DNA of 64,000 nt from Rubripirellula sp. (GCA_965216875.1 OZ244207.1:1952001-2016000), one strand, 5' to 3'; positions 1 to 64,000 are shown, numbered from the stretch's first letter. Translations and numbers: made by a program. Notes: a model not told the origin generated them from the letters alone.

Positions 1-135
1 TTCCAGGACAGTGCTCTGGTGGTTCAAGGCGACCTGCCCAGTGCCGACTTGAAGAGCGCCCTGGTTGCCGCGATTCGTCAGGCGGGCGTCCTCTGTCGGG
101 TCAACAACCTGGTTCAGGTGCGTCAGGCGGCCTAA
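1..135 (+). CDS. 3' end of a small protein, possibly BON-domain-like (partial)
   Basis: Frame 1 reads FQDSALVVQGDLPSADLKSALVAAIRQAGVLCRVNNLVQVRQAA*, which resembles a BON C-terminus (V.N.L.V). Truncated by the window edge. Confidence 0.5.
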   Translation, partial: FQDSALVVQGDLPSADLKSALVAAIRQAGVLCRVNNLVQVRQAA

Positions 136-137
136 GC

Positions 138-1025
138 CTATTTGCGTTTCTCGCAGAATTCGCTGATTGCAGCGAGCTGTCGTTGGTGCTGCTGTTGATC
201 CTGCGCTTTGACTTCGGCCGAAAGCACCCCTTCCATCGTTTCACTGGCTCGTTTGGCCAACCGCTCGTCTTCGGTATCGGCGGTCTCCTTCAATTGCGGT
301 AACACCTTCTTTGCGAGTGAGCCGTACGTTGCAAGCGCACCGGCTGCGTTTAAACGCACCCAGTTTTCGTCATCGTTCAGCATCGACGCGACGCGGTGCA
401 TCGACTCTTCACAGTGCGGGTCCAGGCTCGCGAGTCGCCCGCAGGCCCAACCGCGGACGGAAGTGTCCGTGCTCGATAACGCTTCGGCGTAGCGAGCCTT
501 GAGTTCGGAGAGCTCGATCACGTCGACGCCCTCGGGAATCTCCAACTGACTCAGTTGAATGGTGTCGCCGATGTAGACGTACATGATTGGGTGCTTGGGC
601 CAGACGTTGTGTCCTTTGTCACTTTTGGAAAGGTGCCCCGCGATTCCACCGACGAGGTGCAGGTGCCAGTTGTAAGCAACCGTCTTTTCCTGATTGAACG
701 TTGACGTCTCGGTTGGGCCAGGGCGTATCACGATCTCGAGTTTGTCCGAGGTCACCTTCGCATATTCTTGCAACGCCTCGTTCAGCGCGATGGTGTCGCC
801 TCGAAAGAAGAACTTTTCATTCCCATTGACCCAGAACCGGTAGACGCGATGAGTGTTGTTGAGCACGTCGATCAGGCCGGGATGCCCTTCGTAGTTCACG
901 CCGTTGACCGGTTTGTTGCCGAGTTCCTCTTCGCCTAGGCCCCATAGCGGAGGCAAGGCAATGGAGAACGCAAACAGACATGCAAGCGAGGGGCGATGCA
1001 GAGCAGCAGGACTGAGTGTCGACAT
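138..1025 (-). CDS. exported HEAT-repeat protein
   Basis: N-terminal signal-like segment; C-terminal HEAT motifs (VRGWACGRLA, WVRLNAAGALA). Confidence 0.7.
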   Translation of the reverse strand: MSTLSPAALHRPSLACLFAFSIALPPLWGLGEEELGNKPVNGVNYEGHPGLIDVLNNTHRVYRFWVNGNEKFFFRGDTIALNEALQEYAKVTSDKLEIVIRPGPTETSTFNQEKTVAYNWHLHLVGGIAGHLSKSDKGHNVWPKHPIMYVYIGDTIQLSQLEIPEGVDVIELSELKARYAEALSSTDTSVRGWACGRLASLDPHCEESMHRVASMLNDDENWVRLNAAGALATYGSLAKKVLPQLKETADTEDERLAKRASETMEGVLSAEVKAQDQQQHQRQLAAISEFCEKRK

Positions 1026-1108
1026 CAGGGTCTCTCACGCGGGGAAGCTGTCGTTTTTCGGTGAGCCGAACACGTTAGTGTCGGGCCCCGATATGGGTTG
1101 GCACTTTG

Positions 1109-1132
1109 GTAGCTACGCTCGCCAGAGCGTGG
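1109..1132. repeat. REP family B single copy (GTAGCTACGCTCGCCAGAGCGTGG)
   Basis: GTAG followed by a short palindrome; identical to the unit at 21141. Confidence 0.8.
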
Positions 1133-1334
1133 AGGAGGTCAAACAACCCCGACCTCTTTTGCGCAAAGTTCGCCATAACATGAAATCCATTGTATCGCCC
1201 TCGATGGGCGCATCGGCGGCGAACAAATTCACCGTTGATATGTGGTAAAACGATTCTCTTCGGTGTTTGTTAGGTGAGAATCAGAGTTTGTTCTCGAGTT
1301 GGTTTTGTCCTGCTTTGTTGAGAGACCGCCCCCA

Positions 1335-2570
1335 ATGAGTTGTCGCACCCTTGTTTTTGCCGTCGTGGTTTGGGGCTTGGTCCCGCTTGGTGTGCTCGAT
1401 GCAGGCGAGCCGGAACCACGTTGGTGGAAAGGCAACCTGCACACCCACTCGCTTTGGAGCGATGGCGACGACTTTCCCGAAATGATCGCGGATTGGTATC
1501 GCAGCCACGGATACAACTTCCTCGCCCTTTCGGATCACAACGTCCTCAGCGAAGGCATTCGCTGGATGCCAGTGAAGGAAGTCGTTCGGCGTGCCGACGA
1601 CAAGGCACTTGAGAAATACGTTGCACGGTTCGGCCAATCGTGGGTCGAGACACGTGGAGAGCAGGGGAGTAATGACTATCAAGTGCGGCTAAAACCGCTC
1701 GTCGAATTTCGCGCGTTGCTCGAACGCAGTGACGAGTTCATCATGATTCAAGGCGAAGAGATCAGCGATCGCGCCGAGGGCAAGCCAGTCCACATCAACG
1801 CGTCGAACGTCGCAGACGTAATTGAACCGGCGGGTGGTGCAACCGTTCGCGAAGCGATGCAGAACAACCTGCGGGCGATCATCGAGCATGAAAAAGAACA
1901 TGGCCGCCAAGTCCTGCCGCACTTGAACCATCCCAATTTTGGCTATGCCGTCACAGCCGACGACCTTGCAGCCGTCGTTGCCGAACGGTTTTTCGAAGTC
2001 TACAACGGCCACCCCGGCGTCAATCATTTGGGTGACGATGACCATCCCTCAGTCGAACGTATCTGGGATCTGGTCAACGCGATCCGCCGAACCGATATCA
2101 GTGTTCCGCCGATGATGGGGATCGCCACCGATGACAGCCACGAATACCACGGCAAACCAGGGTCGCGACCCGGGCGCGGTTGGGTGATGGTGCGAAGCAA
2201 GTTCCTGACACCCGAGCACTTGATTCGTGCGATGAAGGCCGGCGATTTTTATGCGTCAAGTGGCGTGACCTTGAAGGACGTCCATTTCAACTCCACGACG
2301 CGCGAGCTGGCCCTGGAAATCGATGCGGACAAAGGAGCAAGCTACCGTACCGACTTTATTGCGACCCTCAAGAAACAACCGCAGTCCACAGCGGATGTGG
2401 ATCGGATCGGTGTCGTCGTTGATTCGCAAACGGGGCTTTCACCAAAATACAAGCTCAAGTCCGATCAACTCTACGTGCGCGCCGTTGTCTACAGCGACGC
2501 TCCGCCGACCGACCCTTCCTTTAAAGGTCAAGTTCAACAAGCGTGGACACAACCTGTTGGTTGGCGCTAA
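1335..2570 (+). CDS. PHP-domain metallohydrolase (CehA/McbA-like), exported
   Basis: KGNLHTHSLWSDG, LSDHN, NHPN and DDSH PHP motifs; signal peptide after ATG 1335. Confidence 0.8.
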   Translation: MSCRTLVFAVVVWGLVPLGVLDAGEPEPRWWKGNLHTHSLWSDGDDFPEMIADWYRSHGYNFLALSDHNVLSEGIRWMPVKEVVRRADDKALEKYVARFGQSWVETRGEQGSNDYQVRLKPLVEFRALLERSDEFIMIQGEEISDRAEGKPVHINASNVADVIEPAGGATVREAMQNNLRAIIEHEKEHGRQVLPHLNHPNFGYAVTADDLAAVVAERFFEVYNGHPGVNHLGDDDHPSVERIWDLVNAIRRTDISVPPMMGIATDDSHEYHGKPGSRPGRGWVMVRSKFLTPEHLIRAMKAGDFYASSGVTLKDVHFNSTTRELALEIDADKGASYRTDFIATLKKQPQSTADVDRIGVVVDSQTGLSPKYKLKSDQLYVRAVVYSDAPPTDPSFKGQVQQAWTQPVGWR

Positions 2571-2606
2571 ACGGCCATCGGTCTAAATCCGTTAAGACTG
2601 CAACGT

Positions 2607-2646
2607 GTTGCCCGGATCAAGGAGCGACTGCGACAGGGATCTGGCA
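2607..2646. repeat. degenerate REP family D copy (enterobacterial-like REP)
   Basis: GTTGCCCGGATCAAGGAGCGACTGCGACAGGGATCTGGCA resembles the reverse complement of 35745-35784; it lies between convergent genes. Confidence 0.6.
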
Positions 2647-2671
2647 TGGTCGCCCTGCGCGTCAAACGTTG

Positions 2672-3445
2672 CTAAAGGTTCGTGAGGTACTGAACCCCTG
2701 CGGTGATCTCTTCGAGGCTTGAGTTGTCTCGCCCGACCACGTAGCGGCCGCGGTACTGAACGTCTTCGAGCATCCCGATCAGCTCAGGGAAATCCGCGGT
2801 GCCTTGCCCGAGCGGAACCGACAGCCCGCGACCAGCGGCGAGGTCCAAAACGCCGTCAACTGCGCAGACCAGCTGGATCCTCTCTCTTAATGCGGCCAAC
2901 GACTCTTGGACGTTCAGCCGGTTGATGATCAATTGACCTGGATTGAAAGCAACCGCGATGAACCCATCGTCGCTTGTTGATAGCAAGCTACTGAGAACTT
3001 CGCCTTCTTCAGTTCCAGTCTCAGCGGCAAGGAAGGCGCCGACCTTCGCTCCGTAGCGTCCCAGGTCGTCAATGACGGTCTGAATCGAGTCCCAAGCAGG
3101 TGTATCGGAGGGGGGGATCATTCCGATTTGATTGACGACGACAGGGGCCCCCAACCGGTAAGCCAGATGCATCGTTTGCTTGGTCGCGTCGACACGGCGG
3201 TCCAGGTCCTGCGGGTTGTCGTAGCCACGACGGGTTTGAAAGCGTAACGCAGCAACCTTCAGCCCCAAGTCATCGAGCATTTTTCGCAATTGTCGCAGTC
3301 CTGTGTCCGACAATTGAGAAGGGTGGATCTCGGTGCGCGCATTGAGATGGACGGAGGTGGCACCCATTTGGGCGGCCGCCTGAAGGGCCTGCCGGAGAGG
3401 CAGTTTCATCGAATCGGTTCGCACCCCGATGTTCAATTGAGCCAA
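2672..3445 (-). CDS. sugar phosphate isomerase/epimerase (xylose isomerase-like TIM barrel)
   Basis: AP_endonuc_2-like pattern (..AAETG.E.., VPLGQGTADF). Confidence 0.75.
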   Translation of the reverse strand: MAQLNIGVRTDSMKLPLRQALQAAAQMGATSVHLNARTEIHPSQLSDTGLRQLRKMLDDLGLKVAALRFQTRRGYDNPQDLDRRVDATKQTMHLAYRLGAPVVVNQIGMIPPSDTPAWDSIQTVIDDLGRYGAKVGAFLAAETGTEEGEVLSSLLSTSDDGFIAVAFNPGQLIINRLNVQESLAALRERIQLVCAVDGVLDLAAGRGLSVPLGQGTADFPELIGMLEDVQYRGRYVVGRDNSSLEEITAGVQYLTNL

Positions 3446-3576
3446 GATTGTTGTCCCGACGAGTGATCATGTTGCCAACTAATCGCAAAACGCCCCGAAT
3501 TCGCCCAGCGGTGATGCGACCGTTGAGCTTGGCGTTTGCGGGGCGCATCTTAAGGCGTGGCGCGAGATCCGCAAAC

Positions 3577-6360
3577 ATGGCGGCTTTGGGCCGGTTGGCC
3601 ATTTTGGCGTTGTGTTTGGTTTTCGGCGTCGACGCCTCGGCTCAGCGCAAAAAGGAAACGCCCCAGGTCGATGAGATCACCGGCTTGCAGGGCGTCCACT
3701 GGGATTTTGGCCGCGACACCGATGCAAATTCCAACAAGTGGCCCGACGGTTGGCAGCGCCACGCGGGTGTTGGTTACCCGCTGTACGTTGACATCAAGAT
3801 CGCGCCTCGCGATCCCGAGATCGAAAAGCAATTCAAAAAGCTTGATACGGCCTTCATCCGCTCATGGCCAACAATTCGCAAGCAGTTCCCTGACCTTCCC
3901 GCGTCCCCGCCCGCGTTTCCCGACTCGATGGTCGATCGAATGATTGACCGGTTCTTGCGCGTCGAGCTTGATGGGGGACAGGCGAAGGTCCAGACGACTC
4001 AGGTCAAAGTCAGCCGCTTGTACCAATATCGCTTCACTTGTGACATCATGACGCAAGGATTGCGACACGACACGGCGTTTGCCGAACTGGTGTTCTTGGA
4101 CGAAACGGGGCAAGTCGTTGCGAGCTATCCGACCAAGCATGTTGGCGGCACGAGTGATTGGACGACCGTCGCGGTGGATCGGCTACAGCCACCGGTCGAA
4201 GCGGTTTCGATGTTGGCTCGATTGAATGTGCAACGCTCCGAAGAAGGGCTCGAGGACATCAAGGGAGTCATCGGGTTCGACAATGTTCGGATTGATCAAT
4301 ACCCGCAATTGCAAGTGGCGACCGACGATCCGCTTGGCGTCTATGTGGTGGGGCAACCGATCGAAGCGACAGCGCGTGTGATGGGGTTGCCGATTGGCGC
4401 GTCCAAGGTGCGTTTTCGACTCTATTCGAGCGAACATGAACTGGTTGCCCAACGCGTGGTTTCGGTGGTCCGGCCACGCGAGCCGCGGAACGATTTGCCG
4501 GCGTCGAGCAACAAGGAATCAATCAGTTCGGAATTGAGTTGGCGTGTTCCGCGACTCGATCCGGGCTACTATCGGGTGACCGCCGCACTCGAAGGCAACG
4601 ACACCGTCTCGCTTGCGACCGATTCGACGCTCGCCGTCGTCGATCGGCTCGTTGATGGGCCTCCGCATGGTTCGTTTGGCTGGACACTCCCCAAAGGGAA
4701 TCAAGGGATCGATCCGCGCGAGATTGCGCCTTGGCTGGCAAAACTGGGCGTGGCCTGGGTCAAGTATCCCTGTTGGCTCGCGCCAACCGATAATGCGTCT
4801 GCCGAGGATGTGGCGACGATCTTTAGCAAGCTACAAGATTCCGGCATCCAAACGGTCGGGATGCTCGACCTGCCGCCAACCGACCAGGTTCCCAACTACA
4901 ACCTGCGAGGTCGTCGCGACTTGGTTGCCGCTCAGTTGTTTCGAGATATCGCCGTTTGGCAACCGCTTCTCGAACCAGTGATGACCCGGCTGACGCTCAA
5001 GGTGCGGACCTGGCAATTAGGTGGCGACCGTGACCACAGCTTCTTGGGGCGGCCACGACTGCGCGACTCGATTCGACAAATTTCAACCGGCTTGCAGGGG
5101 TTTGGGCAACCGATCGATGTTGCCATTTCCTGGCCTTGGCTCGAAGAAGAGCTGGGGCCTGGCGAATCCTCTTGGCAGGCGATTTGTCGAAGTAGCGACC
5201 CACCGCTCGGAGCGGACGAACTGGATGCTTACCTGACGCTGGGTGAAACGGGCTCGCGCGCTGAGGGGCCAAGGACCTGGCTTCTGCTCGACCCGGCTTC
5301 CAAGACGGGGTACGACCGCGAAGCGCGGATTCGGGATCTGGTACTGCGTATGGCCACCGTGCGAAGCCATCGTGTGCAAGCAGCATTTGTGAGTCGACCA
5401 CGCGACCCAGAACACGGTCTGTTGCGGCCAGACGGACGCCCCGATGATCTGCTGCTTCCTTGGCGAACGACTTCGCGGTTGATCGGAAACTTGCGTCACG
5501 TTGGTTCGCTGCAGCTACGCAGCGGTGCACAGAACCAGGTTTTTGCGGGCAGCGATCGCGCCGTGCTGATGGTCTGGTCGGCCGAGCCAACCGAAGAAGT
5601 CATCTACCTGGGTAAAGAAGTCAGCGCGGTTGACGTTTGGGGACGCGTCACCAAGCTCAAGAATGAACAACAAAACGGTCAGACGGTTCAACGCGTCAAG
5701 ATCGGACGTACGCCCACGTTCATTGTCGGCGCCGACCCAACCTTGTTGGCGTTTCGCATGTCTGTCGCCTTGGACCGATCAAGTCTGGACAGTTTGCTCG
5801 GCCAAGTCCAAAAACTCGGCGTGACATTCACCAATCCCACGCGAGATGGTCTGGCTGGGGAAATGGCCGTCGTGCAGCCGCAGTCGTGGACCATCCAACG
5901 TGGACGTCGAGGATGGGAAGCACTCGGCGGTCGCAATCAGACACAGAAGTTCAATGTGATTCTGGGCAACAGCACGACGATTGGGCGTTACGAGATTCCG
6001 ATCCGATTCGAATTACAAACTGTCCCGAACAAACGCATCACCGTTTATCGCTGGGTGAACGTCGGGCCAGAAGGTCTTGATCTCAAGGTCGACACACGAC
6101 TCCAAGCCGGCGACGAACTTCGCGTCCGAGTCGAGATGACCAATCGGTCTCTGCGAACGCAACAATACGACTGTATGCTGTTCCCACCGGGCGAACGCCA
6201 GTACCAACGCCGGTTCATCAAGATCAAGCCGGGCGAAACGATTCGCACGACGTTCTATTGGGCCAACGGTAGCGAGCTCATTGGGAAACGCATGTTGTTA
6301 CGCGCCGTCGAGCAAGAAGGACGGCGCGTCGTCAACTATGCCATCGATGTCAATCGATAG
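3577..6360 (+). CDS. large exported hypothetical protein (CBM-like N-terminus, TIM-barrel-like middle, Ig-like C-terminus)
   Basis: The ORF is open from 3448. ATG 3577 was chosen because it precedes a signal peptide (LAILALCLVFGVDASA) and leaves room for a divergent promoter. Confidence 0.6.
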   Translation: MAALGRLAILALCLVFGVDASAQRKKETPQVDEITGLQGVHWDFGRDTDANSNKWPDGWQRHAGVGYPLYVDIKIAPRDPEIEKQFKKLDTAFIRSWPTIRKQFPDLPASPPAFPDSMVDRMIDRFLRVELDGGQAKVQTTQVKVSRLYQYRFTCDIMTQGLRHDTAFAELVFLDETGQVVASYPTKHVGGTSDWTTVAVDRLQPPVEAVSMLARLNVQRSEEGLEDIKGVIGFDNVRIDQYPQLQVATDDPLGVYVVGQPIEATARVMGLPIGASKVRFRLYSSEHELVAQRVVSVVRPREPRNDLPASSNKESISSELSWRVPRLDPGYYRVTAALEGNDTVSLATDSTLAVVDRLVDGPPHGSFGWTLPKGNQGIDPREIAPWLAKLGVAWVKYPCWLAPTDNASAEDVATIFSKLQDSGIQTVGMLDLPPTDQVPNYNLRGRRDLVAAQLFRDIAVWQPLLEPVMTRLTLKVRTWQLGGDRDHSFLGRPRLRDSIRQISTGLQGFGQPIDVAISWPWLEEELGPGESSWQAICRSSDPPLGADELDAYLTLGETGSRAEGPRTWLLLDPASKTGYDREARIRDLVLRMATVRSHRVQAAFVSRPRDPEHGLLRPDGRPDDLLLPWRTTSRLIGNLRHVGSLQLRSGAQNQVFAGSDRAVLMVWSAEPTEEVIYLGKEVSAVDVWGRVTKLKNEQQNGQTVQRVKIGRTPTFIVGADPTLLAFRMSVALDRSSLDSLLGQVQKLGVTFTNPTRDGLAGEMAVVQPQSWTIQRGRRGWEALGGRNQTQKFNVILGNSTTIGRYEIPIRFELQTVPNKRITVYRWVNVGPEGLDLKVDTRLQAGDELRVRVEMTNRSLRTQQYDCMLFPPGERQYQRRFIKIKPGETIRTTFYWANGSELIGKRMLLRAVEQEGRRVVNYAIDVNR

Positions 6361-8128
6361 CGACTTGCTTGGTAATCCAGTCGCCAACCGTTTTGAGTGC
6401 GATGGGGGCGATCGTCTCCTCGATCGTCCCATACTCACTGACGGCGCCCGTTTCGGCCGTCTGCAAAAGATGGTTGAGGTCTTCCAGTGGAACCACGGTC
6501 ACCTGTTCGTTGCCTCCCGAAAGCACCGAAGCCTTGATGCCGGCGAGATTGTCGTCGCAGGCGACTTGAAGGTCCTTTTTGCCGCAAATTGCCAGGACGG
6601 GACAGGCGACTTTCTTAAGTGCTGGGGCAGGGTCAATTGCAAGAAGCTCGCGAAACCAAGGGCTGGTCACCATTTTGACTTGCTGGTCAGCACTCTGGCC
6701 CATCTTCTCGGCCGCTTCACGCTGATCCTTCGGCAATTGCTCGATCGCATCGTTGATGATCGCTTTGATTTGTTCCTGAAGGTCTGAAGCGTCACCCTGC
6801 TGCAACACGAGATCGAAGATTTTGGTCTGCGTTTCCCGTTGGCGATCGAGCGCTTCTTGGTCGGCCCCCATGACTTTCAAAATATCAGTCCCCTGTTGTG
6901 TGAGCAGCTGTTTCATTGGCACGCCTACCCCAGCGAGCATCACGATGAAGGCCACGTCGTCATCTTTGGATGCAATCTGTGGCGCGAGGATGCCGCCTTC
7001 GCTGTGTCCAACCAGCCCGACACGATTGGCGTCGATCTCTTCCCGTGTGCGCAGAAAGTCAAAGGCTGCTTGAGCATCCGATTCGAGATCGGTGACGGTT
7101 GCTTTTGAGAATCGGCCTTCTGACTTCCCGACACCCCGATCGTCGTATCGCAGGACAGCAATTCCTGCTCGAGTCAGATGATCGGCCCAGACCAGGAATG
7201 GCCGATGCCCCATGATCGCTTCGTCACGGTCTTGAGGTCCAGAACCGGTGATCATCACCACGGCCGGGTGAGGACCTTTTGATTTGGGAAGGGTGAGTGT
7301 GCCGGCAAGTGAGATGTCGGCGCCCTGGTTTTTGAACGTGACGTCGATTGATTCGTACGGAAAGGGTGGCTTGGGATCTTGCGGTCGGCTCGTGTCTGGC
7401 GTTTTCTCCAGCCGACGCATCGTCAGGTCAACGTTGGTCCCCCCCTGCTTCCACGTCCCGACGATTTCGGAACCGTCATCGCTGAGCTTGCCCTCGTAAC
7501 TTCCGCCAATTTTTTTGATCTCTAGTTTGACTGTCTTGTCGTCAAGTGAGATCGCGTTGATCGGAATGTTGAGTGCGTTTTGGTCGAGGCTGTCCATCGT
7601 GCCCGTGAGCGTGTCCCCATCCTCTTTGATTTTCATCAAGATCCTGAGTTGAAACGCTTGGACTTGCAGCGAGCCTTGCCATGCGCCGGCAAGTCCCTCG
7701 CCGGGCACTCCCTTGCTAGGCGTTTCACCTTCTTTTTCGGTTCGCTTGCCGCGATTCAGCTCAAAGGGGAACGTCGCGCCCGACTGGGTAAAGTCGCCCG
7801 AGATTTTCTTTCCATCTTCGGAACATTCGCCCTGAAATTTCGGGTCACCCGGAATGCCCTCGAGTGTGAACGAAACCTTTTTCCCATCTTGGGAGAGATC
7901 GCCAAGTTTGAAGCCACGCAAACCCTGGACCGGGATGTCGATCGTTCCTTGCAGAGCATCTTCGTTCGATTCCAAGTCGATCTTGATACCGAGTTTTGTG
8001 CCTGGCAGCGCGATGTGGCCATCCCAATGACCGGCAATGGTTGGATTGGAATTGTCCCCGCGGACGAGCGCGGGTGGAGCACAAAAGGCACTGGCGGCAA
8101 CGAGGCCAACGAGGAGGAGAGATCGCAT
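6350..8128 (-). CDS. alpha/beta hydrolase (S9/S15-like) with two N-terminal beta-repeat domains
   Basis: ITGSGPQDRD, GHSEGG nucleophile motif, LNHLLQ; signal peptide MRSLLLVGLVAASAF. Confidence 0.85.
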   Translation of the reverse strand: MRSLLLVGLVAASAFCAPPALVRGDNSNPTIAGHWDGHIALPGTKLGIKIDLESNEDALQGTIDIPVQGLRGFKLGDLSQDGKKVSFTLEGIPGDPKFQGECSEDGKKISGDFTQSGATFPFELNRGKRTEKEGETPSKGVPGEGLAGAWQGSLQVQAFQLRILMKIKEDGDTLTGTMDSLDQNALNIPINAISLDDKTVKLEIKKIGGSYEGKLSDDGSEIVGTWKQGGTNVDLTMRRLEKTPDTSRPQDPKPPFPYESIDVTFKNQGADISLAGTLTLPKSKGPHPAVVMITGSGPQDRDEAIMGHRPFLVWADHLTRAGIAVLRYDDRGVGKSEGRFSKATVTDLESDAQAAFDFLRTREEIDANRVGLVGHSEGGILAPQIASKDDDVAFIVMLAGVGVPMKQLLTQQGTDILKVMGADQEALDRQRETQTKIFDLVLQQGDASDLQEQIKAIINDAIEQLPKDQREAAEKMGQSADQQVKMVTSPWFRELLAIDPAPALKKVACPVLAICGKKDLQVACDDNLAGIKASVLSGGNEQVTVVPLEDLNHLLQTAETGAVSEYGTIEETIAPIALKTVGDWITKQVAID

Positions 8129-8310
8129 ACGAGGTTTCCCAGTTGTTTTGAAGGACGAGTTCAGTCGTTGAACTAGTGACCGTCCATTCGACATTTCTTA
8201 CAAGATCTTGCCAATCATCTGTCCCGGCCCAAAAACCGCAAGTCCGGGGCGCGCCCCGTTTATTCGCTGAGCGGCAAGACGCTAGACACCTCAGCATGCG
8301 TTCTAATACT

Positions 8311-8347
8311 CTCCCGCAAGCGGGAGGGTGATTGCTGGAACGCACGT
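8311..8347. repeat. family E palindromic repeat (CTCCCGCAAGCGGGAG core), inverted relative to the copy at 13153
   Basis: The reverse complement matches 13153-13189 at 33 of 37 positions. Confidence 0.75.
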
Positions 8348-8401
8348 CGCCAGTTCAACTTGCTTGACGTGGGTGATCGCGGCGGGAAACAAGAGGGCAA
8401 T

Positions 8402-8980
8402 GTGACCGAAATCGACTCAGAGAGACTTGCACAGATTGAGCGAATCAACGTGATAGGCACGTCCGGCAGTGGCAAGTCGACGTTTGGCCGGCAACTGGGC
8501 GCGACGCTCGGTATCCCGTTCATCGAAATGGACAGCGTTTATTGGGGCAAGAGTTGGACAGAACCTTCCGATGACGTATTCATCCCGCAGATCAAGGAGA
8601 TCACGGAGCGTTCTCGCTGGGTGCTTGACGGCAATTACTCTCGAACCACACCGGTCAAATGGCGTTTGGTCCAGTTGGTCGTTTGGCTTGACATGTCGTT
8701 TGCCCGAACCATCACACGTGTCACATCGCGAAGTTTGAAACGGTCGCTCGACGATACCGAGATATGGCCCGGCACCGGCAATCGAGAAACGTTTGGGAGG
8801 GCGTTTCTCTCACGAGAGTCGGTCATTCTTTGGGCGATCACGAGCTACCGGCGAAACCGTCAACGATATGCGATGATGATGAACGCAGAAGAGTATCGCC
8901 ACATATGGTTTGTGCGATTGAAGTCGCCCCGTGAAGTCGAGGCCTTCCTTCAGTCCGCCCAAGAGGCTGCTGAGATATGA
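8402..8980 (+). CDS. adenylate kinase-like / FlaR-type P-loop protein
   Basis: RINVIGTSGSGKSTF Walker A, WVLDGNYS motif; GTG start with a GAGG RBS. Confidence 0.8.
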   Translation: MTEIDSERLAQIERINVIGTSGSGKSTFGRQLGATLGIPFIEMDSVYWGKSWTEPSDDVFIPQIKEITERSRWVLDGNYSRTTPVKWRLVQLVVWLDMSFARTITRVTSRSLKRSLDDTEIWPGTGNRETFGRAFLSRESVILWAITSYRRNRQRYAMMMNAEEYRHIWFVRLKSPREVEAFLQSAQEAAEI

Positions 8981-9022
8981 AATGCTGCGTAGGTGCGTTA
9001 TGTTTAGATTGTTGGATCGAAG

Positions 9023-9691
9023 ATGCTAAGTCGACTTAACGAAGCTGGCGGTACGACGTTGGTCCTTGCCGAGGGCGATGACCTCAGTTCCGTTCCCACT
9101 TCGCATCGGGACCTGATTAACAATTCGATCCGCCAGGCCTTTTGCGACCCAATGCAGTACTTTGCGACGATCGCAGAACGCATTCAGATTGCGAGCTTGC
9201 AAAGGTATCTCGGCAGGTTTGTTGCAGACGGAAATTGGTCGCTGGTGTTGGCAGACACCTACATGGTCGAGCGCGCTACGATTGCTGCGTTTCAGTGGTT
9301 TCACGCGGATCAACGCTCTTGCATGTTTGGTCTGCCAACCGGGGATTGTGATGACGTGCGCTTCGCGCCCATTTACGAGCTCTTTTCGTTGGTGCATTGG
9401 GAATCGGTTGGATTCGGCGGAGGGATCGTGCCGTATCGTGACCATCTCGCCGTCGCCGATTACTCCGCGGCGTCAATAAACCCCGCATTTCCTGCTGATT
9501 CCACGACCGTGTTTGGTACCTCTGCGTGCGGTGATATGATGGTCTGCAACGCTTCAGGTGATGCCGGGTATTTGTCTCACGACCAGGGAACGTCCTACGT
9601 TGTCGGTTCGTTATCTGAAATGCTTGATTGGGTCTTCGGCGAGCTCATCCGGGGGCGGACGCCAGAGATGGACCCCGTTCGGTACCGATAG
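9023..9691 (+). CDS. hypothetical protein, possibly SUKH/SMI1-KNR4-like
   Basis: 222-aa ORF. The C-terminal FGTSACGDMMVC..GYLSHD..SLSEMLD resembles the SUKH core. Confidence 0.55.
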   Translation: MLSRLNEAGGTTLVLAEGDDLSSVPTSHRDLINNSIRQAFCDPMQYFATIAERIQIASLQRYLGRFVADGNWSLVLADTYMVERATIAAFQWFHADQRSCMFGLPTGDCDDVRFAPIYELFSLVHWESVGFGGGIVPYRDHLAVADYSAASINPAFPADSTTVFGTSACGDMMVCNASGDAGYLSHDQGTSYVVGSLSEMLDWVFGELIRGRTPEMDPVRYR

Positions 9692-9760
9692 TTAGCGTTT
9701 CGCAGATGACATGCGCCTGGGGCGTTGGTGTGTTGTCGGCGTCTTTCGAGCGAGGTTAGG

Positions 9761-10189
9761 ATGAGTCCGCTAGCGACAATTGATGCGGTAGTCGAAGTCA
9801 CTCCATGGGATGATTTGCAGTATTGGCCCGACGCCGAGATCGATTGGTATTTCGTTGACGATCGCACTCCGTTTCGGTTTCGTGTTGCCGGCCAAATCAT
9901 TATTGATGGGATGTTCATTGGTCTGCACGGGCCCGTGCAAAGCGGCCCCGAACGATATTCAAATCTCCTTTGCAGCATTACCATTCGAGACATGGCAGAC
10001 TGGCGCACTGAATCGGAAGGTAGCGCAAACTTCAAGGTGGCGCCGACCGTTGTGAAACGCGCAGACGATTATGATCCTGCGATTCACGGTGGCTTTCCGT
10101 TCTACAGACACCCGGAAGGACTTCGCGCAAAGGGGTTTCCGCGGAGTTCCCGATTTGCCGGCGTCTCGGTCGTCTGTAGCCCTGGTTGA
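9761..10189 (+). CDS. hypothetical protein
   Basis: ORF with a GAGG RBS before ATG 9761. Confidence 0.55.
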   Translation: MSPLATIDAVVEVTPWDDLQYWPDAEIDWYFVDDRTPFRFRVAGQIIIDGMFIGLHGPVQSGPERYSNLLCSITIRDMADWRTESEGSANFKVAPTVVKRADDYDPAIHGGFPFYRHPEGLRAKGFPRSSRFAGVSVVCSPG

Positions 10190-10356
10190 GCGAGCCAAAA
10201 CGCTGACCGCGTTATCGGCATTAGGGAATGTCGTGAAGAAGGCATGCGCCAATGGACGAGAGCGGTTTTGTTGTGGTACGCTTCTCTCACTTCCTGATGT
10301 GGAGATCACATTGGCGGAGTTCTTGATCTCCGATGGCAGGCGGCTCGATCGATTCT

Positions 10357-11106
10357 ATGTTTGGCTGGTTTAAAGCGCGGTGCCCCGTCGATGTCGCTGC
10401 AAAGCAGTGGATTGAAAACCGTCTCCATTGGCTTTCGGATCAGTTTGGTCGGCACACTTTCACACGCCGCGCCGTCATCCTGCCGACAAATGAATTCTTT
10501 CCCGATCCGATGGATGGGACCGAAGCGAGCGTTCGGAATCTGTTGGACCAGGTATGCCGGTACATGGAGGTCGACCCAAGGCTTGTGGCGCTTGAGATCT
10601 TTACCAATACGAACGAGCTTTGGTTGGTCAACGACGATGGCAAGTACCTTCCCACGGGGGCAGCGGGCCTTTACGAGCAGCGGGTTGGGAAAACGATCAT
10701 TCACATCGAAACATCGGAGTTGATGAACCTTCCCGGGCTTGTGGGCACGATGGCCCATGAGCTAGCTCACCTGCGGTTGATCGGCGAAGGGCGAGTGACG
10801 GGGCACGAATTCGACAATGAACTGCTCACCGATTTAACGGCCGTCTTTCATGGGTTTGGCATTTTCCTCGGTAATTCGCCGCGAAATTGGGATAGCCAAT
10901 ACAGCCGTTGGCCGGGAACGGAGCTCAAACGCCCCGAATACATGACGCTGCCGATGTTCGCCTATGCACTCGCTCATGCGGCTTGGTTTCGCGGGCAACG
11001 CAAACCAGACTGGTACCCGTTTTTATCCTTCGATCTCAAGCCTTGTTTCAAACAGGGATTGCGTTACTTGATCGAGTCAGAAGACTCCATATTTCATCCT
11101 GGATGA
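10357..11106 (+). CDS. hypothetical zinc metalloprotease-like protein (HExxH)
   Basis: MAHELAHLRL motif followed by NELLTD. Confidence 0.7.
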   Translation: MFGWFKARCPVDVAAKQWIENRLHWLSDQFGRHTFTRRAVILPTNEFFPDPMDGTEASVRNLLDQVCRYMEVDPRLVALEIFTNTNELWLVNDDGKYLPTGAAGLYEQRVGKTIIHIETSELMNLPGLVGTMAHELAHLRLIGEGRVTGHEFDNELLTDLTAVFHGFGIFLGNSPRNWDSQYSRWPGTELKRPEYMTLPMFAYALAHAAWFRGQRKPDWYPFLSFDLKPCFKQGLRYLIESEDSIFHPG

Positions 11107-11140
11107 CGCGGCCTAACCCCTTTTTCCGAACAAACAAAAA

Positions 11141-11572
11141 ATGCTGCAGCTGGTTCTTTTCTTCGTGGTTGCGTTTCCCTTTGCTTGGCTCGTGTCGGAG
11201 TTCTATGAAAACCGGAGAGTTCGAATCGGGCTCGGCGTTTGTTCGCTCGCAATGTCATTTGGTGTCGCGTGGCTCGTTGGTTCGCTCGACCGGCTTGGAT
11301 CCAATATCTACTTTTCCGAAGCGACGAAGGATCTGATACAAAACACGATTGTCGAACTTGAGAACGAGCGTACCGACATTGTGCTGAGGGAGTTGAAGGT
11401 CCTCCGCACCGATTTTCGACCGACCTACGAGACACGCGACGAATATGATGTTTTGGTCGACCGATACATCCACGCGATCGCTGCGTCCCCGATCGAGCAT
11501 GAAGGCGGTGATCCGCTCTGGTCCCACGAGCATGTTGAGCCGACAAGCGGTGATGATGGAAGCTCGCGTTGA
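11141..11572 (+). CDS. hypothetical membrane protein
   Basis: Two N-terminal hydrophobic helices. Confidence 0.6.
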   Translation: MLQLVLFFVVAFPFAWLVSEFYENRRVRIGLGVCSLAMSFGVAWLVGSLDRLGSNIYFSEATKDLIQNTIVELENERTDIVLRELKVLRTDFRPTYETRDEYDVLVDRYIHAIAASPIEHEGGDPLWSHEHVEPTSGDDGSSR

Positions 11573-11719
11573 ACCGAAAGCGGCGGCGAGTTTCCTTAGG
11601 TCAGGTGTGCAGTGTTGAATCAGAGTTCCAACAATTGGGGGCTACAGAGATGGTTGATTCCGATTCACCGAGAGCCCAATTGCATCGGCAGAACACGCTA
11701 GATTGGGAGGCTGGTCCAA

Positions 11720-12301
11720 GTGAAGAAGGATGAGGCCATTGACCGATTACGCGACGGTGGCGGTCGATTTGGCAAGCAACCCTACAAGACGGTTGCGCTG
11801 GTGTGTGGGGTCGTCTGGTCGATCGTTGTCGCGATGATTGCGATACCGATCGCTTGCCTGTGTGTCCTACTTCTACTAGCGCCCTTCTTTCTTTGCGAGC
11901 GACTAGGAAAGTTCCGATGGCTTCCGTTGACGTCTGCGGTGCATTTGGTGGCCGTCGTGTTGATCGCAAACGTTCTATTCGGAGCAACGATTGCGATTTG
12001 TGTCGGTGTCCTGATCTTGGGGAACTTGCTTTCGACGCTCTCGATCTTTCCGCGGCCGCGCGTGTTGCGCGCGGTTTGCAACGCAGTCGACAATTTGCAA
12101 GGGCCGATGGGCAAGAAACTGTTTTACCGACGCATTCGAGTTCACAATGTGACGTCAGAATACTGCGATCTCGAGCTTGAATTGCGTGAATTCACGATCC
12201 CACCGCTATCTGAATGTTGTCGGGTCTACGACGCCTCCGGAATGGTTGGAGAGATTCCGATCGACGAGTACCCCTATCCGTGCCCTAATCCGTTTATCTA
12301 A
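11720..12301 (+). CDS. hypothetical membrane protein
   Basis: Several TM segments; GGAGG RBS upstream of the GTG. Confidence 0.55.
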   Translation: MKKDEAIDRLRDGGGRFGKQPYKTVALVCGVVWSIVVAMIAIPIACLCVLLLLAPFFLCERLGKFRWLPLTSAVHLVAVVLIANVLFGATIAICVGVLILGNLLSTLSIFPRPRVLRAVCNAVDNLQGPMGKKLFYRRIRVHNVTSEYCDLELELREFTIPPLSECCRVYDASGMVGEIPIDEYPYPCPNPFI

Positions 12302-12456
12302 ACACTTGGCAGATGGCCAACTGTTTGCCTCTTAGTCGTGGCTGCGGAAAGGGAACTACTGGGGAATTCAGAGTGAGTACTGATTCAGTGATTGTCTTTG
12401 TTGGTGAGGGTGGCCAGACTTGTACGGTGAACTACTCCCTTGCGCGGAAACAAACC

Positions 12457-12984
12457 ATGCGATACGCATCCACTCTTTTGGCGATCCTATTTTTCGGCAG
12501 TCACGCCGATGCTCAACTCATTGTGGTCAAGGGCAAGCACATGACGGTTGAGGTGGCATCGGATGTCCCGCCGGAACTGCGCGGTGATGTGACGCTGTCA
12601 TTCAGAGCCCTCGATACGTTCTTTGACGGTGGTTCGCAGGGAGCGGATTTCCGAATCAATGGCCAGAGCAAGTTGCTGCTCTTCTTTCCGCATGTTAGAT
12701 ATTGGACGGCTGACGCACGGGAGAAACAGACGCAACCGGTCGGCGTGCTCAAAAGGCGCGACGGAAAGCAAGTGCTCGTGGAGATCAAGCCGAGTTCGAA
12801 GTTCAATTCGCGGGTCGCCGACTTGATTGACGCTGACGTTTCCTCCGGCAGTCATTCCGCTGAAGAGGTCGCGACGCTCAAACGCGTGGCGAAGAGCGTT
12901 CGAAAGCGGACGGTGCTCAAAGAGATCGCCGATCGTATGGACCCCAGCACGGGCGAGCTCAAGAAGGTCGACCCGTCTGATTGA
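12457..12984 (+). CDS. hypothetical exported protein
   Basis: Signal peptide MRYASTLLAILFFGSHADA. Confidence 0.6.
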   Translation: MRYASTLLAILFFGSHADAQLIVVKGKHMTVEVASDVPPELRGDVTLSFRALDTFFDGGSQGADFRINGQSKLLLFFPHVRYWTADAREKQTQPVGVLKRRDGKQVLVEIKPSSKFNSRVADLIDADVSSGSHSAEEVATLKRVAKSVRKRTVLKEIADRMDPSTGELKKVDPSD

Positions 12985-13036
12985 GATCAGCGGTGAAGAG
13001 GCTGGTCGTGTGGTCGTGGCATCGCCGGGCTAGGTC

Positions 13037-13060
13037 GTAGCTACCTTCGCCAGAAGGTGG
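13037..13060. repeat. REP family B variant (GTAGCTACCTTCGCCAGAAGGTGG)
   Basis: Matches the left arm at 18759 apart from the last base; compensatory stem changes relative to 1109. Confidence 0.75.
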
Positions 13061-13152
13061 ATTGGTAGCGTGGTTGCCTTCCACTTGGTCCACGCATTGC
13101 GCGAGAATCGTTTTGGTTGGTGTGTCACGAGGTAAAGTGCTTGCTCAGGTTA

Positions 13153-13280
13153 ACGCGAGCTCCAACAATCACCCTCCCGCTTGCGGGAGGGTCGGACGCA
13201 AAGTCCGGGGAGGGAGTGGTCGATACAGAATAAACCCTCTCCGGGCCTTAGAGCCCGACTCTCCCAAGGGAGAGTGTTAG
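13153..13280. repeat. family E palindromic repeat, long form (CCCTCCCGCTTGCGGGAGGG...CTCTCCC...GGGAGAG)
   Basis: Several GC-rich hairpins; its 5' part matches 8311-8347 in inverted orientation. Confidence 0.7.
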
Positions 13281-13354
13281 CATATGTAGCACTAACGCTA
13301 CGGATTGCAATTGTGCTTCCACTAGCAGAAATCCCGGACCGAGTTCACGCTAAA

Positions 13355-13444
13355 TGAGCCGCGATCGAGTAAGCGGCCGGGCCTTGGTCGCCTTCACACT
13401 CGCGGCGCGTCGGCAAGGCCCGAGGCCTGACGGCCAGCGGCTCA
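13355..13444. repeat. family F palindromic element (TGAGCCGC...GCGGCTCA)
   Basis: Terminal inverted repeats and internal hairpins in an intergenic region. Confidence 0.5.
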
Positions 13445-13502
13445 GGCACGCAGCCCACGCTCTGCGAGCGTGGGCGCATCGTTGTTGCCGCTCGGTTTTT
13501 CG

Positions 13503-15014
13503 CTACACGTCTGAGCCGGCGGGCACTTCGAAGCCGGAACGGTATTCTCGGGAAAGCATTTCGTTGGCTTTGTCGTTGTTGGTGAACTTCTCGGACTTGG
13601 CATCAAACTTGAGCATCGGTCCGAGGGCCAGTGGCGTGGCGCCCAAGTCGACCCCATTCGACTCGAGATGCGAGACGGTTCGTTCGAGCGTCAGTGCGTT
13701 GTCGTCCAGGCTCTTGATCCCCGAAATCGCCTCTGCGATCTCGGATGGCTTCGCGCGATTCTGTTCGCCGAGGTAGTAGGAGATGTTCCCCAGGTGACTT
13801 ACCGCTGCCGAAAGGTGACCGCACATCGCGTCGGCATTGAGCGAACTGTAGTCACGTGACACGCAGGCATCGATAAAGTTTTTGAAGTGCGCGTCGCCGA
13901 CACCGCTGGTCTTGAACTCGTAGGTCAATTTCATGTCCTTGTCGAAGACGCGACAGTAGTCGTAGCGCGTTTGGGCAACATAGCCTTTGGTGCCATAGAA
14001 AATGACGCCAATCTTGTTGCCGCGGCCTTTGCCAAACATCGCGTCGACTTCGGGACCAGCTGATTGCGAGACGTCCAAGCCGCGAGTTTCAAAGACGATG
14101 CACTTATCGCCGTAATCGTAAATCGAGACTTCGGTGTTTGCGGTGTCGCCGGCGTCAACGTACTTGGGGTCTTTGCGCTCGGCCTGATAACCAAGTCTGC
14201 CACCGTAACTGATCACCGAATCGGGATGGCGATCGAGGCCGAGGCCCCAGCGTGCGATATCGGTCTGATGAGGTCCTTGGTTGCCGAGGTCACCGTTGCC
14301 GTAGTGGCGTTGCCAGTGCCAATCGTAATGGAACTTTGCTCGCGTCAACTTGGGGTCGGTATAGGTCGCCGGGCCGCTCCAGAGATTAAAGTCGACATGG
14401 CCGGGAATCTCGTAGTCCCCTTTGGCCCCAATCGATTTGCGTCGCTTGTAACAGAGGCCACGTGCAAACTTGACGTCGCCGATGCCGCCATCAGCGATGA
14501 ATTTGACGGCTTCCTGGCAGGCGCTACTGCTGCGGCTTTGCGTGCCCGTTTGGAACATGCGGCCGTACTTCTTTGCCGCTTCGACCAGTGCGCGGCCCTC
14601 GTGAATATTGTGACTGATCGGCTTTTCAATGTAGACGTCTTTGCCAGCTTGCATTGCCCAGACGCCCATCAATGCGTGCCAGTGGTTGGGCGTTGCGCAG
14701 GTGAGGATATCGATCCCCTTCATGTCGAGTGCTCGACGAACATCTTTAAAGACCTCGGGACGACTGCCCTGCAGGTCAGCGATCTTGTCGGCGCGACTTT
14801 GCCCGACCTTTTCGTCAATGTCGACGATCGCCCGAATCTCCGTTCGCGAGTCTTTGTTGAAACCGCGAATGTGCTCGCCACCACGGCTGTTGACACCCGC
14901 GATGCAAACTCCAAGTTTTTCGTTGGGACTTTGAGCGTGTGAAGTGCGAAGTGAGGCGGCAGCGAGAGCGGCTGCGGATGCAGCCGTGAATTGACGGCGA
15001 TTGAGTTTCGACAT
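13503..15014 (-). CDS. Gfo/Idh/MocA family oxidoreductase with Tat signal
   Basis: NRRQF twin-arginine motif; ATPNHWH, DVYIEKP and NQGPHQTD motifs. Confidence 0.9.
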   Translation of the reverse strand: MSKLNRRQFTAASAAALAAASLRTSHAQSPNEKLGVCIAGVNSRGGEHIRGFNKDSRTEIRAIVDIDEKVGQSRADKIADLQGSRPEVFKDVRRALDMKGIDILTCATPNHWHALMGVWAMQAGKDVYIEKPISHNIHEGRALVEAAKKYGRMFQTGTQSRSSSACQEAVKFIADGGIGDVKFARGLCYKRRKSIGAKGDYEIPGHVDFNLWSGPATYTDPKLTRAKFHYDWHWQRHYGNGDLGNQGPHQTDIARWGLGLDRHPDSVISYGGRLGYQAERKDPKYVDAGDTANTEVSIYDYGDKCIVFETRGLDVSQSAGPEVDAMFGKGRGNKIGVIFYGTKGYVAQTRYDYCRVFDKDMKLTYEFKTSGVGDAHFKNFIDACVSRDYSSLNADAMCGHLSAAVSHLGNISYYLGEQNRAKPSEIAEAISGIKSLDDNALTLERTVSHLESNGVDLGATPLALGPMLKFDAKSEKFTNNDKANEMLSREYRSGFEVPAGSDV

Positions 15015-15269
15015 GTGTGGTGAGTTCCCAGAACGGGTTGGGGGGAAGGCAAGTTGGAGGCCACATTATGGTGGTTCAACGAGCGGGTGTGTCAAGCGCC
15101 GCGACCGGTTGGTCATCTTCGTCTTCGACGAGGACCAAATAGCACGAAAAAAGGGCCGCTGAAGAGATGCACGAATGACGCGATTTGCACGAATCGAAGA
15201 GTGCCACGGCAAAGAAGGGCAGTGCCAAGGGTGTCTTTGCGAGGAAAGGCACGAATCGAGCGTGGCGGC

Positions 15270-16388
15270 TCACATTTTGCGTCGGACGCTGAATTCGGCG
15301 ATGGCCACAAGCGACTGCTTCGCTTCGCTCTCTTCGAGTCCCGACAAACTCGCCAACGCCTTTTCGCGATATTCTTCGGCTCGCCGACGGGTGTACTCCT
15401 TGGCGTCGCTTTGCGCCAGTAGGTCACGCACTTGCTCAAGCCGGCCCTCGGCTGGGCCCTGCAGGATCGACAGCAGCTTTTCTTTGTCGTTGCCGCCTGA
15501 AGTTTCAAGCAATCGAATCAGAGGCAACGTCATCTTGCCCTGTTGAAGATCCGTTCCGAGCGTCTTGCCAACGGTGTCGTCGTCTCCCCAGAGGTCGAGA
15601 TAGTCATCGGCAATTTGGAAAGCGATACCAACGGCATCGCCAAACGTCGCGAGGTTCGTGGCGGTCGATTCATTGGCGCCGGCGTATTGGGCACCCAGTC
15701 CACAAGCAACACGGCACAACTCGGCTGTCTTGCCGCGAATCATTTCGACGTAGCTTTCTTCGTCGAGGTCGTGCACATCGCGCGAGAGGATCTGACGCAT
15801 CTCGCCTTCGCAAACCAGTCGCGAGGCTTCACCGATTTGGCGGCATGCTTCGGTCGACGACAATGTTGCAGCTAAGCGAAAACTCTGAGCAAACAAGTAG
15901 TCGCCGAGCAGGATGCTGGTGTGGTTGTCCCACCGCGCGTTGACCGTTGGCACATGGCGACGCGTCTCTGCTTCGTCCAGCACGTCGTCATGGATGAGTG
16001 TTGCCGTATGAACCATCTCGATGACCGTACCCAAGACGACATGGTCTTCGGTGACTTTTCCGGAAGCGGCGGCCGAGAGTAACAACATTGCCGGACGCAA
16101 TCGTTTGCCGCCAAGCTGCGTGCCGTGACGCAGCAGCGGAACGAGTGATTCGTAGGGGCTTTGCAGTTCGCTGTTCAGGCGACGTTCGACCGCAGCAAGC
16201 GGCTTCAATATCGGTGCGTAAAGCTGAGCGAGCTTTTCACGTGCGTCACCAGAGACACGACGCTCGGATTCATGAGATTCATTGGCGACACGACGATCCG
16301 ATTCGGTTCGCGTTTGATAAGGATGAGCAGTTGAGGTCGAATCCATCTCGAGATCCAAAGTGATCTTCGTCAAATCGAGCCGTCGCAT
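15270..16388 (-). CDS. polyprenyl diphosphate synthase (IspB/HepT-like)
   Basis: GGKRLRP, HDDVLD (FARM), ADDYLD (SARM), GKTAEL. Start position uncertain. Confidence 0.9.
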   Translation of the reverse strand: MRRLDLTKITLDLEMDSTSTAHPYQTRTESDRRVANESHESERRVSGDAREKLAQLYAPILKPLAAVERRLNSELQSPYESLVPLLRHGTQLGGKRLRPAMLLLSAAASGKVTEDHVVLGTVIEMVHTATLIHDDVLDEAETRRHVPTVNARWDNHTSILLGDYLFAQSFRLAATLSSTEACRQIGEASRLVCEGEMRQILSRDVHDLDEESYVEMIRGKTAELCRVACGLGAQYAGANESTATNLATFGDAVGIAFQIADDYLDLWGDDDTVGKTLGTDLQQGKMTLPLIRLLETSGGNDKEKLLSILQGPAEGRLEQVRDLLAQSDAKEYTRRRAEEYREKALASLSGLEESEAKQSLVAIAEFSVRRKM

Positions 16389-16676
16389 GATTGGGGTGCC
16401 AACGGCGCGGATTGAACGTCAGTATTAGGTCGTCCAGGCAAAGCTTGGTGACGCCGGTCGCCTGGCAAGACCGTCCATTCGACGCGAATTTGCCATCAAC
16501 CGAGTTTTGTCTGGGCTGATTACAGCCGATTAACCGTTTTTTCACACCCCCACGTAACGGTGGCAGCAGCAAAAACGGCTGGGAATCATCTCCAAAATGG
16601 AGTTCGTGAGGCTGCTAAGGAGTGCAAACCCCCCTTGAGCCCACGAAACGGACCATCCACAAGCCCAGCAAATGGA

Positions 16677-17153
16677 TCACCCCTCCCGTTTGAATGTCCC
16701 CGATTTTCCGCCCGATTTTTCCAGCAGCAACACCGGCCCGATCGAAACCTCGCGATCGACCGACTTGACCATGTCATAGACGGTCAGGCAACCGACTGAG
16801 GCCGCGGTCATGGCTTCCATTTCCACGCCGGTCTTTCCCGTAGTCGCCACAGTGACGACGCACCGCAGCGTTTCCGACTCGGGCCAATCGAATTCGACCT
16901 CGACCGATTCAATCGGGATCGAGTGGCAAAGCGGAATCAGTTGCTGAGTGAGCTTGGTTGCGGAAATGGCCGCAAGTCGCGCAACGGCAAGCACGTCGCC
17001 CTTCTTGGTGCCGCCCTCACGAATCATCTCTGCGGTTGCGGCCAACATGCTGACATTGCCTGAGGCGACGGCTCGTCGAGCTGTGGAAGCTTTGGCGGAG
17101 ACGTCGACCATCCGCGCGTTGCCGGCCGAGTCAAAGTGAGTGGAGTCAGACAT
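16677..17153 (-). CDS. moaC: cyclic pyranopterin monophosphate synthase MoaC
   Basis: ARMVDVSAK, LIPLCH, TGVEMEA, YDMVKSVD and KSGGKSG motifs. Confidence 0.95.
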   Translation of the reverse strand: MSDSTHFDSAGNARMVDVSAKASTARRAVASGNVSMLAATAEMIREGGTKKGDVLAVARLAAISATKLTQQLIPLCHSIPIESVEVEFDWPESETLRCVVTVATTGKTGVEMEAMTAASVGCLTVYDMVKSVDREVSIGPVLLLEKSGGKSGTFKREG

Positions 17154-17182
17154 GCGTGTGATTCTAATCGCCTTCGTAAACG

Positions 17183-17219
17183 AAAAAAGGCGTCTCGTAC
17201 TGCGGGGTACGAGACGCCT
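17183..17219 (-). terminator. rho-independent terminator after the HTH-REC regulator
   Basis: 13-bp stem AGGCGTCTCGTAC/GTACGAGACGCCT followed by a U-tract on the minus strand. Confidence 0.75.
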
Positions 17220-17279
17220 GTTCGACGAGGCATTCAGGATCTTTGTCGTGAAACGCCAGAGTGTCTCTGGCAGTTTCGA

Positions 17280-17852
17280 CTAGACCAGCTCTTTCTTGGC
17301 ACCGACGAGCGTTCGGAGACGTTCGGCCAACAGGTGGGCGTCAAACGGCTTCTTGAACGTTTCGTTGATGCTGCTGCGATCGAAGCTCATTGGTTGGCCA
17401 TCATCTGGCAGCAACGCAATGAGGATGATATCGGTAAAGTCGATGTTCTTGCGCAGGTTTTGGCAAATCTGCACCGCTTCGATCTTACCGATCGAGAAGT
17501 CGACGATGATACAATCGGGGTTGAAGCTTTCAGCTTGGATTCCCGCCTCGAAGCCGCTGGCAGCAACAGCCACCTTGAACGCCTTTTCTGGGGGAAGCTC
17601 GCGCTTCAGGTTTTCGATGAGCACTTGGTCTTGGGCGACGATCAGGCATTTAGCCATTGCTTCGTCTTCCAAGTCACCCAAGGGCATGCCGTGCTCTTTG
17701 AGAAACTTGATCAAGTATTCTCGTGGAATACGGCGGTCCTGTGATCCAGGAATGCGGTAGCCTTTCAAGCGCCCCGAATCGAACCATTTGCTTACGGTTC
17801 GGGGTGCTACTTTACAGATCTTGGCGACCTGTCCAGTTGTGAAGACCTTCAT
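17280..17852 (-). CDS. excisionase-like HTH plus receiver-domain regulator
   Basis: MKVFTTGQVAKICKVAPRTVSKWFDSG HTH_17-like start; REC-like C-terminus (PDCIIVD, KKPFD); GGAG RBS. Confidence 0.85.
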   Translation of the reverse strand: MKVFTTGQVAKICKVAPRTVSKWFDSGRLKGYRIPGSQDRRIPREYLIKFLKEHGMPLGDLEDEAMAKCLIVAQDQVLIENLKRELPPEKAFKVAVAASGFEAGIQAESFNPDCIIVDFSIGKIEAVQICQNLRKNIDFTDIILIALLPDDGQPMSFDRSSINETFKKPFDAHLLAERLRTLVGAKKELV

Positions 17853-18758
17853 ATTAGGTTCTCCATAACGCCTCGTTGAATATTCCCTCGAACAATGGTG
17901 CGTCGGTAACCATTGCTCTAGCGGCCCTTCGTCGTTGATCCTCGGCGACACACTCAACCGGTCCTGATCGGCTGTGTTTTGCAGTGATGTGGGTCACGAC
18001 AAAACGGGTGCTGTGAAGTTCTACGCTGGGTCGGGGCCAGCCGGTTTGCATCTTGCGACGCTCTCCGAACGGGTTTTTCTCGCGGTTTGGTTATTAAACG
18101 TGACACAAAGTCATGTGGGTGCATGACCGTCGGGGGTAGATGCTGCGAATCTCCGGCGGACAATGCCCAACGCTCCCTCACTCGATACGCGTCATGCGTT
18201 TGAGTCAGGATCGTTCGGCTATGCTCGCCGAGTCGCTGCCGGTCGCCAGCGAACAGTTAGAAACTGATCGCAGACGCTCAGATGCGTATCCCAGAATCCC
18301 CCCTGGGTGAACTTTGGTCGAGAATCGCCACCGGTTCGCCTTTCTTTCAGCACTTTCGTGCCTCTGGTCTGGCGAACCCGATTCGTGAGACCTCCGTCCG
18401 AGAGTTAGTGTCGAGAAAAACCGGGCTAACTCTTTAGTGCGTTTGAATGCGAACAAGCACTATCAACGGTTTTCGCGCACCCTGTCGCTCTGCTTGTCGC
18501 ATTCAAAACGGTCTGCCGAAACGGAAATCCCCGTGATTCCCAGACAATTGGACGCCTTGGGCCCTCACTAGAGTGCCCTCGCGGGTGGTGGAAAAGTTGG
18601 AAAACTTTTTTTCGGGAAAGCTTCGCGACTCCGTTTTCCCTGGGTGATCGACGCATACCCAACGACTAGTATTCGACCGCAAATCCAGCACGTTCGTTGT
18701 TTTCACTAAAGACGTCACGCGGTGGTCGTATGAGGGCGCCGGTGTGTGAGCTGGCGGC

Positions 18759-18829
18759 GTAGCTACCTTCGCCAGAAGGTGCTTGGTAGTCCGTCTTCCA
18801 CCGCACCACGCTCTGGCGAGCGTAGCTAC
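18759..18829. repeat. REPIN of family B (inverted REP doublet)
   Basis: GTAGCTACCTTCGCCAGAAGGTG...CCACGCTCTGGCGAGCGTAGCTAC. Confidence 0.8.
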
Positions 18830-18936
18830 ATCAAGCGCAATCGCGCGCTTGCGTTGCGATGCATCTTTCGCGACGGGCCGAGAAGGAGTAACGTTCGGAC
18901 TGTTGCTGTTCCTTTCAACGCTTTCAAGGTGATCCC

Positions 18937-20007
18937 ATGGACGAAACCTCGCGCAGCTTCTTCCGCAAAGCAATTGAGACACCGAGCCCGTCAGGTTTTG
19001 AAGAGTTTATCCAGCAACTTGTGCGAGATTACATCACTCCGCATGCAAGCGATGTGCAAACCGATATCCATGGCAATGTGATCGCGACGGCTGGTGATCC
19101 CAGCGGGCCACGCTTGATGTTCGCCGGTCACTGCGACCAAATCGGAATGCTCGTCAACCATATCGACGACAACGGGTTCTTGTACGCCAAGACCATCGGC
19201 GGATGGGACCCCCAGCAATTGATTGGCCAAGCGATGACAGTGTGGACCGAGAAAGGTCCCTTGGCTGCATCGATCAGTCGAAAGCCGATCCACTTGCTTA
19301 GCCCCGCCGAGCGAAAGCAAGTGGTGGAACTGGATCAACTTTGGCTCGATATCGGTGCCAAGAACAAAGCGGATGCGGCGCAGCGTGTTTCGGTTGGTGA
19401 TCCGGTAACCCTCGAACTGAAAATGCGTGAGCTGCTAGGCGGCTTGGTCAGCGGCCCGGGTATGGATAACAAGTCGGGAATGTGGACCGTCGTTGAAGCT
19501 CTGCGCCGAGCGGTGGCAGCAAACGACCCGCTGCAGTGCCACTTGCACAGCGTGACAACTGTACAGGAAGAGATTGGGCTCCGCGGTGCAAAGACCGCTG
19601 CGGGAAGTATCAATCCTGATGTTGCGATTGCCGTCGACGTCACGCACGCCTCCGATTGCCCAACGATTGATAAAAACGTGCACGGCGACATCTCGGTCGG
19701 CGGCGGACCGGTGATCTACCGTGGACCCAACATCAATCGAAAGGTTTCGGCTCGGCTAATCGAGCTGTGCGAAACAAACTCGATCCCCTTCCAATTGGCT
19801 GCGGTCGGTCGGGCAACGTCCAATGATGCCAACGTGCTACAGATTCACGGCGGCGGCGTCGCAACAGGCCTCGTCGCTGTTCCCAATCGCTATATGCATT
19901 CAGCGGTCGAAGTGATCTCGACGGACGACATTGACCATGTTGCCCAGCTTCTGTCACTGTTCGCCCAATCGCTTAGCCCGAGCGACGATTTCACGCCAAG
20001 CATTTAG
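18937..20007 (+). CDS. M42 family metallopeptidase
   Basis: AGHCDQIG, MDNKSG, VQEEIGLRGA and RYMHSAVE motifs. Confidence 0.9.
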   Translation: MDETSRSFFRKAIETPSPSGFEEFIQQLVRDYITPHASDVQTDIHGNVIATAGDPSGPRLMFAGHCDQIGMLVNHIDDNGFLYAKTIGGWDPQQLIGQAMTVWTEKGPLAASISRKPIHLLSPAERKQVVELDQLWLDIGAKNKADAAQRVSVGDPVTLELKMRELLGGLVSGPGMDNKSGMWTVVEALRRAVAANDPLQCHLHSVTTVQEEIGLRGAKTAAGSINPDVAIAVDVTHASDCPTIDKNVHGDISVGGGPVIYRGPNINRKVSARLIELCETNSIPFQLAAVGRATSNDANVLQIHGGGVATGLVAVPNRYMHSAVEVISTDDIDHVAQLLSLFAQSLSPSDDFTPSI

Positions 20008-20212
20008 TCTCGGCAAAAACCTGCTGCCCTTTTTGTTTTGGGCCCTTCAATGCGTGAGAAATCTGGCGAAAGGCCGGGCTGTGATCGCGTCCACGCGATT
20101 CCAACCGTTGCTGGTGAGAAACGTGTAAGATAGTTGGGTCGAGACCGTGTTGATGAGGAAGGGGCGCGGACAAAACTCTCATCAACCACTACCAACTAAG
20201 GTGCGCAACACG

Positions 20213-21109
20213 ATGGCAAAAGTACTTCTTGTCGAAGATAGCCCCACCCAGGCTGTGGAAATTCGCATGTTGTTGGAAGAGGGGGCGCACGAGGTCAGGC
20301 ATGTTGCCAACGGGAAAGTGGCCTTGGCGACGCTCGCCGAAGAAATGCTTGACTTGGTTGTCACCGACCTGGAAATGCCCGAAGTCAACGGGCTGCAATT
20401 GGTCGAGGCGATGCGGCTTGACTACCCGCATATCCCCGCCGTGCTGGTGACCGCACGTGGCAGCGAGGATCTTGCCAGTGAGGCGCTTCAAAAAGGAGCG
20501 GCTGGGTATGTTCCCAAGAACCACCTGCAATCTCTGCTCAACGACACGATCACCGATGTGCTAGGAGTCATACGCACCGACGCCAGTTTCGCGAAACTGA
20601 TTTCGATGCTCAAGAAGAACGTCTTCGTTTTCGACATGCCCAACGATGCCGATCTTATTTCGCCACTGGTCGGACTGTTGATGCAAGTCGTTTCCGGGAT
20701 GGAACTGTTGGGTGGAACCGACATGGTACGTCTTGGTGTTGCAGTCGAACACGCGCTGATGAACGCAATGTACCGTGGCAACCTGGAACTCGGTCCTTCG
20801 GTCACGCCAGCGCACCGGGCAATCATTTACGACGATGCCACCAGTGACTTGATCGAACGCCGGAAAACCCAGTCGCCATATATGGAACGATCGGTCCATG
20901 TTGAAGCGATCGCGTCGGCGGATGAGATTCGCATCTTGGTCCGGGACCAGGGCAAGGGCTTCGATTTGAACAAAGTCCCGGACGCCGTCACCGCCGATTC
21001 GCTCGATTCCGAATCGGGTCGGGGCCTGCTGTTGATGAAGAGTTTCAGCGATGAGCTGATCTTCAACGATCAAGGTAACGAAGTGACCATCATCAAAAAG
21101 GTGCGCTGA
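20213..21109 (+). CDS. response regulator fused to an RsbW-like HATPase domain
   Basis: REC (VLLVEDS, VTDLEMP) plus ALMNAMYRGN, DQGKGFD and GRGLLLM ATPase boxes. Confidence 0.85.
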   Translation: MAKVLLVEDSPTQAVEIRMLLEEGAHEVRHVANGKVALATLAEEMLDLVVTDLEMPEVNGLQLVEAMRLDYPHIPAVLVTARGSEDLASEALQKGAAGYVPKNHLQSLLNDTITDVLGVIRTDASFAKLISMLKKNVFVFDMPNDADLISPLVGLLMQVVSGMELLGGTDMVRLGVAVEHALMNAMYRGNLELGPSVTPAHRAIIYDDATSDLIERRKTQSPYMERSVHVEAIASADEIRILVRDQGKGFDLNKVPDAVTADSLDSESGRGLLLMKSFSDELIFNDQGNEVTIIKKVR

Positions 21110-21140
21110 GCGAAGGCGCAATTCAGACCGACAAGAGCCC

Positions 21141-21446
21141 GTAGCTACGCTCGCCAGAGCGTGGTCCATCGGATCGCGTCGATGGACAGTCCCACCGTCT
21201 GGCGACGGTAGCTACGTTGGGAGTTCAAGAGCCCGTAGCTACGCTCGCCAGAGCGCGGTTTTGTTGCTGGCATCGTCCGCGTATGCCCCACCGTCTGGCG
21301 ACGGTAGCTACGTTGGAGTTCGATAGCTCGTAGCTACGCTCGCCAGAGCGTGGTCCATCGGATCGCGTCGATGGACAGTCCCACCGTCTGGCGACGGTAG
21401 CTACGTTGGAGTTCAATAGCTCGTAGCTACGCTCGTCAGAGCGTGG
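21141..21446. repeat. tandem array of 3.5 family-B REPINs (BIME-like), period about 94 bp
   Basis: GTAG left arms at 21141, 21235, 21330 and 21423; right arms end at 21215, 21311 and 21404; inner spacers alternate A/B/A/B. Confidence 0.9.
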
Positions 21447-21571
21447 TTCTGTTGCTGGCATCGTCCTGCAAAACCGGCCTGGATGTCCAAAACGGCTCGC
21501 TGCGTTAGGATACGTGCTGCGGCCAAACCACGCCGCAGCCACGGTTCTTCCCAAATAAGGACATTTACGGA

Positions 21572-23611
21572 ATGCGGCTCCTTCCCCTCTTTCTATTGGC
21601 AGTGATCGCTGTCACCTCTGGATCGGCAGCCTTTGCACAAGACTCAGCCGAAACCTCCACCAAGATTTCCGGAATCGACCAGTCGCTGTTTAGTGAGTCC
21701 GTCGACCCTGGTGACAACTTTTACACCTACGCCAACCAGAAATGGCTCGATGCCACCGAGATCCCATCGGACAAATCGAATTATGGCGTTTTCAATATGC
21801 TCGCCGATTCGGCGCGCGAAAGTGTGAGGGAACTGATCGAGACGGCCGCCAACCAAGAGAGCGAGCCCGATTCGGCTGCCCAAAAAGTGGGTGACCTCTA
21901 TGAGTCGGTCCTGAATGTGGACGGGCGAAATGAAGCGGGCATTTCTCCGATCCGAAGCCTTTTGATCGTCATCAACAACGTGACCTCTCGCCGAACTGCC
22001 GCTGCCGCGATGGGGACGTTGCAACGTAGCGGAGTCTACGGCCCGCTAGACGGATCCGTCGGCATCGATACCAAGAAGAGTGACCAATACGCAATCTATC
22101 TGACTCAAGGTGGCTTGACGCTTCCCGATCGCGACTACTACCTCGAAGACGACGAGCGGTATGTCAAGTTGCGTGGCGAATTGAAAGCGTACATTGCCGA
22201 CATGCTTGGGGAACTTGGCGTTGATGACCCAGCGGGTGCGGCCGAAGCGATCTTCAATATTGAATCGCAACTCGCCCAGTCGCAGTGGACCAAGACCAAG
22301 AATCGAGATCCCAACGCGACTTACAACCTGCACACGGTTGACGAGATCACCGAGCGTCTGGACGGATTCGACTGGGCGGCCTTCTCTGACACGACGGGCT
22401 ATTCGGGTAATGAGTCGTTCATCGTCAAACAGCCCTCCTTTGCGGGTGACTTTGCCAAACTCTTTGCATCCGTTGATGTCGAAACCTGGAAAAACTACAT
22501 GCGGTTTCGTGTCATCGACGCCTATGCTTCGAGCTTGTCCGAATCACTCGAGCAAAAACACTTTGCCTTCCACAGCACGGCGATCTCTGGCATCAGCGAG
22601 CAAAAGGAACTTTGGAAACGCGGCGTCGATGTTACCGGTAGCGTTCTGGGCGAACTCGTCGGACAACTTTACGTCGAAAAGAACTTCAAGCCAGCTGCCA
22701 AAGCGCGGATGCTCGAATTGGTCGAGAACCTCAAAAAAGCGTTCGCTGCTCGCATCAAGACACGCGAGTGGATGGGAGAAGGGACCAAAAAAGAGGCGCT
22801 CAAAAAGCTTGAGCTGTTCACAGCCAAGATTGCCTATCCCGACAAGTGGAAAGACTATTCCAATCTCCGCATCGAATCGGATTTGCCGTCGGTCAACCTT
22901 ATCGCCGCTGCTGAATTCGAATACTCACGTGACCTCGCTAAGTTGGGCGGTCCGATCGATCGCACCGAATGGTTGATGACGCCGCAAACGGTCAACGCCT
23001 ACTACTACCCGCCAATGAACGAGATCGTGTTTCCGGCGGCGATTTTGCAGCCACCCTTTTTCAACATCGCTGCGGACGACGCAGTCAACTACGGCGGCAT
23101 CGGTGCCGTGATCGGTCACGAACTCAGTCACGGATTCGACGACAAAGGAAGCCAATACGATGGCAAGGGGAATCTTCGCAAATGGTGGACGGAAGAAGAC
23201 CGGGCCGAGTTTGAGAGTCGGTCCAAGGCGCTCGTCGAACAATACAACCTATTCGAACCACTCGAAGGCAGCTTCGTAAACGGTGAATTCACACTCGGGG
23301 AAAACATTGGTGACCTCGGCGGACTCAATGTTGCCTACGAAGCCTACAAGATCTCGCTTGGTGGCGAACCAGCGCCTGTGATTGATGGTTTGACCGGTGA
23401 CCAACGCTTTTTCTTGAATTGGTCCCAAATCTGGCGCAGGTTGTACCGGAAATCGGAAATGCTCAAGCGTTTGGTTGATGACCCGCACAGCCCAAGTGAG
23501 TTTCGCGTCAACGGCATCGTGCGAAACATGGACGCTTGGTACGAAGCGTTCGGAATTAAGCCGAGCAGCAAGTTGTTCCTTCCGCCAGATCAGCGTGTGC
23601 GAATCTGGTAA
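21572..23611 (+). CDS. M13 family zinc metallopeptidase (PepO/neprilysin-like)
   Basis: VNAYY, GHELSHGFD, GENIGD and DPHSP motifs; signal peptide. Confidence 0.95.
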   Translation: MRLLPLFLLAVIAVTSGSAAFAQDSAETSTKISGIDQSLFSESVDPGDNFYTYANQKWLDATEIPSDKSNYGVFNMLADSARESVRELIETAANQESEPDSAAQKVGDLYESVLNVDGRNEAGISPIRSLLIVINNVTSRRTAAAAMGTLQRSGVYGPLDGSVGIDTKKSDQYAIYLTQGGLTLPDRDYYLEDDERYVKLRGELKAYIADMLGELGVDDPAGAAEAIFNIESQLAQSQWTKTKNRDPNATYNLHTVDEITERLDGFDWAAFSDTTGYSGNESFIVKQPSFAGDFAKLFASVDVETWKNYMRFRVIDAYASSLSESLEQKHFAFHSTAISGISEQKELWKRGVDVTGSVLGELVGQLYVEKNFKPAAKARMLELVENLKKAFAARIKTREWMGEGTKKEALKKLELFTAKIAYPDKWKDYSNLRIESDLPSVNLIAAAEFEYSRDLAKLGGPIDRTEWLMTPQTVNAYYYPPMNEIVFPAAILQPPFFNIAADDAVNYGGIGAVIGHELSHGFDDKGSQYDGKGNLRKWWTEEDRAEFESRSKALVEQYNLFEPLEGSFVNGEFTLGENIGDLGGLNVAYEAYKISLGGEPAPVIDGLTGDQRFFLNWSQIWRRLYRKSEMLKRLVDDPHSPSEFRVNGIVRNMDAWYEAFGIKPSSKLFLPPDQRVRIW

Positions 23612-23634
23612 CCGAGGTCGATGGGGAAGCGAAG

Positions 23635-25053
23635 ATGATTGAAACCAAAAAGGCAACGGACGTTCGCGTTCGAGATGTTTCGCTGCACTACTTGCCAGTC
23701 GAAATGCGAATGCCCTTGAAGTTTGGCAAAGAGTCGGTCAAGTCAGTGACCTGTGCTCGAGTTGCTGTGACGGTCGAGGATCAATCGGGTCGCAGTGCAA
23801 CTGGTTGGGGCGAGACGCCGTTGTCAGTCACTTGGGCATGGCCATCGGCGACGCTCTCGTACGCTCAGCGCTACGAAGCAATGACCCAGTTCTGCCATTG
23901 GCTTGCCGAAGCCTGGGCCAATTCACAAGCATCGGGGCATCCGATCGAGATTGGCCACTTCGTGATCAACGAATCGCTGCCGAAGATGCTCGACCAATTC
24001 AATGCTGACCGCGGCGAGGATGGCATTCCGCATCTAGCCGCGTTGATCGTGTTGAGCGCTTTTGACATTGCGACGCACGACGCCTACGGAAATCTTCATG
24101 ACGTCGACATCTACGAAACTTACAACTCCGAGTACATGAACCTGGATCTGGATAGCTTCCTGACTCCAGCCGAGCACACCGACATATGCTTCAAGGGGAA
24201 GTATCCGGCCGACTACATGGTCGCCCACGCTCCCACCGAGATGCCCGTTTGGCACCTCGTTGGCGGGCTTGATCCACTCGATGATCGCGACATCACGGGG
24301 GATGTTCCGGATGATGACTACCCGGTCACGCTCCGAGACTGGATCGATCGGGACGGACTCAAATGTTTGAAGATCAAACTCCGAGGCAACGATGAAGTCT
24401 GGGATTACCACCGCTTGATCGAGATTGGGAAGATGTCGATCGAAACCGGAGTCACTTCTCTGTCAGCCGACTTCAATTGCACGGTGACCGACCCGCAATA
24501 CGTCAACGGCATCCTTGATCGTGTCATCACCGAACACCCTGCGATCTCGGAATTGGTCCTCTACGTCGAACAGCCGTTTCCTTACGACTTGGAAAAGAAC
24601 CAAATCGACGTAAGCAGTGTCTCGGCGCGCAAACCGCTGTTCCTGGACGAGAGTGCTCATGATTGGCGTTTTGTCGCGCTGGGGCGAAAGCTTGGTTGGA
24701 GCGGTGTCGCGCTGAAGACTTGCAAGACACAGACCGGGGCATTGCTGAGTATGTGTTGGGCCAAAGCGCACGGCATGCCATTGATGGTTCAAGACCTTAC
24801 CAATCCGATGCTCGCGCAAATCCCGCACGTTCGTCTGGCCGCTCACGCCGGCACGATCATGGGGGTCGAGTCGAATGGGATGCAATTCTATCCCGCGGCT
24901 TCGGCGCCCGAAGAACAGGTGCATCCGGGGATTTATTGTCGGCGAAACGGAGTGCTCGACCTGTCGACGCTTCATGGACCGGGATTCGGTTATCGCGTCG
25001 GCGAAATGGTTCGCGAACTCCCCCATGGTGAAGCATTCCATCGCGCCCCGTAG
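23635..25053 (+). CDS. mandelate racemase/muconate lactonizing enzyme family protein
   Basis: Enolase-superfamily motifs LKIKL, ADFN, YVEQP, LDES, ALKTCK. Confidence 0.8.
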   Translation: MIETKKATDVRVRDVSLHYLPVEMRMPLKFGKESVKSVTCARVAVTVEDQSGRSATGWGETPLSVTWAWPSATLSYAQRYEAMTQFCHWLAEAWANSQASGHPIEIGHFVINESLPKMLDQFNADRGEDGIPHLAALIVLSAFDIATHDAYGNLHDVDIYETYNSEYMNLDLDSFLTPAEHTDICFKGKYPADYMVAHAPTEMPVWHLVGGLDPLDDRDITGDVPDDDYPVTLRDWIDRDGLKCLKIKLRGNDEVWDYHRLIEIGKMSIETGVTSLSADFNCTVTDPQYVNGILDRVITEHPAISELVLYVEQPFPYDLEKNQIDVSSVSARKPLFLDESAHDWRFVALGRKLGWSGVALKTCKTQTGALLSMCWAKAHGMPLMVQDLTNPMLAQIPHVRLAAHAGTIMGVESNGMQFYPAASAPEEQVHPGIYCRRNGVLDLSTLHGPGFGYRVGEMVRELPHGEAFHRAP

Positions 25054-25076
25054 GTGTGGCGAGGATTTATGCACCC

Positions 25077-25178
25077 GTAGCAACGCTCGCCAGAATGCCG
25101 AGCTTCAACATCGTCGCCTTTCGCTCCGCGAAAGTTGCGCCCGAAAACGCTACTTTCGCGGAGCGAAAGGCGACGATG
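25077..25178. repeat. degenerate family-B REP followed by a family-C REPIN (GTCGCCTTTCGCTCCGCGAAAG...CTTTCGCGGAGCGAAAGGCGAC)
   Basis: Long inverted repeat at 25109-25178; the same element occurs at 56073-56134. Confidence 0.8.
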
Positions 25179-25215
25179 GTTTTTGTGGCGTCGACAGAGA
25201 ATGCTCGCGTCATTT

Positions 25216-26124
25216 CTATTTGGCGTGCAAAAACATCCCGCACGAAGCTTGGACGTCGAATCCGACCCTCGGAATGACGCGAACGCGTGAGTTGGGGAGT
25301 CGACGGCGATAGACCTCGGCGCAACGTTCGATCACCGATTCGTTCGGTTCGCGTCCGTGTCGTACAGGATCAAGCGGGTTGTAACGCACGATGTTGATGT
25401 GCACCATCAATTTGCGGTTTTCAATCTCGTCGCAGATCGCGTGCACATCTTCGATGCGATCATTCTCACCTTCGATGAACGCGTAGTGAAGCTTGCAGAT
25501 CTTGTAGGTCGCGCGCTGATAGCTGGCCAACCGGTCCAACGCGTCACCATAGTGCATTGCCTTGGGAAGCCACTTGCGTCGAAATGCGTTTTCAACGCTG
25601 TAGATCGAATAATAGATCTCGGGGTGGTAGGTGAGGAAGATGTCCTCGAGCCTTCGATCACCGAGTGTTTTGGGCATAATCGTCGAAACGAGGTAGCGCG
25701 GGCGCACATTAAGGTGTTTGGCGCGCGCCGCGAGTCCGCCCAGAATCTCATCGGCGGAATCCAAAACGACTCGGCTTGCGAGTGCCTCGCCGCGTGCCAT
25801 GAAATTGAAGTGGACCGATTCCGCAGTTGGCGTCTCGGTTGCGTAGTAGTCAAGCACCACGTCTGCTTGATGCAGTAATTCGGTAACGCTCACATCGCGG
25901 GTTTGCGTCTGTTTGCTCGCGGTCAGGTGACACATTCGGCAACCGCGGTCACACCCAGTTTGCGAGGAAAGGTAAACTACGAAATAATCCTCGCGTCGGC
26001 GAACGTACCGCGCTTCGATACTGCCAACGTCGGCTGCAAACTCCCAATTGACTGAGGCGTCTTGTTCGCTGACAAAACGGCGTGCGTCTTCCAAGTCGGC
26101 CATCGAATCCGAAACGTGCGTCAT
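25216..26124 (-). CDS. RlmN/Cfr-like radical SAM protein (atypical)
   Basis: SSQTGCDRGCRMC (CxxxCxxC), FMARGEAL (cf. MGMGEP), C-terminal ASCGMF (cf. AACGQL). Start at 26124 or 26103. Confidence 0.8.
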   Translation of the reverse strand: MTHVSDSMADLEDARRFVSEQDASVNWEFAADVGSIEARYVRRREDYFVVYLSSQTGCDRGCRMCHLTASKQTQTRDVSVTELLHQADVVLDYYATETPTAESVHFNFMARGEALASRVVLDSADEILGGLAARAKHLNVRPRYLVSTIMPKTLGDRRLEDIFLTYHPEIYYSIYSVENAFRRKWLPKAMHYGDALDRLASYQRATYKICKLHYAFIEGENDRIEDVHAICDEIENRKLMVHINIVRYNPLDPVRHGREPNESVIERCAEVYRRRLPNSRVRVIPRVGFDVQASCGMFLHAK

Positions 26125-26162
26125 CCCAATCTCCCAATGCGAAACACTTGTCACAAGATAGT

Positions 26163-26966
26163 GTGGTGCGACTAAAACGACAAACTGTCAGCGACTCGGT
26201 TCGGCATCAAGTGCTTGAGGGGGCGCTTGCGCGATTGGTGCAGGTGCAGACGAGCCATCCTTACGTCTTGCGGGGTGGCATGTTGTTGCGGCACTGGTTC
26301 ACCACGGTCGAGCGTCCCTCGACCGATATCGATTTGGTTTCACTCGACGAATTCGACGTCCAACGTGCGACGGAGGCACTCACGCCGTTGCTGCATGTGG
26401 ACCGGATCGATGACGGTGTTCAATTCGACACCGAGCGATGGCGAGTGCAACCGATTTGGATGGATACCGATTTTCCTGGGATCAGAATGATCGCATTGGC
26501 CACAGTCGACGCCCAACAGGTTGCATTCAGCGTTGACATTACGTTCGGTGAATCGCTGGTGCCGGAGCCGATGTTCGAGAAGCTTGAATCAGCCGCTGCG
26601 GGCCCGATCGAAATCCTGGCTTGTCGGCCCGAAGCGATCTTGGCTCGCAAACTGCAAGCGTTGAGCGATATGGCACTGCAACATTGGCGACCCAAAGACC
26701 TCAACGACATTTGGCATTTGCTTGAGTCGCGGCAACTTGATCGCCGTGACGTCGTCGATGCCATCCATTATTCATTCAACAGTCGAGGGTCGAGTGCCGG
26801 CGCCGCCCGCGATATGTTTGGGGAAGACTCTTGGTGGAAAACCCAGACCGCGAAGGCGCGATGGCGTGACTTTTGTGTTGCCAACCGGCATTGCGCCGGC
26901 ACCGCGTTGTCGCAAATCGTATCGGATGTCGCCCAGCAACTTGTGCCAGTACTAGGACAACTTTGA
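26163..26966 (+). CDS. AbiEii/AbiGii family nucleotidyltransferase
   Basis: YVLRGGMLL..RPSTDIDL, VDITFGE, EAILARKL and RPKDLNDIW motifs. Start position uncertain. Confidence 0.8.
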   Translation: MVRLKRQTVSDSVRHQVLEGALARLVQVQTSHPYVLRGGMLLRHWFTTVERPSTDIDLVSLDEFDVQRATEALTPLLHVDRIDDGVQFDTERWRVQPIWMDTDFPGIRMIALATVDAQQVAFSVDITFGESLVPEPMFEKLESAAAGPIEILACRPEAILARKLQALSDMALQHWRPKDLNDIWHLLESRQLDRRDVVDAIHYSFNSRGSSAGAARDMFGEDSWWKTQTAKARWRDFCVANRHCAGTALSQIVSDVAQQLVPVLGQL

Positions 26967-28447
26967 TGCCATCTGCAGAGCAACAGGCTTTGGTCGCCGC
27001 CATCAATGAACAGCCAGACGACGATACGCCGCGTCTGATTTATGCCGACTGGCTCGAGGAATCTGGCGACCTTAATCGGGCTGAGTTCATTCGCGTTCAG
27101 ATCGCAATTGCCAAGCTTGAACACTGGGATTCGGAGTTTCTGCCGCTGTACGTGCGCGAAAAGACGCTCACGAAGAAGTGTGGCAAGCAGTGGCGAAGCG
27201 AGCTGCCAATCATTCCAGGTGTCGAGTGGGGAAGCTTTCGTCGGGGCATGATGGCGACAGCCACGATCATTGAGTCAGCGACGCTTTCAACCAAGGCAGA
27301 CCAAGCTCGCGAGCACGCGCCTCTGGAAGCACTCACCATCGGTTGGCCCGATTCTCGGCGCAGTTTTGATGATCCCGCTCCGATTCCTGGAATTCGTGAA
27401 CTGCATATTCACGAGGCACCCTACCTCGGACCTGAAGACATCTCGATGCTCGCCTGGTCGCCGATTCTTGGTGGCATCGAAACACTTGCGATTGGAGATT
27501 CGAATTTAGGTTCGGATGGCGTGCGACGGTTGCTCGAGGGCACCGGGCTCGCGTTCCTCAAAAGGTTGCGACTGTTCAACAACGCGATTGGCAATGAAGG
27601 ACTCGATGCGATTTTGGGAGCGTTTGCCGGTTTGGAGGAGCTTGATTTGTCGGAACCGGACAGCTACGGGCGGTACGAAGAGGATCCTGCAATCAACGCC
27701 GATGGTATGCGTGCACTCGCCGACTGGCCGCAAATGAAATCGCTCCGCCGTCTTGCGATTTCCGGGAATGCGATCGGGTCGGAGGGGCTTTACGCGCTCG
27801 TTCAATCGGAACACCTGGGGAACCTCAAAGAACTGGTCGCTCGCAACACCGACCTGTCGGGTTCGTCAATGGAAGCCTTTACGCGCGCAAACCGAGACAT
27901 CAAGTTCGAGTTCATCGATGTCGGCGAGAACTACATCACTGACGTCGGAGCTCAATTCATCTCGCTCGGGGAAAGCCTCGACCAGCTCAAGGGGCTTCGC
28001 GTTGATCGGTGCGAAATTGATCGTATTGGGGGACTGGCTTTGGCCGATTCCGCAATGGTCCACTCGCTCACCAAGCTCGATTGCAACGACAACTTGCTCG
28101 GGGACGAGCCCGTTGTAGCACTCATCGAACGAGACCCTGCTCAGCTGAGCACCTTGCAACTTGCAAACAACGGGTTGGGCAGAGCAGCGGTCGAAGCGAT
28201 TGTAAAGAGTGACTGTGGCGCGCGACTGCAGGCACTCGACCTCCGCGGCAACCGACTTGTCGACGATGACGTAACGCCCATATTCGAGGCGGGGGCGCTG
28301 CCAGGGCTGCTTGCAATGCGACTCGGTTCGAACCGAATGAACCATCCCGAAAAGATCGTCGAGACCGATCTCGGAAAACGACTTCTCGACGCGGCCGACT
28401 ACGACCCGGCATCTGCTGTCCCCTTTTTCGCTCCCTATGACCTATGA
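26966..28447 (+). CDS. TIGR02996 domain protein with leucine-rich repeats
   Basis: AINEQPDDDTPRLIYADWLEESGD..RAEFIRVQI followed by many LxxLxLxxNxIG repeats. The ATG overlaps the upstream TGA (TGATG). Confidence 0.9.
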   Translation: MPSAEQQALVAAINEQPDDDTPRLIYADWLEESGDLNRAEFIRVQIAIAKLEHWDSEFLPLYVREKTLTKKCGKQWRSELPIIPGVEWGSFRRGMMATATIIESATLSTKADQAREHAPLEALTIGWPDSRRSFDDPAPIPGIRELHIHEAPYLGPEDISMLAWSPILGGIETLAIGDSNLGSDGVRRLLEGTGLAFLKRLRLFNNAIGNEGLDAILGAFAGLEELDLSEPDSYGRYEEDPAINADGMRALADWPQMKSLRRLAISGNAIGSEGLYALVQSEHLGNLKELVARNTDLSGSSMEAFTRANRDIKFEFIDVGENYITDVGAQFISLGESLDQLKGLRVDRCEIDRIGGLALADSAMVHSLTKLDCNDNLLGDEPVVALIERDPAQLSTLQLANNGLGRAAVEAIVKSDCGARLQALDLRGNRLVDDDVTPIFEAGALPGLLAMRLGSNRMNHPEKIVETDLGKRLLDAADYDPASAVPFFAPYDL

Positions 28448-28472
28448 ACCGCTTGCTTGGTCAAGCTAGTTG

Positions 28473-29285
28473 ATGACTGACCGCGCCTACTTAAACCATC
28501 GCGTCGCGTTTGCCGTTGGGACGGGGCGATGCGGGACGACCCTGCTTTGCGAACTCTTGCGACAAGAGCCATCAGTCGCGTCGTCGCATGAGCGCGCTCG
28601 ACTGCGCACGAACTTTCATATGTTCTGCAAATGGCACGGGATCGAAGTCGATCCCGAGGGATTCTTGCGGGCGAGACAACGCGAAATTGAAAGCGACTTT
28701 GAATCGCATCAGCACTCGTTTGAAAGTAGCGCTCTACTGTCGCACTCGATCGACGAGCTTGCCGATCGGTTTGCGGCAAAGTTTATCTGGCTCGTGCGCC
28801 ATCCGGCAGCGACTGTTGCGTCGTTTGCGGCGCGGGGGTGGTTCCGAGAAATTCAGTCACGGAGCAACCCACATTTGCCGCCTACCTACGAAGGACGCGA
28901 TGGCGAAAAGGCGCGTCACTTTTTTGGACGCATCATTCCCAATGGCGATGAATTCACCACGTTCGAGAAGATGACGCCGATTGGGCGCATCGCATGGTTC
29001 TGGCAAGCAAGGAACCGCGCGATTTCAGAGCAACTTCAGCGGCTTCCGCGATCGCAGTGGAAGCTGCAGAGAATCGAAGATCTCGATTTCCAAGCGTACC
29101 GCGAACTTACAGAGTTCATCGGATTCACTCCGAGTCTCAGCGAAGCGACGTTTGAGCAACTGGCATCCGCCAAAATCAATACAGGGCCCGAGCCAACAAC
29201 GGTTGATGCATGGAGCGAACAGGAAAAGGCGGAGTTCGAAGGGCAAGTCGCGGCGATGTCCGAGACACTGGCCTACAGTCTGTAA
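28473..29285 (+). CDS. sulfotransferase family protein
   Basis: GTGRCGTTLL 5'-PSB motif, LVRHP..TVAS 3'-PB motif, RIEDL. Confidence 0.75.
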   Translation: MTDRAYLNHRVAFAVGTGRCGTTLLCELLRQEPSVASSHERARLRTNFHMFCKWHGIEVDPEGFLRARQREIESDFESHQHSFESSALLSHSIDELADRFAAKFIWLVRHPAATVASFAARGWFREIQSRSNPHLPPTYEGRDGEKARHFFGRIIPNGDEFTTFEKMTPIGRIAWFWQARNRAISEQLQRLPRSQWKLQRIEDLDFQAYRELTEFIGFTPSLSEATFEQLASAKINTGPEPTTVDAWSEQEKAEFEGQVAAMSETLAYSL

Positions 29286-29297
29286 TGTCGTCGAACC

Positions 29298-29416
29298 GTA
29301 GGGTGTGTGCTTGCACGCACCAAGACACTCAGGTGAAGGCCGCGGAGCGGCGAAGAGTGTGTTCCCACGGGGACCGTGGGAACAAGGTTGATGTAGGGTG
29401 TGTGCTTGCACGCACC
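29298..29416. repeat. two direct family-A REPs (GTAGGGTGTGTGCTTGCACGCACC) enclosing a GTTCCCACGG/CCGTGGGAAC hairpin
   Basis: Copies at 29298-29321 and 29393-29416; hairpin at 29361-29383. Confidence 0.85.
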
Positions 29417-29423
29417 AACTCGG

Positions 29424-31340
29424 CTAGAGCGCGGCTGGCTTGTCTGTTTCGCTTTCGATCGGAACGATCCGTCTGCCGTCGGCGGGAATTCCAATTCGCT
29501 CACGCAGCTCGGCCTGCAGTCGCGCGCCTTCCAATTTCAAGTATTGAATGCGTGCAAGATTTCGCCGTTCCGAAAGAGGATGCGTCGCGCTGACGATCTG
29601 TAGCGCCGTGTTGTTTGAAGGCAAAAGCTCTTGAGCTGCCTTGGTTTCGGCCAGATTCACTTTCAGACGATTGAACAGACTTTGAATCGCGCTATCGCGA
29701 TGTTCGGCGTCTTCTGTTTGCTCATCGCTTGAATTGGACCTCGCTGCTTCCTGAGCCCATTCGAGTGTCATTTCCCAATCGAGGTTCTTCCGGCCGGTGG
29801 CATTCGCAGAAGGACGCACATCGGCGGCGGTTGAGTCATTCGCTGGCGACGATGGTGTTGCAGGTTGAGCAACCGGCTGAGGTTTCGACTCGATTAGGTT
29901 GATCAAACGCTTGACATCAGCGTGCAGAGCGGCGACTTCTTCCCGCAATTGATTCAGCGACGCGTCATTGCCCTTTTGGGGCCGGACGCTGGATTCCTTG
30001 GGAGACTCGGTAGCTTTCTTTGCCGAAACGATAGAGATGTCGTTGATCACGCGAGGGCAATAGTCTTCGGCGACGCAGACAACGACGAGTGCTGTGCGTT
30101 CATCCAGGTTTCCACGCAGGATGACCGATGAGTTCAATTCCCTAACAACGATTTCATCGTTGGGGAAGAGTTCATCGATTGCCGCTTTGAGTCGACGAAA
30201 AGCATCCGAGACCGGTTCTTCTGCCGCGTTGGACCTGACCTCATCGCTTCGGCCTCCGGCGAATTTTCCCATCAACAAGAGATTGGTTTGGGAGCCACGC
30301 GAGGTGACGCGCGCATTGTCAACTTTGATACCAGGAACTTTGGCAACGGCCTCAAGTACCGAGGGCACCTGTTTGGCGTCCCTGACGACGATTGCGATTT
30401 CAAAGACATCCTCAGTGAGCGAGATGTCCTGCACTTCGCCATCGAACGAATCCTTCACAGCCTTTTCGAGCTGTTGCAGCCTGCCCATGAAACTGTCGTA
30501 GTATTCATAGGCGGTCAGTTGGATATCAAAATCAGTTTCAGGATCGATTGCCACTGGTTTGGGTGGCTGAGGCACGCGGGCAACCAACGTGGGTTTGATG
30601 AGCACGACAAGCGACTGGTCGACGCGTGTGTGCGCCTGGAGACCGATCGTTTGATCGGGGTGAATGCTCAGCATCGTCTCAATGTCGATAACGTCAATCG
30701 AAGGGAAATCGACTCCATCAATAACGCGTTTTCGATCTTTGCTTATCGACGACTGATCAATTCGCAAACTCAGTTGAATTTCATCACCAACCAGTTCGGG
30801 TAAGCAATTAAGAGAGAGTCCGATCTCCTGGTCCCGCATCTTCCCTTTCTCGGTGTCATCTGGAACGCTTACGACTTGGCCAACTTGAATGCGGGCTGGT
30901 ACGCCTGCCAGGGTCATCACCTTGGGCCGCGAGAGGACGGTCGCAATTCCTTCAGGAGTTGTCAGTTTTTTCAATACGCGTCCGGTGGCATCTGCGCCTC
31001 CTACCAACACCGACGACTGCCCCGGTTCGCCATCAGGCAGTGCTTCTTTCAAGACGCGAGCCAACTCGGCGCTCTTGCCTGCGTTGGATTCGATAATGGC
31101 CATGTCGATATGGATCATCGGTTTGGTCAAATCGCCCGCCGCCAACTGCGGGGCCGGAACCACTTTGGCGACCGGGATCGCTTTGGCGGCCGGAGGTGGC
31201 GCTGGAATTGCCACCGTTTTCGGTCTGGCTTTGAGAGCTTTCAATGACGGAACTTGGGCGAGTACCAAGTCGGGTGTCGCCAACATCATCCACGCGATCG
31301 CGATGGTAATCGTCGAGCTAACATTCAAACGTTTCATCAT
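29424..31340 (-). CDS. exported protein with secretin-like (T2SS/T3SS/CpaC) and BON-like segments
   Basis: Signal peptide; LSRPKVMTLAGVPARIQVG..GLSLNCLP secretin-core-like stretch; IDELFPNDEIVVRELNSSVILRG CpaC/BON-like stretch. Confidence 0.6.
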   Translation of the reverse strand: MMKRLNVSSTITIAIAWMMLATPDLVLAQVPSLKALKARPKTVAIPAPPPAAKAIPVAKVVPAPQLAAGDLTKPMIHIDMAIIESNAGKSAELARVLKEALPDGEPGQSSVLVGGADATGRVLKKLTTPEGIATVLSRPKVMTLAGVPARIQVGQVVSVPDDTEKGKMRDQEIGLSLNCLPELVGDEIQLSLRIDQSSISKDRKRVIDGVDFPSIDVIDIETMLSIHPDQTIGLQAHTRVDQSLVVLIKPTLVARVPQPPKPVAIDPETDFDIQLTAYEYYDSFMGRLQQLEKAVKDSFDGEVQDISLTEDVFEIAIVVRDAKQVPSVLEAVAKVPGIKVDNARVTSRGSQTNLLLMGKFAGGRSDEVRSNAAEEPVSDAFRRLKAAIDELFPNDEIVVRELNSSVILRGNLDERTALVVVCVAEDYCPRVINDISIVSAKKATESPKESSVRPQKGNDASLNQLREEVAALHADVKRLINLIESKPQPVAQPATPSSPANDSTAADVRPSANATGRKNLDWEMTLEWAQEAARSNSSDEQTEDAEHRDSAIQSLFNRLKVNLAETKAAQELLPSNNTALQIVSATHPLSERRNLARIQYLKLEGARLQAELRERIGIPADGRRIVPIESETDKPAAL

Positions 31341-32740
31341 TCCCACTCCTTTGATTGCTTCGATTTGAACACTTCGAACTGTTTTGAAATTTGTTGAGAA
31401 CGTCGCTGAATGGATTCAGCAGCGTTGTTGAGTTGAGCGTCGCTGTGGCCGTCCAACAGAGCGGTCAATCTGGCGATGTCCTGGTTCATCCGTTCGATCT
31501 GTTCATCAAGAGAACTTGGCGAGGCTGGGGTTTGAGCGCCTGCCCATGCGGAACTGGCAAGCTCGTCAGCCTCCGCTGGCCAGTACCGCACCACCGGCGC
31601 TGCCACCATCACGCCGCCAAAACCAAGGACGACCAGGAGTGTGAATGCGAGCCTGCGGACCAAATTCCAGTGTGATGGGATTGCTTGCGCGCTCACCAGT
31701 TCTTCGACCCTGCGGATGAGGACCGCCGCGTTACCCGTCGCTGGCGCTGCTGCCACTCGTGGAGCCGCGTGCCGGCTTGCCATACTGATCTCGGCGACTC
31801 GCGTGAGCGTTTCGGCCAGGCGATGTCTGGCAACGCCTTGTCCAACTGCCCACCGATCGCTCAAGAACTCAGCGCTCTGTTCGATGCGTCGTGACGCGCA
31901 CCAATTCAAAGGCTGCAGCGGAAAGAGGCGACAAAGGACGCGTGCCAGCGACATCCAAAAAAGATCGGCTCGAACAATGTGCGCTACTTCATGACCGATC
32001 AAGGCGCGTAGTTGTGAATCAGTCAGTTCGTTTTCAATGCCTTGGGGAAGCACGATCGTCGGACGAAGGATCCCAAAAGCAAAAGGCGGTATCGATGGTG
32101 GCCCTTGCAGAAGTGCGATCGAGCGTTTGGTTGCGGTTTGCTTGAGAATCTGGGCCAACAGCTTTGCGCATTTTCTCGATTCAACCGCATCGTAGGCCGA
32201 CAGCCGTTTCCAGCAGCTCCAAATTCTGTGAACTTCGAGCAGCAGGATGGCGAGCCAAAACGCAACGACGGTTGCCGCACCAACGGAAACCCAGGCGTCG
32301 TCTCTTAGAAGGTCAGCTGCAAATGCAACGCGTTCTTTGCCTCCGGCTTGGATCGTTGAGGTCCGTGGTGCGACGGCCGTTGGTTCGTTGGCTTTCGTGT
32401 CTGAAATGACATGGGGTGACTCGACGGAGACGGTCACTTTCCAGTCGCTTTGTTTTTCCACGTCGCTCGCGGGACGTATTGGCTGAGGAACGTCGGTTTT
32501 CAGGGGCTTTTGGCGGACCAGCGGTTGGTTGAGATCCGGTTCGGCCATCGCGAGCTGAACCGTCGCTGTCAAACAGCCAGAGACCATTGCTGCCTTCCAC
32601 AGACGGTTGGTTAAGAGATGACGTCGTCGCCCAAACAGGACAAGCAAGACAGCTGTGCACCCAAGGATCACCGTTGAGTGCACCGCATAGGTTGCTACCC
32701 AAGAAACGAGGCAATGCGCGGCCATGTTCCAATCAAACAT
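31337..32740 (-). CDS. M56 family metallopeptidase (BlaR1/MecR1-like)
   Basis: TM helices; PFAFGILRPTIVLP, IGHEVAHIVRAD and AEFLSDRWA motifs. The start overlaps the blaI-like stop region. Confidence 0.9.
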   Translation of the reverse strand: MFDWNMAAHCLVSWVATYAVHSTVILGCTAVLLVLFGRRRHLLTNRLWKAAMVSGCLTATVQLAMAEPDLNQPLVRQKPLKTDVPQPIRPASDVEKQSDWKVTVSVESPHVISDTKANEPTAVAPRTSTIQAGGKERVAFAADLLRDDAWVSVGAATVVAFWLAILLLEVHRIWSCWKRLSAYDAVESRKCAKLLAQILKQTATKRSIALLQGPPSIPPFAFGILRPTIVLPQGIENELTDSQLRALIGHEVAHIVRADLFWMSLARVLCRLFPLQPLNWCASRRIEQSAEFLSDRWAVGQGVARHRLAETLTRVAEISMASRHAAPRVAAAPATGNAAVLIRRVEELVSAQAIPSHWNLVRRLAFTLLVVLGFGGVMVAAPVVRYWPAEADELASSAWAGAQTPASPSSLDEQIERMNQDIARLTALLDGHSDAQLNNAAESIQRRSQQISKQFEVFKSKQSKEWE

Positions 32741-33122
32741 CTTCCGCCTCCTGTTCGCGCTGACGAATGAGACGTCGAAGTTCTGCAAGGTCCGCTGCAG
32801 TCAGGTCGTTTGCGTCAAGCAGTTGACACACCATCTGTTTGACATCGCCGCCGAAGAGACGGTTGGTCAGGTCGTTGACCATCGATTGATTGACTTGATC
32901 CTGGCGAATCACGGCCCGATAGACGTTGACCCTGCCTTCGCTGCGATGCCGGACTTGGCCGTTTTCTTCCATTTTGGCCAGCATCGTGCCGACCGTTGTG
33001 TGGGCGAGCTTTCGATCCGGCTCGAGCTCCTTTCGGACTTCGGCAACGGTCGCATTCCCGCGACGCCAAAGTACCTGCATGATCGCAAGCTGCAATTCGG
33101 CCAAGCGATGTTTCTTCGCCAT
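32733..33122 (-). CDS. BlaI/MecI/CopY family transcriptional repressor
   Basis: LAELQLAIMQVLW..TVAEV..AHTTVGTML..GRVNVY..LFGG. Confidence 0.9.
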   Translation of the reverse strand: MAKKHRLAELQLAIMQVLWRRGNATVAEVRKELEPDRKLAHTTVGTMLAKMEENGQVRHRSEGRVNVYRAVIRQDQVNQSMVNDLTNRLFGGDVKQMVCQLLDANDLTAADLAELRRLIRQREQEAEDV

Positions 33123-33145
33123 CCAATCCATCCCCCGTGACAGCA

Positions 33146-33196
33146 ACTACTAATCGATTAGTAGTCAGTCTACTACCGAAGTAGGAGACGTGTCAA
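33146..33196 (-). promoter_or_regulatory. sigma70-type promoter (TTGACA-N18-TAGACT) overlapped by two putative BlaI operators
   Basis: Perfect palindrome ACTACTAATCGATTAGTAGT at 33146-33165; near-palindrome GTCTACTACCGAAGTAGGAGAC at 33168-33189; TGTCAA at 33191-33196. Confidence 0.7.
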
Positions 33197-33239
33197 CAGC
33201 GGTGGTCGAAACGAGAGGTGTTGCAGGTGATCGCAGGCA

Positions 33240-34037
33240 CTAGAGTGCAGCGACAAACGTTTCGATGATCGGCAGCAACGGAATCGACGTGACAGCCAGC
33301 AAGATCAGAGCCGCGGCAACCATGATCGATTGCCGAATCCGTCGCGGCCTATTCGCGATTGGGGTAGGGTCCTCTGAGTCACGATGCAGACGATCGATCT
33401 TTTCCGGTGCATCGCGGCTGGTGAAAGCCAAGCCTGCTTGGAACCCTTGATCGTCTTCGGTTTTCCAGACGGTCGTTGCCGCGACCACGATTTCGTCGTC
33501 GTCGGGTGTCTCGACGCGAATACGAAGACGCACGTTTTCCGGAATCTCGTGCTGCGAATAGACCTTCATTCCACCGGGTGAATAGTCGACGATCGAGATG
33601 TCGATTTCGCCAGGTTGCAGTTCCCAGCTCATTTGAGCGGGATGTTCCCAGACGACGCGCTCGTCATTTCGTCGATTCACGACACCTTCACCGGCAAGGT
33701 CCTCAAGGACATCGGCCGGGATCGGATCATCGAGCTGACATCCAAGAATGGTTTGACCGCCCACCCAAGGTTGAACGCGTCGCACTTTGCCGCCGTAGAC
33801 GCCGTGCGACCGGTTAGTCATCAATTCAACCGCAAAGCTTTGACCAGGTTCAAATTGGCCTTTGCACAGCAGTCGCATTCCGGTTGCCGAGATGTCGATC
33901 ACCGAGCCTTGGCTAAGGCTCTTTTCTCCAACGGCCGCATCGCAAGCAAGCGTGCTGCCGTCACAGATCTTGAAGCGAGGTTCCTTGCGTTTACTGATTT
34001 GTGGCAAATCGGCCATGGCGGAAAGGTCAGGAATCAT
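33240..34037 (-). CDS. tandem PilZ-domain protein with C-terminal TM helix
   Basis: RKEPR..DISATGM and RNDER..DYSPGGM (RxxxR and DxSxxG motifs). Confidence 0.8.
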   Translation of the reverse strand: MIPDLSAMADLPQISKRKEPRFKICDGSTLACDAAVGEKSLSQGSVIDISATGMRLLCKGQFEPGQSFAVELMTNRSHGVYGGKVRRVQPWVGGQTILGCQLDDPIPADVLEDLAGEGVVNRRNDERVVWEHPAQMSWELQPGEIDISIVDYSPGGMKVYSQHEIPENVRLRIRVETPDDDEIVVAATTVWKTEDDQGFQAGLAFTSRDAPEKIDRLHRDSEDPTPIANRPRRIRQSIMVAAALILLAVTSIPLLPIIETFVAAL

Positions 34038-34248
34038 GGGGAAAGGGCGCGCAGCAACACACAACGAGCGCGCAGACTCAATGGAGATCTAGCTTTTTCC
34101 CAATGCCATCGCCTCATTGAACCGACGCAGATTCGGAATCAGCGCAAGGGGCAACGTTGATCGAGAGCGTGTTGCGCCGGTTTTGTCGATTATGCAACCT
34201 GTCGAGGGTCACCTGACGAGTCAGGCTCCCGCCGGATGGATCGTCTGG

Positions 34249-35622
34249 CTATTCAAAGACGGTGATCGTTTTGCGTTTCTCTAGCGGGTACCACTGGCCG
34301 ATCTTCTCCGACAACCGTCCAACGACGGACGGATGATCCTTGGCGACATTCTGAGTTTCGTGCGGATCGGTGCTCAGATTGAAAAGCTGAGGGCGACGTT
34401 CGGATCGCGGATGACTCGACTGATAACGGTTTACCTCACCATCGTAGGTCAGCAGCAATTTCCAATCGCCTTCAATACACCAGCGATAAAGCAAAGAGGC
34501 TTCGGGGTCTTCGATATCGGCGATGTCGTGCGCAAAGCCTTCGCCGAAAATCGTGTCACGTTTGATTGGCTCGCCTGATTGGAGTGCCTCGGTAAGGTCG
34601 AGGCCGGGCAGCCCTTCTGGGATCTTTGCACCAGCAGCTGACAAGATTGTTGGCACGATATCAATGCTGCTGGTCAGGTCACTGCGCGTCGCCGGTTTCC
34701 ATTTTCCGGGCCAGCGGTACATGATCGGCGTCCGCACGCCTCCCTCGTAGGGAGTCTGTTTTGATTTGGGTGCATAACCATTCTTCGTTGGGTTTTGAAT
34801 CCAACCATTGTCGGTGACGTAGACGATGATGGTGTTGTCAGCCAAACCTCGATCGTCGATCATTCCAATCAGCTGGCCACAGGTTTCGTCAAACCAGTCG
34901 CACATCGCATAGTATTTTGCGATGGTGATGGGCCGCCCTTCTTGCGTGTATTTGTCGAGGAGACGCTGGGGAGGCGTGTGGGGTGTGTGCGGCAGGAAGG
35001 GCGCGTACCAAATGAAGAAGGGTTTATCGCGTGCGACTGCATCGTCGACGAAACGCTTAATTGGCTCCATTCCCTGACGTCCGATTTTCAGCCCGTCGTC
35101 TCCGTGCCGGCCGCCGGGCTTTGGGAATCCACGCGTCATCCCATGAGTGAAGCCGCAATTCTGGTAGCTGCCTTCCCACAGTTTCCCGCTTTGGTGACTC
35201 AGGTAGCCCAGGTCTCCGAGGACTTTGGGAACCGTTTCAAAGCGGTCGAGATACGAAATCAATTGTGCACAACGTTCGTTGTAGAGCGCTGACCCGCGAT
35301 CGGCGTACTTCGGCGAAGGGTCATTCCCTGTCACACCGTGCACCGAGGCATAGTGCCCAGTCAGCAACGTGACCAACGATGGGCGGCAGAGTGCTGTCGG
35401 CACATAGCCGCGTCGAAACGTCACTGACTCACGTGCGAGTTGATCAAGATGCGGAGTCTTGATGTCAGGATGTCCCATGAACCCGTAGTCAGTCCATGCT
35501 TGGTCGTCCGAGATGATCAAGACAACGTTTGGCGGGCCTTGCTCGGCGCGGACAACGTCAGCGCTGCAAATGGCCAAGAGGATCGCGCAGAAGGCGGGGG
35601 CGCGGAATGGATGGGTCTTCAT
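34249..35622 (-). CDS. sulfatase (S1 family)
   Basis: PNVVLIISDDQ, LCRPSL, TDNGW and YEGGVRTP motifs. Confidence 0.9.
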   Translation of the reverse strand: MKTHPFRAPAFCAILLAICSADVVRAEQGPPNVVLIISDDQAWTDYGFMGHPDIKTPHLDQLARESVTFRRGYVPTALCRPSLVTLLTGHYASVHGVTGNDPSPKYADRGSALYNERCAQLISYLDRFETVPKVLGDLGYLSHQSGKLWEGSYQNCGFTHGMTRGFPKPGGRHGDDGLKIGRQGMEPIKRFVDDAVARDKPFFIWYAPFLPHTPHTPPQRLLDKYTQEGRPITIAKYYAMCDWFDETCGQLIGMIDDRGLADNTIIVYVTDNGWIQNPTKNGYAPKSKQTPYEGGVRTPIMYRWPGKWKPATRSDLTSSIDIVPTILSAAGAKIPEGLPGLDLTEALQSGEPIKRDTIFGEGFAHDIADIEDPEASLLYRWCIEGDWKLLLTYDGEVNRYQSSHPRSERRPQLFNLSTDPHETQNVAKDHPSVVGRLSEKIGQWYPLEKRKTITVFE

Positions 35623-35744
35623 ACGGCAAGCTTACCAACCGCGCCGGCAAAATCCAACTCTTGGATTGAACGCAGGGGGTGATCCGCGATTGGGGATGTG
35701 GGTGGGCTCTGGGTTCTTTGCAACGCGTCTCTTGTTGAGGGGGA

Positions 35745-35784
35745 TGCCGGATCAGCGTCGCTGTCGCTCCTTGATCCGGCCTAC
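35745..35784. repeat. REP family D (minus strand GTAGGCCGGATCAAGGAGCGACAGCGACGCTGATCCGGCA)
   Basis: GTAG-initiated palindrome resembling the E. coli REP consensus. Confidence 0.7.
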
Positions 35785-35801
35785 TCATCCAATCAGCCGC
35801 G

Positions 35802-37559
35802 CTAGTGCTTTTCTGCGATTGCGATGGGGACGGTTGGCTGCGGCGCGGTTGGAGGCGCGACCATCGTTTCGAGGAACGCAACCAATGCGTGGCGATCTTC
35901 GACAGGCAGGTTCAGGAAACGGTCTCGCGTTCCTGCAGCCTCTCCTTCGTGCATCGCGATCGCTTCGAGCAATGTTCCGGCGCGACCATCGTGCAGGTAG
36001 GGCGCCGAATCCTTGACGCCCCAAAGCGGCGGTGTACGCCACTCTTGGTTGAACTTTGTTTGCTCGTAGTGCACGTAGGCAACGGTGGTCTCTTGAACGG
36101 TACGCCGGATCGTCCTTTTCGTTGTCGTTTCGCCAACCTGGCGTCCAACCGTTTTGTTGGTTCGACGGTCGACGATCTCGCGATCGATGTCCTGGGTGTC
36201 GGTTTTGACAACCGGCTTCAAACGTCTCGTCTGAGTGCCTAGCGTGATCTGCCGTCCCTTGGGCGGCATGGTGGGTGCGATGAATCGAAAACCTGCACGC
36301 GTCAAGAAACCGGGCCTCTCACGACCTGAACTTGACGATCCGACGCCAGCGACGCTGGTCTGGTTAGACGACATCATTGACGAGCCGCCGTAGTAGCCGG
36401 TTGTGTTCGTATTCCTTTCTGTTTGAACGTTCGTCGAGGATCCGGTAACGAACTTGCGTGTGGAAACGCCCACCCGGTAGGGTTCAGCGGGGTTCAAGTC
36501 GAACGACTCAGGGCCCATGTCGTGTAGCAGAAGATCCGAGTAGAGTCCCTGAGCGGGCCCCAAGTTCGGGACATGGCATACGGCGCAACCGACCGAGCCG
36601 AAAACGTGTTCGCCTCGCAACACCTCATTGCGAAGGTCGGAATCCTCGGGGATTTGACGCACAGGTGCGGGAAGCGCAGCAACAAAGGAGGTCATGGTCC
36701 GAATTTGCACGTCCGAAATATCGTCTCCAGGATTTCGATATCTCGGCACCGTTGGATCGGCTGGCTGATTCATGCGAGCCGTTTCCAGGCCAACTTCGTT
36801 CGCGCAGGCTTGGTCGTTGAACTCCAGTAGACTGCCAACGTTGCCGCGCCAGCCAAATTTGCCAACGCGTCCGTCATCAAGGGTCGAAGGTCGTCCGCTA
36901 ATCTCGGGATGCCTCTTTTGTACGCGAGCCTGATGTTCAATCACCGCGTCGGGCACTCGGTCGATCACTCCACTTCCAAACAGCGAGGTCGTGTTGCGCT
37001 GGAAGAGTCTGGCACGTACGGAAACGTCATAGAGTCCAACGCGTTTTTGGAAATCGATCGGACCGTTGTTCGCACTTCGAATCTCCTCGGCTGACGTTGG
37101 GCCGCCAAGCTCACTGAACTCAGCCGGGATGTTGGCCAGAAACTTTTCACTCGCTTGCCGATAAGTTGCCGTACCGCCGTGGTGTGCAAGGGGTGCGGTA
37201 TTGACCATCACTCCATTACGTACAAAGCCAGGGTGAAAGGCGTTGAGCACGGTGGCAAGGACATCGTTATCGACGCGCCGGTGGCCCGTCGGACGGATGT
37301 TCATCGTTTCGATGGCAACGGTCTGTGCATTGAAGCGTGAATCGCCTCCGCCCCCGATGCCGCCTTGGTGATGACAGGCGACGCAACTTCTCGCGTTAAA
37401 GAGGGGCCCCAGTCCATCGCTGCCAGCGACGGGATCACGCGGCGACCAGTCTTGTTCGAAGAGTACTTGGCCTTGTTGAATGGAATTTGGTGATGCGGCA
37501 TCGGTACGACCGCCAATCACTGACACCGCCACAGCGGCTGCCAAAAACATTCTGCCCAT
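35802..37559 (-). CDS. di-heme oxidoreductase (DHOR/DUF1111) family protein, paralog 1
   Basis: GLGPLFNARSCVACH, GKFGW, GCAVCH and EWRTPPLWG..YLHDGRA motifs. Confidence 0.85.
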   Translation of the reverse strand: MGRMFLAAAVAVSVIGGRTDAASPNSIQQGQVLFEQDWSPRDPVAGSDGLGPLFNARSCVACHHQGGIGGGGDSRFNAQTVAIETMNIRPTGHRRVDNDVLATVLNAFHPGFVRNGVMVNTAPLAHHGGTATYRQASEKFLANIPAEFSELGGPTSAEEIRSANNGPIDFQKRVGLYDVSVRARLFQRNTTSLFGSGVIDRVPDAVIEHQARVQKRHPEISGRPSTLDDGRVGKFGWRGNVGSLLEFNDQACANEVGLETARMNQPADPTVPRYRNPGDDISDVQIRTMTSFVAALPAPVRQIPEDSDLRNEVLRGEHVFGSVGCAVCHVPNLGPAQGLYSDLLLHDMGPESFDLNPAEPYRVGVSTRKFVTGSSTNVQTERNTNTTGYYGGSSMMSSNQTSVAGVGSSSSGRERPGFLTRAGFRFIAPTMPPKGRQITLGTQTRRLKPVVKTDTQDIDREIVDRRTNKTVGRQVGETTTKRTIRRTVQETTVAYVHYEQTKFNQEWRTPPLWGVKDSAPYLHDGRAGTLLEAIAMHEGEAAGTRDRFLNLPVEDRHALVAFLETMVAPPTAPQPTVPIAIAEKH

Positions 37560-37692
37560 CGAAAAAGTCCCCGCAGAGAGAAAACACAAAGAGTTGTTTT
37601 TTGCGGGTGGGGCTACGTCGATTTTAGCGCAAGCAACGTTTGGAAGTCAAATACATTTCTGGCGTTCATGCGAACGTGGCAAAATCCATGTT

Positions 37693-37872
37693 CGTGCGTG
37701 CAAGCACACACGCTACATCACCTCGTGCTCGTGCTCGTGCTCGAATGAGGCGGGGTGTTTCGACAAGCCCTGGAACCTTGCCACAGGGCGGTGCGAGTAC
37801 CGCGTTGCTGAGCAGGAGCGCTCGCACGCTCCACTGCATCTTGTGCCTCGTGCGTGCAAGCACGCACGCTAC
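37693..37872. repeat. two direct family-A REP variants (minus orientation) with a (GTGCTC)n stretch between them
   Basis: CGTGCGTGCAAGCAC(A/G)CACGCTAC at 37693-37716 and 37849-37872. Confidence 0.75.
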
Positions 37873-37898
37873 TTAAATGGGGTGCACCCTACTTGGGA

Positions 37899-39671
37899 TC
37901 ACTCCACGGCGGCGATGGGCACGGTTGGCTGCGGAGCGGACGGTGGAGCGACCATGGTTTCCAAGAAGGCGACCAACGCGTGTCGATCTTCAACGGAAAG
38001 GTTCAAGAAACGATCGCGTGTTCCCGCGGCTTCCCCTTCGTGTAGCGTAATCGCTTCGAGCAACGTTCCTGCTCGCCCGTCGTGCATGTAAGGAGCGGAG
38101 TCGGCGACGCCCCAAAGTGGCGGCGTGCGCCACTCCTGGGTAATCGTGGTCGGTTCGAAGTAGACCACGGCCGTACCGCCCTCGTCTTTGCGACTGAGAG
38201 TGGTCCGCGTTGTTCTTCGTTCACCAGAACGAGTTCCAACGGCACGCCGCGTACGGCGGTTGATGATCGTTTGCTCAACCGCTTCGGTCGACGATTCGAC
38301 GTTCCGCTCCAGGTGCGTCACGCGCGTTCCCAAGTCGATCACTTTTGATTTGCCGGGCCGAGTCGGGGCATTAAAGAGATAAGCTGACCGGGCAACACCC
38401 CTAGCGCCTACTCGCTGGGCATCTCGGGCGGGACCAGCGCTACGATCAGCCATCGAGCGATTGTCGGCGACGCTTCCCGTCGACATGGTCGCCGAACCAC
38501 CGTAGTAGCCCGTCGTGTTTTGGCTCATCTCGGTGCGGGTGGATGTCGTGTCACGCGCCACATATTTCTGAACGGCAAACCCAATTCGATACGGTTCTGC
38601 TGGGTTCAGGTCGAATGATTCGGGGCCCATATCGTGAAGCAACAAATCCGAATACACGCCGAGGGCTGGACCCATGTTCGGGACGTGGCAAACGGCACAA
38701 CCGACCGACGCAAACACGTGCTCGCCGCGTTCCACTTCGGCTCGAAGTTCGGAATCTTCGGGGATGCGACGCATGGGTGCGGGCAGGGCCGCGACGAACG
38801 AGGTCATCGTTCGGATTTGATTGTCCGAAATGTCATGGCCGGGGTTTCGGTAACCGGGGACCGTTGGGTCACCAGGCTGCGTCATACGAGCCGTTTCGAG
38901 ACCGACTTCGTTGGCACATGCTTGATCATTGAATTCAACCAAGCTTGCAACATTGCCACGCCAACCAAATTTGCCGACACGGCCATCGTTCAAAGTCGAA
39001 GGACGCCCAGAAATCTCGGCGTGATGCTTTTGAGCGCGAGCTTGTTGTTCAATCAGCTTTTCTGGTACCTGATCGATCAGGCCACTGCCAAACAGTGACG
39101 TGGTGTTTCGTTGAAATAGCCTCGCACGCACGGCAACATCGAAGTGCCCAACGGTCTTTTGAAAGTCGATCGGTCCGTTGTTTGCTTTCCGCGTTTCCTC
39201 GGATGTTGTTGGTCCGCCAAACTCGCTGAATGTGGCCGGAATGTTTGCCAGGAATTTCTTGCTCGCCTCGCGATAGGCAACGGTTCCACCGTGGTGTACC
39301 AGCGGCGCCGTGTTGACCATCAACCCGTTGCGAACGAAGCCTGGATGGAAGGCGTTCAAAACCCGAGCGACGACGTCGTCATCGACCCTGCCAAGTGCTT
39401 TCGGCACAATCGACATGTGCTCGATCGCCACCGTTTGTGCGTTGAACCGAGAATCGCCACCACCGCCGATGCCACCCTGATGATGACAGGCAACGCAGCT
39501 TCGAGCGTTAAAGAGTGGCCCTAGGCCATCACTACCCACGGTCGGATTCCGTGATGACCACTCTTGCTCGAAAAGAGCTTGGCCCTGTTGGATTGACGCC
39601 GGCGAAGTGGCCCATAGGTTCGCACCCATAGCCGTAGCAGCCATTGCGACCGCTAATGTCAACGTGCGCAT
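37899..39671 (-). CDS. di-heme oxidoreductase (DHOR/DUF1111) family protein, paralog 2
   Basis: Same motifs as paralog 1; signal peptide MRTLTLAVAMAATAMG. Confidence 0.85.
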   Translation of the reverse strand: MRTLTLAVAMAATAMGANLWATSPASIQQGQALFEQEWSSRNPTVGSDGLGPLFNARSCVACHHQGGIGGGGDSRFNAQTVAIEHMSIVPKALGRVDDDVVARVLNAFHPGFVRNGLMVNTAPLVHHGGTVAYREASKKFLANIPATFSEFGGPTTSEETRKANNGPIDFQKTVGHFDVAVRARLFQRNTTSLFGSGLIDQVPEKLIEQQARAQKHHAEISGRPSTLNDGRVGKFGWRGNVASLVEFNDQACANEVGLETARMTQPGDPTVPGYRNPGHDISDNQIRTMTSFVAALPAPMRRIPEDSELRAEVERGEHVFASVGCAVCHVPNMGPALGVYSDLLLHDMGPESFDLNPAEPYRIGFAVQKYVARDTTSTRTEMSQNTTGYYGGSATMSTGSVADNRSMADRSAGPARDAQRVGARGVARSAYLFNAPTRPGKSKVIDLGTRVTHLERNVESSTEAVEQTIINRRTRRAVGTRSGERRTTRTTLSRKDEGGTAVVYFEPTTITQEWRTPPLWGVADSAPYMHDGRAGTLLEAITLHEGEAAGTRDRFLNLSVEDRHALVAFLETMVAPPSAPQPTVPIAAVE

Positions 39672-39896
39672 AGATTGTCCCCGAGAAAGCATGTAGAGAA
39701 GATGTTTGTGCGAAAGGGGCCACCTAAATGGTACCCCAACGCACTCCCCCAAGTCAAATCGTATTCAGTCGGTCGCGCTTTGTTGTCGACTGGGCTGCGA
39801 GTTTTGCTTCCGAGATTGGTTGGGCCGGGTGTTGGTGGAGGGCGAGAGTTTGGGGACTCGTGGCCTCGTCCACTACGAAGAGAGTTGGGGAAAGTC

Positions 39897-41588
39897 TTAA
39901 TCGAAACAGTTGGCGCGGCGGGCCGAATACTCGAATCCGACGTACCCGTATTGTGGCCGAGTGTAGGGGCTGGAATAGAGATTGGAGTGGGCTGGGAACG
40001 CGGTGCGGTAGAGGTAACTGGTTCGATACGGGTAGCTCGCTCGCGTTGGTGCGCCCGTTCGGTACGCGTAAATACTCTGCTGACACTGACCCATCGGATA
40101 CTTCTCATAGGGATGAAAGGTTCTCAGGTCGAACGGCTCTGACCTCCAAATGCTCATCGGGCGTCGCTCGAGTTGTCGACGCAAATCACTCTTTCCAACT
40201 TCACTCCGGAAAGGTCGCAGTCGTCGCTCTTGGCGCCGAAAATCAATCTCTGCATTCAACAGCGCAACTTCACTTGGGTGGCGGGGAAGCCGAGCCAGTG
40301 ATTCTTGGACGATCGTGGATTCGATGTAGGGATAGATCACGCTTCGCCGACTCAGCAATGCGTCGCCTTCCACGATTCCGGAGAGGCCCATTGCAAGTGA
40401 CACCGCAGTCGTCTGAACCACACGACTTCCGTCCCACGCCGTCCACGATGCCACGCGACGACCACGCTGGTCGACCACCCATCGCGGCGGCGCTTGGTGC
40501 TGAGCCTGTAGCTGGGCGAGAAAGCGTATCGATGCATCTGACGCAGCGTCGATTCGCTGGGCAGCCGACGCGGCGGCCTCTCGTACGTCCTCGCAACGTT
40601 CGCCCAGTCGCACCAGCTCAAGTGGTGGGCGTGCCGAAGAAGGCAAAGCTGCAATCCTCTCACGCCTCGACTTGAGATAATCAAGCTCAGCCTGGACGCT
40701 CTCTTTTACGGCGACCGAATCGATACGTTGAAATTGAAGGTCGACCCAGTGACGCAAGATGGCAGGCGATCTCAAATAGTGAGACGGAAGCTGGACGCTT
40801 GTGCCGAAGTTTGATGGTTGTTCGGCAACCGACGCCGCGCCGACCACCATCGTTCCAGGTCGCAGTAGCGCAGGGCCTACATCCGTACTCTTCGCCCGTT
40901 CCAGTTGCTCTTGCAACCTCGAAATGCGGACCTGCAAATGTGAAGCGTATTGGTGATTCGCAATGACGAGATCATGCTCGGCCTTCGCCCGAGCGAGTTG
41001 GAGATCGGCGCGTGTTCGCCAAACCGAATCGAGACCACTCTTGTCATAGACGGCGATTCGTCGACGTGCGTTGTCGAGTTTTTGTGCGGACTGTTCGATG
41101 GTTCCTTCAAGCAACCCTTCGCGCTGTTGTTCTAAGTCGATGATCGCCTGACGAAGCAGTGCCGGCGACGCAACGGTCGACGGAATCCAGGCGACCACGT
41201 TGGAGGCATTGTGATCGAGACGGACGATCGCTTCGTTGATGTTCTCACCAATGGTTGTCTCGGGTGAATTGAGTTTGGTTATGCGGCGCTCAAGATCACG
41301 CAGGATCTCAAGCCTTGCGTTGAGAGCATGCAGTTCGCTTTCACTCTTGTTGAGCGCGACGCGTTGTTCGGCGAGCTCCGACCATGACGCATGTCCCTCG
41401 CCTTTAAGGTGGCCGAGTTGATCGAGGCGGAAGCGGTGCTCGGCTACCGCCGCCTTGGCCAATGCCGCTTTCGCTCTCGCGCTCTGGAGCCGCACCGTAA
41501 TTCCCGGGCTCGAAGGGGGCTCGTCCGACAGCAGAGACGCGGTGACACTCGAACAGATGACGAGCAAGGCAACAAAGCGGATGAACAT
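39897..41588 (-). CDS. exported coiled-coil hypothetical protein with Tyr-rich C-terminus
   Basis: Signal peptide MFIRFVALLVICSSVTASLLS; long helical heptad stretches. Confidence 0.55.
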   Translation of the reverse strand: MFIRFVALLVICSSVTASLLSDEPPSSPGITVRLQSARAKAALAKAAVAEHRFRLDQLGHLKGEGHASWSELAEQRVALNKSESELHALNARLEILRDLERRITKLNSPETTIGENINEAIVRLDHNASNVVAWIPSTVASPALLRQAIIDLEQQREGLLEGTIEQSAQKLDNARRRIAVYDKSGLDSVWRTRADLQLARAKAEHDLVIANHQYASHLQVRISRLQEQLERAKSTDVGPALLRPGTMVVGAASVAEQPSNFGTSVQLPSHYLRSPAILRHWVDLQFQRIDSVAVKESVQAELDYLKSRRERIAALPSSARPPLELVRLGERCEDVREAAASAAQRIDAASDASIRFLAQLQAQHQAPPRWVVDQRGRRVASWTAWDGSRVVQTTAVSLAMGLSGIVEGDALLSRRSVIYPYIESTIVQESLARLPRHPSEVALLNAEIDFRRQERRLRPFRSEVGKSDLRRQLERRPMSIWRSEPFDLRTFHPYEKYPMGQCQQSIYAYRTGAPTRASYPYRTSYLYRTAFPAHSNLYSSPYTRPQYGYVGFEYSARRANCFD

Positions 41589-41767
41589 AGAAATACAGGG
41601 GTAATCGCGGTGGATGAAGGTTGCTTCCAACCGTAGATACGCCCTCAATATCTGTCAAATCACGGCCACCAAACGGCCCGAGTCGCGTCTGGTCGTTGCG
41701 GCAAGCGATGAATCAGCGACAATCTTGGGTGAAACACCACCACGCTACCCGAGTTAATTGTCCCATC

Positions 41768-43345
41768 ATGAAACCTCTTCGCGCGCTCCTCTGCTTTGCT
41801 TTGGTTGCGGTTACGGCGCATAACGCCGTAGCCGACCGACCCAACATCCTGTTCATCATGTCTGATGACCACGCTTGCAACGCGATCAGTGCGTACGGCG
41901 GGCGGTTGGCCCAGGTCGCCCCCACCCCCAATATCGATCGCCTCGCCAAGGAAGGTGTGCGATTCGACAAGTGCTTCGTCACCAACTCGATTTGTACGCC
42001 AAGTCGAGCGGTGATATTGTCCGGACAGCACTCGCATCTCAACACCGTTCGAACACTCAATGACGCATTCCCTGGACCAGAATCGGGCACGCCCAACGTA
42101 GCTGACATTTTGCGACGCTCGGGCTACGAAACCGCATTGATTGGCAAGTGGCACCTGCGATCCGCACCTTGGGGATTTGACTACTGGAAAGTGGGGCCTG
42201 GGCAAGGCAAGTATCACGATCCGGTGTTCATCACTTCCACCGATGGCGTCGAATATTCCTCGCGACCTCGAGCGCGGTCCAAGCGAACGCCAGGGTATTA
42301 CACCGACCTGATCACCGACGATGCGATTGAGTGGTTGCGAACGCGTGATGACGACAAGCCCTTCTTTTTAATGCTGCACCACAAGGCTCCGCACGGAAAG
42401 TGGGAGCCGGCTGAGCGACACAAGGACTACCTAGCGGATGTCGAAATCCCTGAACCTGCCACCCTGTGGGAAGACTTTTCGCATCGTTCGGATGCCACGC
42501 GAGAGATGGGAACCTCGATCACCAATCGACTAGCGCCGCGGCGAACAATGGTCGCGGATGTGCAGAAGTCAGATTGGCCCGCGGGCTCGGTCGACATGAC
42601 CGGGATGACACAAACCGAAAAGAACAGAGCCGCTTACCAGAAGTACCTTCACGATTACCTTGGCTGCGTGAAAGCCGTTGACGAAAACGTCGGCCGAGTA
42701 CTGGACCATCTCGACCAATCGGGCCTGAGCGACAACACGCTCGTCGTTTACACCTCCGACCAAGGCATGTTCCTGGGTGAACATGATTACTTTGACAAGC
42801 GTTGGATCTATGAGGAATGTTTGCGGATGCCATTGCTGTTGCGTTTGCCGGGGAAGATCGCTCCGGGCTCGGTCAACAGCACCCACCTGGTATCGAACCT
42901 TGATTTTGCGCAAACCCTTCTCGATGTTGCCGGCGTGCAAGACGCGCCTGAGTTGTCGGTGATGCAAGGCGAGAGTTTCAAGCCTCTGCTCCACGGACAA
43001 ACGCCCAAGCAGTGGCGCACTGCCGTCTACTATCGCTACTGGATGCATCTTGCACATCACAACATCCCGGCACATTACGGTATCCGCGATGCACGCTACA
43101 AACTCGTCTTCTTTTATGCATTGCCACTGGATGCGAATCTCGGTAGAGGTAACTTCGGCCCGACCACGCCGGGATGGGAGCTTTACGATTTGCAAAAGGA
43201 CCCAAACGAAATCAACAACGTCTACGGGAACTCCGAATACAAAGAAGTTGTCATGCGTTTGAAGGAACAGCTCCAGGGGCTTAAGCAGACTTACGGCGAC
43301 ACCGACGATGCCTATCCCAAGTTGCTCGAGCGACTCAAAAAGTAG
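41768..43345 (+). CDS. sulfatase (S1 family)
   Basis: RPNILFIMSDDH, SICTPSRA, GKWHL, YTSDQG and DKRWIYEE motifs. Confidence 0.93.
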   Translation: MKPLRALLCFALVAVTAHNAVADRPNILFIMSDDHACNAISAYGGRLAQVAPTPNIDRLAKEGVRFDKCFVTNSICTPSRAVILSGQHSHLNTVRTLNDAFPGPESGTPNVADILRRSGYETALIGKWHLRSAPWGFDYWKVGPGQGKYHDPVFITSTDGVEYSSRPRARSKRTPGYYTDLITDDAIEWLRTRDDDKPFFLMLHHKAPHGKWEPAERHKDYLADVEIPEPATLWEDFSHRSDATREMGTSITNRLAPRRTMVADVQKSDWPAGSVDMTGMTQTEKNRAAYQKYLHDYLGCVKAVDENVGRVLDHLDQSGLSDNTLVVYTSDQGMFLGEHDYFDKRWIYEECLRMPLLLRLPGKIAPGSVNSTHLVSNLDFAQTLLDVAGVQDAPELSVMQGESFKPLLHGQTPKQWRTAVYYRYWMHLAHHNIPAHYGIRDARYKLVFFYALPLDANLGRGNFGPTTPGWELYDLQKDPNEINNVYGNSEYKEVVMRLKEQLQGLKQTYGDTDDAYPKLLERLKK

Positions 43346-43365
43346 GGTGTGTGCTTGCACGCACC
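43342..43365. repeat. family-A REP overlapping the sulfatase stop codon
   Basis: GTAGGGTGTGTGCTTGCACGCACC; TAG at 43343-43345 is the stop. Confidence 0.85.
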
Positions 43366-43868
43366 AGTGCTGCCATCGTCCCGACTTTTGGGCGATCCTG
43401 CACGAAGAATCCGGCTCAAGCTCGGAACTGGCGGCAGAAGCGAACCATCCCTGGAAAGATGGCGGAAAGCACCTTAGGACTTTTTAAGGGATTCTATTTG
43501 CCCTTTGGTGGACATCGACCTAGAATAGAGTGCAGGCGGGGAAGAGGCGAATTCGGCTCGGTTTTCCGCTTCTTCTTTGCTGCCGCGTCCTGCCACTCCT
43601 TATCTCTCGCAGGTCGCAATCATATGCAGGGGATCATTATTGGCTGATTCGAGCCGACAGCCCACCGGCGGCGTCGCCGACTGGTGAACATTTAGGTCCG
43701 AATCAAGCAGCTTTTTGAAGCCCTTTTTTAAGGTCATCGCTGGAGTTGCGCGCTTTCGGCCGCTCACCACGACTCGCCACGCTTCCGTAAGGGATTGGAC
43801 GCCTCGTCAACGTTTGACAGGTGCCAGGTTCACGGATGAATGCTCCGCTTCAAACAGGGAGTCGGCTG

Positions 43869-45599
43869 ATGAGTCAGGTCATCCATCCGCAACAACGCAA
43901 CCGATTCGCTCAACGTGCATCCTCGCAGCACGCTCAAGCGAGCGACCAGCCTAAAGGTATTGAATCGTTTCGTGATCTGCCAGCGTTCGCGCTTTTGCAG
44001 CATGCTGCGGAAGCGTTGCCTGATCGCGAGGCAGTCGTGTATGGCGACAAACAATGGACCTTTAGCGACATCAACGATCAAAGCGTCAAGTGTGCGGCAA
44101 TGCTGCAACAACTTGGCATTCGATATGGCGATCGTGTCGGTTTGTTGTTGCCAAACGTTCCTGAATACATCATCGCAGCCAATGGCGTATGGCGTGCGGG
44201 CGGTGTCGCGATCGCAATCAGTCCGTTGATGGTTGCTGAAGAGGTGGAAGCACTCCTGGCAAGCACTCAATGTCGAACGGTCGTTTGTCTCGACATGCTT
44301 TCGCACTTGGTGCCTGATGAACCGCGTTACCAGAAGCTGTTGGTTTCGATCCGCGATCACCTCCCTGCACTGCATCAAATCGGATACCTCTGGGCTAGGC
44401 ATAGTCGCACTGGTTCGTGGACGCTTCCGGAGTCCGAGCGAACACTTTGGTTCTGGGAGAACATGAAACGCGTCGAGCGCAACTGGCAGCCGATCACGCT
44501 TCGCCCGGCAACCGATCCGGCCTACATCATTCCGACTGGCGGGACGACCGCGGCCCCGAAAGCGGTCACGCTTAGCCACGAAAACTTGGTTGCAAACGCT
44601 TGGCAACAATACGAATGGACCGAACGTTCCTTTGGCGAAGAGAAGATGGTCGGCGTCTTGCCGTTCTTCCACAGTTATGGGATGTCGGCGACGGTGATGG
44701 CAGGAACAGCGATGGGAGCAACGCTGCTGCTACATCATCGCTTTAACACTCGACAGACGATTCGGATGATCGCCGAGCATCGTCCAACGGTGTTTCATGC
44801 CGTTCCTGCGATGCTTGACGCGATGAACCAACGCTTACGCTCGCACCCCTGTGACCTAAGCAGTTTGCGATGGGTGATTTCCGGTGGCGCTCCGCTTGAC
44901 GAAGCCATTGGGGCTGAGTTCGCCGAGCACACTGGCGCTTTGGTCGTCGAAGGCTATGGACTCTCAGAAGCCTCGCCCGTGACCCACGTTGGCCATCTGT
45001 TTCGTAGCCCCAGCTACGGATCGATCGGTATGGCTTTGCCGAAAACCGATTGCCGCATCGTTGACCAGTCGAACGAATCACATGCCGTTGACGTGCCTCG
45101 AGGCGAGGTCGGTGAACTAATCGTACGCGGGCCTCAGGTCATGCTCGGCTATTGGAACAACGAACAAGCGACCAAAGGCGCGATACGCGACGGCTGGCTG
45201 CACACCGGTGACTTGGCGATTCGACGCGGTGATCACTACGAGATCGTTGGTCGCAAAAAGGACTTGATCATCACGTCGGGCTTCAATGTCTATCCCTGCG
45301 AAGTTGAGTCTGTCTTGCGTGACTGCGAACTCGTTCTCGACGCGGCGGTGGTCGGTTTGCCGGATCGTCGTCGCGGAGAACTGGTCAAGGCATTTGTCGT
45401 TCTGCGTCCCGGAGCCACCTGGGATGAGGAGCAGTTGCATGCACATTGCTGCCAGCATCTTTCCAAGCACAAACGACCCAAGTTATTCGAACGTTGCGAA
45501 GGTGACTTGCCTCGTAATTTCCTGGGCAAGGTGATTCGACGTCGCCTGCGAGAACAACAACCCGAACCCACCACGGACATGAAGAAGGAGGACAAGTGA
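43869..45599 (+). CDS. long-chain fatty acid--CoA ligase (FadD-like)
   Basis: PTGGTTAAPKAV, LPFFHSYG, EGYGLSEA, GWLHTGD and GRKKD motifs. Confidence 0.85.
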   Translation: MSQVIHPQQRNRFAQRASSQHAQASDQPKGIESFRDLPAFALLQHAAEALPDREAVVYGDKQWTFSDINDQSVKCAAMLQQLGIRYGDRVGLLLPNVPEYIIAANGVWRAGGVAIAISPLMVAEEVEALLASTQCRTVVCLDMLSHLVPDEPRYQKLLVSIRDHLPALHQIGYLWARHSRTGSWTLPESERTLWFWENMKRVERNWQPITLRPATDPAYIIPTGGTTAAPKAVTLSHENLVANAWQQYEWTERSFGEEKMVGVLPFFHSYGMSATVMAGTAMGATLLLHHRFNTRQTIRMIAEHRPTVFHAVPAMLDAMNQRLRSHPCDLSSLRWVISGGAPLDEAIGAEFAEHTGALVVEGYGLSEASPVTHVGHLFRSPSYGSIGMALPKTDCRIVDQSNESHAVDVPRGEVGELIVRGPQVMLGYWNNEQATKGAIRDGWLHTGDLAIRRGDHYEIVGRKKDLIITSGFNVYPCEVESVLRDCELVLDAAVVGLPDRRRGELVKAFVVLRPGATWDEEQLHAHCCQHLSKHKRPKLFERCEGDLPRNFLGKVIRRRLREQQPEPTTDMKKEDK

Positions 45600-46882
45600 T
45601 GAGTCAAAAAAAACGTATAGCTGTGGTGACGGGGACTCGGACGCCACAAACAAAGGCATTCACATCGCAAGCCACATTGTCGGCGGTCGACCTTGGCGCG
45701 CACGTTGTTGAGGAGGTGATCAAAAAGGCCGGGCTCGCCAAGGCCGACGTCGACGAAGTGATCATGGGTAACGTTTCGGGGCCACCGGATGCCGCAAACG
45801 TCGCTCGCGTCATCGCACTGACGGCGGGGATTCCCGAAGACAAGGTCGCACACACCGTCAACCGTAACTGCGCCTCAGGGATGGAGTCGCTGTTGGGCGG
45901 TTGGCAATCGATTTCGAGTGGACGCGCAGACATCGTCGTCGCGGGTGGCTCCGAATCGATGTCGAACATTCCGCTACTGTTCAACAAGGAGGCGACTGCG
46001 CTGTGGCTAAAACTCGCTCGCGCAAAAACGATGGGACAGCGACTGGGCATCATCGCATCGATGCGCCCTCGACACTTCAAGCCGGTCATCGGAGTTGAAC
46101 TGGGCCTGACCGATCCGGTCTCAGGTCTCAACATGGGCGAAACAGCCGAAGTGCTCGCTACCGATTTTGGCATCACCCGTGGGCAACAGGATCAATTTGC
46201 CCTCGAGAGTCACCAGAAAGGCGAAGCGGCTCAAAAGAAGTGTTTTCTGTCAGGCGAGATTTCGCCGATCGAAGTTCGTGGCGAAACGATCGATAAGGAC
46301 AACGCCGTTCGCTACGGCCAGACACTCGAAGCGCTGGCGAAGCTGCGCCCGATTTTCAAACGCGATGGCACGGTAACGCCCGGCAACAGCTGCCCGTTGA
46401 CCGACGGAGCAGCAGCAGTCGTGCTTGCCAAGGAAGAACATCTGGATCGGTTTCAGTTGCCGCCGATGGGCTACATCTCAAGCTACGCGATTGCGGGTTG
46501 TGATCCCAAACGCATGGGTCTCGGTCCGGTCTATGCGACCGCCAAACTCCTCAAGCAGACAGGGATGACGATCGATGATTTTGACTTGATCGAAATCAAC
46601 GAAGCATTCGCCGCTCAGGTCATTGCCTGCGCCCGAGCGATGGAATCGAAGTCGTTCGCACAAGAGCATCTCGGTCAATCGGAACCTGTGGGCTCGATGC
46701 CGATGGACCGTGTGAACGTTCACGGCGGTGCAATCGCTCTCGGTCATCCGGTTGGGACGACCGGTACACGACTGATCCTGACATTGATGCGTGCGCTAAA
46801 AGCAAACGGCAAGCAACGCGGGTTAGCAACGCTCTGCGTTGGTGGTGGCCAGGGCGTTGCGATGGTGGTCGAGGTGGAATGA
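45599..46882 (+). CDS. acetyl-CoA C-acyltransferase (thiolase, FadI-like)
   Basis: NRNCASG, NEAFA, GHPVGTTG and CVGGGQG motifs. Confidence 0.93.
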   Translation: MSQKKRIAVVTGTRTPQTKAFTSQATLSAVDLGAHVVEEVIKKAGLAKADVDEVIMGNVSGPPDAANVARVIALTAGIPEDKVAHTVNRNCASGMESLLGGWQSISSGRADIVVAGGSESMSNIPLLFNKEATALWLKLARAKTMGQRLGIIASMRPRHFKPVIGVELGLTDPVSGLNMGETAEVLATDFGITRGQQDQFALESHQKGEAAQKKCFLSGEISPIEVRGETIDKDNAVRYGQTLEALAKLRPIFKRDGTVTPGNSCPLTDGAAAVVLAKEEHLDRFQLPPMGYISSYAIAGCDPKRMGLGPVYATAKLLKQTGMTIDDFDLIEINEAFAAQVIACARAMESKSFAQEHLGQSEPVGSMPMDRVNVHGGAIALGHPVGTTGTRLILTLMRALKANGKQRGLATLCVGGGQGVAMVVEVE

Positions 46883-49101
46883 AAAGGAACGAGGCAAAGA
46901 AGATGAATCAGAAAACCTATACCAATTTCGAATTGGTCGTCGATCTACGCGGTGTGATGACGGTAACACTCGATGTTCCCGGACGCCCGATGAACGTCCT
47001 TGATCACGATGTGATGAAGGAACTGCAACAGATCATCCACGACTTGGAAGAAAGCGATGAAATCAAGTTAGTGGTGTTTCGCAGTGGCAAGGAAAGTGGC
47101 TTCTTGGCTGGTGCCGACGTGAGCGTCATTGCATCGATCGAATCGGGAAAGGAAGCAGGCCAATTGATCGAGCAAGGCCAACTCTTGTTCCAACGTATCG
47201 AGTGGTTGCCCATGCCGACGCTTGCCGTCATCCATGGGCCTTGTATGGGTGGTGGTTTGGAATGGTCACTCTCATGCACTCACCGGGTCGCACATGACAA
47301 CGAATCGACAAAATTAGCGTTGCCCGAGATCAAACTTGGTTTGATTCCTGGGTGGGGCGGAACTCAACGTTTGCCAAAACGCGTCGGGTTGTCCCAAGCG
47401 TTGCCGATGATCTTGTCCGGAAAGCCCGCCGATGCCAAACGCGCCGAGCGAATTGGTTTGATCGATCGCGCCCTCGCACCAGAGCATTGGGACGAGCAGC
47501 TCTCGCAGGTGATTGACACCATCCTCGCAGGCCGCGACCCAGCGAAGTCCGCGACGAAAAAGGGGATCGTCAAGCGGCTTCTCGACCAAACGCCGATTGG
47601 ACGTGCGCTGGTTTTCCGAACCGCCGAGAAATCGATTCGAAAGAAGCGTGACCAATACCCCGCGCTTGATTCGGCGCTCAAAGCGATCCGCGAAGGTTAC
47701 ATGCCCGGACCAGGCGGCTACTCCTGCGAACGCATCGAGTTTGTCAAGTTGCTCGCGACGCCCACCTGCCGGCATCTCCTCGATCTGTTTTTCTCACGCG
47801 AACGTGCTCGACGCCTCAAGACGTGGGCCACCGACGGTGCGCAAATTGCGCACGATGCGCCGACTCAGCGAATGGGTGTGATCGGTGCCGGCGCAATGGG
47901 CGCCGGCATCGGTCAACTTGCGGCCGTGCGGGGCTTCGACGTCATTATTAAAGAGGTCAACGAGGACACTGCAGCTGCAGGTCGACACCGTATTGAAAAA
48001 CTGATCGGCGATCTCGCCAAACGAAAGCGCTGGAGCGAGAGACAGCGTGAGGCGATGCTCGCGAAAGTCGATTTGACGATTGAGGATGAACGTCTCGCCG
48101 ACTGCGATCTCGTGGTCGAGGCGGTTGTTGAACGCCCCGATGTCAAAGAGTCGGTTTTCGCGATGCTTGATGCGGTCACGAAACCATCAGCCATCCTCGC
48201 CAGCAACACTTCGTCGCTGTCTGTCTCGCAGATGGCGAAAGCGACAAAACGCAAAACGTTGGTGGCCGGTCTGCACTTTTTCAACCCAGTGCACCGCATG
48301 GAACTGGTCGAAGTCGTGCGGGCCAAAGAGACAAGTCCCGAAACGGTCGCCCGCTTGGTCGCTTTCGTTCGCGCCTTGGGTAAGACGCCCGTGGTCACTT
48401 CAGACTCTCCGGGTTTCTTAGTCAACCGAGTCCTGTTTCCCTACTTGGGTGAAGCGGTGTTGATGGTGATGGAAGGCCACGACGTTGCGACGATTGACCA
48501 GGAAGTGCGCCGCTTCGGAATGCCGATGGGGCCGCTTGAGTTACTCGATCAAGTAGGAATTGATGTTGGTTTGCATGTCGCCGGGACGCTTGACGGCATC
48601 CTGCCGGGACTCGCGCCCGTTGCCGCCTACTTGGAAACGATGGTCGAGGCGGGCCAGATCGGCAGAAAGTCTGGCAAAGGCTTCTATGAGTACGTGAAAG
48701 GCAAAAAGGGGAAGGTAGCCGATCTGCCGGTCCATCAGACGCAAGTCGAATCGTCAAATCGAATCCGTTTCGACGACGACGGGCTGACCCACGTCCAACG
48801 ACGTCTCGTCTACCCGATGCTCTGTGAATCAGTTCGCTGCCTCGAAGAGGACGTCGTGACGCAACCTTGGGCCATTGATTTGGCCATGGTGCTCGGAACC
48901 GGATTCGCACCGCATCATGGCGGTCCGTTGCACCTGATCGATCTGATTGGTCTTCGTACCGTTGTTGAAAACGTCGACCGCCTGCGTCTCGATCTGGGGG
49001 ATCGATTCGCGTGTCCCGAGCAACTGCTGCGGATGGCCGATCGCGGCCAAACGTTTTTTGGTGACGGCTCGGGCGCTACACAGCTCAGTGAATCGAAATG
49101 A
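46879..49101 (+). CDS. enoyl-CoA hydratase/3-hydroxyacyl-CoA dehydrogenase (FadJ/FadB-like)
   Basis: AGADV, GGGLE, PEIKLG, GAGAMG, SNTSSL, GLHFFNP and PGFLVNR motifs. Confidence 0.93.
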
Positions 49102-49148
49102 CGCGCCGCCATCCCACGCCCAATCACCCGCTCGAAAAGGAGATTGTT

Positions 49149-51119
49149 ATGAGTCTTGATGTTGATCTTCGTAAGAACGACGACGAACGAAAGCCGGAAA
49201 AGCCGCAAGCGGTTCCTTCACAGGAAACAAGGACAGACGACAACCAATCGTTTGCTGAAGTTGCGCTGCGTCTCGGAGGAGCGTCAGCGGATGAAGCGAA
49301 ACGAACCGGAGTGGTCGACACCGCTGACGATCAAGTCGAGAGTCTTTTTGCGCCTCAATACAAGACCGTCAACAGTCCTGCGCATCGCGCTGTCTGGGAC
49401 CACGCGGTTCCGAGTGAACTTTTCTATTGTGCTCCAGCTACGCCATCGAAGGTGATCGCGGGAGTTGTCAACAAGTCACTTGACGTGGTCCGAAGTCATC
49501 GGGATCGCGGCACGCTCCTGAATAACCATGGCAAGATTGACGATCAAGTCATTGCCGAATTAGGCGCTGCTGGCTACTGGGGAATGCTTGTGGATGCCGA
49601 GTACGGCGGGAGCGGCGCGTCGATGCGACACTTTTCGAGAATGATCACGCAGATGGCGACGATCGATCCGACGGTGGCAGGGTTGGCCTCGGTGCACGGT
49701 TGCATCGGCGCGGTTGATCCCGTGCGTTCGTTCGGATCGGCGGAACAGCGACGTCGCTTCTTGCCAAAGCTTGCTGACGGCACAAAACTCTCGGCATTCG
49801 CGTTGACCGAACCGGGGGCTGGTAGCGACTTGACCGCGCTCAAGACGACGGCAGTGCTCGATGGCGATCACTACGTCGTTAATGGTGAAAAACTCTTTAT
49901 CACCAACGCGATTCCGGGCCGAACGATCGGTTTGGTTTGCAAAATCGACGGAAAGCCAAGCGTGTTGGTTGTCGATTTGCCCGAGGTTGAAAACGAGAAC
50001 TTCCATCTCAACCGTTACGGGCTCTACGCACTGCGCCGAGCTCATAACAACGGGCTTGTCTTCAACAACTTTCGCGTGCCAAAAGAGAACTTGCTTACCC
50101 CGGCACTCGGCGATGGTTTGACGATTGCCTACCACGGATTGAACCTCGGACGCGTCGCGTTGTGCGCAAACGCAGCGGGAACGATGCGTTGGATGTTGGC
50201 TGAAATGTTGCCTTGGGCCGAATACCGCGAGACCTATGGCCAAGCGATTGACAAACGGGAACTGGTGCGGCGACGCGTCGGACGACTTGCTGGCCTGATC
50301 GTCGCTTGCGACGCACTCACTCAATGGTGCGCCGGCCTGATTGACCAAGGCTACCGCGGCGAGATGGAGTGCATCATTGCCAAAATCTTTGGCAGCGAAG
50401 CCCAGAAAGAGGCTGCAATCGAGCTGTTCATGAAAACGCATGGCGGGCGATCCTTTCTTGAAGGTCACTTGTTTGGTGACAACGTTCATGAATTCCTTGC
50501 GCCGTGCATTTACGAAGGAGAAGGTGAAATGCTGGGGATGGCGTTCTTCAAATCGCTCGTCAAGCAGCATGGCAAGGATTATTTCGAACCGATCGGGCGA
50601 ACCTTGTCGGAGCTGGAGGTGCGAAAGCCAAATCTGGCAAACCCAGCGCACCTATGGGCGCTGCGCAAACCGATGGCTCGCTACGGCACCTGGTTCGCCA
50701 AACAGATCGTCGTTGGATCGAGTTGGACGTCGCTGCCCAACATGCCTTCTGAATTGAAGGTCCATGCCAGGTTCGCGCAAAAGCAACTCTCCAAATCGGC
50801 GATGTCGGTCAGTGGAACGATGCGCAAGCATCAGCTCAAACTTGCGGATCGCCAGTGCCGAATGTCCGAAATCTCAACGACGCTGCAGAACGCGATCGTC
50901 ATGTTAGTGACCAGTCTCTATGCCGCGGAATCGGATGACCCCATCACGATCGCAGCGGCTGATGTCGTTTGCCGCGAACTTCGAGGGAAGATGACCGGCG
51001 AAAAGATGACCGACGCAGACTACCGAAAGGTCACCGAGCTTGGCGGCATGATTGCGGACGAGTCTTGGAGTGAACTGCGAGACGTCACCTCAACAGAAAT
51101 CCTGATGCCCTACAAATGA
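49149..51119 (+). CDS. acyl-CoA dehydrogenase
   Basis: [20 protein letters not shown] and IYEGEGE motifs; AAGGAG RBS. Confidence 0.9.
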
Positions 51120-51155
51120 GTTTCCTGATCGAGTTGTTCAAGGATATTCCACACG

Positions 51156-52109
51156 ATGTTGCTAACAGAACTATTCACTTTTTCGAAGGCTGCCCAAGTT
51201 GAGCCAGTTTCGCGTCAGCGTCGCGCATCGATCGCGCTCGGCGGCGGAGGCGCTCGCGGACTTGCACACTTGGGCGTCATGCAAGCGATCGGCGAGTCAG
51301 GAGTTCAAACCGAGCAAATCGTTGGCGTCAGCATGGGAAGTCTGGTCGGCGCACTCTGTGCCGTCGAGTCAGATTTCCAACGCGTGCAGGCGAAAGCGAT
51401 TGAACTTCTGCGCTCGCCGATCTTCCAACTCAAGCAGGAGATGCTATTCGGCGCCGAGATGCCAACTGAAGACGCCGAAGCGTCGGGAAGCTATTTTGCG
51501 TGGTATGGGCGTATCAAGAAGTACTTGGCGACACATCGAAAGCTTTCGCGAGCCGTCACAAGTCCCGCGTTGATGAGCGATCTGCCGCTTGTCGAAGCCG
51601 TTGACTACTTATTGCCCGACATTCAGATTCAAGAGACAGCGACCCCGCTGGCGATTGTTGCGATCGATCTCTACAGCGGTCATCGCGTTGTTTTAGAACA
51701 TGGATCGCTACGCGATGCCGTGCGGGCGTCGATCGCGATTCCTGGGTTTTTCCCGCCCGTACCATGGGGCGACATGTTGTTGTGCGACATCGGCGTCTTT
51801 GATGCGCTACCCGCTGAGCTCGCAAGAACCTATGCGAGTGACCTCACGATTGGTGTCGATGTGGGACAGGAGCATACGTCGATCAATCAATGTGCAACGG
51901 CGCTCGATGTGATGACGCGGATGCAAGATCTCGGGGAACTGATGCTCCGACGGCATACGCTGCAAGCTGCCGACCTGATCATACGCCCCGACGTGGGCAA
52001 CGTCGCTTGGTTCGATTTTCGCGAACCCGAACGATTGATTGAAGCCGGTCGCAAGTCCGCACATCGCGCACTCGCACGCTTTCTGGTTGAGGAGACTCAC
52101 GCGGCCTAG
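51156..52109 (+). CDS. patatin-like phospholipase
   Basis: GGGGARG, GVSMG nucleophile, DIGV in place of DGG. Confidence 0.88.
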   Translation: MLLTELFTFSKAAQVEPVSRQRRASIALGGGGARGLAHLGVMQAIGESGVQTEQIVGVSMGSLVGALCAVESDFQRVQAKAIELLRSPIFQLKQEMLFGAEMPTEDAEASGSYFAWYGRIKKYLATHRKLSRAVTSPALMSDLPLVEAVDYLLPDIQIQETATPLAIVAIDLYSGHRVVLEHGSLRDAVRASIAIPGFFPPVPWGDMLLCDIGVFDALPAELARTYASDLTIGVDVGQEHTSINQCATALDVMTRMQDLGELMLRRHTLQAADLIIRPDVGNVAWFDFREPERLIEAGRKSAHRALARFLVEETHAA

Positions 52110-52130
52110 AGACCGCTTGGTTCAACAAAC

Positions 52131-52211
52131 GTAGGGTGTGTGCTTGCACGCACCAGCAACAAGTTTCGAGTCGACGGCTGGAGGTTTGGTGCGTGCAAGC
52201 ACACACCCTAC
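52131..52211. repeat. family-A REPIN 1
   Basis: 24-bp inverted arms around a 33-bp spacer. Confidence 0.9.
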
Positions 52212-52231
52212 GCAAACAGCGTGTCGTGGTA

Positions 52232-52600
52232 CTACCAACCGAAGTAGATCCGGTCGGCAACCCAAATCGTCACCAGCGGCGCGGCGGCGATCGACGCAAG
52301 CGAGAGTGTCATCAGCCTGGACCACCACGGAAGCGGACCCGCGAATGTCACGAAGGCACCATGGCTCAGGATGGTGACGCCTGCGAGAATTGGGTTTCGC
52401 AGCACCAACGCAAATTGGGTCGGACCCGCACAGTTCCCGCAGGAGCTGGTCAAGACTCCGCTTGTGATGTCGGGGATCAGAAGAGCGGCCCAAAGGAGAA
52501 GCACCATTTGCATCGTACCGAACCATGACAGCATGGTCGGCATCGGAACATCAAGCTGCGTCTCTTTAAGAGTGCCCCTGTCATCGGGCCGCTGCGCCAT
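52232..52600 (-). CDS. small hypothetical membrane protein (cassette 1)
   Basis: 122-aa hydrophobic ORF filling the space between REPIN 1 and REPIN 2. Confidence 0.55.
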   Translation of the reverse strand: MAQRPDDRGTLKETQLDVPMPTMLSWFGTMQMVLLLWAALLIPDITSGVLTSSCGNCAGPTQFALVLRNPILAGVTILSHGAFVTFAGPLPWWSRLMTLSLASIAAAPLVTIWVADRIYFGW

Positions 52601-52640
52601 GTCTCAAACCCCAAGAAAGGTGTCAGGACCAATTCTCATT

Positions 52641-52720
52641 GTAGGGTGTGTGCTCGCACGCACCAGCAACCGATTTGGAAGCGATCGTTGGGATTTGGTG
52701 CGTGCAAGCACACACCCTAC
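52641..52720. repeat. family-A REPIN 2
   Basis: Inverted arms around a 32-bp spacer. Confidence 0.9.
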
Positions 52721-52752
52721 GAAGTGGACCAGAAACAAGGGTGCCAGCTTCT

Positions 52753-53241
52753 CTACGCGTTGAGAAAGTCCCACAATCGCAGCGACACTCGGTCGGAATC
52801 TTCGGATAGGTGTTGCCTGAGGACAGATTTCCATTCATCGAGAGATTCGGGGGTGTACCCAACCGGAGCGGTGGTCATCGAATGCCATCTGCCTGTGAAG
52901 AAGCCACGATCGAGTGGCGGAAAATCGATCAAGATGAGATCGCGGTTTCCAAATGGGAGTATTCTTCGAACCTTTCTTGTACCGCGTTTCATTTGCCATG
53001 CGCGGCCGACTCGAAAGTGGCAATCGCCGAGTCTCGAGCGCAGTTTCCAAGAGCCCCAGGTGAGTTCGAGGTGCGAATTCGCGAAGGCGACGACCGGCAA
53101 TGAACTGCGGTTTGCCAGCAGCAGCGGTCCCTGCTTCCAAAGCTCAAAAAGGTGTTCCGGTATGGATTCAACGATCTTAATCTGCCGGGCCGGTCGTTCG
53201 CTCAAAATGGTTGCTCCCAATGAACAGTAATAGTCACCCAT
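52753..53241 (-). CDS. hypothetical protein (cassette 2)
   Basis: MGDYYCSLG...WDFLNA*, about 162 aa, between REPIN 2 and REPIN 3. Confidence 0.55.
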   Translation of the reverse strand: MGDYYCSLGATILSERPARQIKIVESIPEHLFELWKQGPLLLANRSSLPVVAFANSHLELTWGSWKLRSRLGDCHFRVGRAWQMKRGTRKVRRILPFGNRDLILIDFPPLDRGFFTGRWHSMTTAPVGYTPESLDEWKSVLRQHLSEDSDRVSLRLWDFLNA

Positions 53242-53278
53242 TAGGCACATTCGAGTCCGCAAGGCGGCGCCCTTTTCT

Positions 53279-53360
53279 GTAGGGTGTGTGCTCGCACGCA
53301 CCAGCAACAGTTTTCGATTCGACTGCAGGAGGTCTTGGTGCGTGCAAGCACACACCCTAC
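53279..53360. repeat. family-A REPIN 3
   Basis: Inverted arms around a 34-bp spacer. Confidence 0.9.
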
Positions 53361-53365
53361 GCAAG

Positions 53366-53674
53366 TCAGATCTGTATGGCCCATCCGGCGTCGCTGACAC
53401 TCTCGTTCTTGTCCAGCGTCAAGCACAACGCGAAGCCGCCACCACCACGCGTGTGCGGCTTGCCAACGAAGAAAAAGTAGGTGAGCTGCTCTTGTCCGTC
53501 TGGGCCGTGACGGCCCGAATAGTCACTGCTTCCGAGCACGCCGACGATTTGGGACTTGGTCGTGCCAATGAGAGATTCAAGCTCCGGCCGCGAAAAGTCC
53601 TGAGGGTAGCTCCCTTCTGGCAAGAGGCGGATCGATTCAAGCGTCTCGTGTAGTTCGGTCAACAGCGGGTTCAT
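53366..53674 (-). CDS. small hypothetical protein (cassette 3)
   Basis: MNPLLTEL...GWAIQI*, 102 aa. LIGTTKSQIVGVLGSSD resembles the SmpA/BLIP-like motif. Confidence 0.55.
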   Translation of the reverse strand: MNPLLTELHETLESIRLLPEGSYPQDFSRPELESLIGTTKSQIVGVLGSSDYSGRHGPDGQEQLTYFFFVGKPHTRGGGGFALCLTLDKNESVSDAGWAIQI

Positions 53675-53762
53675 GAGCAAAGGGGTATGTTCTTGTGTTT
53701 GCCGGAAATGAACGTTGGTGGGTCTATTCAATCCAAAAAGCGTGTCAGGACTCAGTCCCGAC

Positions 53763-53840
53763 GTAGGGTGTGTGCTCGCACGCACCAGCAACAAGATTCG
53801 ATTCCACCACGAGAAATTTTGTGCGTGCAAGCACACCCAC
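53763..53840. repeat. family-A REPIN 4 (right arm degenerate)
   Basis: GTAGGGTGTGTGCTCGCACGCACC...GTGCGTGCAAGCACACCCAC. Confidence 0.85.
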
Positions 53841-53876
53841 GTCGCGAAGCCTAAATGAGGCCTCACAACCCTTCTA

Positions 53877-54392
53877 CTAGTCGTTAGGGGTGAAGTCGAG
53901 CTGTACAAACGGGCGAGGCTTCTCTTCTGAGAAGGGCTGCAGGATTTTGGCCGGCTTGTCATCAACGGAGCGAAAAACATCGGGCAACGGCAGTAGCTCA
54001 TCAAGGTATTCGAGTGCCACTTTTCCATGCAGCGCCTTCACGTCGCCGTTTCGAGCCCATGTGCCGCATGTTCCGCAGAGGGTTACCATCGAGGACGGTT
54101 TGCCCGGCCGCTTGATCGTTACAGCATAGGCGGGGCTGTGTCCACAAAAGGGTACGTTTGGATCGTCTGCTAGCTCCTTGCGTAAGATTTTCTTCAGTTT
54201 CGCCGCCTCGGCAACGTTTAGCCGACGCATCCCCAGAATGTCTGCTTCCCTCTTTTGCCATTGGGTCGACATCGTCGTTTCGTCCTCGATCGCACCGCGT
54301 GGATCGAGCAAATGAATGACAACGCGCTCAGGCTCACCTGCTCCGACAGAAGCGACGATGGCTATTGTGAAAAGGGCAACGAAACTTCGCAT
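53877..54392 (-). CDS. exported hypothetical protein (cassette 4)
   Basis: Signal peptide MRSFVALFTIAIVASVGA; PFCGHSP and LCGTCG Cys motifs. Confidence 0.65.
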   Translation of the reverse strand: MRSFVALFTIAIVASVGAGEPERVVIHLLDPRGAIEDETTMSTQWQKREADILGMRRLNVAEAAKLKKILRKELADDPNVPFCGHSPAYAVTIKRPGKPSSMVTLCGTCGTWARNGDVKALHGKVALEYLDELLPLPDVFRSVDDKPAKILQPFSEEKPRPFVQLDFTPND

Positions 54393-54439
54393 GACATTGA
54401 CCTGCAAATTCAAGTATTCAATCGAGCTCGAGGAGGTTT

Positions 54440-54463
54440 GGTGCGTGCAAGCATACGCCCTAC
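54440..54463. repeat. family-A half REPIN 5 (right arm only)
   Basis: GGTGCGTGCAAGCATACGCCCTAC, preceded by GGAGGTTT as in the REPIN 1 spacer. Confidence 0.8.
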
Positions 54464-54478
54464 GGGGTTATGAAGCGT

Positions 54479-54823
54479 CTAATCATCCATGGTGGCGTTG
54501 ACGTTGAATGGTTTTGAAAACCACACCAAGACTCCGATGGCGATGAACAGTCCCGACAGGATGAAGGTCAAGATGCGCATATAAATGTGCAAACCTCCCA
54601 CCGCTCGCACACGCGCTTCGACCGAATAGTCGGGCATCGCATACTCGGCTTGAAATGCCTCAACCTGTTGTTGGTCGATCAAGCGATAGGTGCTGAATTC
54701 ATGCACGGTGGCAATCGCATGCGCGTCGTGAATCCCCATGATAAGCAGCGGCAAAAACCAGGAAAGGACGGTGCCGAAGATGCAAAGCATGAGCAGAGTT
54801 TTTCGATGCTTCATGCTTTCCAT
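54479..54823 (-). CDS. small two-TM hypothetical protein (cassette 5)
   Basis: MESMKHRKTLLMLCIF...NATMDD*, two hydrophobic helices. Confidence 0.6.
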   Translation of the reverse strand: MESMKHRKTLLMLCIFGTVLSWFLPLLIMGIHDAHAIATVHEFSTYRLIDQQQVEAFQAEYAMPDYSVEARVRAVGGLHIYMRILTFILSGLFIAIGVLVWFSKPFNVNATMDD

Positions 54824-54824
54824 T

Positions 54825-54904
54825 GTAGCGTGTGTGCTTGCACGCACGAATCCTACAAAACCGAACGTGGTCCTTAGATTGGTGCGTGCGAGCACACACC
54901 CTAC
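54825..54904. repeat. family-A REPIN 6 overlapping the queG stop
   Basis: Inverted arms; the minus-strand GTAG supplies the TAG stop at 54901-54903. Confidence 0.88.
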
Positions 54905-56010
54905 GAAAGGTTTTGCGGTTTCATTGCGTCGACGATTTCGCGGAGCACGTCTTGGTCGGCTTCCTGTTGACGCCGTTGATTCAACAGCCTGACGCAGGTC
55001 TCGTTGCCAATGCGACCGAGTGCCCATGCCGATGCGGATCTCACGACCGGTTCGTCGTCTTGGAGTCCTTTGGCGAGTGCTTCGATCGCGGAGGTATCAC
55101 GTTGATTGCCCAGGACGATCGCGGCGTTTCGCAACACACCCCGACGACGGGTGCGCCAAAGTGGTGTCTTTCGAAAGCGAGCGCGGAATTCGTCGTCGTC
55201 AATCTCGAAGAGTTCTTTCAGCGACAGCGACTCGAATTCCGTTTCTGGCATCGCGGCCTTTTTGGTCGACTTGCGGTTCCAAGGACACACCTCTTGGCAG
55301 ACATCACAGCCGAAAAGCCAATCGCCGATCCCTTCGCGAAGTTCCACCGGCATCGGGCCCCGATGTTCGATCGTCAGGTAGCTGATGCATTTCGATGCAT
55401 CGAGCACATTGGGTGCTGGAAAGGCATCGGTCGGACATGCATCAAGGCATGCCGTGCAGGTTCCGCAATGCGCCGACTCATGGGGCATGTCGGCCGGCAG
55501 GTCGAGGTCAGTCAACAGGCAAGCAAGAAAGAAATAGCTGCCGAGTTGTTTGTTGAGCAGCAGTGTGTTTTTCCCTCGCCAACCGAGACCGGCCAACTGA
55601 GCGAATTCGCGTTCCATCAACGGTGCGGTATCAACAATCCCTCGAAAGTTGGCGTCAGGGCAATCCGCTTTGAGCGTTCGCGCGATTGACTTGAGTTTGG
55701 GATGGATCACATCGTGGTAGTCGATCCCCGACCAAACGTATCGCGCGACGCGTCCGTGACCCTGAGCTGCCGTACCCGATTGAGCGGCCGAATAGGGATA
55801 AGCGAGTACGACGATACTTTTTGCCGACGGGAGCACACCGCTGGGATGCCGATAGGCGTCTTGCCGATTCTTGAAATAGTCCATCTCGGCCGCATAGCCT
55901 GATTCAATCCAACGAACCAAGTCGGCGTAGCCCTTCGAATCGACCGCCGGCGCTATACCGCACAGTACAAAACCTTGGTCGCTTGCACTTTGGCGTATCA
56001 GGTCAAGCAT
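54901..56010 (-). CDS. queG: tRNA epoxyqueuosine(34) reductase QueG
   Basis: ARY..DYH, VDTAPLMER, CGTCTACLDACPT, CISYLTIE and FGCDVCQEVCPWN motifs; C-terminal HEAT repeats. Confidence 0.95.
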   Translation of the reverse strand: MLDLIRQSASDQGFVLCGIAPAVDSKGYADLVRWIESGYAAEMDYFKNRQDAYRHPSGVLPSAKSIVVLAYPYSAAQSGTAAQGHGRVARYVWSGIDYHDVIHPKLKSIARTLKADCPDANFRGIVDTAPLMEREFAQLAGLGWRGKNTLLLNKQLGSYFFLACLLTDLDLPADMPHESAHCGTCTACLDACPTDAFPAPNVLDASKCISYLTIEHRGPMPVELREGIGDWLFGCDVCQEVCPWNRKSTKKAAMPETEFESLSLKELFEIDDDEFRARFRKTPLWRTRRRGVLRNAAIVLGNQRDTSAIEALAKGLQDDEPVVRSASAWALGRIGNETCVRLLNQRRQQEADQDVLREIVDAMKPQNLS

Positions 56011-56072
56011 GTTGTTGGAGCGGTGCCTGTATCAAAACGGGAGCCATCGTCGCCGTTCGCGCTGAGGGAATA

Positions 56073-56134
56073 GTCGCCTTTCGCTCCGCGAAAGTAGCGT
56101 TTGTGTGCGCAACTTTCGCGGAGCGAAAGGCGAC
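56073..56134. repeat. family-C REPIN
   Basis: GTCGCCTTTCGCTCCGCGAAAG...CTTTCGCGGAGCGAAAGGCGAC, the same as 25113-25174. Confidence 0.85.
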
Positions 56135-56150
56135 ATTGAGAAGACATTGA

Positions 56151-57956
56151 TTATCGACGGTAGATGCCGTCGGTTCCAGCCGCCTCGGGCTGAGCGGCAA
56201 TGCGGCTGTCGTTGTCACGAATGGCGTGGCGGTAATAGGATTCGAGGCAGAGTGTCGCCATTGAGGTTGTGTAAACCGTTCCGCCGTAGCGTCCCCAAAC
56301 GGTGTCGGTCGACCAGCTTCCATCGCTCCGCTGCGTCGCGAGCAGGCGCTGTTGCAGCGCCTCATTCCATCGTTTCCAGCCGTCGTCTTGAAGCTGATGA
56401 AGCGCTAGCGTCGCGTAGTACCAATAGTAGTAGTTGTCTTGTCCCGATCCGGGAGGCTGCTGCAAGATGAACCGTTGCGCCTCATCGATCTCGGCCTGCG
56501 TCACCGTTTCGCCGATCAGCAGTCGTGTCGCCAAGGCTTCGGCGGTCATCGTACGACTGGGGCGTTCCTCAGGACGATAGCTTGCCAAACCGCCCGATCG
56601 ACCTTTTCGCACGGTACGCAAGAAACGGCCAATTCCAGATACCGCGCGACCATCAATAGGGATCCGTGCGCGATGTCCCGCGTCGAGCACCATCGCTTGC
56701 CAACCGAGTTGGCTGAGGTCACCGGGGTCACCGGCGGTGTAACGCCATCCGCCCGTGGTTGGATGTTGTTGCGAAGTGGTGTAGCTGATCGCTCGTCGCG
56801 CCGATTCGATCGCAGAGGGGTCCTTCGTGATCGCGGCGCATTCGCACATCGCAAGCGCTGCCATGCCGTGACTGTATGTGGCCGCATAGGGCTGAGCCTT
56901 TCCGGCGAGCGAGCCGTTGGGCTGCTGGATTCGAATCAAATAGGCCAGCCCACGAAAAACGTTATCAGCGTATTCACCCTCGAGATGCGTTTGCCCCGCT
57001 CCCATCAGTGTGAGCAACGCGAGTCCGGTGATTGCTGATTCGGCGCGTGATCCGGTACCAGGGCGTGCAACCCCTAAGATCTTTCGACCTTCGCGGCCGG
57101 CACCCGAAGCGAGCGGATCCCATGCGCCATCAGCGCGTTGGGCTTGGACTAAGAAACGGAGCGCAGCTTGCACGGCAGCTTCGGTTTCGACGCTACCGCC
57201 CGTTTGCATGAGCGCCAACTCTTTCGCTTTACCGACTCGGTTTGCAAAATCGTTTTCGAGCGCGCCCGGCACATGTTGCTTCGGCGCCGATGCGGTCGGG
57301 CGAGGCTGGGCCCTAGCAGTGTTCGAGGTTTGCGGCTGTTGCGAGGCAGTCTTTTTTGACGGTGTTGACACTGCCACGGCAGGTGTGCCGCTCGCAACGG
57401 GAGCCTCGGGTGCAAACGCCTCACTCAGCATGTTGCTCAGTTCTTCGTCAACCGAATCGACCTCGGGCATTCCGAGTTCGGCCACCGATTGAAAGATTTC
57501 AGGCAGGTCTTCTTGAACGGTTTCCGCTTCAACTGTATCGCTCTCTTCCGCATCGGCAACCGCTTCGCTTTCAACAGGCGTGACCGGTTCCTCGAGCAGT
57601 TCGTTTAGCTCGGCCACTGGCAATGGCGCGACCACGGCCTCTTGTTCATCACCGGCCGCTTCGTCCGACTGTAGATCTGGATCAAAACTCGAGAACTCGA
57701 CAGTGTTTGCTCCGCTGTCCGCAACCGTTTCATCGGCCGCTTTCGCGCCTCCGCCGGTTTGCGGAAGCAGGGGAACGAGAAAGATGAGGGCGGCATGGAG
57801 GATGATCGAGACCATCAAACAGATCACCGCGGCTTGACGACCCTGTCGCTGCCGGCGACCGAATAGCCATAGTGTGATCAACAGCAACGCGACGGCGGCT
57901 GCAGCGACGGTGTAGACGAGCCGAGGATCGGCCCAAAGTTGGGCGGGTTGGTTCAC
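56151..57956 (-). CDS. membrane-anchored prenyltransferase/squalene-cyclase-repeat protein
   Basis: N-terminal TMs (SIILHAAL, TonB-like anchor), acidic linker, QW-type repeats (QRADGAW, QQPNGSL, QRSDGSW), YYWYYAT. Confidence 0.8.
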   Translation of the reverse strand: MNQPAQLWADPRLVYTVAAAAVALLLITLWLFGRRQRQGRQAAVICLMVSIILHAALIFLVPLLPQTGGGAKAADETVADSGANTVEFSSFDPDLQSDEAAGDEQEAVVAPLPVAELNELLEEPVTPVESEAVADAEESDTVEAETVQEDLPEIFQSVAELGMPEVDSVDEELSNMLSEAFAPEAPVASGTPAVAVSTPSKKTASQQPQTSNTARAQPRPTASAPKQHVPGALENDFANRVGKAKELALMQTGGSVETEAAVQAALRFLVQAQRADGAWDPLASGAGREGRKILGVARPGTGSRAESAITGLALLTLMGAGQTHLEGEYADNVFRGLAYLIRIQQPNGSLAGKAQPYAATYSHGMAALAMCECAAITKDPSAIESARRAISYTTSQQHPTTGGWRYTAGDPGDLSQLGWQAMVLDAGHRARIPIDGRAVSGIGRFLRTVRKGRSGGLASYRPEERPSRTMTAEALATRLLIGETVTQAEIDEAQRFILQQPPGSGQDNYYYWYYATLALHQLQDDGWKRWNEALQQRLLATQRSDGSWSTDTVWGRYGGTVYTTSMATLCLESYYRHAIRDNDSRIAAQPEAAGTDGIYRR

Positions 57957-58363
57957 CGCCGCATCCTTGTCGAGATTCCGATTTGGTCAACGCCGCTACT
58001 TCGAACGGCATGCAACACTTCCACCGTTTGCTGGTTGGTTCCATTCGCATCGGCCCGAACAGCGACTCGCATCGCCGGATAGCTTTGATGCTGCTCGCGA
58101 AGGGTTGCGGTCAGCTCAGGGATCGTCATCGGTTGCCCGTCGAGCGAGATCGTTCCGTCGACCTCGATCGCAACGATTCGTTCATCGGGAACTCGCGTGA
58201 TCGAACGCATGTCACCGACGGTCGGAACGTTCACTTTGATCCGGCTTTCGGCTTCGCTGAACTTGCTGCCGACCATGAAGAAGATCACCAACAGGAACAC
58301 GACGTCGATCATCGGCGTCAGGTTGATCGTCGCGTCTTCGGATCGTTCTCTTCGAGCAGTCAT
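57953..58363 (-). CDS. exbD: ExbD/TolR family biopolymer transporter
   Basis: INLTPMIDVVFLLVIFFMV and VRAD motifs. Confidence 0.9.
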   Translation of the reverse strand: MTARRERSEDATINLTPMIDVVFLLVIFFMVGSKFSEAESRIKVNVPTVGDMRSITRVPDERIVAIEVDGTISLDGQPMTIPELTATLREQHQSYPAMRVAVRADANGTNQQTVEVLHAVRSSGVDQIGISTRMRR

Positions 58364-58391
58364 GGGATTCCCTACCTTTGCGGTTCACTTT

Positions 58392-59444
58392 CTAAGCAGC
58401 GCGACGCTTGCGTGAACCGCGCGAGTTTGAGTTGTTTTCGAGCCCTTCGGCCGAGATGCAATCGACGACACGTTGGCACAGCTTGTCGATTTCATTGAGG
58501 TAGCTGTCCGACTTGCTGCTGAAATACATGTAGGCCAGGTAGGCGGGAATCGCGACGCTCAAGCCACCCGCGGTCGTCATCAAGGCGACACTAATGCCTG
58601 ATGCGAGTGCTTCGGGTCGGCCGATCGATTCCTGTGTGCTGATCACGTCGAAGGCTTGGATCATTCCGATCACCGTCCCAAGCAGACCGAGTAGGGGGGC
58701 GACGTTCGAGATCGCATGAAAGACTCTCAAGAAGCGGCGCAACCGTTCGGAAACTCGGTCTCCTGCGTCCATCACGGCTTGTTCAATTTCGAACATGGGG
58801 CGGCCCCACCGGCGCACTGCGGCGCGGAACACCTCGGCGACCGGGCAATCGAACTCTTCGCAGATCTCTGCCGCTTCGTCGTAACTGAGCTGGCCGTCTT
58901 CAACGCATTCGGTAAAGCGACGGACAAACGGGCGTGGGATCACGCGCCGACGTCGTAGGGCGATCATCCTTTCGAGTGAAAGTGTCAAAACGACGAGCGA
59001 ACAGATCCCGAGTGGAATCATCAACCATCCGCCCTGGGCGATTTTGGTGATGAAGGCTGGCATCTGCCACGGCTCGGCCGCTTCCGCTTGTCCAGCGGCT
59101 GGAGCGTTGGGATCGCCCTGAGGTCCGGTCATTGCGGCGGACGGAATGGTTGGAATGGCTGAGGGTTGCCCGAGACTCTGACCAGCGGTTGTTGGTCGCG
59201 CCGTCGTGGGGGCGAACTGTGGTTGCTGGGCGATGCGGACCGAAGGCTGCGGAGCCTGATTGAATTGGGGTGGCTGGAACTGCCCATGCGCTTGTTGCAT
59301 CGATCCAGCGAGCCAGATGGCACCGCCACAGAGCACCAGTGCAGGAACGATTCTCGACAGCAAGCCAGGCAAGTGATTCCGGCGCGATGGCGATTCGATC
59401 AACCGGGTTCGGCGAGCGACGGGACGTTTTCGTGAATCGTTCAT
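58392..59444 (-). CDS. exbB: MotA/TolQ/ExbB proton channel family protein
   Basis: APLLGLLGTVIGMIQAF and ALMTTAGGLSVAIP motifs; ATG overlaps the upstream TGA. Confidence 0.9.
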   Translation of the reverse strand: MNDSRKRPVARRTRLIESPSRRNHLPGLLSRIVPALVLCGGAIWLAGSMQQAHGQFQPPQFNQAPQPSVRIAQQPQFAPTTARPTTAGQSLGQPSAIPTIPSAAMTGPQGDPNAPAAGQAEAAEPWQMPAFITKIAQGGWLMIPLGICSLVVLTLSLERMIALRRRRVIPRPFVRRFTECVEDGQLSYDEAAEICEEFDCPVAEVFRAAVRRWGRPMFEIEQAVMDAGDRVSERLRRFLRVFHAISNVAPLLGLLGTVIGMIQAFDVISTQESIGRPEALASGISVALMTTAGGLSVAIPAYLAYMYFSSKSDSYLNEIDKLCQRVVDCISAEGLENNSNSRGSRKRRAA

Positions 59445-61318
59445 CTTCTCAATATCGGATCGGATTGTTGTTGATTCGGAACGTTTTCGGGTGCAATTGC
59501 GGCTAATCGCCGACGGGCCAACGCGGCATGCGGGCTGTTGGCAAATCGGTTCACAAGCCCCAAGTAGCAAACTGCGGCTTCGCGTGTCCGCCCCAATTGT
59601 TCAAAAGACTTGCCGGCCTGGACGAGCGACACCGCAGCAAACGCGCCCCCAGGGTCGATACCTTCGACGTGACGATAGGCCTCGATCGCCGAAGGGAAGT
59701 TTTGTTGCAAGTAGAAGGTCTCGCCGATCAACCATTGAGCACGCCCGCGAAGGGAAGCGTCGGTGTCGGTTGTTCGAACGACCTTTTCGAGGTGCCCGCG
59801 AGCCTGATCGAACTCGATGCGCCGAATCGCGAGCTCGGCATCAAGGAGGCTCACAAGCGAAAGGTGAAACACGTCTTCGCCAGCAGCTTGTCGAGCAGCG
59901 TCCACACGGCGCTGCGCAAGTTGCGCATCTTCGCCAGTCGACGTTTCCGTCTCTGCACAACGCAAGAGGGTTGCAAAATCATTGACATTGCGTTGCTCAA
60001 TCAAATGATTCCACCACGGCCGCGCGTCGGCTGGCCGTCCTGTTTGCATCAGCGCTTCGGCAAACAAGCGTTCCACGGAAGCGGTTCGCGACCGAGAGGG
60101 GTTGTCGATCGATTCGGTTTCTGAAGCGAGGGCCAGCATCGCCCAATGTTGTTGGCGTCCTGCCCAGCGACAGGCCGCCTCGCGTGCACCCTTCGTGATC
60201 GCGAGTTCCGCCGTGGGGGCGATAAAGCTAGCTGCGATTCGTTCGGCAAGCGATTGTTTTTTCGATGCGATCAGAGCTTGTAGTAGGTCCGACGTGAATT
60301 GGCCCGACTTGTCCATCGCCGCCAACCGTCGCGTGAATCGGTCAAAGGAATCGTCGTCGGCGGCGCCGGCTGCTGCGATGACTCCCCACTGAATGCGTCG
60401 TGCGTCAAGCAAGTCAAACCTTGCGGAAGCTGCATCCGACAGCAACCAGGCTTCGATTTCTTCCGGAACCTGTTCGAGGGAATGGTTGTTCGCCCGATTC
60501 TGAACCATCTGAAATGCAGAATCGGAATCGGGCCATCGCGACAGCAGGTCCGCTCGCATTCGTGATGCATCGTCCTTGCGTCCAGCCTGCTGCAAGCACT
60601 CGGCGCACGCCCGAGCTGCTCGCGGTGCATCGGCGTGGCTAGGAAACTCTTGAACGAATCGTGCCAGGTGCCGCGCCGCCTCTTCGGGACGATCGCCCAT
60701 CAGTGCCAGTGCCCAGGCGGCACCGAGTGCGGGCAACGCGCGGGCATCGCCATCAGTATTGGCGCCGGCGAGCGTGTAGGCCTTGTAGGCTGTGTGGTTA
60801 TCTTGCAGTGCAAAAGCAGCGCTACCAATTCGCAGGCACAGTTTTACTGCCATGCTTCGTTGCGTGCCCTCTTGGTCACCCGTCCCGTCCTGAGCGAGGA
60901 GTGGCATCAGGACCTCAAACGCTTCTGCGACCTGCTTGGTTTGCAGGAGCGACGAGCAGGCGGCAAGTCGAATGAGGTTGACCTTCTTGGCCGCCAGTTG
61001 TGTTGAGCCGCCCTGTTTCTCAGAAGCGCGAAGGCTCAGTCGGTAGAACTCGGCGGCTTGCTCTAGCTTGCCTACCTTTTCGAAAGCTTGTGCAAGTCTC
61101 GCGATGGGCAAGGTGGCTTCCGCACCTTCGTCGACCACGGTGCGGGCCAGGTTCGCCGCCGATGTGAGTTTAGAGGCGGCAATAAAGGCATCGATTTCCA
61201 CGGCGCGCGATGACGCGTCCTCGGTTGCCGATGCAACATTCGTGGTCGGCGATTGGCCATGCGCAAGCGAAGCACAGCAGAGAACGAAGACCACGAGCGA
61301 CAGTGATCGCACTCGCAC
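59441..61318 (-). CDS. exported tetratricopeptide repeat protein
   Basis: YbgF/CpoB-like TPRs (FPSHADAP, AQWLIGETFY, AGKSFEQLG). The ORF is open to 61573; GTG 61318 precedes a signal peptide. Confidence 0.75.
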   Translation of the reverse strand: MRVRSLSLVVFVLCCASLAHGQSPTTNVASATEDASSRAVEIDAFIAASKLTSAANLARTVVDEGAEATLPIARLAQAFEKVGKLEQAAEFYRLSLRASEKQGGSTQLAAKKVNLIRLAACSSLLQTKQVAEAFEVLMPLLAQDGTGDQEGTQRSMAVKLCLRIGSAAFALQDNHTAYKAYTLAGANTDGDARALPALGAAWALALMGDRPEEAARHLARFVQEFPSHADAPRAARACAECLQQAGRKDDASRMRADLLSRWPDSDSAFQMVQNRANNHSLEQVPEEIEAWLLSDAASARFDLLDARRIQWGVIAAAGAADDDSFDRFTRRLAAMDKSGQFTSDLLQALIASKKQSLAERIAASFIAPTAELAITKGAREAACRWAGRQQHWAMLALASETESIDNPSRSRTASVERLFAEALMQTGRPADARPWWNHLIEQRNVNDFATLLRCAETETSTGEDAQLAQRRVDAARQAAGEDVFHLSLVSLLDAELAIRRIEFDQARGHLEKVVRTTDTDASLRGRAQWLIGETFYLQQNFPSAIEAYRHVEGIDPGGAFAAVSLVQAGKSFEQLGRTREAAVCYLGLVNRFANSPHAALARRRLAAIAPENVPNQQQSDPILRR

Positions 61319-61762
61319 CGCGTTGAGGCGGAGCGATCGGCGAGATTGAGTGGTTTGAGAGTTTTTCAGCGTGACGATGATGGGCGATCCATGCCTACAA
61401 AGTACGAGCCGTGATTTCGTGAGTCGCGTCAGCGAACGCGACGAAGCTTCATCGCTGACCGCGGCGGCCAAGCGTGCAGACTCACGACCCCGTAAATACC
61501 CCAATCGGTAAACCCAACGCAATCCTGGCTTTGCCCTGACCTTGCCAGTGCGATTCCCCTGCCAAGGTGACACGCGGTAGGCAATTTGGAGCCGAAAAAG
61601 GACCAGAATCGGTCGATCTGGGGAAAAGAGAGCTAGGCCCCAAAACTTCTTTCATCTACTCTGTAATGATCGAAAATCCCGTGTTTCGCGGCCTTTGACT
61701 CGCATTCTGCTGCCGCGGATTCACCCCCCACTTGGTTTGGCTCCGGTTCTAGAACACTTCGC

Positions 61763-64000
61763 ATGCTCAAAGCACTCGAACTGGCCGGATTCAAAAGCTT
61801 TGCCGATCGAACCCGGTTCGAATTCCCGGACGGGATCACGGTTGTCGTCGGGCCCAATGGTAGCGGCAAGTCGAACATCGTCGACGCCATCAAGTGGGTC
61901 CTCGGCTCCCAAAGCGCCAAGAGCCTTCGCGGCAAAGACATGTCGGACGTGATCTTCAAGGGATCACAAACTCGCGGGCCGGCCGGGACCGCAGAGGCGA
62001 CGATCATCTTCGACAATTCGACCGGCGACCTGCCCGTCGACGCTCCCGAGGTCCATGTGACTCGGCGAGTCTATCGCAGTGGCGAAGGCGAGTACCTGAT
62101 CAACAACCAGCCAGTGCGGCTGAAGGACGTCAAGAACCTGATTCGTGGAACGGGTATCGGCATCGACGCCTATTCGTTGATCGAGCAGGGCAAAGTCGAC
62201 CGCATGCTCCAGGCCAATGCAAAGGATCGTCGCGCGATCTTTGAAGAAGCGGCCGGTATCAGTCGGTTCAAAGCAAAGAAGCTTGAGGCCGAACGCCGCT
62301 TGGCCCGCGTGCAATCGAACCTGACACGATTGGGCGATATCGTTGACGAGGTTGCGTCGCGTTTGCGAAGTATCCGCAGCCAGGCGTCGAAGGCTGAAAA
62401 ATACCGCCAGGCCAGCGAGCGAATGAAGGAGCTTCGTACCCAAGTCGCATGGGCCGACTGGGGCGACCTTTCAACCGAGCTTGATGCGTCACAGCAAGAG
62501 CTGACGCAGGCGATCGAGAACCAAAAGCAGCTCGAAACGCTGCGCGAGGAAATGTCGCAGCAGCGTCAGGCGGCCGACATCCAGCTTCAGCAGATCGCCG
62601 AAGAGGCACGAGGCGCCGAGCAGCAACGTAGTGAGTGGCTGCAACAGATTGCCCAGCATGCCGGGCGACGCGATGCTGACAAGATGGCGATCAAGGACCT
62701 GCGCAAGACGGTCGCAAAGTCGTTGCGGCGAGTTCGGTTGCTGCAAAACCAAGCCGGTTCCGCAGCCGCTGAATTGCGAGGTGCTTCGGAGCGACTGAAG
62801 CAATACCAGTTAGAACTTGATTCGGTCAAAGCACGCAGCGCCGAAGCGGAAGCTGAACGGGATCGCGTTCAGGAAGAGGTCACCCAGGTTCGCGAGCGTC
62901 GTGACGACATCCAGCAGAAACACCTCGCAACGGTTCGCCGTGTTGCCGACATGGATGCGAGTCGCCAACGCTGCGAACAGCGTGTGGCTGAGACATCGCG
63001 GTTGTTGGAAAATCTTGGCAAACGCGAACAGGTCGCCAAAGGCCTTTTGGCCGAAGCTGAAAAAGAAGCCGCCGCCGCGCGTGATCGCGTCGAAACGCTC
63101 GACAACAAGATCGCTGCCGCTGCGAAGGAGATTGAGCTCGCCGACGCCAAGCTGGCTGAAAACCGTCGCACGCTCGAGCGTCGCCGCGAAGAAATATCGG
63201 CGCTCAAGGTGCGGCTGCAAGGAGTCACCGAGCGACACAACGTCCTCGAAGATCTCGCTCGCCGGCAAGAAGGTGTTTCCGGCGGCGTCCGAACCATTCT
63301 TGCCCAGCTGACTGAGTCATCGTCAAATCTGGGTGTGACTTTGCATGGGATGGTGGCCGATTGCTTCGAAGTTGACGTCAAAGTTGCGCCGCTGATCGAT
63401 GCAGCATTGGGCGAACGCAGCCAATACCTTGTTGCTGCCGACGGATCGCTGCAAAAAGCAATCCTCAGTGGCGAGCTCGAAATCAACAGTCGCGTTGGGT
63501 TGATTCGCATCGACGAGCTTCCCTCACGCCGACCTGGCGACCGAATCCGGCTCGACGGGTTGAAGGGAGTCATCGGGCGGGGCGATCGCATGATTCGCTG
63601 CGAACCTGAGTTTGAACCTCTCGCTCGCCATCTGCTTAGCAACACTTGGTTGGTCGATTCGCTCGAGACCGCATGGGCCCATCGCAAACTCAGCGGTGCG
63701 GGGCTGCGTTTTGTGACCGCTTCGGGCGAATTGCTTGATTCAGATGGGACCACCGTCCTCGGTCCCGCCGGAACATCAACCGGCTTGGTCAGTCGTCGCA
63801 GTGAATTGGCGGCAGCGAAACAAGAAATTGAACACTACCGCTTTCAACTCGAGGAAGCGACGCAGGAAACCGAGCGTCTTGATGGTCGCGTCGACGAACA
63901 GGCCGCAGACCTGGGCCGCATTGAAACCAAGCATCGTAACCTCATTACTGATCGAGCAGCCTCCGAAGCCGAACGCCGCCACGTTGACGAGAGACTCGGC
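61763..64000 (+). CDS. smc: chromosome segregation protein SMC (5' part, runs off the window)
   Basis: Manually translated MLKALELAGFKSFADRTRFEFPDGITVVVGPNGSGKSNIVDAIKWVLG, then IEQGKVD, FEEAAGIS, a coiled coil and the hinge. Absent from the ORF track because there is no stop in the window. Confidence 0.95.
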   Translation, partial: MLKALELAGFKSFADRTRFEFPDGITVVVGPNGSGKSNIVDAIKWVLGSQSAKSLRGKDMSDVIFKGSQTRGPAGTAEATIIFDNSTGDLPVDAPEVHVTRRVYRSGEGEYLINNQPVRLKDVKNLIRGTGIGIDAYSLIEQGKVDRMLQANAKDRRAIFEEAAGISRFKAKKLEAERRLARVQSNLTRLGDIVDEVASRLRSIRSQASKAEKYRQASERMKELRTQVAWADWGDLSTELDASQQELTQAIENQKQLETLREEMSQQRQAADIQLQQIAEEARGAEQQRSEWLQQIAQHAGRRDADKMAIKDLRKTVAKSLRRVRLLQNQAGSAAAELRGASERLKQYQLELDSVKARSAEAEAERDRVQEEVTQVRERRDDIQQKHLATVRRVADMDASRQRCEQRVAETSRLLENLGKREQVAKGLLAEAEKEAAAARDRVETLDNKIAAAAKEIELADAKLAENRRTLERRREEISALKVRLQGVTERHNVLEDLARRQEGVSGGVRTILAQLTESSSNLGVTLHGMVADCFEVDVKVAPLIDAALGERSQYLVAADGSLQKAILSGELEINSRVGLIRIDELPSRRPGDRIRLDGLKGVIGRGDRMIRCEPEFEPLARHLLSNTWLVDSLETAWAHRKLSGAGLRFVTASGELLDSDGTTVLGPAGTSTGLVSRRSELAAAKQEIEHYRFQLEEATQETERLDGRVDEQAADLGRIETKHRNLITDRAASEAERRHVDERLG

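What the first reader, a model, noticed from the sequence alone, without database searches (positions are those of the whole stretch)
52131..54904. REPIN-delimited single-gene cassette array (integron-like layout built from REP hairpins)
Seen in sequence: six family-A elements start at 52131, 52641, 53279, 53763, 54440 (half) and 54825, with arms GTAGGGTGTGTGCTYGCACGCACC. They strictly alternate with five short, unrelated ORFs of about 100-170 aa. Each ORF nearly fills its gap and all lie on the minus strand, directly downstream of queG. The spacers of elements 1-4 all begin AGCAAC, and elements 1, 3 and 5 share GGAGGT near the right arm, so the elements are oriented alike. Established: GTAG-REPs are substrates of RAYT/TnpA(REP) HUH nucleases, and one gene per recombination hairpin is the hallmark of integron arrays. 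Inference: this may be a REP-based gene capture or shuffling platform, with cassettes inserted at ssDNA hairpins by an enzyme encoded elsewhere and perhaps expressed by read-through from queG. No integrase or RAYT is present in the window.
Basis: partly seen in the sequence, partly recalled or inferred. Interest (0 to 1): 0.82.

Follow-up and report, generated by a model that had tools for sequence, protein, structure and literature searches.

The report
Hairpin repeats housing ex-integron genes
In a planctomycete bacterium, five small unrelated genes, two of them from families that are swappable integron cassettes in relatives, sit between copies of a DNA hairpin repeat instead of integron sites, and a single-strand DNA-cutting enzyme likely built this row by copying the hairpin and likely pulling the genes in.

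Summary
The array is real: six GTAG REP doublets alternate with five short minus-strand genes between patatin and queG. None of 50,000 permutations gave such a run. Doublets 1-5 are local copies of one ancestor in direct orientation; doublet 6 is unrelated. The repeat is a RAYT-type REP, since a relative has a RAYT flanked by it, but none of this genome's 12 RAYT-like genes is. It is not an integron: no attC here. Yet genes 2 and 5 belong to families that are attC cassettes in other Pirellulaceae, and this genome has four attC arrays. A congener holds different genes at this site. Two other REP-gene-REP blocks occupy sites empty in congeners. Against capture: sister REPs also flank conserved genes, attC-less arrays without REPs exist, and only 1 of 8 independently found cassette homologues is REP-bracketed. 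Best reading (0.45): RAYT-driven REPIN copying with gene capture. Main rival (0.38): REPINs hopped into the gaps of an existing accessory cluster. Gene sequestration by REP units was proposed in 2012, and this scan noted similar arrays in other genomes (unchecked). New variant of a known kind.

The parts
51156..52109 (+). Patatin-like phospholipase gene, left anchor
   Evidence: PF01734; 80% identical and syntenic in congener G002
52131..52211 (.). REP doublet E1, intact arms, 33-nt spacer
52232..52600 (-). Gene c1, 122 aa, hydrophobic, no family; weakest gene call
   Evidence: no Pfam/NCBIfam/PADLOC hit; 1 weak match in 250 family genomes; none
52616..52630 (-). Short leader motif 10 nt from E2, shared with the c3 leader; remnant of another, rare repeat
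   Evidence: 4 matches to the pattern in the genome, 2 of them here; family D8
52641..52720 (.). REP doublet E2, sister spacer, most diverged of the complete four
52753..53241 (-). Gene c2, up to 162 aa (homologues about 149 aa, so the start may lie about 13 codons in); attC-cassette family; predicted PH-like fold (weak)
   Evidence: 27 homologues; attC on both sides in L080 and L081; pLDDT 84.9, best Z 6.6, rmsd 3.3, 82 aligned
53279..53360 (.). REP doublet E3, closest to E1
53366..53674 (-). Gene c3, 102 aa, rare family; best homologue has an extra hydrophobic N-terminus
   Evidence: 0 of 250 family genomes; 3 homologues among 1.84 billion representatives
53737..53752 (-). Second copy of the leader motif, 10 nt from E4
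53763..53843 (.). REP doublet E4, right arm decayed (5 of 24 mismatches)
   Evidence: 9 substitutions at 53805-53835 in the related strain of run X6
53877..54392 (-). Gene c4, 171 aa, hydrophobic N-terminus, conserved cysteines
   Evidence: 3 of 250 family genomes, 34-61% identity, non-syntenic; covered in run X6
54407..54463 (.). Half element E5: sister spacer plus right arm, left arm absent
54479..54823 (-). Gene c5, 114 aa, two hydrophobic segments; attC-cassette family; start codon 1 nt from E6
   Evidence: 5 of 250 genomes; attC within 81 nt downstream in 5 of 6 loci
54825..54904 (.). REP doublet E6, unrelated spacer; its terminal tag supplies the queG stop codon
54901..56010 (-). queG (epoxyqueuosine reductase), right anchor and inferred source of read-through
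   Evidence: PF08331, PF13484; syntenic in G002

Best explanation
Five unrelated accessory genes, at least two from integron-cassette families, sit without attC sites between six REP doublets, five of them co-oriented copies of one ancestor, and the row was likely built by a RAYT (HUH nuclease) encoded elsewhere that likely copied the resident doublet and joined in a gene-sized piece of single-stranded DNA at each step. Shown: the layout, the sister relation of E1-E5, the RAYT association of this REP in a relative, the cassette origin of the c2 and c5 families, the lack of attC. Inferred: nicking and strand transfer by a RAYT, stepwise capture, selection for intact genes facing the same way as queG, expression by read-through, and later loss of blocks by recombination between the direct repeats. 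The enzyme may be lost from this genome or be one of its two related RAYTs.
For: Run of 6 of 6 gaps, never reached in 50,000 permutations. Other runs of short co-oriented genes hold a repeat in only 10 of 126 inner gaps and the four attC arrays hold 1 among 73 genes, so free gaps are not generally filled. Neighbouring repeat elements 0.4-3 kb apart are each other's top-two relatives in 36 of 119 homologous pairs, 32 direct, against 411 of 19,639 distant pairs, 202 direct. Two REP-gene-REP blocks sit at sites empty in both congeners, inside tandem REP units with a truncated unit at the junction; a homologue of one of those genes is an attC cassette. A REP heads three tandem 430-nt units, so gene-sized flanks are copied with REPs here. 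RAYT P0030 in G189 is flanked by this REP type. PMC3333891 section 25 proposes BIME integration at REP targets and sequestration of whole genes.
Against: None of 12 RAYT-like ORFs has this REP within 1.5 kb; the nearest are 53% and 49% identical to P0030. Sister REPs also flank conserved syntenic genes (2 of 8 loci tested) and housekeeping-type genes. Of 8 homologues of cassette genes found outside arrays without circular selection, 1 has repeats on both sides, 2 on one, 5 on none; background for both sides is 2.8%. A seven-gene attC-less cluster in this window has no inner REP. The congener's four genes at this site are not separated by repeats. Spacers show no clear gradient along the array and E6 is unrelated. 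No common junction signature was found.
Confidence: 0.45

Rival explanations
1. The genes collected first at an insertion hotspot between two convergent genes, as an eroded cassette cluster that had lost its attC sites. A REP doublet then hopped locally, gap after gap, in one orientation, and selection removed hops into genes. The repeats would be passengers, not joints.
For: Local co-oriented copying across conserved genes is common here. The site is a hotspot without interleaved repeats in G002. attC-less clusters of cassette-like genes exist with no or few REPs. REPs favour convergent gaps, 508 of 989. PMC3333891 allows insertion at a distance from a resident BIME.
Against: It needs four to five hops that all land in gaps making up about 14% of the stretch; elsewhere this family gives only 8 adjacent pairs (2.7 expected) and no triple. 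Comparable clusters are mostly unfilled. No attC remnant at any junction.
Confidence: 0.38
2. Units of gene plus REP move by host recombination between REP copies, without a RAYT step at the moment of insertion: DNA from conspecific strains recombines in at a doublet, and direct repeats delete or duplicate blocks.
For: E1 and E4 share about 33 nearly identical leading bases. The REP is nearly restricted to this lineage: 183 arms here, 1-9 in 6 of 200 family genomes. No cognate RAYT is evident.
Against: It does not explain how a cassette gene first lost attC and gained two co-oriented sister doublets; the shared stretch is short for RecA-type exchange (my knowledge, not tested).
Confidence: 0.1
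3. The genome's integron integrase uses the REP hairpins as substitute attC sites, so this is a satellite cassette array.
For: A tyrosine recombinase lies beside the 42-attC array; c2 and c5 are cassette families; the doublets form long single-strand hairpins.
Against: No attC-like sequence and no complementary core sites at the gene ends; the hairpin stems are near-perfect, without the bulged bases that integrases need (PMC8266576 passage); integrase insertion would keep attC and would not duplicate the target.
Confidence: 0.04

Closest known systems
REPIN-RAYT / REPtron, GTAG REPs with TnpA-REP (PMC3116915, PMC2817692, PMC3733652, PMC8266576; passages read)
   Same: GTAG-tagged short palindrome, inverted doublets forming hairpins, about 200 intergenic arms, lineage-restricted, RAYT flanked by the same REP type in a relative, several REP families in one planctomycete genome.
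   Different: Published clusters are tandem repeats of near-identical REPINs with repeated flanks; here each unit between sister doublets is a different intact gene. No cognate RAYT found in this genome.
BIME excision, amplification and gene sequestration model (Ton-Hoang et al., PMC3333891, section 25 read in full; supplement S7 not seen); rayt 3' ends captured in BIMEs (PMC2817692, passage)
   Same: Proposes single-strand circles, integration at REP-bearing targets and capture of whole genes or fragments between REPs.
   Different: The published cases are neighbouring host genes or rayt ends; here five foreign genes in series, two from integron-cassette families.
CALIN and sedentary chromosomal integrons (PMC4889954, PMC8352920; passages read)
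   Same: Co-oriented short genes of unknown function, one per hairpin, no local integrase, gene families shared with attC arrays.
   Different: No attC, no attI-like dock, no core-site complementarity; delimiter is a genome-wide REP.

Membership tests
GTAG REP / REPIN | GTAG tag plus short palindrome | tested here: met
   24-nt arm folds as tag plus 8-bp stem and 4-nt loop
GTAG REP / REPIN | High copy number, dispersed, inverted doublets | tested here: met
   207 arms, 37 doublets, 121 clusters
GTAG REP / REPIN | A RAYT gene flanked by the same REP | tested here: met
   In G189: P0030, NF047646 198 bits over cut-off 80, flanked by variants of this REP
GTAG REP / REPIN | Cognate RAYT present in this genome | tested here: not met
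   0 of 12 RAYT-like ORFs has this REP within 1.5 kb; cross-recognition by related RAYTs not tested
GTAG REP / REPIN | RAYT cleaves and rejoins the element | not testable with these tools
   needs in vitro assay
Integron / CALIN | attC site after each gene | tested here: not met
   Sequence profile from this genome's attC sites finds 97 sites in four arrays, none here; not a covariance model, IntegronFinder not available
Integron / CALIN | Complementary core and inverse-core sites at cassette ends | tested here: not met
   Best 8-mer complementarity 6-7, shuffle P 0.24-1.0 for all five
Integron / CALIN | Short co-oriented genes from the cassette pool | tested here: met
   c2 and c5 homologues are attC-bounded; c1 0 of 1 and c4 0 of 3 loci had attC hits; c3 had no locus to test
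Integron / CALIN | Integrase in the genome | tested here: met
   PF00589 match beside the 42-attC array, about 190 kb from this array; IntI-specific domain not tested
Ordered tandem REPIN/BIME cluster | Co-oriented sister doublets | tested here: met
   E1-E5
Ordered tandem REPIN/BIME cluster | Repeated flanking or linker sequence between units | tested here: not met
   Five unrelated genes; only a 15-16-nt leader motif recurs twice
Mobile cassette array (any recombinase) | Gain, loss or reordering with breakpoints at the repeats | tested here: inconclusive
   Congener too distant and lacks the repeat; no contig of run X6 bridges the array

The most novel reading that the evidence does not exclude
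REP doublets and RAYTs form a second, integrase-free gene-capture platform that draws on the integron cassette pool: genes leave attC arrays, lose attC and are re-housed one per REP doublet downstream of a core gene, where recombination at the doublets can add or drop them. This would give domesticated RAYTs the host-level function that the field has been looking for.
Probability: 0.3. Interest if true: 0.85.

Novelty: new variant of a known kind. Interest (0 to 1): 0.55.

Why it matters
Why bacteria keep RAYT genes and their REP repeats is an open question (10.1101/2024.07.17.603846 passage). A clean five-gene array whose genes trace to integron cassette families makes one answer, gene acquisition, directly testable with defined substrates, a candidate enzyme (P0030) and a related strain. 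If the repeats only filled gaps afterwards, the locus still documents strong local, orientation-keeping REP copying and shows that REP-punctuated clusters can mimic integrons.

Tried and rejected
Run X6 (another study) holds a related strain; its contigs give no cover over c1, c2 and c3, and the patatin contig ends and the c4 contig begins in a left REP arm. No contig bridges the place and the listed joints have sides under 30 or come from other REP loci, so this is a lead only. No RNA holder listed, so expression is untested. No sigma-70-like promoter found, 0 against 2.1 in shuffles; uninformative for this phylum. Rfam gave only chance hairpin matches below gathering scores. Metagenome scan with patatin gave 4 loci, two short and two unrelated; viral scan with the c2 alignment gave none; order-level search found c2 in 0 of 300 genomes. 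ESM Atlas: no usable hit for c2, leads under 0.9 for c3. Foldseek on c2: nothing at E 0.001. An apparent half attC upstream of the gene at genome 4691748, seen by eye, scored nothing: rejected. The idea that c1-c5 were moved from the end of the 237-246 kb attC array, where a half REP has the flank most like E1 (12 of 14), fails on orientation and is weak statistically. Junction base bias (T before the tag in 3 of 5 left arms against 15%) too small to use. None of 11 attC-negative homologue loci was REP-bracketed; one had another kind of repeat array. REP families other than this one were mapped only as unlabelled high-copy k-mer elements (15-mers in 15 or more copies), so low-copy repeats are missed and per-family counts are open.

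Full report
Setting. The window lies at 1,952,001-2,016,000 of a closed 8.26-Mb genome, 56% GC. Relatives are Pirellulaceae, and the closest congener, G002, is titled Rubripirellula sp..

Observation. Six elements, E1-E6, alternate with five minus-strand ORFs, c1-c5, between a patatin gene and queG. E1-E3 have intact arms, the right arm of E4 has 5 mismatches, E5 lacks its left arm, E6 has 1-2 mismatches per arm. The arm occurs 207 times in the genome at up to 4 mismatches; this is the only cluster with gene-sized gaps throughout. With my own gene model (c2 corrected by hand) it occupies 134 of 5,702 gaps, and a run of six was reached in 0 of 50,000 permutations matched for gap type. Spacers of E1-E5 are homologous and co-oriented; the spacer of E6 is not related. 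Most other doublets of the family have unique spacers, so E1-E5 were copied locally.

The repeat. It is a GTAG REP forming REPIN-type doublets. It is nearly restricted to this lineage: 183 arms here at up to 2 mismatches, 1-9 in 6 of 200 family genomes, 1 in G002. Of 12 fetched loci with this REP in other genomes, one (G189) has it on both sides of a RAYT, P0030. In this genome a profile search found 12 RAYT-like ORFs; none has this REP within 1.5 kb, and six are flanked on both sides by other high-copy repeats. The nearest are 53% and 49% identical to P0030.

The genes. None has a Pfam, NCBIfam or PADLOC family above cut-off. In 250 family genomes c1 matched 1 (weakly), c2 10, c3 0, c4 3 and c5 5. 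c2 has 27 homologues with many invariant columns and a confident model with a weak PH-like resemblance. I built a sequence profile from them: 97 sites in four arrays of 15, 8, 42 and 32, one beside a tyrosine recombinase. The profile finds nothing in this array and nothing in 225,582 control bases. It finds attC directly on both sides of 2 of 4 full-length c2 homologues, with hits in 7 of 13 c2 loci (one fragment locus left out), and within 81 nt downstream of 5 of 6 c5 homologues; 0 of 3 c4 loci and 0 of 1 c1 locus. So at least two of five genes come from the integron cassette pool but have no attC or core-site remnant here.

The site in relatives. G002 keeps patatin and queG adjacent but holds 4.3 kb with four other ORFs, none related to c1-c5, and one GTAG doublet of another sequence at the queG stop. 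None of 17 other loci holds both anchors or any c gene; some are short. Contigs of run X6, from another study, cover patatin to the left arm of E1 (17 differences in 314 nt), the left arm of E4 through c4 (34 in 590), and the end of c4, E5, c5, E6 and most of queG without gaps (56 in 1,574). The c4-c5 part with its half element is therefore shared with a strain 94-98% alike. E4 differs at 9 places in 31 nt, much more than the genes do, so the 20-35% spread among spacers (my hand estimate) need not mean great age.

Genome-wide pattern. A k-mer map gave 1,214 repeat elements. Neighbours 0.4-3 kb apart are each other's top-two relatives in 36 of 119 homologous pairs, 32 of them direct; at 6-15 kb in 2 of 81; among distant pairs in 411 of 19,639, 202 direct. 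I tested 8 of the 32 direct loci against G002 and G001, chosen because they did not look like housekeeping genes, with no matched control. Two sites are empty in both congeners, one gene is missing at its place in G002, two genes are conserved in place, one is present but inverted in G002, two lie at synteny breaks. At the two empty-site loci the gene sits inside tandem REP units next to a truncated unit, and a homologue of one is an attC cassette. Others of the 32 are housekeeping-type genes or RAYTs. An unbiased test went against a main role for REPs: 114 cassette proteins found 11 homologues outside arrays; leaving out 3 circular ones, 1 of 8 has repeats on both sides, against 2.8% of all genes. 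attC-less clusters of cassette-like genes without inner REPs exist, one in this window. On the other hand such runs of short genes hold a repeat in only 10 of 126 inner gaps, so six of six with five sisters is exceptional. All 8 ends of the four attC arrays abut a repeat element; the length-matched background is about 35-58% and two ends are copies, so this is suggestive only.

Mechanism. Shown: layout, local copying of the doublet, RAYT association of the REP, cassette origin of two families, absence of attC. Inferred: a RAYT nicks single-stranded DNA near the doublet and transfers strands, copying the doublet and joining in gene-sized DNA; intact genes facing as queG are kept and read through; direct repeats later allow loss of blocks. 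I put this at 0.45, later colonisation of an existing cluster at 0.38, host recombination at the repeats at 0.10 and integrase use of the hairpins at 0.04.

Literature. PMC3333891 (passages; section 25 whole) shows cleavage and strand transfer in vitro and proposes insertion near resident BIMEs and sequestration of genes; its supplement S7 was not seen and may hold closer cases. Passages only: PMC3116915, PMC2817692, PMC3733652, PMC8266576, PMC4889954, PMC8352920, 10.1101/2024.07.17.603846. Eight searches listed no paper on REP-delimited arrays of integron-type genes; subscription journals are largely outside the library. Earlier unchecked notes of this scan describe similar arrays in at least five other genomes.

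Verdict. A real and unusual REPIN-punctuated array of accessory genes. It is a member of the REP/REPIN family, not of integrons, though it is laid out like one and shares their gene pool. Whether the repeats captured the genes or followed them is open. New variant of a known kind; interest 0.55.

Noticed in passing
window 8360-12984: Seven short co-oriented cassette-like genes with no attC and no inner REP, bounded by repeat elements; one is 49% identical to a cassette of this genome's attC arrays. Looks like an eroded cassette array.
   Followed up: partly
L079 165-3236 (G061): A close c2 homologue lies in an array of short co-oriented genes, each preceded by a 33-nt directional repeat (5 copies) that is neither attC by my profile nor a stable hairpin. 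Possibly a third cassette architecture.
   Followed up: partly
L071 3231-3259 (genome 246231-246259): A half REP of this family closes the 15-attC array; its inner flank best matches E1 and E5 (12 and 11 of 14).
   Followed up: partly
genome 237-246 kb, 1142-1148 kb, 1786-1817 kb, 3521-3543 kb: All eight ends of the four attC arrays abut high-copy repeat elements, with only one such element inside.
   Followed up: partly
L064 4452-5697 and L060 4407-6600: Single or paired foreign genes inside tandem REP units at sites empty in two congeners; one carries an R2K ATP-grasp domain.
   Followed up: yes
genome 2211585-2214901: Four co-oriented cassette-like genes partly punctuated by this REP family and another; an intermediate state.
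   Followed up: partly
genome 4192343-4193243: Three tandem 430-nt units, each headed by a REP.
   Followed up: no
genome 1748140-1750153: A 477-aa transposase-like gene (near-identical copies elsewhere) between 104-nt repeat copies 99% alike.
   Followed up: no
genome 4452000-4457850 (L063): Accessory genes after a tRNA-like sequence, separated by long composite sister repeats; also holds a doublet of the rare motif seen in the c1 and c3 leaders.
   Followed up: no
window 35800-39600: Two long diverged direct repeats about 2.1 kb apart, 74-78% alike, probably tandem paralogous genes.
   Followed up: no
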